Below are positions 1 to 64,000 of a stretch of DNA of 64,000 nt, one piece after another. Position 1 is the stretch's first letter. Every line of letters starts with the position of its first letter. The stretch comes from Euglena gracilis (lineage: Eukaryota), in contig CP154954.1 of assembly GCA_039621445.1 (NCBI GenBank), positions 15,333,805 to 15,397,804 of the forward strand, read 5' to 3'. Position numbers and translations under genes: made by a program. The notes under the pieces were generated by a model that did no database searches, was not told where the DNA came from, and worked only from the letters and a program-made list of their open reading frames with translations.

Positions 1-389
1 GTTAACCGCTTTGAGCACTGCTTGCAAGGCGTGTAAAGACATTGAATGGTTTAATGCTCTTTTCTCTTCTCTGTGCAGGATTTTGCTTTTTTTTTGCTTT
101 CTTTGATGCATTCAATGAAGCCTGGAGAAGAAAAAGTGATTTCATCGCCAACTTTGCGGCATGGTATCATTGTTTTTATTGCTTTGGGTTTTTTTTTGTT
201 TGCATTGATGAAAGTGTTTAAGCAACATGTGGAAACGCTTGTTTCCAACCTGTCAACGTTGGCAAAAGATAGATCTCCGCTGGACGCTTTTGAATGTTGG
301 GGGGATATTGAAATGGGACGTGCCATGCAAAAAAGTTCTTTGGGCTCTTGGGATGCAACCAACGAAACAAGCAGGGAATTTGTTCGTAG

Positions 390-710
390 TGTCAATGGTG
401 GTGTGCCAAAATGTGACAGTTTATGGCAAGAAGGCATTACATTCGGCCTTGGTGGAAAAAACGTTCGCATCGAATCAGCATTTGCTGAGGCACATGTGTG
501 ACCAACATTCCGCGGACACTTCCAATGTTCACAGTCCTAAATTATTCACCTGCAGCAAATGCAATGATCATTTTGGTGATCGAGGTAATTTTAAACGCCA
601 TTTTGAAAGGTGTAACTCTTCTGTCCCAAGGACGCCGTCACGCGTGTGCCCTTATTGCAAGCAAGAGTTTTCAAGAGGGCAAAACATGCGGAGCCAATTT
701 CCAGGTTGTG
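390..710 (+). pseudogene. Tandem C2H2 zinc-finger-like coding remnant
   Basis: FASNQHLLRHMCDQH, FTCSKCNDHFGDRGNFKRHFERC and VCPYCKQEFSRGQNMRS in ORF 227-1039. Confidence 0.6.
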
Positions 711-1129
711 TTAAGGCACCAACTCGTAGTTTGTCCCAAAGGCGCGTGTTCTATGAGGAGAGTGTGGACACAGGCATCTATGGGGTTGAGGGTATGGTGC
801 ATGCCGCCGAAGGTGCCGTGGGAGGAATGGAGGGGGTGCAATGGGGTGCAGGGTATGGTGCATGGTGCTGCAGGAGGAATGCAAGGCGCAGAACATGGTG
901 CACATGGCGTGGTGCAGTGGGGTGGAGGGTATGGTACATGCCATTGAAGGTGCCGAGCACGGTGCACAAAGTGCAGCATTGTGTGGGAACAGTTACGTGC
1001 TTCATCACGAATAAATTATCCACTATTGAAATTGGGTGATGAACAATTGGCACAATAGCTGAGTGTCGAGCCCCCGAACGAAACGGAATTTTGATCGTTG
1101 GGTGGATGGAAATAATTAGCGGCGTCATA

Positions 1130-1320
1130 CGGAAATGGTGGGATTCAACTGGGTGGGGTATGTGGGATGAAGTTTTGCAACAACTGGAGAATGAAGAACT
1201 GACGCCAGAAAATAGTACTGCCGTGGCTGCCATTTGGGCTCCCACCTCAATCTTTCGATCCATGGCATTAACAACACGTTTCAAAAGGACGGCTAATCTT
1301 CCTTCGCTTGCATTTTGTGT
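1130..1320 (-). pseudogene. Possible Helitron Rep-helicase linker remnant, opposite orientation
   Basis: LLKRVVNAMDRKIEVGAQMAATAVL resembles the Helitron motif K-vN-l--k-EiG-pmA--yLL. Confidence 0.45.
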
Positions 1321-1479
1321 CCGAGCCGTTCCTCAACTTCACCCAGGACATGACGCAAGACTGATAAAACCCCACCCAATTTCAGAGGGTTCTTTGTACA
1401 ATATCCCACGACATAATTTGCCAATGCCAGCACCCCCACCTCCCCTCCTAGAGTTTGCGCATTTGAGGTATAAGGTAGG

Positions 1480-2170
1480 ACAAAAGATACAAGTTTGCCG
1501 CGTCGTCGATTTGTGTGGTCTCTTTGTTTCCCACACCACCAAGTGGCTATCTACTGTGGGATCCTGTGTTATATTTGCCATATGTTCCAAAGGAATCTCC
1601 TGTAAATCATGTCCACCGGTTTCCATTTTACACGCAACAAAAAGGGGGGGCCTTGTTTCAGCTAAGTGGGACCCACACGCACGCGGCAGTTGCGAACAAT
1701 GGATTAATGTGCTTCAGCACGACAAGCCATTTTATGCATGGTGTCCCTGAAGCCGGAGATGTGCATGTTTGCAAACATTGCCAGAAATCTCTAATTGGGC
1801 CAAGCCCAATTCGACCACCACGATCTGTTGCCAGGGAAAACCTTTTGGCATAAGGTCAGGGTTGCCTGAATTGACAGCGCCGGAGGAACGCCTCATTGCC
1901 CCTGTCAGGACCTGCATCACAATAGTGAAACTGGTGGCCATAGGGGGTGGTCATGGCGTGGGCTGGGGCATCAAGGGAAACACAATCTCTTTTCCCCATG
2001 AAGGGTTGGAGGTTGGAACAAACCATTTTGGTTCTTCCAAATGTGGCTTGGTTGAAAGAAACCCAAGTTTCTGGGGGCAAAGCCCAATGGGATCAAGTCT
2101 TGGCAACTGAACGCTGCAGGGCCAAAATCGAACGAATTTTCACTGTCAATTGGGATAAGTTGAACCAATC
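1480..2170 (+). pseudogene. Helitron RepHel N-terminal remnant (DUF6570-like), frameshifted
   Basis: VCKHCQKSL...PPRSVARENLL followed by LPELTAPEERLIAPVRTCITIVKL...GIKGNTISFPH resembles the conserved pre-Rep region of Helitron proteins (recognised from memory). Confidence 0.6.
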
Positions 2171-3225
2171 GAAATTCACCCCATGTTGTACAATGCAAAG
2201 ATGGCAATGGTACTGGGGGGGGAGGGATTTTGGCCAACCACTCTTGTTCGACGGCATTCAATTGCAGCACGTGCAAAGAATCAAGTGGAGCGGGTTTCAT
2301 TTCAATGAAATCTTCAACAGCACACAGTTGACAAATATTTATGTTGTCAAAGACACCAACTTTCTTCCCATTCTTTCAGCATGCATCCCATAAATTTGCC
2401 ATTGTAAATCCCTGGCATCACATCTCTAGTTTGCCCGCTCTTTTTCCTGCTATGGCAGAATTAGGGGACAGAAAGACAGAAGCACCGTGTTGCACCGCAA
2501 AAAAAACGTTGTAAAAATGAAAAGCTCCCCCCCAAGGGGGGGGCTTGGACATAGGGGGGGGGTTGGACCCTCCCCCCTTCACTTTGGGAACTGAACTGCA
2601 CAGGGGAAGGCAGGGGGGTTCCAGTGGCAAGGGGTAAGCAAGAGGGGGGAGGGCCAAACTCCCCCAAAAAATGGATCATCCAGATTGTGCGACCTGGATT
2701 GACCACTTCGGGGGGGGGGGTTCGGAGTCGAACTGGATGCCAAACCTGGACAAAATTTCTGCAACTAGATCGGTTTTGAACATGTCCTCAAGATGCCGAT
2801 TTGGTGATTTTTGGAGTCTTACGTTGCACTAATGGAAAAAAGATCCACTCCATTGAAGTTTCAAAGGACAACTGTGCAAAAAAACCCAATCCGAATGCAA
2901 AAATTGTCAGAACAGAGGCAAATGATTTAGGATAAAGTGCAAACCTTTTGAGATAAAATGCAACCAAATTGGTGGTATTTGCAAACGTTTTTGAAATAAA
3001 GTGCAAAATAAAAACTGGCTAGACGTGGAAAAAAGTATGATGTGGAATGCGGAAAGTCGGTTGTTTGGTGTAGGAGCTCCTGGCAATTTTTTTCGGACAA
3101 CAAGGTTCTAAGACATCAAATTATTCAGCATTGCAGTGAAAGAAATATTGAAATATTTCACCTGAAATATTTCATGAAAATTTCAGGAATGTTTCCCTTG
3201 GTGAAACATGGACCCTTCCTAGTTA

Positions 3226-3485
3226 CCAACCCCCCCCCTCTATTTGCCCCCCCCCCCCTAATTGGCCAGAGCCCAGGTGGCCAATTAGGGGGGGGTTACT
3301 CATTTCAAGGGAAAATGTCTTTATTCGGGTGTTTTAGGGGGTTCGCGACTGTAAAGGACGGGGTCCAGGTGGCCAATTAGGGGGGGGGTTAGGGGTAACC
3401 CCCCCCTAATTGTCCCCCCCCCCTAATTGGCCAGAAGGGGAGTCCGTGCCGCCCGGAGGGCGGCCAAATAAAGGGGGGGGGTTGG
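3226..3485. mobile_element. TA-flanked MITE (CCAACCC...GGGTTGG)
   Basis: Long imperfect TIRs and internal CTAATTGGCC subrepeats. Confidence 0.75.
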
Positions 3486-4403
3486 TAACCAAGTTAGCCA
3501 CCCAAAATATGCCAAAAAAACAATTTTGGGCTGTTTGGGGACCCCATTTTGACCCCCCCCCCCCGGGGCCCTGGAGACCAGGTAATAGCAAGCTCAAAGG
3601 AGTTCACACAATCCACTCCAAAGAAGGAATTTGCGGACATTCCCACCCCTATTTGACTGGATTTTGAATAGATTTTAATGGGACATGCACGCAATGGAAA
3701 GCCGAAAAGTCTAGCATTGCAAATTTCGCGTAATTTAAGCTTTTGGACCGCGTCAAGGATGGGCCTTCCCACCCAGCCAGCACTGCCACATTTTGGTGAC
3801 AGAGGCAGCCCAACCACACACCACTGCCACAGTTTGGCTTGAAACATTGCCCCGCCCCCGCCCCCCCAGCCAGCACTGCCATATTTTGGGGGACACCACG
3901 GGCAGCCATAATGGACATTTTTTTGTTTTAAAAAAAAACAAAATAATGAGTTTTTTTGTTTCATGTTTGTTGTAATAATGTTGGTTTTTAAAAAAAACAT
4001 TGTTAGAATTAAAAAAAACAACGTCAAAAAAAAAACAGCCCGGCCCACTATGCGGGCAGCCGAGGAAGAAACCATGAACACACCTTTGGCCTGCAACATA
4101 ACAGATATGCGCCAAATTCCGTGGAACACCAAAACTCGCGCTCCCTTTTTCCGAGGGGTTTTATTAAATCAATTAAACCCCTTGGACACGGCAGAGCCGC
4201 TAAATAAAACCCCGCGTAATAATCCCCCCGCAAATTTTGTACCGTTGGTGTTTCCTTGTGCTCTTTTTTTCTACAGATACATTGGTGTCGGTGCTTTTGG
4301 GAATATCCAAGTTTTCTGGTCTTCATCATCGCACGCCAAGCAACTTTCTTTTTGACGAGGTGTGCCTGTTGGTTATGAGCTCACTACCCCCTTGCAGTCT
4401 CAA

Positions 4404-5400
4404 TACTATACTATACTATACTATTCTATACTATACTATACTGAACTATACTATACTATACTATACTATACTATACTATACTATACTATACTATACTATA
4501 CTATACTATACTATACTATACTATACTATACTATACTATACTATACTATACTATACTATACTATACTATACTATACTATACTATACTATACTATACTATA
4601 CTATACTATACTATACTATACTATACTATACTATACTATACTATACTATACTATACTATACTATACTATACTATACTATACTACACTACACTACACTATA
4701 CTATACTATACTATACTATACTATACTATACTATACTATACTATACTATACTATACTATACTATACTTTACTATACTATACTATACTATACTATACTATA
4801 CTATACTATACTATACTATACTATACTATACTATACTATACTATACTATACTATACTATACTATACTATACTATACTATACTATACTATAGGGGGGTCGG
4901 CACGCCGTGGCGAGCCGTCCGGCTAGGGGGGGGGGGTGGGGGGGTTTTGGCGTGGCGAGGGGGTCCCGGATGGGGGGGGGGGAGGGGTGCGCGGGGGTTT
5001 TCCAAGAAAATTTTCTTTGGCGCGGCTGACATGGCGTGGCGAGGGGGTCTGAAAAGGGGGGGGGGGGGGGGTAAAATGGCGTGGCGAGGGGGTCGGTGAG
5101 GGGGGGGGGGGGGGGGTGCCGGCCCCCCATACTATACTATGCGATACTATACTATACTATACTATACTATACTATATTATACGATACTATACTATACTAT
5201 ACTATACTATACTATACTATACTATACTATACTATACTATACTATACTATACTATACTATACTATACTATACTATACTATACTATACTATACTATACTAT
5301 ACTATACTATACTATACTATACTATACTATACTATACTATACTATACTATACTATACTATACTATACTATACTATACTATAGTATACTATACTATACTAC
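4404..5400. repeat. (TACTA)n microsatellite interrupted by a TIR element
   Basis: Near-perfect pentamer runs at 4404-4890 and 5129-5400. Confidence 0.98.
4891..5128. mobile_element. MITE, TIR GGGGGGYCGGCAC, 3-bp TSD ATA
   Basis: ata|GGGGGGTCGGCAC...GTGCCGGCCCCCC|ata, with internal GGCGTGGCGAGGGG subrepeats. Confidence 0.8.
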
Positions 5401-6341
5401 CAAAACATTTCGAGTTTGTTTGTCTGCTCAGCGTCCTACGCTCAATCCTGAACAGCTCGAATGGCCGACCGCTGACTGTCTCAGCCGCCGACCCCACGAT
5501 GCAAACTGAGGGTGATGGCCGCCCCCTGCCACCGACCGTGGGGGCCACCATCAACTTCATTTGAGGGTACAGCGCGGACCCGCGCACAGGCCCCTGTTTC
5601 CCGGTGGCCCCCACCGCCCTCCCTCCAAGACCAACGAAGGGCGTCCATGCCCTCCGTCGGCCAAACGCCTCCATTTTGCCCTAAAGAATCCGGTACTGTC
5701 CAGCCGCCCGTGGGACATCTGGACACTGGGACAGCGAGTCGCATGATTTGATGGAGTTCGGGGTCCCAGGCCTGTCCTCCACCAGTCGTTGAATGGCGAG
5801 GTCGAACGCCACAGGGACACATGGGTCGCCTTGCTGTGACCCAGCCCATGTTTCAACCAAGTCACCAACTGTGGACACCGGGGGGCTGCCCTCCCCCCCC
5901 TTCCACTTCGCGAATGCCCAGGCTCTTTCAGACTGAAAATCAGCCAATTCAGCTCTGGCCGGGTATATAGGCAGTGGGGGGGGGGGGGGCACAACAAGAA
6001 GCCGCAGCGACCTGCGCAAAACGGGTGTGCGTGTTTCAGTTTTGTTTTTTTTTACCCCTCCCCCAACCCCCCAGACTGCAAAGTATCTCACAGTGGACAG
6101 TACAAAAGCCTGTCGTCAGCCCCGAAGTTGTTCCAAAAATATTTTACATTTTTGAACAGTTTTTGCCCAATTCCCCCCCCCCCCCCCGGCCTCCGTGTGG
6201 ACTTGCCCTCAAAACGGCACCGGTGTGGACTATTGACGCGGATAGTGTCATCGACCGTGCCAACGGGGTTGAACAACCTGCCGGGGGTCCGTCAGCCGAG
6301 GACGTGGACGCACTGATGCAGGACTCCGGCATCTGTCCATT

Positions 6342-6773
6342 GGAGGCTAGGCGCGCCGCTCGGGGGGTCTGGGACCCCCCCCCCCCCCCGCGCGGCCCCT
6401 GCGCGGCCGCCCGCGCGGCCGCTCGCCCCCCCTGGCCCTCCCCCCACTGTGCCTAGCATAGCCAAGAAAAAAAATTTTGGTGATAAAATCGCGATTTTTT
6501 GAGGCCCAAAAATGACCAAAAATGACCGTTTTCTGACACAAAATGGCAAATTTGGGGGCCGCGCGCTCTGCGCGCGGCCAAAAAAGTACTTTTTTGGTCA
6601 AAAATGGCCCAAAAATGGTAAAAAATGACCACTTTTTGGACCCGAAAATCACCGATTTTAGGATGCGTTCCACCCGCGTGGCCGCCCTCGGACCCCCCTC
6701 CCCCCCCCCCCCCCCGCGCGCGCGCCCCGCTCGCCCCCCCCCCTCAGCCCCCCCCCCCCTGTGCCTAGCCTCC
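6342..6773. mobile_element. MITE, TIR GGAGGCTAGGC, 3-bp TSD ATT
   Basis: att|GGAGGCTAGGC...GCCTAGCCTCC|att. The internal core is shared with 24997-25290 and 28045-28437. Confidence 0.85.
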
Positions 6774-7697
6774 ATTGGTTGATCCCGTTCTGAGCGAAGA
6801 TAAAGACATGGCGGACGACAGCAGCACGTCAGGCTCTGGGTCTGAGTCCAACGCCACCTACCAGGAGAAGGAAGATGAGGCTGTGGAGAGCCATGCAGGA
6901 GGCTCTTACAGCTGCTCGTCGAGTCCTTCTGGATAGTCGTTCAGGGGTGTTTTCCTGTTTTGGGTCCCCCCAACCTGTTTCCCGTCTGTCCCCGGGGAGT
7001 TCCAGCCACAGCATGGCGGTAAAACGAGGCCGAATTGGCCTTTTTATTGGGTGGTTTTCGGGGTTTTCCAATTTACCAGTGCAGCTGCCAGCCAAGGCTC
7101 GCAAAGTTCTGGGGGGGACGCACCAATTTTTGCTCCAACCAGCAACCAACCCCTCAGGGTCCTTCGGTAAAACAGGTGGCATCTTGCCCCTATTCCTAGG
7201 GCCTGGCGAGGGCCAAGCGACTTTGCACAACAGCATCCGCATCGTCTAACTCGCACTCTTCCCTGGCAGTCTGCATTTTTTGTGTGCTTTCAGTTTCTTC
7301 CCCCCCCCACCAAAAAAAAGGGAGCATGTTTTTTTCCCATTCACTGTGTTCTTCGCCAACTGGGGGCCGAGTGTGGGTGGGAACCCCCACCCCCGGAGGG
7401 GTTGGGCCAGAGATTTTTGAAAAGTTTCAGGACGTGAGGGGGAGAGCCCCTCCCCCGAGGGGGGGGGGGTTGGGCCAGGTGGGTACCTGAATTTTCAGCG
7501 CCAAGCGCTCGGAAATTTTTTCGGCCCAAAATTTTCCTTAAAACCCCCATCAACACTTCTTTCGAGTTTGGTTGTTCCGTGTTCAGACAGAACCGAAAGG
7601 ATGCAGACGATGTTGCCATTTGCGCGTCATATGTGTGGACATTTCTGGTGAACCGCACATTCAGGACGCCATTCGCATTTGTGCGCTTTGTTTTATC

Positions 7698-7869
7698 CAA
7701 GGTTCCCATTTTTTTTGTTTTAAAACAAAGCAAAAAAACTTTCATGAATAAAAAACGGTTTAAAAACGGTTTTTTGCTTTAAAAAAGGATGTTTTTTTTA
7801 AATAAAACACCACAAATAGGAAAAAAACCTGTTTTAAACAACGTGTTTAAAAACAGCCCGGGAACCTTG
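7698..7869. mobile_element. hAT-like MITE, TIR CAAGGTTCC, 8-bp TSD GTTTTATC
   Basis: TSD at 7690-7697 and 7870-7877. Confidence 0.88.
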
Positions 7870-8789
7870 GTTTTATCAACCCTTTTTTGGGGGGGGGGTT
7901 CGGGACGCGGGGGGGGGGGGGGCGCGGGGGGGGGTGCGGGGGGGACGCGGAGGGGAACCGTGACCCAACCACCCCCACACGTTTTCTTTGGCATCACCTA
8001 AATTTGTATGTAATTTTCCTTTGGTCGACCAAAAAAACGGGCCCGGCCAAAATCCAGGATGCGGGGGGGACGTGGGGGGGGACGCTGGGGGGGACGCGGC
8101 GGGGACATGAGGGGAACACCCCCTTGGTAATGATTGTCGCCTTGGTTTTCATGGACCAACTACTTAGTTCGGTTTGGACAAAAATGTTATCCCCCACAAC
8201 CTAAACCCAGCAGGACTGGTCCGATGGCTTGAAAGAAACCCCCCCCCAAAAAAACTTGCACTTGCCCCTTTTTCAACCTGTCGCGTTCGGCAGAGGCCAC
8301 TAACTCAAGACAAAGAAGGGGTCGTGTAGGGTTCCCATCTTGCCTTTGTGTGCTGTGAAAGTGAGGTCCCTCCGTCCCTGGTCATGGTTTTCCCCGAGAA
8401 TGCTGGTTCTTTGGCAATATCCCGCCGGGAGATTTGAAAAAAACTAAGGCCAGCCCACCGCGCGGAATTAATCCCTCGGACGGGACGAGCCCGCGGATTA
8501 AGACACTTTGGTTTAAATCCCCACGATGTCAGTTGCACGCGATGTTTGGCGCACTCCTGTAGGCTCCTAGTTTTGGCCTGGGGGGGAAGTGGGGGTCGAC
8601 CATGGTCGGCCCATAGTCGTCCCGGTCGCCTCGGTCGCCCTCGGTCACCCTCGGTCGTGGGGGGTCGACCGAGAAGGTTGTGGGGGTCGCCCGAGGTCGA
8701 CCATGGTCGACCCCCACCCCACAACCGGACCCCTCCCACCGTTGCAAGCCCTCGGTCGACCCCACTCCATAACCGCCAGTGTCCGCGGG

Positions 8790-9550
8790 CCCCAAAAATG
8801 AAAAAAAAATGTTTTCTATCTGTATTGGGGGGCACCCCTTTGTTGCTCAACTGTCCGAGGGCCCCAAAATAACAAAATCCCTTGTGTTTCCAAGCCGTTT
8901 TGGGGCTAATCCATGGGGGTGGTTCGGGACGCGGGGGGGGACGCGGGGGGGGGACGCGCCCAAAACGACTTGGAAACACAAGGGATTTTGTTGTTTTGGG
9001 GCCCTCAAACAGTTAAGCAAAAAATATGGGGGGTGTTCCCCCCGGGGACGTCCCCCCCCGCGTCCCCCCTGCGTCCCGGATTTTGGCCGGGCACGTTTTT
9101 TGGTTGACCAAAGGAAAATTAAATGCAAATTTGGGTGACGCCAAAGAAAACGTGTGGGGGTGGTTGGGCCATGGTTCCCCCCCGCGTCCCCCCCGCGTCC
9201 CCCCCACTTGGAAACACAAGGGATTTGTACCCTCGCACAGTTGGGCAATAAAATGGATTTGCCCCCCAAAAAGGGTTGGCAACACAAGGGATTTTGTTAT
9301 TTTCGGGCTGAGCAACAAAGGGGATTTTCCCGAAACGGGTGGGCAACACACGGGATTTTGCTATTTTGGGGCCCTCGGATAGTTGAGTAACAAAGGGGGT
9401 TTACCTGTTTTGGGGGGGCAAATCCCCTTTGTTGCTCAGCTGTCTGAGGGCCCCAAAATAACAAAATACCTTGTATTGCCAACCCTTTTTGGGGGTCAAA
9501 TCCCTTTTGTTGCTCAACTGTCCGAGGGCCCCAAAATAACAAAATCCCTT
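8790..9550. repeat. Cluster of direct and inverted GGCCCCAAAATAACAAAATCCCTTG subrepeats
   Basis: Motif recurs in both orientations; related GGGACGCGGGG blocks occur at ~7880-8125 and ~25830-26050. Confidence 0.7.
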
Positions 9551-9593
9551 CAGGGATGATCAATTAACCGTCAAAACGAGAACGAACCGATTA

Positions 9594-9907
9594 CCATCAC
9601 CCCCCCCTGCCCCAAATGACCCCCCTCCCAGACGCAGACCCCGGAGGGTCACTTAGGGGGGGGGGGGGTCACTTAGGGGGGGGGCGGCAAAAAAAGGGTC
9701 TCGGACACCCCCACCCCCTTTTTCGGATTTTTTTGTGAAATTTGTGTTCTCTGGCATCATTTCTACTGGAAGGAAAACTGACGATTCTGAAAATCTCAAA
9801 AAAATCGGTTGATTTTGAAGACTTTTTCTTGAAAAATTTTCCATTGTCTGGGCCGGGACCCCGGAGGGTCATTTGGGGGGGGGGGTCGTTTAGGGGGGGG
9901 GTAATGG
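9594..9907. mobile_element. TA-flanked MITE (CCATCACCC...GGGTAATGG)
   Basis: TIRs and AAATGACCC/GGGTCATTT subrepeats. Confidence 0.7.
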
Positions 9908-10744
9908 TAATTGCGATTAACTGGGGTCCCCAGCTCGATTAACCAAACTGTCCGAGGGGGAAAAAAAAACAAGATAGCTGAAGAAGAATTCCTTGTCGAA
10001 AAGGTTTGGGATCAAAGAAACAAGATGCCAAGGGGCACTGGATTCATTCTGATGAACATCGGCGCATCAACAGATGGCTTAGACAATACGGGAGGTGGAT
10101 GGATGTGGTCGAGGTGCGACCAGGAATGTACAAAAACCAAAGAGGCAAATTCTAACAACAGTCATTTATGACTTCATGACATTTGTAAGATTTTCTCAAA
10201 AGTTATGGAGTGGAAGAAAATTTCATTGGTATGGATTGGCATGGAGCGCCGAGGGCAAAGGTGGTGGTTTTTATTGCTTTAAAACAACCAAAGAAGACAT
10301 TCATGAATAAAAAAACGTTTTAAAAACGGTTTTTTGTTTAATAAAACAATGTTTTTCTAAAACAAAACATGCTTTTTCTGGAAAAAACCTGTTTAAAAAC
10401 ACTTGTTTTTATAAGAAAATCCAGGGTTCAATCCCGGTTTCTGGTGTTTTGTAAGGCATCGGATCCCTAGGAGCCACCGCAGTGGATGCCCTTTTGGGCA
10501 CCCTCCCCTCCAGTGGTGAAAAAGATGATCTAGGCCCCAAGAACCATGCTGCGGTGAAGTGTTTTTTTGGAATTCATGGATATTTGCACCCAGCATGCAG
10601 TTGTTTTTGCCACTTTGGACGAAGTTTTTGTGGGATGGGCGTGATGGTGCATTGACCCGCATGAACTTTTCACAACGCAGGAGGAGTCCGATGCCTGGGT
10701 GAAAGCGCGGCAGGACAAGGTTGGAAAAGATGGGCGCCTTCGAT

Positions 10745-11110
10745 CAGGGCTGGATAGAGGTAGAGGTAGAGGTCAAAGTCCTCTACCTCTATCTCACCCA
10801 CCTCTACCTCTACCTCCACCTCCATGTGGCCACAAAAGGCTCCAAATTTGGCAAATTAGCATCTCAAATGAGAAAAAATATCCGGATGGGTGGTTTCAAA
10901 AATTGCCATAAGAGATTTGTGACAAGAATGGCCAATTTCTGATTTTTTCCATAAAATTGCCTTTGTTCGGCATAAATTTTCTTTGATAAGCCACTTCCCT
11001 TAGAAGTTTGACATTGAGGTGACATAGAGGGATGGTAGAGGTAGAGGTGACCTCTACCTCTACCACTACCTCTACCTCTACCTCTATCCCTCTACCTCTA
11101 TCCAACCCTG
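10745..11110. mobile_element. TIR element with (GAGGTA)/(TACCTC) subterminal palindromes
   Basis: CAGGGCTGGATAGAGGTAGAGG...CCTCTACCTCTATCCAACCCTG; no clear TSD. Confidence 0.7.
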
Positions 11111-11169
11111 CTTGTCCTCTTTTCGGACATACGTAAGTGCGGTGAGCCGGCACGCAAACCCGTCCTGAA

Positions 11170-11510
11170 TCCAAAAATCAGCAAATTCCACCACAAAAAA
11201 CGAAGAGATCCAACAACAAACACAAACCGTCACCGCTGTCAAGGACTCACATGTGCAACACCTTCTCCTCACCACGTGCCTCACCACCTCCAACGTATTG
11301 CGAGCAACATATGTATCTGGCATGAGAGACCAATACACAAAGGACATCTTAATCACCCCATTGAATAAACCTTGAATGTAGAACTCACTGATGAGGCGAA
11401 AACACAATTGTTCCTTCCAACGAGCGAAGGTGATTTTGGATACAGAGACCCCACAAAACAGTGGGCCCCAATGCGATTGGCAGCAGTCAAAGAATACATG
11501 GCCACTTCTT
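11170..11510 (+). pseudogene. Decayed fragment of a second CRE-like RT (thumb region)
   Basis: KDSHVQHLLLTTCLTTSNVLRA and TQLFLPTSEGDFGYRDP...MRLAAV parallel PQSHVQFTLLRFCLSACKVNDLLRA and LQVSLAIRCGGLGISDP...ARLSQV of the neighbouring element. Confidence 0.7.
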
Positions 11511-11841
11511 TGTGGGGGGTGTCTTTGGTGGTGTCATGCAGGATTCGCCGAATGAGGTCAATTCCCTTGCCTGTCCATCCACTCCATGGGTGTGTTACTG
11601 CAGGGATCAGTTTCCATCCAACCCTTGAGCATCGTTGTTCACATTTGCTGATTTTTTTGGGTCTTCTGCTTGCTTGAGGATTGCCTTGGCTTCTTCATGC
11701 GTTGTTACGTTTTCACTGAGACGAGGAGGCGTGAGGACGGACGGACGGACGGATGGACGGACGGACGGCTAGAGAAAATTGCTTTCATCTGGACGGACGG
11801 CTGGACAGCGTGCATTTTGGTCTTGAAGCTCAGATTCCCAA

Positions 11842-12109
11842 AAACGTCTCTTTTGGCCCTCGCCACAAGAGGAACCCCCTTGTGACTCCCTGTGCCGCCA
11901 CAGGTCGCGGGTACATTATACTGTGGGTGTAATGTACAAAGGAGCTACTGAGTGATACTTGTTGTGGAGGTCAGTGGTTAGCGGAAGATGAGCAAAGGTC
12001 ACCTTCAATATACATTGGGCGGGGAGGGGGGCGTTTGTACCGCTTTTGCCACAGGATGGCGTGTTTGTGTCGGGTTTTGGCTTTTGTTGTGTTTTGCTTC
12101 TCTGTGCGT
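11842..12109 (-). repeat. Left inverted-repeat arm (antisense copy of the element's 3' terminus)
   Basis: AAACGTCTCTTTTGGCCCTCG...TTTGCTTCTCTG. By eye it differs from the right arm by one 3-nt indel and about four substitutions. Confidence 0.92.
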
Positions 12110-12206
12110 TTTGGTCTGGACGGACGGACGACTAGGTTGGTCTCAAAATCGCGAGAGAGAACTTATTCCTAATCACTGTGGCTTTTCTGCTGCTGTTGGC
12201 TGTATT

Positions 12207-12960
12207 GGGCCTGAAAAGGCCCCCTCAACACCGCCACTGGCCTGAAAAGGCCCTGGGCCTGAAAAGGCCCCCCCTGCTACAGGGCCTGAAAAGGCCCCTT
12301 CAGCCACTGGGCCTGAAAAGGCCCCCCCAGTTTTTGGGCCTGCAAAGGCCCCCCCAGTCTTTGGGCCTGCAAAGGCCCCCCCCTTTGGGCCTGCAAAGGC
12401 CCCCCATCTGCCAACCATTAAGTGGAACTTTCAACTCCAGTGTCTTCTTTTCGGTGTTCTGCATTGCATCCCAAACTTCTGATCAATTGAAGTGGCAAAC
12501 CCAGTTTTCACAGCACATGTTACACCAAAAGCTCTGACACATTTTGCTGCAGTTTTGACTTGACATTGAAAAACATTTTGCCACCCCAACCCCTCAGTGA
12601 CACTTTTTGCAGCAGTTTTGACTTGACATTGAAAAACATTTTGCCACCCCAACCCCTCAGTGACACCGTTTTACCCCAGTGTCCTGCAAAGTCACTGGGC
12701 TTGCAAAGGCCCCCCTGTGACACCACTTCGGTCTATTGCACCATTTTGACCCAGTGGCCTGCAAAGGCCCTGGGCCTGCAAAGGCCCCCCTCCAACACCA
12801 TTTTGCTCCAGTGGCCTGCAAAGGCCCTGGGCCTGCAAAGGCCCCCCTGTGACACCTTTTTGTCGTGTTGCAGCATTTTGTCCCAGTGGCCTGCAAAGGC
12901 CATGGGCCTGCAAAGGCCCCCCCCCTGACACCATTTTTGCTCTCAGCCTGAAAAGCCCCC
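12207..12960 (+). repeat. Array of GGGCCT-GMAA-AGGCCC hairpin units
   Basis: About 15 intact units (e.g. 12207, 12255, 12282, 12309, 12336, 12363, 12387, 12697, 12772, 12829, 12904) plus degenerate ones. A ~63-bp tandem duplication lies at ~12535-12666. Confidence 0.9.
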
Positions 12961-13049
12961 GACAAACTGGCAAACCATGTTCCTCCACATTTTGGACTGC
13001 AACAGTGGCCCCCCAGCCAGACAGCACATCCACTTTTTGGTCTGCAACA

Positions 13050-16000
13050 ATGGCCCCCCAGCCAGCCAGTTCTGCCGGATTCTACTGGCCTGCAACCTTC
13101 CCACCTCAGCAAAATAAACCGGACAACCCCCAGGTTCCGTCTCCGCTGACCGGAAGAAACCACCCAACGTCGGCCAAACAAATAAAAGTGCTGGTGCCAT
13201 ACGTTTCTGCGAAAGACAGCACACAGCCTACCCTACCACCATCGGGAGGGGCAGGCCGAGGTCGGTCTTTACTGACCTGCGGGGACATTGAGAGTAACCC
13301 CGGGCCTCCTAGAACCCCACCATCTGTTCCGGGTGAAGATTTGACATGGCGCCAGCATCACAAACCTCAACCACTCCTACTGCACCGCCGCCCGCAGAGC
13401 ACCCATCGGTGTCGGGTGAGGACGTTGACATGGCGCCATTGGAAAGGGGATCTTGGTTCCCAAATCTGCCGGGTCCATTGTTCTTTGGCCAACAAGGCCT
13501 CCCCTCAATGTGCTCCACGGTCATCATGGAGAACCCAATTGGCACACAAGGACCAGGACCCTTCCCCCCGTCAGATGTTGGGGCCATTTGGATGCAAGCA
13601 AATCAGGCGACGCCCTTCCTGAACTTCTCCAACCTCCCTTTGGGTGCCAGCTCTTCATCCTCAGTGGCAACAACCGCAGCAGCATCGTCACTAGCCCTCG
13701 CGGGACCCCCACCAACCTCGGTGGCAACAACCGCAGCAGCATCGTCACCAGCCCCAGCCAGACCCCCACCAACCCCCATTGGCCAAAATCACATTGCCGG
13801 GGTTACGCCATTCTCTGCTCCATGCCCACCCTCCCTTCATCCCACTTTTGAGGAAATTTCTTTTGATGATCGGGGCACCCTTGTATACCTGCCGCGTGGA
13901 GCCCTCCTGAATGTCAATCAAACCTACCTGCAATTGTTGAGGCATTTCAACAGGGAACCTGGCTGGGAAACCCTGCACGCCTTGTGGGCCTTCCCCAAAG
14001 CGGTGCTCTGTCCTTTGCAGCGTGGCGGGCGATCGAACTGGGCGATGTTGGGGAGAAAAATTGCAGAACGAGCTCGCCTGTATCTCACCCGTCCTGTGTT
14101 TGATTCTTGGTTGGACTCCAGTCTCCCACAAAAGCAACAAGGCAGACAGACAAGGCAAAAAACATCACTCGCTGCCAAGGCCACTGAAGAACGGTTCCTT
14201 TCCCGCATTGAAAGCCTTGTTGCCCACGGGGCCATTTCAAAAGCCTGCCGAGAGCTCACCTCTGAGGGGGTTCAGAACAGCAATGACCCAAAAGTGATTC
14301 AAAGGCTGTGTGACCTTCACCCACCAGAGCCTCCACCGCGCATCCCGGTGTCCGACCCTTCCCAAACGATCACCTTTCCTTCGGACCCAGAAAGCACAAA
14401 AGAACGATTGCAAAATTTGCGCAAAGCCATATTCGGGTTCCCAAAGGAATCCGCACCGGGTCCCTCTGGCCTGAGACCTGACCACCTCAAGGAGGGGCTT
14501 GTGGAGATGACCTCCTCGAAGGGCTTGATACCTTCATCTGTCGGGCAATTACAAACGGTGTTCACCCCGGCATGGCCCCAATTCTTTCCTCAGCCAGGTT
14601 GACACCTCTGCGAAAACAGAACAAACAAACAGCAATGGAAGAGGATGCTTTTGGAAACCTTGTGGAGAACACGGTGTGTGATGAAGACACTCGCCCAATC
14701 GCAGCAGGTGAAACCCTTCGCCGATTGGTTGGCAAATGCCTCATGCGTCATCCAACAGTGGTGAACGTTTTGAAAGAACTGAGTCCTCCACAATGTGGCG
14801 TTGGTGTGCCGAATGCTTGTCCACTGATCGCAATGGGAATCTAACAAATGGTGGACACTTTGCACTCAGACAGAGACAATCGCTGGGGGCTGCTTCAAGT
14901 GGATTTCAGGAATGCCTTCAACTCTTTGTCACGGGAAAAAATCCTGCAATCCATCCGTAGACAATGCCCAGAAGTGTGCCCTTGGCTGGATTCGTGCTAC
15001 GCCCAACACAGCAAGCTGTATTGTGGAAACCATTGTCTGCCTTCCCAGAGGGGGGCTCAGCAAGGCGACCCATGTGGACCAGCAGCTTTCGCCTGGGGAG
15101 TGCAAGACCTTTGTGAGGGCCTCTCACCGTTGGTCGAATGGCAGGGATGGTACTTGGATGACGCCCATCTGCTGGGATCGCCAGCCCAACTGCACAATGC
15201 CCTTGCCTTCCTGATTCGCGAGGCAGCCACGCTTGGGTTGGCCGTAAACCCTGCAAAATGTCGATTGTGGGGACCAGCGTTCACATCAACAGAAGGCATC
15301 CCTTGCATTCCCCCTGGCACGCCACACGACAGCCCCTTACATCAAATACCACTGACCGCCTTTGTTGCTGGTTCTGGTTTGAAAGTTTTGGGGGTCCCTG
15401 TCCACCACCTCCAAGATGACCGCTTCTGTGACGAAGTTTGGAATAAGCGCATTGCAGACATCCGACGTTCTTGCACAGTACTTCAGCACCTACCTCAATC
15501 GCATGTGCAATTCACCTTGCTTCGTTTTTGTTTATCTGCTTGCAAAGTGAATGACCTCTTGCGCGCCTGCAAAATCACCTCTGCAACAGCGGCATGCAAG
15601 ACATTGTCGGGAATTATTCGGGAAACATTCAGTGGCATGGTCGGCTCCCCTTGCACTCCAGAAGAATGGTTGCAAGTTTCCCTGGCCATCAGATGCGGTG
15701 GACTGGGGATCTCGGATCCACTATTTCAACGTGTGCCAGCTAGATTGTCTCAAGTGGTGGACTTCTGTCGAAGAGCTCCCTCTGTCTTGGGCCTGCCCGC
15801 TGCCTTGGACATCCTTCCCAAAGACACTGATGATTGTTTACGGACAGCCCTCAATGAACTTGGTCAAATAGCCCCACTGCCACAATGGGCCACTGACAAA
15901 AATTTGATCCCTCAGGCACAGTCTCCACACAATTCACAACGTTGGTGGAATCAGCAGAGCATGCTTGCCCGCCAGAAAACACTTCGGGACACATTGAATG

Positions 16001-16770
16001 GACCTGATGCTGTACGCTTTGCAAGCCAATGCCAACCACACGCTATGGCATGGGCCGCTTTGACACCATCTCAAGGACTCCGCACCCTGTTGCCCACGGC
16101 TGAATTCCGCTGCACACTTCGTTGGTCCCTTGGAATGACTCTCACACCAATGGAATCCGATCCCAACCTCTGTCCCAAATGCTTTGGACAATCAGATTTT
16201 CTCGGACACCACCTCGTTTGCTGCAAATCAAACTTCATCACCCGGCGGCACGGGGCGGTACAAGATTTTCTGACAACCACAACACAGAAGGCAGGATTCA
16301 CAGCCCGTAAAGAACAACGAGCTGATGACCGTTCCCGGCCTGGGGATATCTTCATTCCTCGCTTGGACAGTGATGGACCCGTTGCAGTGGATGTGACAAT
16401 CCGCCACACCCTTGCGCAAAGTCATCCGCTGCGAAGTGCAGAGAGCCTTTCACAATGGCAAACACGTCAGGAGGCTGAAAAGCATGCCAAATATGATGCA
16501 ACATGCCAACGACTGGGCTGGCGGTTGACGCCATTCGTCATGGATTGCTATGGGGGCATGGGACAAGAAGCGCGCTCCTTAATGGCCACCCTCCTCAAGG
16601 CCCTTCTGGGGCAGCGGGAAGGGTGGCAGCGGCGGGCCGCAGAAGCAGACATTTGGCAAGGCCTGTCCTTCACACTTATCAGAGAAATCAGCACACAGCT
16701 CGTTTGGAGCTTGTATTCTTCCAAAGATGAGATCACCCTGTCTTCTGCCCACTCACCCTATTCTGTCTGA
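13050..16770 (+). pseudogene. Retroelement polyprotein: leader - 2A - Pro/Thr-rich spacer - RT - CCHC knuckle - restriction-like endonuclease; 2 frameshifts (~13340, ~14495) and in-frame TAA (14842-14844)
   Basis: Motifs FPKESAPGPSGLRPDHLKE, RPIAAGETLRRLVGK, QCGVG, LQVDFRNAFNSLSR, GAQQGDPCGP, WYLDD, GLKVLGVP, LAIRCGGLGI, CPKC..HLVCC, RRHGAV, RPGDI..AVDVTI, EAEKHAKY and PFVMDCYGGMG occur in the order typical of CRE/SLACS-like elements. ATG 13050 is the candidate start. Confidence 0.9.
13254..13307 (+). other. 2A-like (StopGo) ribosomal skipping peptide GRGRSLLTCGDIESNPG|P
   Basis: Exact D(V/I)ExNPGP consensus, with upstream context close to T2A (EGRGSLLTCGDVEENPGP). Confidence 0.9.
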
Positions 16771-16910
16771 AGGCCTTTGAGCACAAACTCTCAACCAAAT
16801 AACCAACCTTGAAATCTCACCTGCCAAGTTTTTAACCCGTAGTTACCCCCTGAGCTGAGCAGAGCCACACGCCGAGCCAAAGACAAATCCATGGGTCACA
16901 TATCACATAC

Positions 16911-17351
16911 ACACGCAGAGAAGCAAACCACAACAAAAGCCAAAACCCGACACAAACACGCCATCCTGTGGCAAAAGCGGTACAAACGCCCCCCTCCCCG
17001 CCCAATACCATGCCCCCCCCCATATTGTACCCCCCCCCTGGGAGCCATTTTCTGGGGGGGAGGTACATTATGGGGGGGGGTACAATATGGGGGGCGGCCA
17101 AGGTCATGGTCCATGGTGGGGGGGTACCCCGTGGGGGGGGGTACATTATGGGGGGGGGTACAATATGGGGGGGGGGCATGGTATATATTGAAGGTGACCT
17201 TTGCTCATCTTCCGCTAACCACTGACCTCCACAACAAGTATCACTCAGCTCCTTTGTACATTACACCCACAGTATAATGTACCCGCGACCTGTGGCGGCA
17301 CAGGGAGTCACAAGGGGGTTCCTCTTGTGGCGAGGGCCAAAAGAGACGTTT
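16911..17351 (+). repeat. Right inverted-repeat arm / 3' UTR, interrupted by a MITE
   Basis: CAGAGAAGCAAA...CGAGGGCCAAAAGAGACGTTT; reverse complement of the left arm. Confidence 0.92.
17008..17181. mobile_element. TA-flanked MITE (CCATGCCC...GGGCATGG) inserted in the right arm
   Basis: ~30-bp TIRs and TA on both sides; the equivalent empty site is visible in the left arm. Confidence 0.9.
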
Positions 17352-19565
17352 CCCTGGGCCCGGGGCACGGTTTGGGTGAAGCTGTGCTACCCGCCGTGAA
17401 GGTGTCTATTTTTATTTTTATCGCTTTTCTGCTTGTTTTTTTCCCCGACATGTCACATGGCTGAGACCCCTGGCGGGGTTCGTTACAAGCTGGGATTATC
17501 AAGTACAAGTTGTCAAGTTTCAAGTTCAAGTACAACTTATTAGTCCAAGTACTAGAAGCTTTGGTAGGCGCGTGATGGGCCAAACGGATGGAAAAGGCCC
17601 TGTCTCTTCCTCGCCCGTGGATCGATGGCCCGTGCTGACGCACGGGCCGGATGGCCCTATCCGAGGGCTACATTTATAATCCAGCCCCGTCCCCCAGTTC
17701 CAAAAATGTGCATTTTTGTTGGCTGATTTGTTGGCTGGGCTTGGCCGGCCAATTCCCTTGCTTAATTCAATATTGCTTCAACAGCATCCCTCTGAGATAT
17801 GTACCCCCCCCCCCGTAGCTGAGCGCGGCGGCGCGTGCTCACGCACGAGCCTTGTGTGTTGCCGCAAAAATATCAAGCAGCGCAGCTCCACAAAATTCCA
17901 AGGAAATGGGGCGGCGGGGCAGAAAGGGCTCGTGGAACCAAAAAGAGCCCTTTTTTTGAAATTGCTGCCCTCGAAAAACCCTTGCCAGAGCGCGCTAGAG
18001 GGCCTCCAAACCACACCCATTCAGAGATATGCCACCCCCCCTTCGAGAAGTGGCACGGGCCAACATTCGTTGGCAAGCGGCCTTTTTTCCCTGAAAAAAA
18101 CGCGAAATCTGACCCGAGCACGTCCTGGCACACGGGCCGGAGAGCCCTTGCCGAGGGCTGCATTTACCTCCAAAGCGCGAGCTCCCTGGTGCAATTGGGT
18201 CATTGGGGATTAACTCCCTTTTCCTGATCATATCATGCACACCCATTGCGAGATATGAATCCCCCCTTGTGGCTTGGAGGATGGGAAGCACGGTACCACA
18301 TCACCAGAAAATGCCTTTTGAAGGACTCGCCCACCCAAAACGGAGTTTATTTTTGGACGCCACCCTTGAAAACCCCTTCCGGAGCACATCATGGCACCCC
18401 CAAAGCGCACACATTCCAAAGTACGCGTCACCCGGATCACGAAGCACGGTGCCAAAACACCAGAAAATTCAGCAGTGCCGTCTGAGGAATGCACAGGGTC
18501 GGCAAGCCCAAACGGACGGAATTGGAATCACCGCCCTTGAAAACACCGTGCCAGAGCACGTCAGGGCACCCCCACAGCACACACACTGCAAGGTGTGGCT
18601 CCCCCGTCTGGCTTGGAGGACGGGAGGATGGTGCCGCACCAACAAAAAATTCGCTGCTGCCGCTTGAGGGCTACAGAGGGTCGGCCCCTCAAAACGAAGC
18701 TTTTGGAATCACCGCCACTGAAAACCCCCTCACGGTGCACATTGGGGCACTCCCACGGCATTGACTTGCTGGTTCGGTAGCGGGGTGCCGTGGCGCTGAA
18801 AAATTCACCGCTGCCGTTTGAGGGTTCTAGAGGTCGGCCAACCAAAACGGAGCATATTTTTGGCATCGCCACCCTCAAAAACCCCCCGTCCGAGCAAATA
18901 AAAGCGTACAGCCATACAAGCTGAAGACGCTACAGGCGAATTCTGATGAACAAGTGAAGGACAAGGAAGGCAGGTAAAAAAAAAAACGTTTTGTAACTGC
19001 TGCATTGCAATTTTTTGTAACAAAGCGCCTGTTTTTTTTCTGCTACATTGTTGTGTTTTGCAAATGTGTCTCTCAAATTTCCTGTGTGTGAACCATCTGA
19101 AAAGATTTTGCACCAGTGGCCTGAAAAGGCCCTGGGCCAGCAAAGACCATTTTGCAACGAATTGTTTTTTTGACCGGGAATTTGTTCTGGTGATGCGGTG
19201 TATAATTTGGGAAGGATCTGAATGAGGCGTGTGTGTGGTGGGCATTTGTGTGTGGTTTTGTGCTGTGGTTTGTGTGGAGAGGTGGTTGCCAATTTTCCAC
19301 TCGACTTATTTTCCACCACTGGTCAGTTTGGGGCTGTCACAGGTGACCCAATTTGGTGACGGGGGGGGGGGCTGATAGGTGGTGGCCAGTTTGGTGCCAG
19401 GATGTTTGGCCAGTTTGGTGCCACAGGGCCCGGTAAACGCCAGTCAACCCAGGAAAAAGGGTCCAGCGATGGAACATTTTTCGATGTTTGGAGGCTTTTT
19501 TTTGCACAAAGAAATGCGGGAATGAAAAAGTCAAAAACAGTTTCTATTTTTTCTGCCGCGTCTGT

Positions 19566-19739
19566 CAAGGTTCCCGGGCTGTTTTTAAACACGCTGTTTA
19601 AAACAGGTTTTTTTCCTATTTGTCGTGTTTTATTTTTAAAAAAACACCCTTTTTAAAAAACAAAAAAATGTTTTTAAACCGTTTTTTATTCATGAAAGTT
19701 TTTTTGCTTTGTTTGAAAACAAAAAAAACAGGAACCTTG
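19566..19739. mobile_element. Second copy of the hAT-like MITE (inverted), 8-bp TSD GCGTCTGT
   Basis: TSD at 19558-19565 and 19740-19747. A diverged partial copy lies at ~10300-10425. Confidence 0.88.
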
Positions 19740-19938
19740 GCGTCTGTGAACCGACACGCAAAAAAGGTGAGACGTGCGGGGAGAGCGAGGTAACCCTGGC
19801 GGCAATGGTCCGAAAAATTTTGCCGAAAACAGGGCGACCGGATTTAATTCCCCGACTGGCGGGGGCTCACCGGTTTAAACTCCTTGCGGTTTAATTCCTG
19901 ACGTATTTAATGTACTTGCGGTTTTGCCCGGGCAAGTA

Positions 19939-20134
19939 CCACCCCCCCCCCCTAAATGACCCTATTAATGTTGCTTCAGGACCCCCCAAAGGGTCATCTA
20001 GGGGGGGGGGGGTCATTTAGGGGGGGGATGCTTTTCCCAATGAAAAATGGCTCTGCTCCACGACCCCCCCCCCCCTAGATGACCCCCCCCGGGGGGGTCA
20101 TCTAGGGGGGGGGGTCATTTAGGGGGGGGGGTGG
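19939..20134. mobile_element. TA-flanked MITE (CCACCC...GGGTGG)
   Basis: TIR CCACCCCCCCCCCCTAAATGACCC and its complement; TA on both sides. Confidence 0.8.
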
Positions 20135-23100
20135 TATGCCCTTGTCCTTTTTTTGAGGAAGGAACCGCTGCATTTAGAGTGACGCACCAGGTCTTGCAAA
20201 AAGTGAACTCACCACCCTCGGAAACCCCTCCAGGCCTCATGCATCCCAAATCTGCCAATCTTCCAGCGCCTCCAACTTCGTTGAGGAGGTCGTCGGCAGT
20301 GTGGGCCTCGTCTTTTATCACTCGTTTAAAACATCGTTTTGAATCAGTTTAAAACCGTCGTCGAAAATCAAAAAGACGGGTTTTCGACAGTATAGAAAAA
20401 GACATAGGGGGCTGGACGTCTTGCCGGCTAACGGAGGCCATCCCAGCTTTTGCCATGGGGAGCTTGCTTCACAAAATTCCACTGTGGAAACTACTGGGGG
20501 CACAGTCCGGGAGGTGAGAAAATTTTGCGTTCGCAGTTGGAAGGAGTCCAGCCGAAGCCCTCGTCGTGCTAAAAAAAGGGTGCAAAAATCTTCTTCCCAA
20601 TTCCGCCTCCTTGGGATCCCAGTTTCTTCCGAAAAAGTTTTTTCACCGAACAGCTGTATGGGCTGGGCTGTAGGGGGGGGGGGGGGCTAAAAAAATGGCG
20701 CCGCCAGGAAAGCAGTTGGGGGGGGATGGAACCCCCCAGGATGAGGTGATTCCCGTACAACCCTGCCTAACACTGGGGGGGGGGGGTGCCAGTTTTCAGA
20801 ACGTACTCCAAGAAGAAAGCCTTGTTGACATAAAAATTTCAGGAAAGGCTGGAAACACAAGCAAAAGAGAAAACCAATAAAGAAAGCAAAAAAAGAAAGC
20901 GCAATTTACAACAACAGAGTCCTGTGTTTTTTCTGAAAACACCACAGGACCCTGACAACAGCTGCCAATACCTTCACTTCTTCTTCTTCTTTTGTAACTT
21001 CTTTGACTAAAACTTCACATTAACTTCACATTCCACACGTGGAACCTGTGAGTGGAAGAATCACACATGGATGACGGACAAATGGGACGGAAAAAAAGAA
21101 CATTGGCAAATCTGGCAAAATTCCAGAATGAAGCCACATGTCCTAAAATTAAAAGCACACAATGCCAGGTGAAAACACTCCCAAAACACGGGTCAAAGAC
21201 AGAGTTGCAGCAAGTGTTCTCTGTGAAATGGAAGCAAAAGTTCCTTCAGGTAAAACTCCACCAGAAAACCATATGGACCGCCAGATAATGATAGAAAAAC
21301 AGAACGCACAATAGAAGACCTGCCACACAAGAGGGTGGCAATCAAAATTGTCACCCAGGGGAGCGTATTTTGGAAAAAATGGCAAATTTTTGAAAGTGGT
21401 CCAGATGCACCAGAAAAGACCAGGAGAACAATCCTTCAAAAGTCACCTTCAGGGGGGCAAACCTGCTTCGACGTTCAATAAATCCTGCATCAATGTATTC
21501 CTTATCCATCAGATAGTTTGATTCTGAGTTCCAGACAAAGAAAAACAACGAATTTCAAGGGGAGAGCACACCAGTTTTGCTCCCAATTAGGAAGTCCTTC
21601 CGTCCGCGATCGCCGCGAATGTTTAAAACTGTCGTGTTTTTTTCCCGAAGAAAAAGACGGAAAAAGACGTTTAAGACGGCGTCGAATTGTCGGAATGGTC
21701 TTTTATTCTTAAAAAAGACTTTGGCACCACACTGGTCGTCGGCCAATATGGATACCACATGTCCCACCATGGGAGCTACTTGCAGCACCTGTGAAAATGC
21801 GGAGGGCAGGAGATCGACAGGGTACTGGCACAACGGTAGCCAATATAACTTGAACTTCTCGATTCAACATCTCGTCTCTTCTGTTGACCAAATATCTGTC
21901 CATGGTGGGCCTGGTAAATCCACTGGTCGGTGGATTCGGTTCTCCCCACCACCGCTCCGTTTCCATGGGGATCCTGCTTAAAAAAAAAAAGCCTGGTAAA
22001 AAAGTTAAAAAAGGGCAAACGAGTTGGTCCTGGTGGGTTAGACCATGTACACCTAGGCTTTCAACTGCGGCAGCCGCAGGCTACTCACCCCAGCCCGCCT
22101 TATGGCTTGCACGGACCCTTCTCCCTTTTTTGCTGCAGCCTGGAAGTACAACTCCTTTACACACTGCTGCAGGGGATACCCTCCCTGCTGCCTTGTCGGC
22201 AGTGAGATGAGCACCTTGGACCCAATACTTCCACTTCTCCCCTTCTCCTTCTGGGGTTTCTCCAGGGTGGCGATGGCAGCGCTCAGCTTTCCCAGTGGGA
22301 GCACACAAACGAGTGTTGAAATTGCACTGAGTATGCTGCATCCAATGTGCCTATTGCTGAAGCTGAACTCCGAAACCGATTTGGAAGATGAAATGATTGT
22401 CTTGAGGAGAAGGCAAAGGGAATTGGGGACCCGTGTTGGAATTGGCCAATTTACCACAGCGGCAACGCTTCCGGCCTACCCACTGTTCCAAAGACCCCCA
22501 ACAACTCCAATGGATGACGTTGAATCTGAAGAAGAGATGGGTGGAGATTCCCCCTTTGAACCTGGAAGGGGAAACCCAGGAGAATGCAAGCAGGAGGCAA
22601 GGAGTACCCGAAAACCTGGACCCTGTGGCATTACGAGCTTGCAGGGTCGCGTTCTTCACGTTCTTCACGCTGAAGCAAGGTCGTCGCCAGGGACAGCATC
22701 GCTCAGAGCCTCGTGGTGCATCTCCACAGACTTGACTTCAGTGTTCAAGTTGTTGATCAGCAGACTTCAAGACACCAGTCTCAACACGACCAACAGGTAG
22801 TTTCAATAACAGTACGCATCAATCAATCAATCAATCAATCAAGTACGACACTGATTTCCTGTTCATTACCCTGAAGACAAAGTTCGGGATCTGAAAACAT
22901 GTGGGGTGTTGAGCACCTTTGGCAGCTCAACGATCAAAGTAACCAAACCCAAAGTCCAATTAGTAATATCCCGCCGCGTTCCCAGTCGCGGTCATCTGTA
23001 CCAAAGACACGAACACTTTTTTCGAACACCGTGCGAGCTCGAACAGAGAAATATCGACAAGAGAGTGGTTTGGCTTTAGAATTTCTTGAGTTTAGTACGT

Positions 23101-24429
23101 TCTACATTTCGATACCCCTGGTAGGCAACACGTGCGCAATCTAAATATGGTGCATCTTTTTTGCCTGCACACTCCTCCCATTGGCAGAAATCATCCCATG
23201 CTATTTTGGGTGTATTTTCTATATCGAGAACTGTGTTCCAGACCGGTTCGGGCGGGAAACCTGTGCTTGGGACGCCGGTTTGGGCGGTAGCCCGAACCGG
23301 CGTCCCAGGCACAGGTTTCCCGCCCGAACCAACGTCTGGGACACAGTTTTTGAAACCGTGGCTAGGGGCTCCGGTTTCATGCCCGAACCGGCGGCTAGGG
23401 AATCACGGCCAATTTTGCCCAAAATACCCATGTTTGGGGCAGTTTTGGGCAATTTTGGCTCAAATGGGCGGCCGGTCAAAAATGGCAGATTTCATACTTA
23501 TGAAAGCATGTTACCAATTAATCGAAGCTCTTTTAAAGGGCTTTCGACAGATGGCCACAGGATTCGGCCATGATGCACACAGCGCTTATTTTCAGCGATC
23601 GTGTATTCCAAAATTTAACATCCTAATTTGTCAAATCCCACTGCTCAGGTTGCATATTGCATATCAAACGAAAGGTCTCGCCAACACCTTTCGCTTGGTA
23701 CCCACAGAACTCAGCCAGATTGCAAAGCACCCCCAAAATCAGCGATCGCATTTTTCCGCATTTTTCGGACCCCATTTGCATATCTGAAATTCCACTTTTC
23801 AGCTGCCATGTTGCCCATCGATCGAAAGCTCTTCTCAAGGGCTTTCAGCAGATGGCCTTAGATTTCTGCCATGCTTGCTTGGTATTCTATTTCAGAAATT
23901 CTCCAGAATTGGCCAAAAGGAAATTGTTGCTCAAAAACCCCAATTTTTGGCCCAAGACCAGGCATTGAATATAAAGCGTTTAAAACAGAAACATTTGCCC
24001 TTTGGTTTAAAACACTGATATTTTTCGGGGCATAGTTTTAAACACTTCGCGATTCGCGAAAATGCACATTCCTAATATATCTCACACCCCAGGTGTCACC
24101 GCACATATTTCTGAGTGATTTTCAACGCAAACACAGTGGACCAGTGAAGACCCTTGGTGGAGTTCAAGATACAACTCCAAGGCGAGTTTCAAGTTACACA
24201 AGTACAGTCCCCTGGTGTGTGTCTGGTTTTCAGAAGCTTTTTGCACGTTCAGTGAAGCTGAAGTTCAAGTCAAGTTCAACTGCATCGAGTGCTTCAACAA
24301 TTAAGTGCCAAGTTCACATCCTACCAATGTGTTTGTGTTTTCTGTTTTGTTCTGTCTTCCCTGCAAAAAGTTCCTTTTTTGACATTTTTTGTCAACCCAG
24401 GCACCTGCCTCCCCCAGTTCCGTGCCTCA

Positions 24430-24820
24430 TTTTGGGGGTCACATTTTGGCCCAGAAGGGGGAAACATTTGGGGAACCATTTTGGCTCCAGTTTCCTGGCA
24501 CATTTTGGGGACTGGGCCACAAACCTTGGCCACAGCTGGCACATCTTGGGCACAAATCTTGTCCACAGATGGGGGGGAAGCATTTTGTGTCCAGTTTGAT
24601 TTTGGGCCAGTTTGGTGCAACAGGTGGGCACCATTTTGGTGCCACAGTTTGATGGCACATTTTGGGGACAGTTTGGCACATCTTGGGTGCAGTTTGGTGC
24701 CACAGCTGGGGGCAACATTTTGTTGCCACAAATCTTGGCCACAGTTGGGGGAACCATTTTGGCACCAGTTTCCTGGCACATTTTGGGGATTGGGCCACAA
24801 ACCTGTGGCCCCACTGGCCA
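24430..24820. repeat. Degenerate tandem repeat (TTTGGTGCCACAG / GGCACATTTTGGGG units)
   Basis: Related units inverted at ~25290-25450 and direct at ~19320-19430. Confidence 0.7.
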
Positions 24821-24996
24821 TCCTTCTTGTGTGCTTGGGGAGTGCTAGGAGCATCGTTGGGTGGGGGGGGGTGGGGGTGTACTTTTGTTTTCTAGCCTTG
24901 GCCGCTCTTGGTTCGGTTCACCTCATTTGTTTCTCAGGTTTTTTGTTTATTTTTTTCTGCTCTTTCCTTCCTCTCTTTCGTGGGGCGGAACTTCCT

Positions 24997-25290
24997 TCTA
25001 AAATCGGTGATTTTCGGGTCCAAAAAGTGGTCATTTTTTGCCATTTTTGGGCCATTTTTGACCAAAAAAGTGCTTTTTTGGCCGCGCGCAGAGCGCGCGG
25101 CCCCCAAATTTGCCATTTTGTGTCCGAAAATGGTCATTTTTGGTCATTTTTGGGCCTCAAAAAATCGCGATTTTTTCACCAAAATTTTTTTTCTTGGCTA
25201 TGCTAGGCACAGGGGGGGGGTCCAGGGGGGGGCGAGCGGCCGTGCGGGCGGCCGCGCAGGGGCCGCGCGGGGGGGGGGAGGGGGGCCAAG
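24997..25290. repeat. Partial third copy of the GGAGGCTAGG MITE core
   Basis: CTAAAATCGGTGATTTTCGGGTCC...CTATGCTAGGCACAG is the reverse complement of ~6450-6660. Confidence 0.85.
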
Positions 25291-25987
25291 CTGTGCCAGA
25301 AAAACTGGACAGAAAATGTTTCCCCCAACTGTGACCAACCTGTGGCACCAAAACGTTGCCCCACCTGTTGCACCAAACTGGCCCAAAATCAAACTGGATA
25401 CAATGTTTCCCCCATCTGTGGCCAAGATTTGTGGCCCACAGCTGTGCCCAAGGAGGCTAGGCGCGCCGGCACCCAAGCTGTGGGGCGAGTTTGGTTCCCC
25501 AGCCAGGTGGGGGGGGCCAGTTTTATTTTTTTCGGGGTCCTTGCCCAAAACCCTCCCTGTGGAGCCTCTGCCGGGTGTGCCTCGGTCAACTTTTAATTCT
25601 GTTCAGCTGGCGGAAACGTCGGTTTGCTCGTAGAAGCGAACGGGGGAACTCATCCGCGGTGGCCTTCCATACTGGTGCGACAAAATCCCTTTAGGGTAGC
25701 CGCAGACCCCCTCGTGTGTATAAAAAACGACTTAAATACAAAATGTTTTAAACTCTGCAATAAAAAACGAGTTTTAAACGCCAAGTGATTAAAATACCGG
25801 ACGATGCCTGCCCAAGACCACCCAAAAACTGCTAGGGGGTGTTCCCCCCGCGTCCCCCCCGCGTCCCCCCCGCGTCCCCCCCGCGTCCCGGATTTTGGCT
25901 GGGCACATTTTTTTGGTCGACCAAAGGAGAATTACATACAAAGTTGGGTAACACCAAAGAAAACGTGGGGGGTTGTCGGGCCACAGT

Positions 25988-26032
<45 letters not shown>

Positions 26033-27162
26033 CGTCCCGAACCACCCCCCCCTAAAATATGAATGCCACCTGTCTACAAACCCTTTTGGACACTTTTTGG
26101 CACTTTTTATTTTGGTTCCCCCAGACGCCGTTTTCACGCCCGAACCGGCGTCCCAGACGCCGGTTCGGGCATGAAACCGGAGCCCCCAGACACGGTTTCA
26201 AAACTCCACGGAACTATGAAGGCCATCACGTATTGTGCCCAATTTTTTTGGACACGCGATGGTCCATCCCCTACCGGCCACTTGGGCAACTTTTTCCCCG
26301 ACAAGACTGGGCATTGGAATTGATTTCCCATTTTTTGAACCCATGTTCCAGCCAACAGATGCATATCATGCAAATGAAACGTTGTTCCTTTTGGACACCC
26401 TTCAGGTGGTTCACCATCGACACTAACATTATTGGCAGCACTTTGTAACAAAAAATGGGCAGTGTACTCCAGCGCACTTATGTTTTCCATTTCACCTCCC
26501 CGTACAGCATAATTGTCCGCTGCAGGATGGAGAGTCCAAACGACGATCTAGCAAATGAATGTTTACAACAAAAAGTTGGACACCCAGATTTGGCTGGACA
26601 AAAGGGAAATGGGAAGGACAAGAGAACGTTGGATGCAACTACCACCCTAATGCATTCGCGTCGGATGGACAATTTGGATGACCCTTTTGTGGAAGAGGGA
26701 GGTGCAACGGAACTGGTTTCTCTTGTGCACGAAGGAAAGTTAATCATCGGGAGTTCGCAAATGAAGACAAACTTTCGTGTTAAAAAACGAGTTCAAAGAA
26801 CAAGGACGCGGTCAGTTGCACTGCACACTTTGGCGGAGAGGGGTGATTGCCATGTGATGTTGATGGGGATGCCCAAAGTGATGACGAGGATGACTTTGAC
26901 GAGGAATTCAAGAATGACAGTGACGATGATGAGGATGAGAGTGAACAGGAGGAATCGGAGATAAATATTCCAAAAATAAAATGACGGAGAGCAAATTTTT
27001 CAGAACAAGTGCAAAATTTTTAGAGACTTTTGGGCATTTTTTTTTGAGGGCGCTGGGCAAAATTTTTAATTTTTTGAGTTTTTGAGGGTTTTTTTTTGCA
27101 TTTTTGCTCTTTTTTTCAGTTTTCAGCACTTTTTGCACTTTTTCATTGTTTTGCATTGCATA

Positions 27163-27502
27163 CCATGCCCCGCCCGAGCTGTCCCCCCCCCCCCCAAGCT
27201 ATTCCCATAGGGGGGACGGGAATAGCTCGCTGTCATAGCACTTTTTACAAAGAACTTCCCAAAAAAGTGCTCAAAAATCGACTTTTTTGGGACGTCTTCC
27301 TAAAATCACTTTTTGGCAAAAGTGCTTAAAATTGACCTTTTTTGCGACCAGCCAAAAAAGTTGCCAAAAATGCCCCTTTTCGGGTTGTCCGAGGGTCGGG
27401 TATGGGAATAGCTCAGGGGGGGGGGGCCTTCCCCCCCGTACTGTTCCCATTGGGCCGTAAAGGGTCCCGGGGACGGGAATAGCTCGGGGGGGGGGGGCAT
27501 GG
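27163..27502. mobile_element. TA-flanked MITE (CCATGCCC...GGGCATGG)
   Basis: TIRs and AGCTATTCCC/GGGAATAGCT subrepeats. Confidence 0.78.
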
Positions 27503-27880
27503 TATTTTTGGGGGCTTGTTGTGTATCCCCTCAAGCTTGGTTCATTGGGGGGGGGGGATAACCCAACCACCTGAGCCTTCTCAAACCTCCATGGAGCCGA
27601 TTTTCAGGTAACAAAATTTTCCTTTGTCGCCAAAATAATTTTTGCTTGGGTGGTGTGGTGCTTGGGTCGGATGCGGAGCCGGAGCCCCTGGAAGGAGCGA
27701 GAGGTTGAATGGGACAGTGCCAAACTCGCGTCCTGGCTATTTTTTTTTGCCGGACCCGGGAAAAGTTTTTTTCACCAATTACCGCACACTGGAGTGCAGT
27801 TTGGATGAACGTGCCAAGCGCACACGTGGCAATTTCAGGGAAATCTCGGCCGTGGTCCAGGAGGGACGGAAGCCAGGATG

Positions 27881-28463
27881 GGGGGGGTTGGCACACCCCT
27901 CCCCCCCCCTCTCCAAGGGGCTCGCCACGCCATTCCCCCCCCTCGCCACGCCACCCGTTACATTTTCAATCTTGCAACCATGGTACACCCCCCCCCTCCG
28001 AGACCCCCTTGCCACGCCATTTACCCCCCTATTCGGACCCCCTCGGAGGCTAGGCACAGCGGGGGGGGGGGGGTGGGGGGGGGGGCGGGGGGGCCGGGGG
28101 GGGGGGGGGGGGGGAGGGGGGTCCGAGGGCGGCCGTGCGGGCGGCGCGCATCCTAAAATCGGTGATTTTCGGGTCCAGAAAGTGGTCATTTTTTGCCATT
28201 TTGGGCCATTTTTGACCAAAAAAGTGCTTTTTTTGGCCGCGCGCAGAGCGCGCAGCCCCCAAATTTGCTATTTTATGTCCGAAAATGGTCATTTTTGGTC
28301 TTTTTTGGGGCCTCAAAAAAGTCTGTGCTAGGCACAGTGGGGGGAGGGGGGGTCCAGGGGGGGGGGGGCGAGCGGCCGTGCAGGGGCTGCAGGGGGGGGG
28401 GTCCCGGACCCCCCCCCGAGCGGCGCGCCTAGCCTCCCTCGCCACGGCGTACCAACCCCCCCC
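27881..28463. mobile_element. Related MITE (reverse orientation), 3-bp TSD ATG, carrying a nested element
   Basis: atg|GGGGGGGTTGGCAC...GTACCAACCCCCCCC|atg, with CTCGCCACGCC subrepeats. Confidence 0.75.
28045..28437. mobile_element. Second copy of the GGAGGCTAGG MITE, TSD CTC
   Basis: ctc|GGAGGCTAGGC...GCCTAGCCTCC|ctc. Confidence 0.85.
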
Positions 28464-29573
28464 ATGGCAAGCCAAATGTTACCAGTTTTGAGGTTCAGTT
28501 TGGGGCTCAGGCAGGCGTAAACTTGCGCTTCTCTCTTTCTCGTTCTCTTTGCCTTTTGCAGCTTTTCTCTCCCAACGATGCATTTGAGAGTTTCGTTTAC
28601 ATTTGTTTTAACGCTTGCGTTCCGGCTGGGGTTTGAAAATAAAACTGCCTCAAAAAGGAAAGAAGCAGTCCTTGAAGCACATTTATGCCAAAAGCCAAAA
28701 AGAGGAGAGCCATCTTCAAGGTGTAAAAGAGCCAACAAGGTGTAAAAGGGATAACAATATCTCTTTCTTTTGATGCAAATGTGGGGGCTGCATTGTTTTT
28801 CAGGTTGAGTTTCCCATAATGCTTTCTAATGGCCTGGTATCCAAACCTGTTCCTAAAACCCCAACCCCTGAATCAACCATTTTTGGTGTGACGTTAAAAT
28901 AATCTGAAAACACTTCCTTTTTTTTGCAGTACAAACAGACAAAGTACAGAACAAACAAACATGTTTGTGTGTTCTTCACAACATCCATTGGACACGCCTC
29001 ACTCATACAGTTGCAATTGCCCCCAAATCACAGTTTGGTGAAAACAGTGGCTGCATAACCTTGGCAGTGGAAGTTTTAGTGCAGGGTGGAGAACACAACG
29101 GACTGGCAATCCAGTGGCTTGGCAATACAGTGACAATCCAGTATGGTAGCAGTGGGAGTGCAACTTTTTTTCAATTATTCGTTTTAACAAAAACACCGTT
29201 ATTGTGAATTGAAATGAAAAGCGTTTTTTGGCTTCCTAGTTTGTCTTCACACTCATGCTGTCCCGTCAAAGATAGGAAAGGAAAGGTCTCCCCCCTTAGT
29301 TCTTAGTCTTAGTCCTCAGTCCAAAGTGGACACAAATCGTTTGGTTTCAGCAAATCTATTCAGAAGGGGAAAATACACAAGGCAATGCATTTTAGGTCCA
29401 CATTGAGGGGAAACGGGCTGGCCCAGCAGCCCAACTGCAAAGAAACATCGGACACTTTTTCAGATTTGGGGAGTTGGATCCAATGTGCACAACGTAAAGC
29501 TATCTAACCGGTATAAAATGAACTCTGGAACAGTTCAAGGATCGTGGAGTGGTACCTTTGCCGGCCTGGAACC

Positions 29574-55862
<26,289 letters not shown>

Positions 55863-56790
55863 GCGACCGCCGCGCCGCGCGGCGAGGGAGAGCCCGACCC
55901 AGGCACCCGTCCCCAGTGAGCTGGCGTGTACCTGTTCCACGCAGTACGCTGTTCCACTCGATTCAGGAGGCAACAATTGTTATTATTCTTCTTCTTCTTC
56001 CTTTGCTTTCAAACGTTGGGCTGGATCCTGCCCATCCACGTTCTCGATCTTTTGTCCAGATCGAGTCAAATGTTTTGATCCTTGAATGACTCACAATCTC
56101 CAACTTTGCCCAAGAACCTGGGTAGCCCCTCTCAAGAAAGGGCACAACGCTTGCTGGAGCGCACCTCCATCATGCACAAAAGGTTTGCTGCATCCAGGGG
56201 GGATATAAGTTGCATCATTTGCATTTTTTTTTGCATTTTTTTGCATTGCATATTTTGAGGTGCCTCGTTGCATACCCCCCCTGGCCTTAGATAGTCCAGG
56301 TATTAAAAAATGGGCACTGAATCAGAGCCTCTCCCATCAGCAACAGCCTTTCTACAGAACCCCCCCTCCTGTGGGGGGCTGGGTGGTATGGGCAGGCCGG
56401 GGGAGGGAGGCATTCTTCGACCCCTGCAGGAACCTCTGTTTCAAAGTAGTCTTTCGGAGGCGTGGGCCAATTCTTTCTGCTGATTCCACCCTATTCCCAA
56501 CCTCGACACAGCATGTCGGTTTGGACAGTTCGCTGGCACTCACACACGGGGATCGCTGTCCATCGCTGTTACACGACAGACTCAGAAGCCTGTGGCAGGG
56601 TCCGCGCCGTGTGCGCGGGCCCCTTCCTACCCCTGACCCTGCCCCTACCCGGGTGCAGATGCGAGCGAAACCCAGGCGGCTGCATGACAACGCGAGCACC
56701 TTTTCCCTTCAATTGCGTCAGAGCCAGAGACGTTTCCAGTTTGGCGACCTGGGGGATGGGTGGGTCCAGCCCAGCGTAGGGCCGAGTGAG

Positions 56791-57183
56791 TAAACCCTCC
56801 CCCCAAATAATACCCCCCCCCCAAATAATACCCCCCCCCCTCGGGCTGCTGAAATAATACCCCCCCCCCGGTTTCGGGCCAAAGGCCCGGATTTTTGACC
56901 TGAAAATGTAGTTAAAAATCACAATCTCTTACAACAAATTACAAAAAAAATCGATTTTTCTGGATCATCTGGCCTCCAAAAAGAAATGGTAAATTTCATG
57001 AGAAAGTACAAAAAATGATCCCAAAGGGGCGTTTTGGCGCTATTTTTGCTCCTACGGGACTTCAAAAAAATTTCGAAAATTTTTGGGAAATAATACCCCC
57101 CCCCCAAATAATACCCCCCTCCCTCGGGCCGGGACTCGGGCAAAAAAATAATACCCCGGGGGGGTATTATTTGGGGGGTTTTA
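56791..57183. mobile_element. Second copy of the AAATAATACCCC MITE
   Basis: Shares the core CCGGATTTTTGACCTGAAAATGTAG...; TA at both ends. Confidence 0.85.
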
Positions 57184-57373
57184 CCCTTTCGAAGAGGAGT
57201 TTGCCCCCCCGAGTTTTCGTGAACCCCAAAATTAACTCCCAATCCCCCTCCAGGGGTGGGTGGGTGTGGTAGACCCTCCCCCCAATCCTGGGGTCTTTTA
57301 AAACCTCTGGCTAGAGCGTGAAAAATTTCGAAGGCTGCCGCCTCCCAGCAGGTTGCGCCCAATGGTGTTCGTC

Positions 57374-57423
57374 ATTATTATTATCATCATCATCATCGTT
57401 GTTGTTGTTGTTATTATATTATT

Positions 57424-57483
<60 letters not shown>

Positions 57484-57512
57484 ATTATTATTATTATCAT
57501 TATTATTATTAT
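57374..57512. repeat. (TTG)n/(TTA)n/(TCA)n trinucleotide repeat
   Basis: Direct reading. Confidence 0.97.
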
Positions 57513-59649
57513 TTGCCATCACCGTTTCTGTTCTGTCAAGCATGACGGATGCCTGGGATCAGTGTTTGCCATGTAAAATAGCCTTGGGTTATTTGCAGGG
57601 CAGGCTTTTGTTGGCTGCAATCCACCGGCGGACAGACCGTGTTAAACCTGTGCTTGTGTCCGGTGAGCCCTGCGTTCACCAAAAATGGAGTTTTCACCCC
57701 CAGGGCTGTGTAGGAATCCCCAAAGCCACATGGAGGGCGAACCCTCCCCTCCAAGCCTTCTCGTATTTCCGCTGATTTTCGTTCAAAAACGATTCTTTTG
57801 CAGCTTTCGATTTTTTTTTTTGCGTGGTGCCTTGGTGTGGGGTCGACCTTCCCCCCAGGTGGGGGGTCCGACCCCCCACTGCGCATTCCCGTGCAGCCTT
57901 GTTGGCCCCCCACAGCCCCGGGCGCACAAGAAATATAAGGTCTCTCAAGTCCCCCCACCCCACCCCAAAGGGTGGGCAGTGGGGGGGGCGGGCACCTCCT
58001 CAGGGCCTAAAAAAAGTTGACTGTAACCATTACGTAATGAAGGGTCGAACCTCCTTCTCCCCTGTCAGCAGCTTCCGGCGCCACGCGCCACATTTTTTCA
58101 GGCAGACCCCCAACCCATCACGAACCTGCGGCGGACACGGGGCCAATGGTGGCATTTGAGGTTCTTCCACATACCAACAACCTTCCTAAAGGTTTTTTTA
58201 GTCTTGGACCCCTGGGGGGGGGTCGGTTGGGTGGGTCCGGCCGAGCCCCCCCCCCCCCAGGGGGTCCCCCCAGGGGGGATATACTTTTCGGCGCTTTTGG
58301 CGCCAAATTTTTTTTTGAAATGGTGAAATTTTAGCATTATTCGCGATTTTTGGTCATTTTCAGGGAAAAGTGGGTGGGTCCCCCAGGACCCCGGGGGGGG
58401 GGGGGGGGGTCTGACCCCGGTCTTAAAAAAAAAACCCCTGAACCTGCCCGCCTTCTTTTGCCATTAGCCCGAGCACCGTCAAACTCAACATGGGGACGGT
58501 GTCGTCAGTGCGGTTGGGGGGGGGGGGCGGGGGAGGGGTGGCCACCCCTGGGTCCGGGGTGGGGGTGGGGCGTGGCACAAGCCTGGGAAGGCCACGAGCG
58601 GCTTACCCAGCGGGCGTTGCCGAGGGGAGGACCGCCTTCCCTCCCGCTGCCCGGCACCCTGTCCCCTCCCTGACCCTCCCGACACCGTGCTGCACACCCA
58701 ACCGGCTGATTCCCCCCCGCCCCGGAGGGGGCTGCCTGCCTGGAGACACTCCAAGGCGCCTCGATCCTGGGGAGGGGGGATCGGGAACACGGAAAAGATT
58801 GCCTGGGCATTCAGCTCAGGCACTCTGGTGCCGAGGGCGGTGCAAGTCCGGAAGAAACAATTTCTGGCGCAACTCTGTCCTGCCGCCCCGTGGGGGGGGG
58901 AACAGGGTTCGATCCAGGGGGGGGGTGCCCCAGCTTTAGGTGGGGGGTGTCCCCCCCCCTTGACCATGGGGAGGAGGGGCAGGGTCCTGACCACCACCCC
59001 ACCTGCCAAGGGGCCATCCAACCAACCCTGGGGGGATTGCGGGACCACCCGAAATGGTCGAATTTTTCCTGCTGGCACTCTCTTGCCAAAAAATCCTGCA
59101 ATTTCGAGGAAATTTGACCCAACAGTGTCCAAAGTTGCATTTTAGGTGGTGGCCTCCCAGCCCACTGTTCCAGAACCCTTCAAACTGTCATCCCCCTGCC
59201 ACCCATGTTCATTTAGGCACTTGACCAGGAATGTCAAAAACGAAACACCAACAGATGGAGATTTTGTGCTGGCTTGAATTTTGGGCGTAGAATTCTGGCT
59301 GGTTAGCTGGTTCAAATCAGCTTGCACCCAACCCCGTCCACCCGTCGCACGTTTTATATACTCCCTGATTCATGCGCATACTCCCTGTGCCAAATACTGC
59401 TATCTCACTTGAGAAGTGAGCTGGCAGCAGCGGTGGTGGGGGGGGGGGCGTTGCGGCCTGAGCAACAGCCCCTGCCTTCCCCCTGCCCCCCCTTGCCGGG
59501 CCAGATTCGCCACGCTGCACTCCTGCTCCAGGCTTTGGGAAACGACCACGCCCGCAGGACAGTCCACAGGACGAGCAGCTATTGTTGAAGCCCAACCCTT
59601 CAGCCCTTTTACTCAGTTCTCCCCCACAACCCCGAAGCCTGTGTTGCTC

Positions 59650-60450
59650 TTGTGCGACCGAGTCATGTTGCGTGTTATAATGCACTGAAATCATCAACCT
59701 TTCTCAACCCAACAAGACCCTCTCATGCTCTTGTGAATGAAGAATCGTGGAGGAGCGTTGACAGATTCGCTCCCTCCATGCACAATCACCACCTCTGGAT
59801 GGACGCCCTGGCGCTGTGGAGACTGGACAGCCCAAACGTGTCATCGGCCCATTGGAGTGATTGTTGGTGTGGATGATCAACATCCGCATCTTTTGTTGAT
59901 GTTGATCCCCAGCCCAGTACCCAGTGATAAATGGCGTCCTGTGCTCTTGTGGGGGGATTTGTTGAATAGGGGCATTAGGGTTTTTTTTTTTAACCAATGC
60001 ACAAAGATATCCAACACCATGACTTCCTCTCCTCAAGGAGGCGATGCTCATCCTTGCCCCCCCAAGGTTAGATCAGACTTGTTACGAATGTGCGCAACCA
60101 TAACATCCGAAAGCTGGCAATTGTCAGAGATTTCTGGGAGATCAAAAAAAAATGAACGGGCTTGGGCTGTAAAGTTCCCCTTCTTCATCCGGATATTTCT
60201 GCTTTTTCAAGTCTGAGAGGGGCCTGACCTCGCCACGCTTTGTAACAACCCGACAAAATGTCACTCCTGGCATGCCCGCCCATTGATACACGCCACATCG
60301 AATGCACAGCCACGGTGCAAATCCATTCCTGCAGGTGGCACTGCATCCTTTTTTGTCTCAAAACCATTCCCTGTCTCCTCGAATGGAATCCTGAATGAGC
60401 ACCTTCATTCGACCACTGACTGTTTTCCTTCAGAAACTGTACCCTCAGAA
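59650..60450 (-). pseudogene. Degraded LINE-type reverse transcriptase fragment
   Basis: Minus strand reads QQSLQWADDTFGLSS (YADD-like motif, ~59820-59865), preceded by VLDIFVHWL and HSGF-like motifs, with stops and frameshifts. Confidence 0.5.
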
Positions 60451-61926
60451 GACTGACTAGCATGAATTGCGCAACAGGTGTTCCTCCCGTGTTTAGGAGA
60501 ACATCATCAACATCATTATTATGCGTCACAGGGTTGTATTATATTTTGGTCTCCAAGTCGTTCCCCCCCCATCCTTGTCCCTGAACAGCACATTTCAACA
60601 GCTCCCTTTTCATTTCCCTTCCTCATCTGCCCATCAAAACCCAAACTCACTGAAAGAAACCTCGAACTGGGAGATGAACTGGGTCAAATATTCGGGGGGA
60701 GTGTCAATGGATTGGACATGACAAGCTCGCTAAAAGAGCGTCTGCCATCCATCAGAGTGTGGAGAGGGGCGACAATGGCCACACACACAGACACATCAGT
60801 GGCTGCAAGGTGCTGGGTTGGTTGGCTTTAGGCCCCCCCACCCCGAGAAACTGTCATGCCCGAGACCCCCCCCCCCCGGGGAAACTGTCAGGGTCCCCGT
60901 TAGTGGCCAACCTGTCAGGGTGGAAAGTTGTCAGGGTCCTCGGTCAGGGTCAGGGTCATTTTCATTGACTTTCCCTTGAAATGCCCTCCCCGGGAAAGTG
61001 TCAGGGTCTTTGGTGCTGGCCAACCTGTCATGATAGGAAGTTGTCAGGGTCCCCGGCACCGGCCAATTGTCAGGTGACAGGCCAATTGTCAGGTGACAGT
61101 TTCCCGTGGGGGGGGGAGGTATTGAACTTCACTGCAATACCACCTGGCCAGATTTTCAAAATTCTCGAGGTGCAGAGGCAGAGGAACGAAACAAAGCAAC
61201 AAAAAATTCTCAAAAAGGAGGGCTCAGGAAGTGGAAAATACGTCAAACGCAGCAAATTGGTGTGGCATGCGCACGCTACAGACAATTTGTGGCCAGCTTC
61301 CCTGCTTCCCTGTGGAAAATGAGGTGCATGTATTCACTTAACACCTGTGTGAACCCCGGGGGGTGGGTGGTTTTTGGGGCCTCTGGACCCTCCCTTGGGG
61401 GTGGGGTGCGCCATGGGTCAGGTTTTTTGCCGAAGGCCGGGCCGTAAATTTTTTCTGTGTTTTTGGCCAATTTTGGCTGGATTTTGGGTTGGAGGGTGGG
61501 TGGGTTGTTGACCCCCCCGGGGGGGGGGGGGTGTGGGTGGGTGGGTGGGTTTTTGAAAAAAGTGGGTTTTTGAAAAAAGTGGGTTTTTGAAAAAGTGGGT
61601 GGGCCCAGGAAAAGGTTTCCACCCAGGGTCACTAACAGGCCGTATTTTAGTCGGGTGCCGACCCCACCCTGGGGGGGGGCCTGCTTGGGCAGGCACCCCA
61701 AGGCACTCCAAATCCGACCCCCCCGGGGGGGGGGTAGGGCACACGGCCGAAAGTGCCCTAGCACAGACCCAGCGCCGAAGTTGCTGGGGAGCCGAAAATG
61801 GCCTATTTTCAAAGGAATGTGCCTGGGCACGGGCCGAATTCCAACCCCCCCCCCCATGGGCAGGCACTCACAGGCACTCCGGACCCCTGCTCCCCCCCGG
61901 GGTTGGTAAAAGCAGCCTGGTGACTA

Positions 61927-62650
61927 CCGGGGAGGGAAAAACTCTGACCGGGAACAATTGCCGACGTGAAAAATTCTGCCACCTGTCAAAATTCTGCCAC
62001 CCGGGGAAAAGTATTGGACGAATCCTTAAAATGCCGGGAAAAATCCTGAACGCTCGCTTAAACCAAGTGGGAAAAAATATTGGACAGCTGAAAAAAAACC
62101 GCAGAGGTTTTGCGCCAACCAGCAGTTGAACGAGAAAGCATGGCTGCACCTGGTGAAACCAAACAGAAAGCTTACATTCCGCTGGGGTGATAAGACTGCC
62201 GTGTTGACAGACACAAAGCGGTTTCTGGCACACAACTTATGCACAGGGTCTCTTTGGGGTGGAGTGCACGCTGTGGGCTAACGCACGCTTCAAAAGGGTT
62301 TGGGGCGGTTGGGAAGGACAGCTTCCTGGCAGGGTTGTTTTTTTTCTGTCCCTTGGGTTTTGATTGCAAGCAGACATAAAAAAAATGAAATTTACAAAAT
62401 AATTTTGAAGAGCAGAGGCAGGAGGTACAACAACGATTCCTGAGAGGAAGAAGAATTCCTGCTGCAAATCGGCGCGCAGCGCCGAAGATTTTTTTTGGGG
62501 GTCATTCACTGGAGGAAATTTGTCTTTCCTTAAATCTGCCAGGAAAAATCCTGGACGGATCCTTAAAACGGCGGGAAAAATCCTGGACAAAATTTCGTCC
62601 AGAATTTTTCCCACAACATTTTTTCCCGTACAAGTTTTTTCCCCCTCCGG
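61927..62650. mobile_element. TA-flanked TIR element (CCGG...CCGG)
   Basis: ta|CCGGGGAGGGAAAAACT...AGTTTTTTCCCCCTCCGG|ta, with repeated GGGAAAAATCCTG motifs. Confidence 0.65.
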
Positions 62651-64000
62651 TAAGTGAATCTATGGTGAGGAGGCCACGAGCCCCAATTCTCCCTTTTTTT
62701 GCGCAAGCCCGCTGAATGCAGTGCCACTTCATTTCGCCTTATTCCCCTCCCCCCGTGCACCCCTCCCCCCACCATATCCAGGGATGCAGGAGCTAACCCT
62801 GCGGGACTCAACAGCTGTTCAATCAAGGGGCTCTGGGCACTTCACAGTCTCTGCGTGGGTGGGGGATTTGTGTGCGGATCGGGAACACGAAAATCGAAAC
62901 ATCTGTGCATATTTTCAGATTTCATGTCCAAAGCCTTTTTTTTATACCCTGCCTTTCCAGCATTTGGGGAGTCTCACGCCAGAAATGTTCCATTTTTTTT
63001 CTGTTCATTTTTTCTTGATTTGTCAAAAAACACCACCTGTAAACATATTTGTATGGCATTTTTGAACCTTTTTTCCAAACATTTTCATGGAAGACACCAC
63101 AGTTTTTTCCTCCACTTTGTAATTTCTTCCCCTTTGGAGGGGTCTGGAACCCCCCCCCCCCACAAAGGCTGTACAGGAAGGTTTGGTGGGGGGGACGCCA
63201 CCATGGCAACACCCAATAAAATTCCTTCGGCACTGAAGGCACCGAAGGAAGATTTCGACCTACAAATCGGTGCCCGCGGAAGTGCGGGAAGGGGTGGGGG
63301 CGGTCGACCCCACCCTCACAGGGTTTCGGGGATTTCGTATGGTACAGGTTCGAGATGAGCTGGTGAGGTCCCCGTTGAAACCCCAGGCCCCCAGACATCG
63401 AGCCCCCTGGCCGGCGCAGTGTAGGACCCCCCCCCACCCGTGCCGCGCCTTGCTTCGCCCGAGAGCCCAGGGAGGCAGCACAGCCTTCTCCCAGCCTGGA
63501 GCCGGTTCGCAGTGAGCTTGGGTTCTGAGCCTTCATTAGATTCAGTGCAGAAGGTGCCCAGCCGGGCTCCCAAGGAAATGCCCAGGCATGTGATGCGACT
63601 GCGAACTGCAACAATGGTCCATCAAAAGGGTTTCTTGTTGAATGTCCGGTGGCATGGTCCACCTGCGATTAGCTCTTTCTCTCCTTTGTTTGTGGTATGG
63701 CTCACAAAGGGTACTCAGGAATTTGGAGTTCAACTCCTCCCTCAAATAGCCCTCGGTCTGCTTTCTGGGTGGTTGCTGAAAACACCAAGGTTTGTAATTT
63801 TGGGGGTCCAAAAAGTTTTTTTGGGGGGAGTTTTGCTACCCCTCATGTCCAACAACTACCTTTTGCTACCCCCCCCCCTATGATTATCCCCCCCGCCCAG
63901 TCGAGGGACTTCTTTCGAAGGTTTGGCTGGTCCATGTATTTTTTTGACGTCTTATCTGACGACGGTCCCCCAGTCGGAGGACACCTTCTGGTGTCATAAC

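Follow-up and report, generated by a model that had tools for sequence, protein, structure and literature searches.

We found that the apparent terminal inverted repeats around a non-LTR retrotransposon of Euglena gracilis probably result from an ordinary insertion pile-up, in which the left arm is a separate 5' truncated antisense copy lying 88 bp upstream of a full-length copy of the same family. Both lie in a stretch of 64,000 nucleotides that was analyzed as a whole (the window), and their features are collected in Table 1. An earlier note on this DNA had proposed a family in which the 5' end repeats the 3' end in antisense. That proposal is contradicted by two observations: other copies lack the left arm and have its flanks joined, and each insertion has a target-site duplication (TSD) of its own, one of 13 nt and one of 11 nt. 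The alternative offered in the same note, a 5' truncated sister copy inserted head to head, is supported by the arm-free joints, the separate TSDs, and the 3'-biased abundance of the family.

The events at the locus may be pictured as follows. A repeated host sequence, here named F, would have been hit twice by one very abundant RLE-type LINE family, each time by ordinary TPRT. One insertion is the full-length sense copy at 12192-17422, whose TSD measures 11 bp; the other, at 11824-12104 and with a TSD of 13 bp, is a 5' truncated antisense copy of 263 nt to which an 18-nt tail is joined. Later, a small TA-flanked palindromic element would have entered the right arm, and the full-length copy would then have decayed through two frame breaks and one stop; this is the order of events that we infer. 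That the mechanism was TPRT is suggested by the TSDs and the 5' truncation, together with an RLE and an RT homologous to those of R2. The pair resembles terminal inverted repeats because the 5' truncated copy keeps the element's 3' end only.

Table 1. Features of the locus, in window coordinates.
Feature	Position	Strand	Remarks
Putative host repeat F, left part (F-left)	11727-11823		GGAC-rich; (GGAC)n at 11735-11768; X1 and X2 contigs join 11808-11820 straight to 12104-12116
Left TSD copy of arm insertion	11811-11823		A at position 4; ends left part of F
18-nt tail of truncated copy	11824-11841	-	between TSD and conserved 3' end; outside arm homology; missing from empty-site contigs; unique in window
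Left arm	11842-12104	-	5' truncated copy, in antisense, of the last 260 nt of the family (= 16916-17351 without the MITE-like insert); missing from contigs of other copies
Putative F segment between insertions	12105-12191		87 nt (88-nt offset); last 11 nt (12181-12191) = left TSD copy of full-length insertion
Right TSD copy of arm insertion	12105-12117		TGCGTTTTGGTCT; single occurrence in empty-site contigs ("both 9")
Full-length RLE-type LINE copy, dead	12192-17422	+	exact 11-nt flanking repeat; joints 12154->17446 and 12189->17446
5' leader	12192-13049	+	tandem repeats: 27-, 63-, 132-, 57/75- and 45-bp units around hairpin-like motif GGGCC-TGMAAA-GGCCC
Single long ORF, broken at three places	13050-16770	+	frame offset near 13341; 19-nt gap after 14492; TAA at 14842-14844
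Candidate 2A motif DIESNPGP	13284-13307	+	context ...RSLLTCGDIESNPGPP; 78 codons past in-frame ATG at 13050
RT core	14869-15270	+	Pfam RVT_1, E = 1.4e-10; RT starts upstream at about 14620 in the 14482-14841 frame
CCHC + RLE	16171-16482	+	CxxC...HxxxC, RRH, E, RPGD, D-x-T, K
Right arm	16916-17351	+	3' UTR part of full-length copy, duplicated in antisense by left arm
Palindromic G/C-run insert	17008-17181		174 bp; terminal inverted repeats of about 31 nt; TA duplicated at 17006-17007/17182-17183
71-nt tail of full-length copy	17352-17422	+	between conserved 3' end and right TSD copy; not common to left arm
Putative host repeat F, right part (F-right)	17423-17550		right TSD copy (17423-17433), then right part of F

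The near-identical inverted arms described in the earlier note are real: 11842-12104 is the reverse complement of 16916-17351. A repeat search within the window recovered them as three mutually collinear pairs, 11842-11946/17247-17351 (105 nt, 100%), 11948-12012/17184-17248 (65 nt, 100%), and 12014-12109/16911-17006 (96 nt, 97%), and found no direct terminal repeats. By length and identity, these repeats are far beyond chance. Paired base by base, the arms are about 99% identical, with two substitutions (12013 and 12092), one 3-nt indel (11945-11947), and the 174-bp insert in the right arm as the only differences. An inner boundary, which had been put at 12109/16911, exists, but this pairing moved it to 12104/16916, with three of the next six positions mismatched. 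The terminal 17-mer of the arm is found at two places only in the window, the two arm ends. As noted before, the element lacks an A-tail; its right arm finishes in ...GAGACGTTT, with no run of A. A fold-back chimera of long reads, or another artefact of assembly, has a negligible chance of explaining this arrangement. Nothing specific speaks for it, and the arms lie 4.8 kb apart, differ by substitutions, an indel, and the insert, and belong to insertions that each have clean TSDs.

The insert had been called a MITE, which would fit its terminal inverted repeats and TA duplication. Most family contigs are without it, and 80 contigs cross 12013 in the insert-free form. We presume that it is akin to Stowaway-like MITEs, with which it shares its shortness, its lack of coding sequence, its terminal inverted repeats, and the TA duplication. 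It differs from them in that the window holds no second copy of it, only similar C/G-run motifs; in the run contigs, any further copies blend with low-complexity G runs.

The TSDs separate the two insertions. The arm insertion is bounded by 13-nt direct repeats matching at 12 of 13 positions, one abutting the inner end of the arm and the other 18 nt past its outer end; this match was equalled in 2 of 2,000 shuffled flank pairs. The full-length insertion is bounded by an exact 11-nt repeat, GCTTTTCTGCT, at 12181-12191 and 17423-17433 (equalled in 4 of 2,000 shuffles). No common motif is evident at the two target sites. Outside both arms we found no TSD, the best direct match of the outer flanks being 7 nt, which was equalled in 211 of 2,000 shuffles. 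The TTCCC that the earlier note had pointed out is indeed present at both ends (11835-11839 and 17350-17354), but in view of this result it does not serve as a TSD. Two other candidates were rejected. One was GAGACG (11720-11725/17343-17348), where the best scored match of those flanks was 6 nt (1,168 of 2,000 shuffles); the other was the pair 11651-11675 and 17414-17438, in which 20 of 25 positions are alike, a divergence too high for a fresh TSD. In L1 twin priming, the inverted segment lies upstream of the sense part and both are enclosed by one TSD pair. The present case is similar in having an inverted segment on the 5' side of an inserted LINE, but we rejected twin priming because the inverted piece here is a second copy of the 3' end, with a TSD of its own. 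Between the conserved 3' ends and the TSDs lie the tails of 18 and 71 nt. The 18-nt tail is possibly a 3' transduction from the flank of the donor, or it may be untemplated. Both tails are left unexplained by two ordinary insertions and count against that reading.

We used contigs from public runs to look at other copies of the site: X1 and X2 are DNA runs of the source organism, and X15 and X16 are RNA runs. Uncovered bins of the RNA runs, and the share of words found in runs whose contigs were not placed, were left out of the evidence. The joints come from short contigs (shorter side of 21 to 39 letters) placed at 88% likeness, and the figures given are those of the best-supported joints and loose ends (there are 65 further joints and 1,594 further loose ends). 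In our reading, held with good confidence jointly with the explanation as a whole, the locus is a copy of the moderately repeated sequence F (11727-12191 plus about 17434-17550). Summed depth climbs from about 2.3k (bin 11482-11722) on entering F-left. Contigs of X1 then pass over the arm: among the joints listed, 11808/09/14/20 are joined to 12104/09/16 at depths of 115.8, 4,357.1, 6,981.9, 218.2, and 1,353.9, which sum to 13,027 and so make up about 98% of the 13,295 recorded at 12158. X2 has the same five joints (depths of 998, 2,548, 4,015, 307, and 8,946), and X16 has one of them. Depth at 12155/12158 is 13.3k in X1, compared with 126 to 272k at the tabulated arm positions 12031-12047, and at 12158 every contig reads differently from the window. 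The window has two insertions with their own duplications, and the arm is absent from other copies, an absence that the earlier note had linked to a chance neighboring insertion.

Contigs also cross the site of the full-length copy, with 12154 joined to 17446 in X1 and X2 and 12189 joined to 17446 in X1. These bear on a different reading, in which the truncated copy inserted into the 5' leader of the LINE itself; 11727-12191 would then be the start of the LINE rather than a separate repeat F, and even so the arm would count as an insertion of its own, outside the architecture of the element. We consider this unlikely. In X1, the depth at 12155-12158 is comparable in magnitude to that of the 5' region of the LINE at 13239-13371 (5.8 to 8.7k), and the listed empty-site joints for the full-length copy are shallow in X1/X2 (288/196 and 576, with F-left at 13k), both of which would suit nesting. 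Against it stand the exact 11-nt repeat around the full-length copy and the contig joints from 12154 and 12189 to 17446, together with one X16 contig, at a depth of 97.9 on both sides, that spans 12155-12158 as well as 17481-17509. Depth at 17481-17509 is 20 to 31k in X1 and 8 to 18k in X2, the same order as that of F-left, and F-left and F-right contig depths are paired (4,357 versus 4,340 in X1, 2,548.2 versus 2,547.7 in X2, and 97.9 versus 97.9 in X16). Such equal depth is not expected of a random 3' flank. A loose end at 12188 ("before"; six contigs, X2) likewise argues against nesting.

The same contigs bear on whether there is a genuine family or sub-lineage with inverted termini, in which the antisense 3' segment is part of the transcribed and transposed unit. 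The near-identity of the arms and the missing A-tail are what such a family might display, but we regard it as very improbable. The arm-free contigs account for nearly all of the X1 depth just inside the arm, the arm has its own TSD, 88 nt of an unrelated repeat lie between the arm and the 5' end that the TSD assigns to the LINE, and the outer flanks are without a TSD. Distant relatives were examined as well. A metagenome scan with the family alignment gave 145 stretches that fit the pattern, 24 of which encode a relative; all 24 are distant, with 21 to 42% identity over the segment that aligns best, and their contigs are 1.0 to 4.6 kb long. Nine of the 10 longest loci examined have no inverted repeats, on contigs too short to test the architecture, and the tenth (L021) has only low-complexity CT/AG inverted pairs at its start that are unrelated to the element's ends. 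Scans of viral contigs, and of prokaryote genome contigs with the protein, gave no relative, and an exact 40-mer of the arm had no match in the genome contigs or the viral contigs.

The preferred reading, two separate insertions, also fits the distribution of the family. X1 depth is 1.17 million at 17337 near the 3' end and, with the two arms added together, about 300k at a distance of 72 nt from that end. Over the ORF it is 190 to 310k at tabulated positions 13831 to 15410 and 89 to 237k from 15657 to 16814, and it is lowest in the 5' region given above. This 3'-to-5' fall is a gradient typical of 5' truncation, and the family is very abundant and highly repeated in its host. The earlier note had named abundant short solo arms as another mark of a chance insertion, and we found the 3'-terminal part of the family far more abundant than the 5' part. 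A second head-to-head junction with other breakpoints (12003 joined to 16455) is present in both DNA runs.

One observation counts against this reading: the arms have two minority variants in common, which would seldom be expected of a random family member. At 11914/17279, the window's letter is found in 0 of 42 and 0 of 31 left-arm contigs and in about 0.1% of right-arm depth; at 12042/16978, it accounts for 19% of X1 depth only. These rare variants call for an addition to the explanation, which may be a donor common to both copies, a single event, or gene conversion at a later time. In the one-event version, a single donor RNA population and integration complex would have made two nicks about 100 bp apart and laid down opposite cDNAs. 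The shared variants would agree with this, as would the opposite orientation of the copies at 88 bp and the near-identity of the arms, whereas 69% of the family contigs in X1 (12,775 of 18,539) are less than 99% alike. We nevertheless think it improbable. Each copy has a complete, separate TSD, the differing 3' tails point to different donor transcripts, and the variants need no new mechanism, since they are explained by gene conversion acting across the 5 kb that separate the inverted repeats or by membership of a single young subfamily. There is correspondingly little chance that the copies are not independent, as they would be if, for example, a dimer of the RLE protein with sister RNAs carried out TPRT twice, in opposite directions, on a single visit.

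The coding region described in the earlier note, RT followed by CCHC and RLE, was confirmed by Pfam, the family alignment, and a profile match to R2 proteins. The full-length copy is dead because of two frame breaks and one stop in its ORF. The 19-nt gap is relative to other copies, with a contig loose end at 14492, and at 14842 all other contigs carry another letter. The leader contains only three ATGs, none of them in frame. Compared with solved structures, the family profile matched R2 proteins best (9nl3, 9dou, 9nl2, and 8gh6; RT E = 6e-12 to 1.6e-08), and a second matched stretch was the C-terminal CCHC and RLE of 9nl3 and 9dou (independent E = 0.03 to 0.04). A PDB search with the single protein gave no match at E <= 1, and the profile search alone gave matches. 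Invariant columns in 17 aligned sequences are C443, C446, H456, C460, R468, H469, E490, P499, D501, D516, and K546. Pfam scanning of all four ORF pieces found RVT_1 alone, with no N-terminal zinc-finger or Myb domain, GIY-YIG, or tyrosine recombinase. The candidate 2A motif, which conforms to the definition D(V/I)ExNPGP of published abstracts, is the sole instance in all six frames of the window and the 24 relative-encoding loci; in this copy, a one-base offset about 35 nt downstream of the motif separates its frame from that of the RT. In X15, which is labeled as a leaf-litter metatranscriptome, ORF contigs are 185 to 555 nt long with up to 19 other letters each; DNA carry-over is possible, so they are not taken as a sign of expression.

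Judged by its RT, CCHC, and RLE and by its TPRT footprints (5' truncation and TSDs, with no LTRs), the element is an R2-like, RLE-encoding non-LTR retrotransposon. It resembles the R2 group (R2, R4, NeSL/Utopia, HERO, and CRE) in its single ORF, with an RT followed by a CCHC and a PD-(D/E)xK-type endonuclease, and the E. gracilis family further resembles that group in having 5' truncation and TSDs and no A-tail. It differs in that its nearest database relatives are metagenome ORFs at 51 to 54% identity, and in that no N-terminal zinc finger or Myb domain was detected. The sole named homologue is a hypothetical protein of Cymbomonas, and in the Protein Atlas the nearest clusters are eukaryotic, with Streptophyta commonest, which is a lead on host range only. 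No RNA-gene target lies beside the element: we found no rRNA, snRNA, spliced-leader, or tRNA gene, and Rfam gave nothing at gathering score in the window. Rfam hits in 11000-18300 were sub-threshold, miRNA-like, and confined to the palindromic insert and a microsatellite. By the same Rfam search of the window, CRE-type insertion in spliced-leader RNA genes is not encountered here. Penelope-like and DIRS elements are similar in having terminal repeats that may be inverted; in the present case, however, the endonuclease aligns to the R2 RLE and the repeat lies outside the transposed unit.

HERO elements show non-specific insertion behavior, according to the available text of Kojima and Jurka 2015 (PMC4640811), and the two target sites here likewise have no apparent site specificity. 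The available text of McGurk and Barbash 2018 (PMC5932611) presents two arrangements as common, namely nested insertions of opposite orientation and double insertions whose 5' truncations differ. Our locus is similar to those in that one family inserted twice at nearly one place, with distinct 5' truncations and both junction pairs identifiable; it differs from them as that text presents them in that terminal inverted repeats are mimicked, one partner being full length and the other the 3' end only. Sequences of the 2A type are known from the APE-type clades Rex1, Crack, L2, L2A, CR1, and Ingi and from ORF2p-like proteins across kingdoms, as reported in the available text of Odon et al. 2013 (PMC3708506) and a 2026 preprint (PMC13405545). 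With the elements described there, ours has in common a canonical D(V/I)ExNPGP near the N terminus of an RT polyprotein; it differs in being RLE-type, and the available text of these two sources mentions no RLE-type element.

These results remove a false lead, as the inverted termini at this locus do not define a new class of retroelement. They provide a worked example of how terminal inverted repeats can be imitated by a full-length LINE with a 5' truncated sister copy in antisense beside it, and they show how public runs, through their empty-site contigs, can decide such cases without a genome assembly. The family itself, RLE-type and R2-like with nearest database relatives at no more than 54% identity, appears to be undescribed. 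Its candidate 2A motif, canonical in sequence, would place at the ORF head of an RLE-type LINE a feature reported for APE-type LINEs in the text available from PMC3708506 and PMC13405545. If the copies did arise together, paired insertion in one visit could seed inverted-terminal structures in RLE LINEs.

The inverted arms proposed by the earlier note are real. A repeat search resolved the inversion into three collinear pairs, of 105 nt (100%), 65 nt (100%) and 96 nt (97%), and base-by-base pairing showed that the left arm, 11842-12104, matches 16916-17351 in reverse complement. The arms differ by two substitutions (12013 and 12092) and one 3-nt indel (11945-47), and identity is lost past 12104/16916, where three of the next six positions mismatch. 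The right arm contains a 174-bp insert at 17008-17181 that shows a duplicated TA and has terminal inverted repeats of ~31 nt. Taking out this insert and one TA gives back the left-arm sequence; thus, calling it a MITE was fair. We also observed C (or G) runs of 8-17 split by short AT-rich words (AAATAATA, GAATAGT, TACAATAT) recurring across the window, an uncommon low-complexity style for this genome.

We then aligned Logan contigs to 11000-18200, using two DNA runs of the source organism from separate studies (X1 and X2) and two RNA-labelled runs (X15 and X16). Just inward of the left arm, at 12155-12158, the depth was only 13.3k in X1, and all contigs differed from the window at 12158. X1 joints directly linked 11808/11809/11814/11820 to 12104/12109/12116, with depths totaling 13,027 among the joints listed. 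The same five arm-skipping joints were found in X2 and one of them in X16. Therefore, the left and right flanks of the arm are contiguous in other copies. The arm and its 18-nt tail (11824-12104) lie between TGCATTTTGGTCT (11811-23) and TGCGTTTTGGTCT (12105-17), a flank match that was reached by 2 of 2000 shuffled flank pairs, and empty-site contigs ("both 9") have this target-site duplication (TSD) stretch once. The arm and its duplication are the classical footprint of a 5'-truncated antisense insertion made through target-primed reverse transcription (TPRT). The suggestion that the 5' end of the LINE is an antisense copy of its 3' end is not supported, as the arm is absent from other copies and has its own TSD. 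What the arm-skipping joints and separate TSDs support is the alternative in that note, a 5'-truncated sister copy inserted head-to-head.

The full-length copy has a TSD of its own: GCTTTTCTGCT occurs at 12181-91 and 17423-33, a match reached by 4 of 2000 shuffles. We read the LINE proper as 12192-17422 and the sequence around it (F; 11727-12191 plus 17434-17550) as a third repeat that was hit twice, with the arm outside the LINE and 88 nt of F between them. Contig joints connect 12154 and 12189 to 17446; among the joints listed, these appear for X1 and X2 at low depth, with short sides of 21-26 letters, and are the weak part of this reading. Contig depths on the left and right parts of F agree within each run (4357 versus 4340 in X1, 2548.2 versus 2547.7 in X2). 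In X16, one contig depth, 97.9, recurs at 12155, 12158, 17481 and 17509 and explains the bin depths on both sides. Leftward of 12188, six X2 contigs diverge. If the left part of F were instead the LINE's own leader, the arm would even then be a nested, separate insertion. F is GGAC-rich, with a depth of ~10-30k in the DNA runs, and has no match found in Rfam. Uninterrupted F is the deepest X16 contig, and F may be a transcribed repeat, the RNA label of X16 being only a guess.

We found no composite TSD outside both arms: the outer flanks match directly over 7 nt at best, which 211 of 2000 shuffles reached, and the TTCCC put forward as a TSD candidate is at chance level. A further pair joined head-to-head, at different breakpoints (12003->16455), was present in X1 and X2, which argues for variable, accidental pairings rather than a fixed structure. 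The two arms do share minority letters at 11914/17279 and 12042/16978. At the first pair, the window letter was found in 0/42 (X1) and 0/31 (X2) contigs for the left arm and at ~0.1% of depth for the right arm; at the second, it made up 19% of depth. Two insertions of one young sub-lineage could have produced this sharing, as could gene conversion acting across the 5 kb that separate the inverted repeats. A paired single event is rated lowest because the 3' tails differ (18 versus 71 nt) and each copy has a complete TSD. Our guess is that these tails are 3' transductions from read-through donor transcripts.

The LINE family is very abundant, and its depth gradient (see table) is what mostly 5'-truncated copies would give. 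Solo 3' pieces are thus abundant, contrary to a family with fixed inverted termini. In X15, a leaf-litter metatranscriptome, contigs of 185-555 nt run along the LINE ORF (13118-16865), some with only 1-9 other letters; therefore, as sequence presence only, the LINE host or a close relative is among the nucleic acids of that habitat.

Summed contig depth in X1 and coordinates of features
Feature	Position	X1 depth or remark
Flanking bins	11241-11722	about 2.4k
LINE 5' region	13239-13371	5.8-8.7k
Tabulated ORF positions	13831 to 15410	190-310k
Tabulated ORF positions	15657 to 16814	89-237k
72 nt from end, both arms summed		about 300k
Near 3' end	17337	1.17 million
Flanking bins	17748-18200	0.7-0.9k
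Canonical 2A ribosome-skipping motif, ...RSLLTCGDIESNPGPP	13251-13307	sequence motif
C/G-run low-complexity repeats	32359-32415, 52697-52795, 56795-56839, 17008-17181	

The whole neighborhood is repeat-built. An (ACCTCT)n microsatellite lies at 11050-11100, with inverted copies at 10745-10775, and its bin (11000-11240) is as deep in the DNA runs as the LINE (345k in X1). Directly right of the locus, 17943-18760 holds diverged repeats with a period of ~170-180 bp (families D3, D11, D14 and D15). Of the 27 long ORFs elsewhere in the window, the 10 that we scanned gave nothing in Pfam except a weak C2H2 finger (212-1039).

Three frame pieces of the LINE (13337-14602, 14482-14841 and 14845-16770) could be aligned to full-length relatives that are 1007 and 1016 aa long. 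Pfam identified RVT_1, and the family alignment has invariant columns 3' of the RT (CxxC...HxxxC, RRH, E, RPGD, D-x-T, K). The best solved relatives of the family profile are R2 retrotransposon proteins (9nl3, 9dou, 9nl2 and 8gh6; E = 6e-12 to 1.6e-08), and the second aligned stretch of 9nl3 and 9dou is exactly the CCHC and endonuclease region. These matches bear out the RT, CCHC and RLE coding region first noticed and show the element to be an RLE-type non-LTR retrotransposon. The best database relatives are unnamed metagenome ORFs, at 51-54% identity; of 33 hits, a single one has an organism attached to it, the green alga Cymbomonas.

The first in-frame ATG is at 13050, and the 2A motif follows 78 codons on (context ...LLTCGDIESNPGPP). 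The 2A frame is offset by one base from the RT frame near 13341, a region nearly duplicated, one base longer, at 13404-39. Other copies continue with letters that the window lacks at a 19-nt gap after 14492, and every other contig has a different letter where a TAA starts at 14842. Because of the offset, the gap and the TAA, this copy is dead. Its 5' leader (12192-13070) consists of nested tandem repeats (units of 27, 63, 132, 57/75 and 45 bp) centered on a hairpin-like motif, GGGCC-TGMAAA-GGCCC. Only three ATGs, none in frame, occur in ~860 nt of leader, and a 44-nt leader piece is found again at 19105-19148. An Ala/Ser/Pro-rich stretch in the N-terminal region of the ORF is repeated through a 57-bp tandem duplication (13656-13769, 88% identity).

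The element resembles R2-group LINEs in having RT, CCHC and RLE, in its probable use of TPRT and in lacking an A-tail, as many R2-group elements do. We found no RNA genes at the two target sites and saw no motif common to them. CRE, R2, R4 and NeSL are mostly target-specific, and HERO is largely non-specific (Kojima and Jurka 2015, PMC4640811). 2A motifs have been described by Odon et al. 2013 (PMC3708506) for APE-type LINEs and by a preprint (PMC13405545) for ORF2p-like proteins across kingdoms; in the portions of these two sources that a limited literature search covered, an RLE-type carrier is not mentioned. According to McGurk and Barbash 2018 (PMC5932611), it is common to find nested and double insertions that lie in opposite orientation and have distinct truncations. 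The locus is an ordinary juxtaposition of insertions from a LINE of a known kind, itself apparently undescribed.

Follow-up and report, generated by a model that had tools for sequence, protein, structure and literature searches.

The locus raises the question of whether a short peptide encoded ahead of a reverse transcriptase (RT) in Euglena gracilis, which resembles 2A (StopGo) peptides, is a genuine 2A belonging to the retroelement in which it lies, and whether it could separate a leader from the protein downstream. We analyzed the 64,000-base stretch of DNA that contains the peptide (the window), along with related proteins and contigs. We think it probable, at roughly 0.7, that the peptide is a genuine 2A inherited within one lineage of non-LTR retrotransposons with a restriction-like endonuclease (RLE), where it would release a leader from the RT-RLE protein. 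By itself the window gives a modest result, a copy that is dead, from a repeat of very high abundance. Coordinates of the features are in Table 1.

A canonical 2A motif ahead of the reverse transcriptase

We found that the window encodes GRGRSLLTCGDIESNPGP in frame 0 of the plus strand (13254-13307). The peptide ends in the canonical core DIESNPGP (13284-13307), in agreement with the C-terminal D(V/I)ExNPG/P pattern, and the predicted skip falls between the Gly codon (13302-13304) and the Pro codon (13305-13307). The initial annotation had described a T2A-like StopGo peptide ~85 codons past the ATG at 13050, and it is there: 13050 is the first in-frame ATG and the final Pro of the 2A is codon 86 counted from it. 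Frame 0 is open around the motif from 12750 to 13622. The ATG falls inside the second copy of a 45-base repeat unit, no ATG lies farther upstream in the open frame, and the leader (13050-13253) matched no Pfam family.

The full motif D[VI]ExNPGP occurs once in the six frames of the window, where the residue frequencies in those same frames give an expectation of 0.0002. Bare NPGP occurs at one other place, on the minus strand at 49679, with 3.5 expected. Among the listed differences between the window copy and other genomic contigs there was no near-fixed change within 13254-13307; near-fixed differences were listed at 13247 and 13312, on either side of the motif. The presence of a canonical 2A/StopGo motif is confirmed.

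The motif alone is not sufficient for an active 2A, and an upstream tract of ~10-20 residues is critical, according to the account in Odon 2013 (PMC3708506). Judged by likeness, the window peptide appears to have such a tract, GRGRSLLTCG compared to GGRGSLLTCG in 2A1 of Providence virus. Relative to that peptide (...GGRGSLLTCGDVESNPGP), the window peptide has an additional Arg, and Ile in place of Val. Providence virus 2A1 is listed with an activity of 0.99 (PMC12338488, supplement file 1, row 11), and L1Tc has Ile at the changed position (-DIEQNPGP-), a form termed canonical in Odon 2013 (PMC3708506). The viral peptide is part of an RNA virus polyprotein, whereas the window 2A is in a retroelement. 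From its likeness to known 2A peptides, GRGRSLLTCGDIESNPGP is predicted to be active in skipping.

The element has a restriction-like endonuclease

The element spans about 12105-16915 and is a non-LTR retrotransposon with an RT followed by a C-terminal CCHC knuckle and RLE. Downstream of the 2A, frame 2 is open from 13337 to 14602 and frame 1 runs from 14482 to 16770 with a TAA inside. Pfam identified RVT_1 at residues 8-141 of the 640-aa piece (E 1.7e-10). This was the only family in that piece at E<=0.1, and the 190-aa and 418-aa pieces matched none; that is, no AP endonuclease (APE) was found in the three ORF pieces at this threshold. Pfam scans of 23 relatives likewise reported no APE family.

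A profile built from 18 sequences of the family matched the R2 chains 9nl3_A (E 6e-29) and 9dou_A (E 1e-28) over profile positions 232-962. The alignment takes in the CCHC, RH, PD, DxT and K motifs and reaches residue 1151 of 9nl3_A, whereas LINE-1 ORF2 matched the profile over the RT part only (217-574). In this search R2 was the best solved relative of the family RT, followed by LINE-1 ORF2. A PDB search with the single sequence gave no match, so the relation to the R2 family is a distant one. The initial annotation had called this an RLE-type element, and the R2 profile match through the CCHC and RLE motifs, with no APE in Pfam, bears it out: the element is an RLE-type non-LTR retrotransposon.

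Table 1. Features of the element and its flanks (positions in the window)
Feature	Position	Strand	Evidence
Inverted repeat bracketing the element, left arm	11842..12104	.	blastn
5' tandem-repeat region, periods 27, 45, 57, 63, 75, 132	12254..13069	+	Tandem Repeats Finder
Leader, codons 1-68 (MAPQPASS...)	13050..13253	+	sequence
2A/StopGo peptide GRGRSLLTCGDIESNPGP	13254..13307	+	sequence, motif scan
Duplicated stretch, two copies (PSVPGED.. and PSVSGEDVDMAP)	13320..13438	+	spacing, three-frame reading
Frame-2 ORF piece, 418 aa: low-complexity linker, conserved pre-RT N-terminal domain	13346..14602	+	
19-base deletion, frame 2 to frame 1, private to the window copy	14492..14493	+	loose contig ends
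In-frame TAA, private to the window copy	14842..14844	+	contig comparison
Frame-1 ORF piece, 640 aa: reverse transcriptase, linker, CCHC and RLE domains	14848..16770	+	
CCHC knuckle (CPKC...H....C), RRH, PGD, DVT, lysine stretch: restriction-like endonuclease	16171..16500	+	motif match, R2 alignment
Inverted repeat, right arm	16916..17351	.	blastn, Tandem Repeats Finder

Two known kinds of RLE element invite comparison, R2 and the CRE clade. The alignment with R2 (PDB 9nl3, 9dou, 9nl2, 8gh6) covers about 730 profile positions, from the RT through the linker to the CCHC and RLE. R2 differs in having N-terminal zinc-finger/Myb DNA-binding domains and in inserting in 28S rDNA, and no 2A is described for it in the literature searched. 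The members of the CRE clade (CRE1/2, SLACS, CZAR) are RLE-type single-ORF elements, as is the window element. Trypanosomatid members of this clade insert in spliced-leader RNA genes. This was not the case here, as Rfam at the gathering threshold gave no matches in the whole window, spliced-leader RNA included. One distant relative, from a barnacle (P0066), carries the automatic name 'SLACS protein' and lies outside the 2A clade of the tree described below.

The window copy is dead

The window copy of the element is dead, with a probable 1-base deletion, a 19-base deletion and a stop codon. The 2A is in frame 0 and the pieces of the RT ORF are in frames 2 and 1, leaving the 2A out of frame with everything downstream. 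Two of the lesions are private to this copy. At 14492, the loose ends of six contigs of the DNA run X1 and five of the DNA run X3 have 19 extra letters and then continue with the window text, and tblastn placed the frame change at 14494-14524. At 14842, the window has T and all listed contigs have C (18 in X1, 13 in X3 and 1 in X16), these coming from three of the four runs, with none listed for X15.

We infer the 1-base deletion from the duplicated stretch just past the 2A. The 3' halves of its two copies are 84 bases apart and the 5' halves 83, indicating that the first copy probably lost one base between 13338 and 13343. It is in this interval, 11 codons past the 2A, that the reading passes from frame 0 to frame 2. 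As a separate observation, record 17 of X16 stops fitting the window at 13340 with 84 letters over, as might be expected of a copy that lacks the 84-base duplication.

It is conceivable that the frame with the 2A is a separate upstream ORF, that the one-base offset is common to the whole family, and that the RT protein starts at the ATG at 13346, which opens the 418-aa frame-2 ORF and has G at both -3 and +4. We consider this quite improbable. The second copy of the duplication has GEDVDMAP in the RT frame and the first has PSVPGED in the 2A frame up to the one-base loss, and in relatives the 2A and the DVD(M/L)A that follows it share one frame. In addition, since the other two lesions are private, a third private lesion would be no surprise. 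Programmed frameshifting linking the 2A to the RT was also considered and rejected: 13335-13346 contains no slippery heptamer, and the remaining two lesions are private to this copy.

2A peptides are conserved in frame in relatives

We searched 1.84 billion representative sequences with the 418-aa piece using phmmer and obtained 438 matches at E<=0.001. The nearest named relatives were from sponges, a barnacle, a tardigrade and a plant; in the Protein Atlas, the nearest clusters were RT clusters that had no name and few labels of taxa (Streptophyta, Ctenophora). A search for longer homologues of the 418-aa piece gave 3 matches only, and a homologue search with residues 1-760 of P0121 gave 3, the query among them.

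Seven relatives (P0029, P0121, P0145, P0179, P0230, P0272 and P0273) are uninterrupted proteins in which the 2A, the N-terminal domain, the RT and the CCHC-RLE are in one frame. The expectation of the initial annotation that the motif be conserved in frame with the RT thus held in these proteins and failed in the window copy, where the 2A is out of frame. The similarity extends into the leader: residues 26-88 of P0029 match 13089-13307 by tblastn (41% identity, E 5e-7), with the 2A core included. Past the 2A, the motif DVD(M/L)A follows in one frame in P0121, P0163, P0190 and P0210.

Among the 202 proteins matching the N-terminal domain, the frequency of an upstream 2A was 10/14 for those with at least 200 upstream residues, 14/41 with at least 100 and 16/70 with at least 30. 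Relatives without a 2A numbered 4 of the 14 and 27 of the 41, respectively; some of these may be gene calls from an internal Met. Altogether there were 30 further occurrences of this type of 2A in 18 relatives, always ahead of the N-terminal domain. Of the 25 motifs found in 17 sequences, 19 have GRG upstream, as part of a common tract GRG..LL.CGD; six more motifs are in P0272 and P0273.

The 2A sequences also cluster on a tree. The tree was built with FastTree from 75 of the 155 matching proteins and drew long-branch warnings, one of which concerned a 2A row (P0145). All seven 2A rows fell in one clade of 26 of the 75 rows, with an SH-like support of 99. The 2A label required 4 changes on this tree compared to a mean of 6.8 when labels were shuffled, and none of 500 shuffles gave a number as low.

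The window peptide is nearly identical to a tetravirus 2A, and in principle it could have arisen by chance or come from a captured piece of an RNA virus that has nothing to do with the retroelement. This is hardly credible: 0.0002 matches were expected by chance, no viral domain was found by Pfam in the ORF pieces, and the 18 relatives, with their 2A peptides always before the N-terminal domain, already contradict it.

A metagenome scan with the leader and 2A reduced 450 pattern matches to 5 loci, none of the window's family. In three of these (L001, L004 and L005) a 2A precedes coiled-coil ORF1p-like proteins; the contexts in L002 and L003 are different.

Possible role of the 2A in expression

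In an intact element, translation would start about 85 codons upstream of the 2A Pro. With nascent ...GDIESNPG in the exit tunnel, the ribosome would let go of the chain without making the Gly-Pro bond and then resume at the Pro codon, so that a short leader and an RT-RLE protein with an N-terminal Pro would be made as separate chains. The initial annotation had proposed that skipping gives the RT-RLE protein a defined Pro N-terminus wherever translation starts. This could be so in an intact element; the window copy, with its three lesions, would release nothing.

The relatives point to a broader role. Three of them have three 2A sites each, and these sites separate an SLBP-like RNA binder, a middle piece, a Dam-like methyltransferase and the RT-RLE. 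Based on these sequences, the 2A would be the cistron separator of the lineage, splitting off whole upstream proteins. In such longer relatives the device would act up to three times ahead of the RT-RLE, with the SLBP-like RNA-binding protein, the middle protein and the Dam-like methyltransferase as separate products. The window subfamily would be the minimal form, with a leader only. A more far-reaching notion is that this is an old lineage of RLE-type LINEs that uses StopGo as its general mode of expression, with one to three 2A peptides yielding up to four proteins: an SLBP-like hairpin binder in place of ORF1p, a cysteine-rich piece, a Dam-like NPPF adenine methyltransferase and the RT-RLE. 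The window family would then be a stripped-down form that clips off a leader. We hold this notion, four products included, tentatively and at slightly below even odds; a virus-style polyprotein plan of this kind is not yet described for RLE-only retrotransposons.

The leader of the window element has no domain and no trace of SLBP or Dam modules, so that, once released, it may be without any function. This leaves room for an inherited 2A that is now useless in the window subfamily, as a relic of a polycistronic ancestor or acting mainly to lower output. Consistent with this, the window copy is dead, and according to a 2026 preprint most tested retrotransposon 2A-like peptides cut protein abundance rather than causing simple skipping, with abundance down for 59-70% of those tested (PMC13405545). 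We think it unlikely nonetheless. The core of the window peptide matches the canonical motif perfectly, its GRG..LL.CGD tract is the one found in 19 of the 25 family motifs, and no near-fixed change in the motif was among the listed differences from other genomic contigs. In addition, short-leader forms recur in the distant members P0029, P0163, P0190 and P0230. A 2A that separates the leader from the RT-RLE protein is the reading that we prefer.

Comparison with known 2A systems

The 2A of L1Tc/ingi was reportedly described by Heras in 2006. Trypanosome L1Tc/ingi and the animal elements Rex1, L2, CR1 and Crack have the same D(V/I)ExNPGP motif as the window element (PMC3708506). As presented in the sources searched, all of these are APE-type, whereas the window element has a C-terminal RLE and no APE; and the relatives of the window element, unlike them, can carry as many as three 2A sites, along with other modules upstream. 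Beyond the classic APE clades, a 2A is described ahead of a non-LTR RT protein in Dualen/RandI of Haematococcus lacustris and for an ORF2p of Symbiodinium necroappetens (PMC13405545). Dualen has both APE and RLE, with deubiquitinase and repeat domains upstream, whereas the window element has RLE only (PMC13405545). Transcriptome mining is reported to have yielded 580 RT contigs with a predicted 2A, about 79% of them non-LTR-like (10.64898/2026.09.24.754024). These contigs may well include the lineage of the window element; the available text of that report gives no endonuclease type for them and describes no SLBP or Dam architecture. In the literature searched, then, 2A peptides were reported for APE-type clades, Dualen/RandI and untyped 'non-LTR-like' contigs, and not for RLE-only elements, in keeping with the initial annotation, by which none are known in CRE/RLE elements.

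Gain of a 2A has been linked to loss of ORF1 in APE-type LINEs, and RLE-only groups are placed among the most ancient (Odon 2013, PMC3708506). A 2A in an RLE-only lineage would mean either that 2A peptides are older in retroelements or that they were gained again independently, and that here they are used as true separators of several cistrons. With the polycistronic relatives one could ask, in a natural setting, whether making an RNA-binding protein and an RT in equimolar amounts from the same ribosome serves cis-preference. The family also supplies new natural 2A sequences from a non-viral source.

Flanks of the element and the rest of the window

Outside the element, the 27 other long ORFs of the window gave just two Pfam matches, both weak, one to C2H2 and one to a fragment of guanylate cyclase. 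Contigs of the RNA-labelled runs X15 and X16 overlie the element, which is not in itself proof of transcription.

We saw a single flanked copy, positioned between inverted repeats. The inverted repeat is 263 bases long, and blastn aligned its left arm at 98-99% identity with two segments in reverse complement, 16916-17006 and 17184-17351. The right arm is interrupted by an array of 17-base tandem repeats (17053-17175) that is missing from many other copies, and the joint from 17005 to 17182 recurs in both X1 (7 contigs) and X3 (10 contigs).

A 2A peptide in an RLE-type element

We found a single D(V/I)ExNPGP motif in the 64,000 bases of the window by six-frame scan, against 0.0002 expected given the residue frequencies in the six-frame translation of the same sequence. 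Because of this, we dismiss a chance origin, and the frame 0 translation confirms the 2A/StopGo peptide that the initial annotation had reported. Frame 0 is open from 12750 to 13622 with its first ATG at 13050; the Gly-Pro pair of the motif is codons 85 and 86 from that ATG, and the leader ahead of the 2A is 68 residues. A 45-base unit is repeated in tandem at 12984-13069; its second copy, with CAATGG, supplies this ATG, and the first copy has CAGTGG and lacks it. Thus, the start codon of the leader lies within the 5' repeat array.

Features of the retrotransposon copy that carries the 2A motif
Feature	Position	Strand	Remarks
2A/StopGo peptide GRGRSLLTCGDIESNPGP	13254-13307	+	frame 0 reading
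ORF piece, 418 aa	13346-14602	+	frame 2
ORF piece, 640 aa	14848-16770	+	frame 1
1-base deletion	between 13338 and 13343	+	duplicated stretch: 3' halves 84 bases apart, 5' halves 83
19-base deletion	14492	+	private; 19 additional letters in contigs of DNA runs X1 and X3
TAA stop	14842-14844	+	private; other contigs have C at 14842

Judged from its sequence, the element is an RLE-type non-LTR retrotransposon, as initially annotated. The 640-aa piece has a reverse-transcriptase (RT) match (Pfam, E 1.7e-10) and C-terminal motifs CPKC...H....C, RRH, PGD and DVT. A single-sequence search of solved structures gave no matches for the element protein. A profile built from 18 family members matched R2 retrotransposon proteins (E 6e-29 and 1e-28), and the alignment began at the RT, continued across the CCHC knuckle and the restriction-like endonuclease (RLE), and reached the end of the R2 chain, whereas the match to LINE-1 ORF2 was confined to the RT part. 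No ORF piece of the element had an AP endonuclease match in Pfam. The RLE assignment is based on the RT match, the R2 alignment through the CCHC and RLE, and this absence. Rfam detected no spliced-leader gene and no other RNA gene in the whole window.

The copy in the window is dead

The initial annotation is partly supported. The 2A and the RLE type stand and its CRE and euglenozoan labels are tentative, but the annotation, which placed the two features in one RT-RLE ORF, overlooked that this copy carries a frameshift and is dead, with three lesions. In tblastn comparisons with full-length relatives, the protein crosses from frame 0 (the 2A) to frame 2 (13799-14524) and then to frame 1 (14494-16761). 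At the first lesion, a stretch is duplicated: its first copy keeps to the 2A frame for PSVPGED before the frame slips, and its second copy translates as PSVSGEDVDMAP in the frame used downstream. In relatives, the 2A and then a DVD(M/L)A motif are in a single frame. We infer that this 1-base deletion is private to the window copy. At the second lesion, six contigs from X1 and five from X3 have the letters absent from the window, after which the window text resumes. At the third, C is present in all contigs listed for three of the four runs; none were listed for X15, an RNA-labelled run.

In the source organism the family is highly abundant: 16,851 contigs in X1 alone align to the 5.4-kb stretch 12000-17400 with at least 85% likeness. 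Among the differences listed, none within 13254-13307 was near-fixed relative to other contigs; near-fixed differences flank the 2A at 13247 and 13312. Summed contig depth in two bins over 13086-13447 was ~1/5 to 1/4 of that at 16344-16705, near the 3' end of the ORF. Depth is not copy number, and the lower 5' depth would fit 5'-truncated copies.

Conservation of the 2A among relatives

We searched for relatives with the two downstream ORF pieces. The RT-RLE piece gave 234 relatives in a word-indexed search; among the best 120, the closest were ~50% identical and came from metagenome or transcriptome contigs. In one of these 120 (P0029, 31% identity), residues 71-88 read GRGDSLLSCGDVESNPGP and share the frame of RT and RLE. 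The 418-aa N-terminal piece, used in an exhaustive phmmer search, gave 438 representatives at E<=0.001 (150 listed), and the N-terminal domain matched in 202 of 271 proteins re-scored. A 2A was present upstream of this domain in 10 of 14 proteins with at least 200 residues there, in 14 of 41 with at least 100, and in 16 of 70 with at least 30. Lack of a 2A in relatives is soft evidence, since an internal Met is often taken as the start in gene calls on short contigs. Some gene calls start inside a 2A-like or decayed motif: P0199 (residues 1-12, MTCGDIEANPGW), P0147 and P0183 (residues 1-7, MEQNPGP and MERNPGP). Gene prediction in the family thus often truncates the N-terminus at or inside the 2A.

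The 17 sequences with a motif, window included, have 25 motifs in all, and 19 of the 25 have GRG at a constant distance before the motif. Two further long relatives, P0272 and P0273, added six motifs. The order 2A, RT, CCHC-RLE is unbroken in seven proteins (P0029, P0121, P0145, P0179, P0230, P0272 and P0273).

In a FastTree of the RT-RLE region, the seven rows of the tree that have a 2A all fell into one clade (26 rows; SH-like support 99). The tree had 75 rows, the window and 74 proteins covering query positions 40-600; 81 of 155 matching proteins, including P0272, were excluded as partial. The 2A label required 4 changes compared to a shuffled mean of 6.8, and all 500 shuffles gave higher values. 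FastTree gave long-branch warnings, one of them on 2A row P0145. The sole relative with an automatic 'SLACS' name was placed outside the 2A clade.

Relatives with several 2A sites

The more interesting lead is the relatives with multiple 2As. P0121 (1849 aa), P0272 (2053 aa) and P0273 (1736 aa) have three sites each, in the N- to C-terminal order SLBP-type domain, 2A, cysteine-rich piece, 2A, Dam-like stretch, 2A, N-terminal domain, RT, RLE. The SLBP-type RNA-binding domain (Pfam PF15247) matched at E 2e-13, 4e-20 and 6e-4, respectively, the last below Pfam's cutoff; the Dam-like stretch, with an NPPF motif, matched PF05869 at E 6e-6 to 8e-5, which falls short of the curated cutoff for each of the three proteins. 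Some shorter proteins or fragments have parts of this order: P0210 and P0153 combine SLBP with a 2A, and P0145, P0179, P0214 and P0233 combine a Dam-like stretch with a 2A; P0185 has a weak Dam-like match. The window has no trace of either module.

Predicted activity and novelty

In known 2As, the growing peptide inside the exit tunnel keeps the Gly-Pro bond from forming; the upstream product is freed, and restart at Pro is possible (Odon 2013, PMC3708506). Compared with Providence virus 2A1, whose activity is listed as 0.99 (supplement, PMC12338488), the window peptide has one extra Arg and has Ile in place of Val; Ile is at the same place in the L1Tc motif, termed canonical (Odon 2013, PMC3708506). 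Based on this near-identity and the canonical Ile, we expect the 2A to be active in an intact copy. Skipping there would yield an 85-residue leader and an RT-RLE protein with Pro first. From the architecture of the relatives, we infer that the 2A in this lineage may separate upstream products from the RT protein, while a single mRNA and a single ribosome pass still serve both; in the subfamily of the window, only the leader would be left of the upstream product. Many retrotransposon 2A-like peptides are reported to reduce protein abundance instead of giving clean skipping (2026 preprint PMC13405545).

The element's 2A belongs to a known phenomenon, 2A recoding in non-LTR retrotransposons. 2As are known in the APE-type clades Rex1, Crack, L2, L2A, CR1 and Ingi (Odon 2013, PMC3708506). 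One preprint (PMC13405545) describes them in Dualen/RandI elements of Haematococcus, in a Symbiodinium ORF2p with an OTU domain, and in ORF1p-like proteins and one Ty3-like case, with an APE domain in most ORF2p instances. Another (10.64898/2026.09.24.754024) reports 580 RT contigs with a predicted 2A, ~79% non-LTR-like, and the part of its text consulted has no endonuclease typing. The window's 13-residue core has one listing, a metagenomic protein, in the part of PMC12338488 consulted. Full-text literature searches found no paper linking a 2A to RLE-only or CRE-type elements, nor one linking a 2A to an SLBP or Dam module in a LINE; the supplements of the two preprints may include members of the lineage. 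A 2A in RLE-type elements is thus likely novel for that type, as initially suspected.

Other features

In three metagenome loci (L001 356-403, L004 1412-1447 and L005 483-521), a 2A directly precedes a coiled-coil ORF1p-like protein. These agree with the ORF1p cases described in PMC13405545 and have no relation to the window's family.

A ~263-base inverted repeat (11842-12104 and 16916-17351) flanks the element; its arms are 98-99% identical, and the right arm is interrupted by a 17-base tandem array that is absent from many other copies. The repeat could either belong to the element or represent a palindromic target. Pfam scans of 27 long ORFs gave a single sign of a host gene, a weak match to an adenylate/guanylate cyclase catalytic domain at 44776-45468 (plus strand; E 1.3e-4, at Pfam's cutoff).
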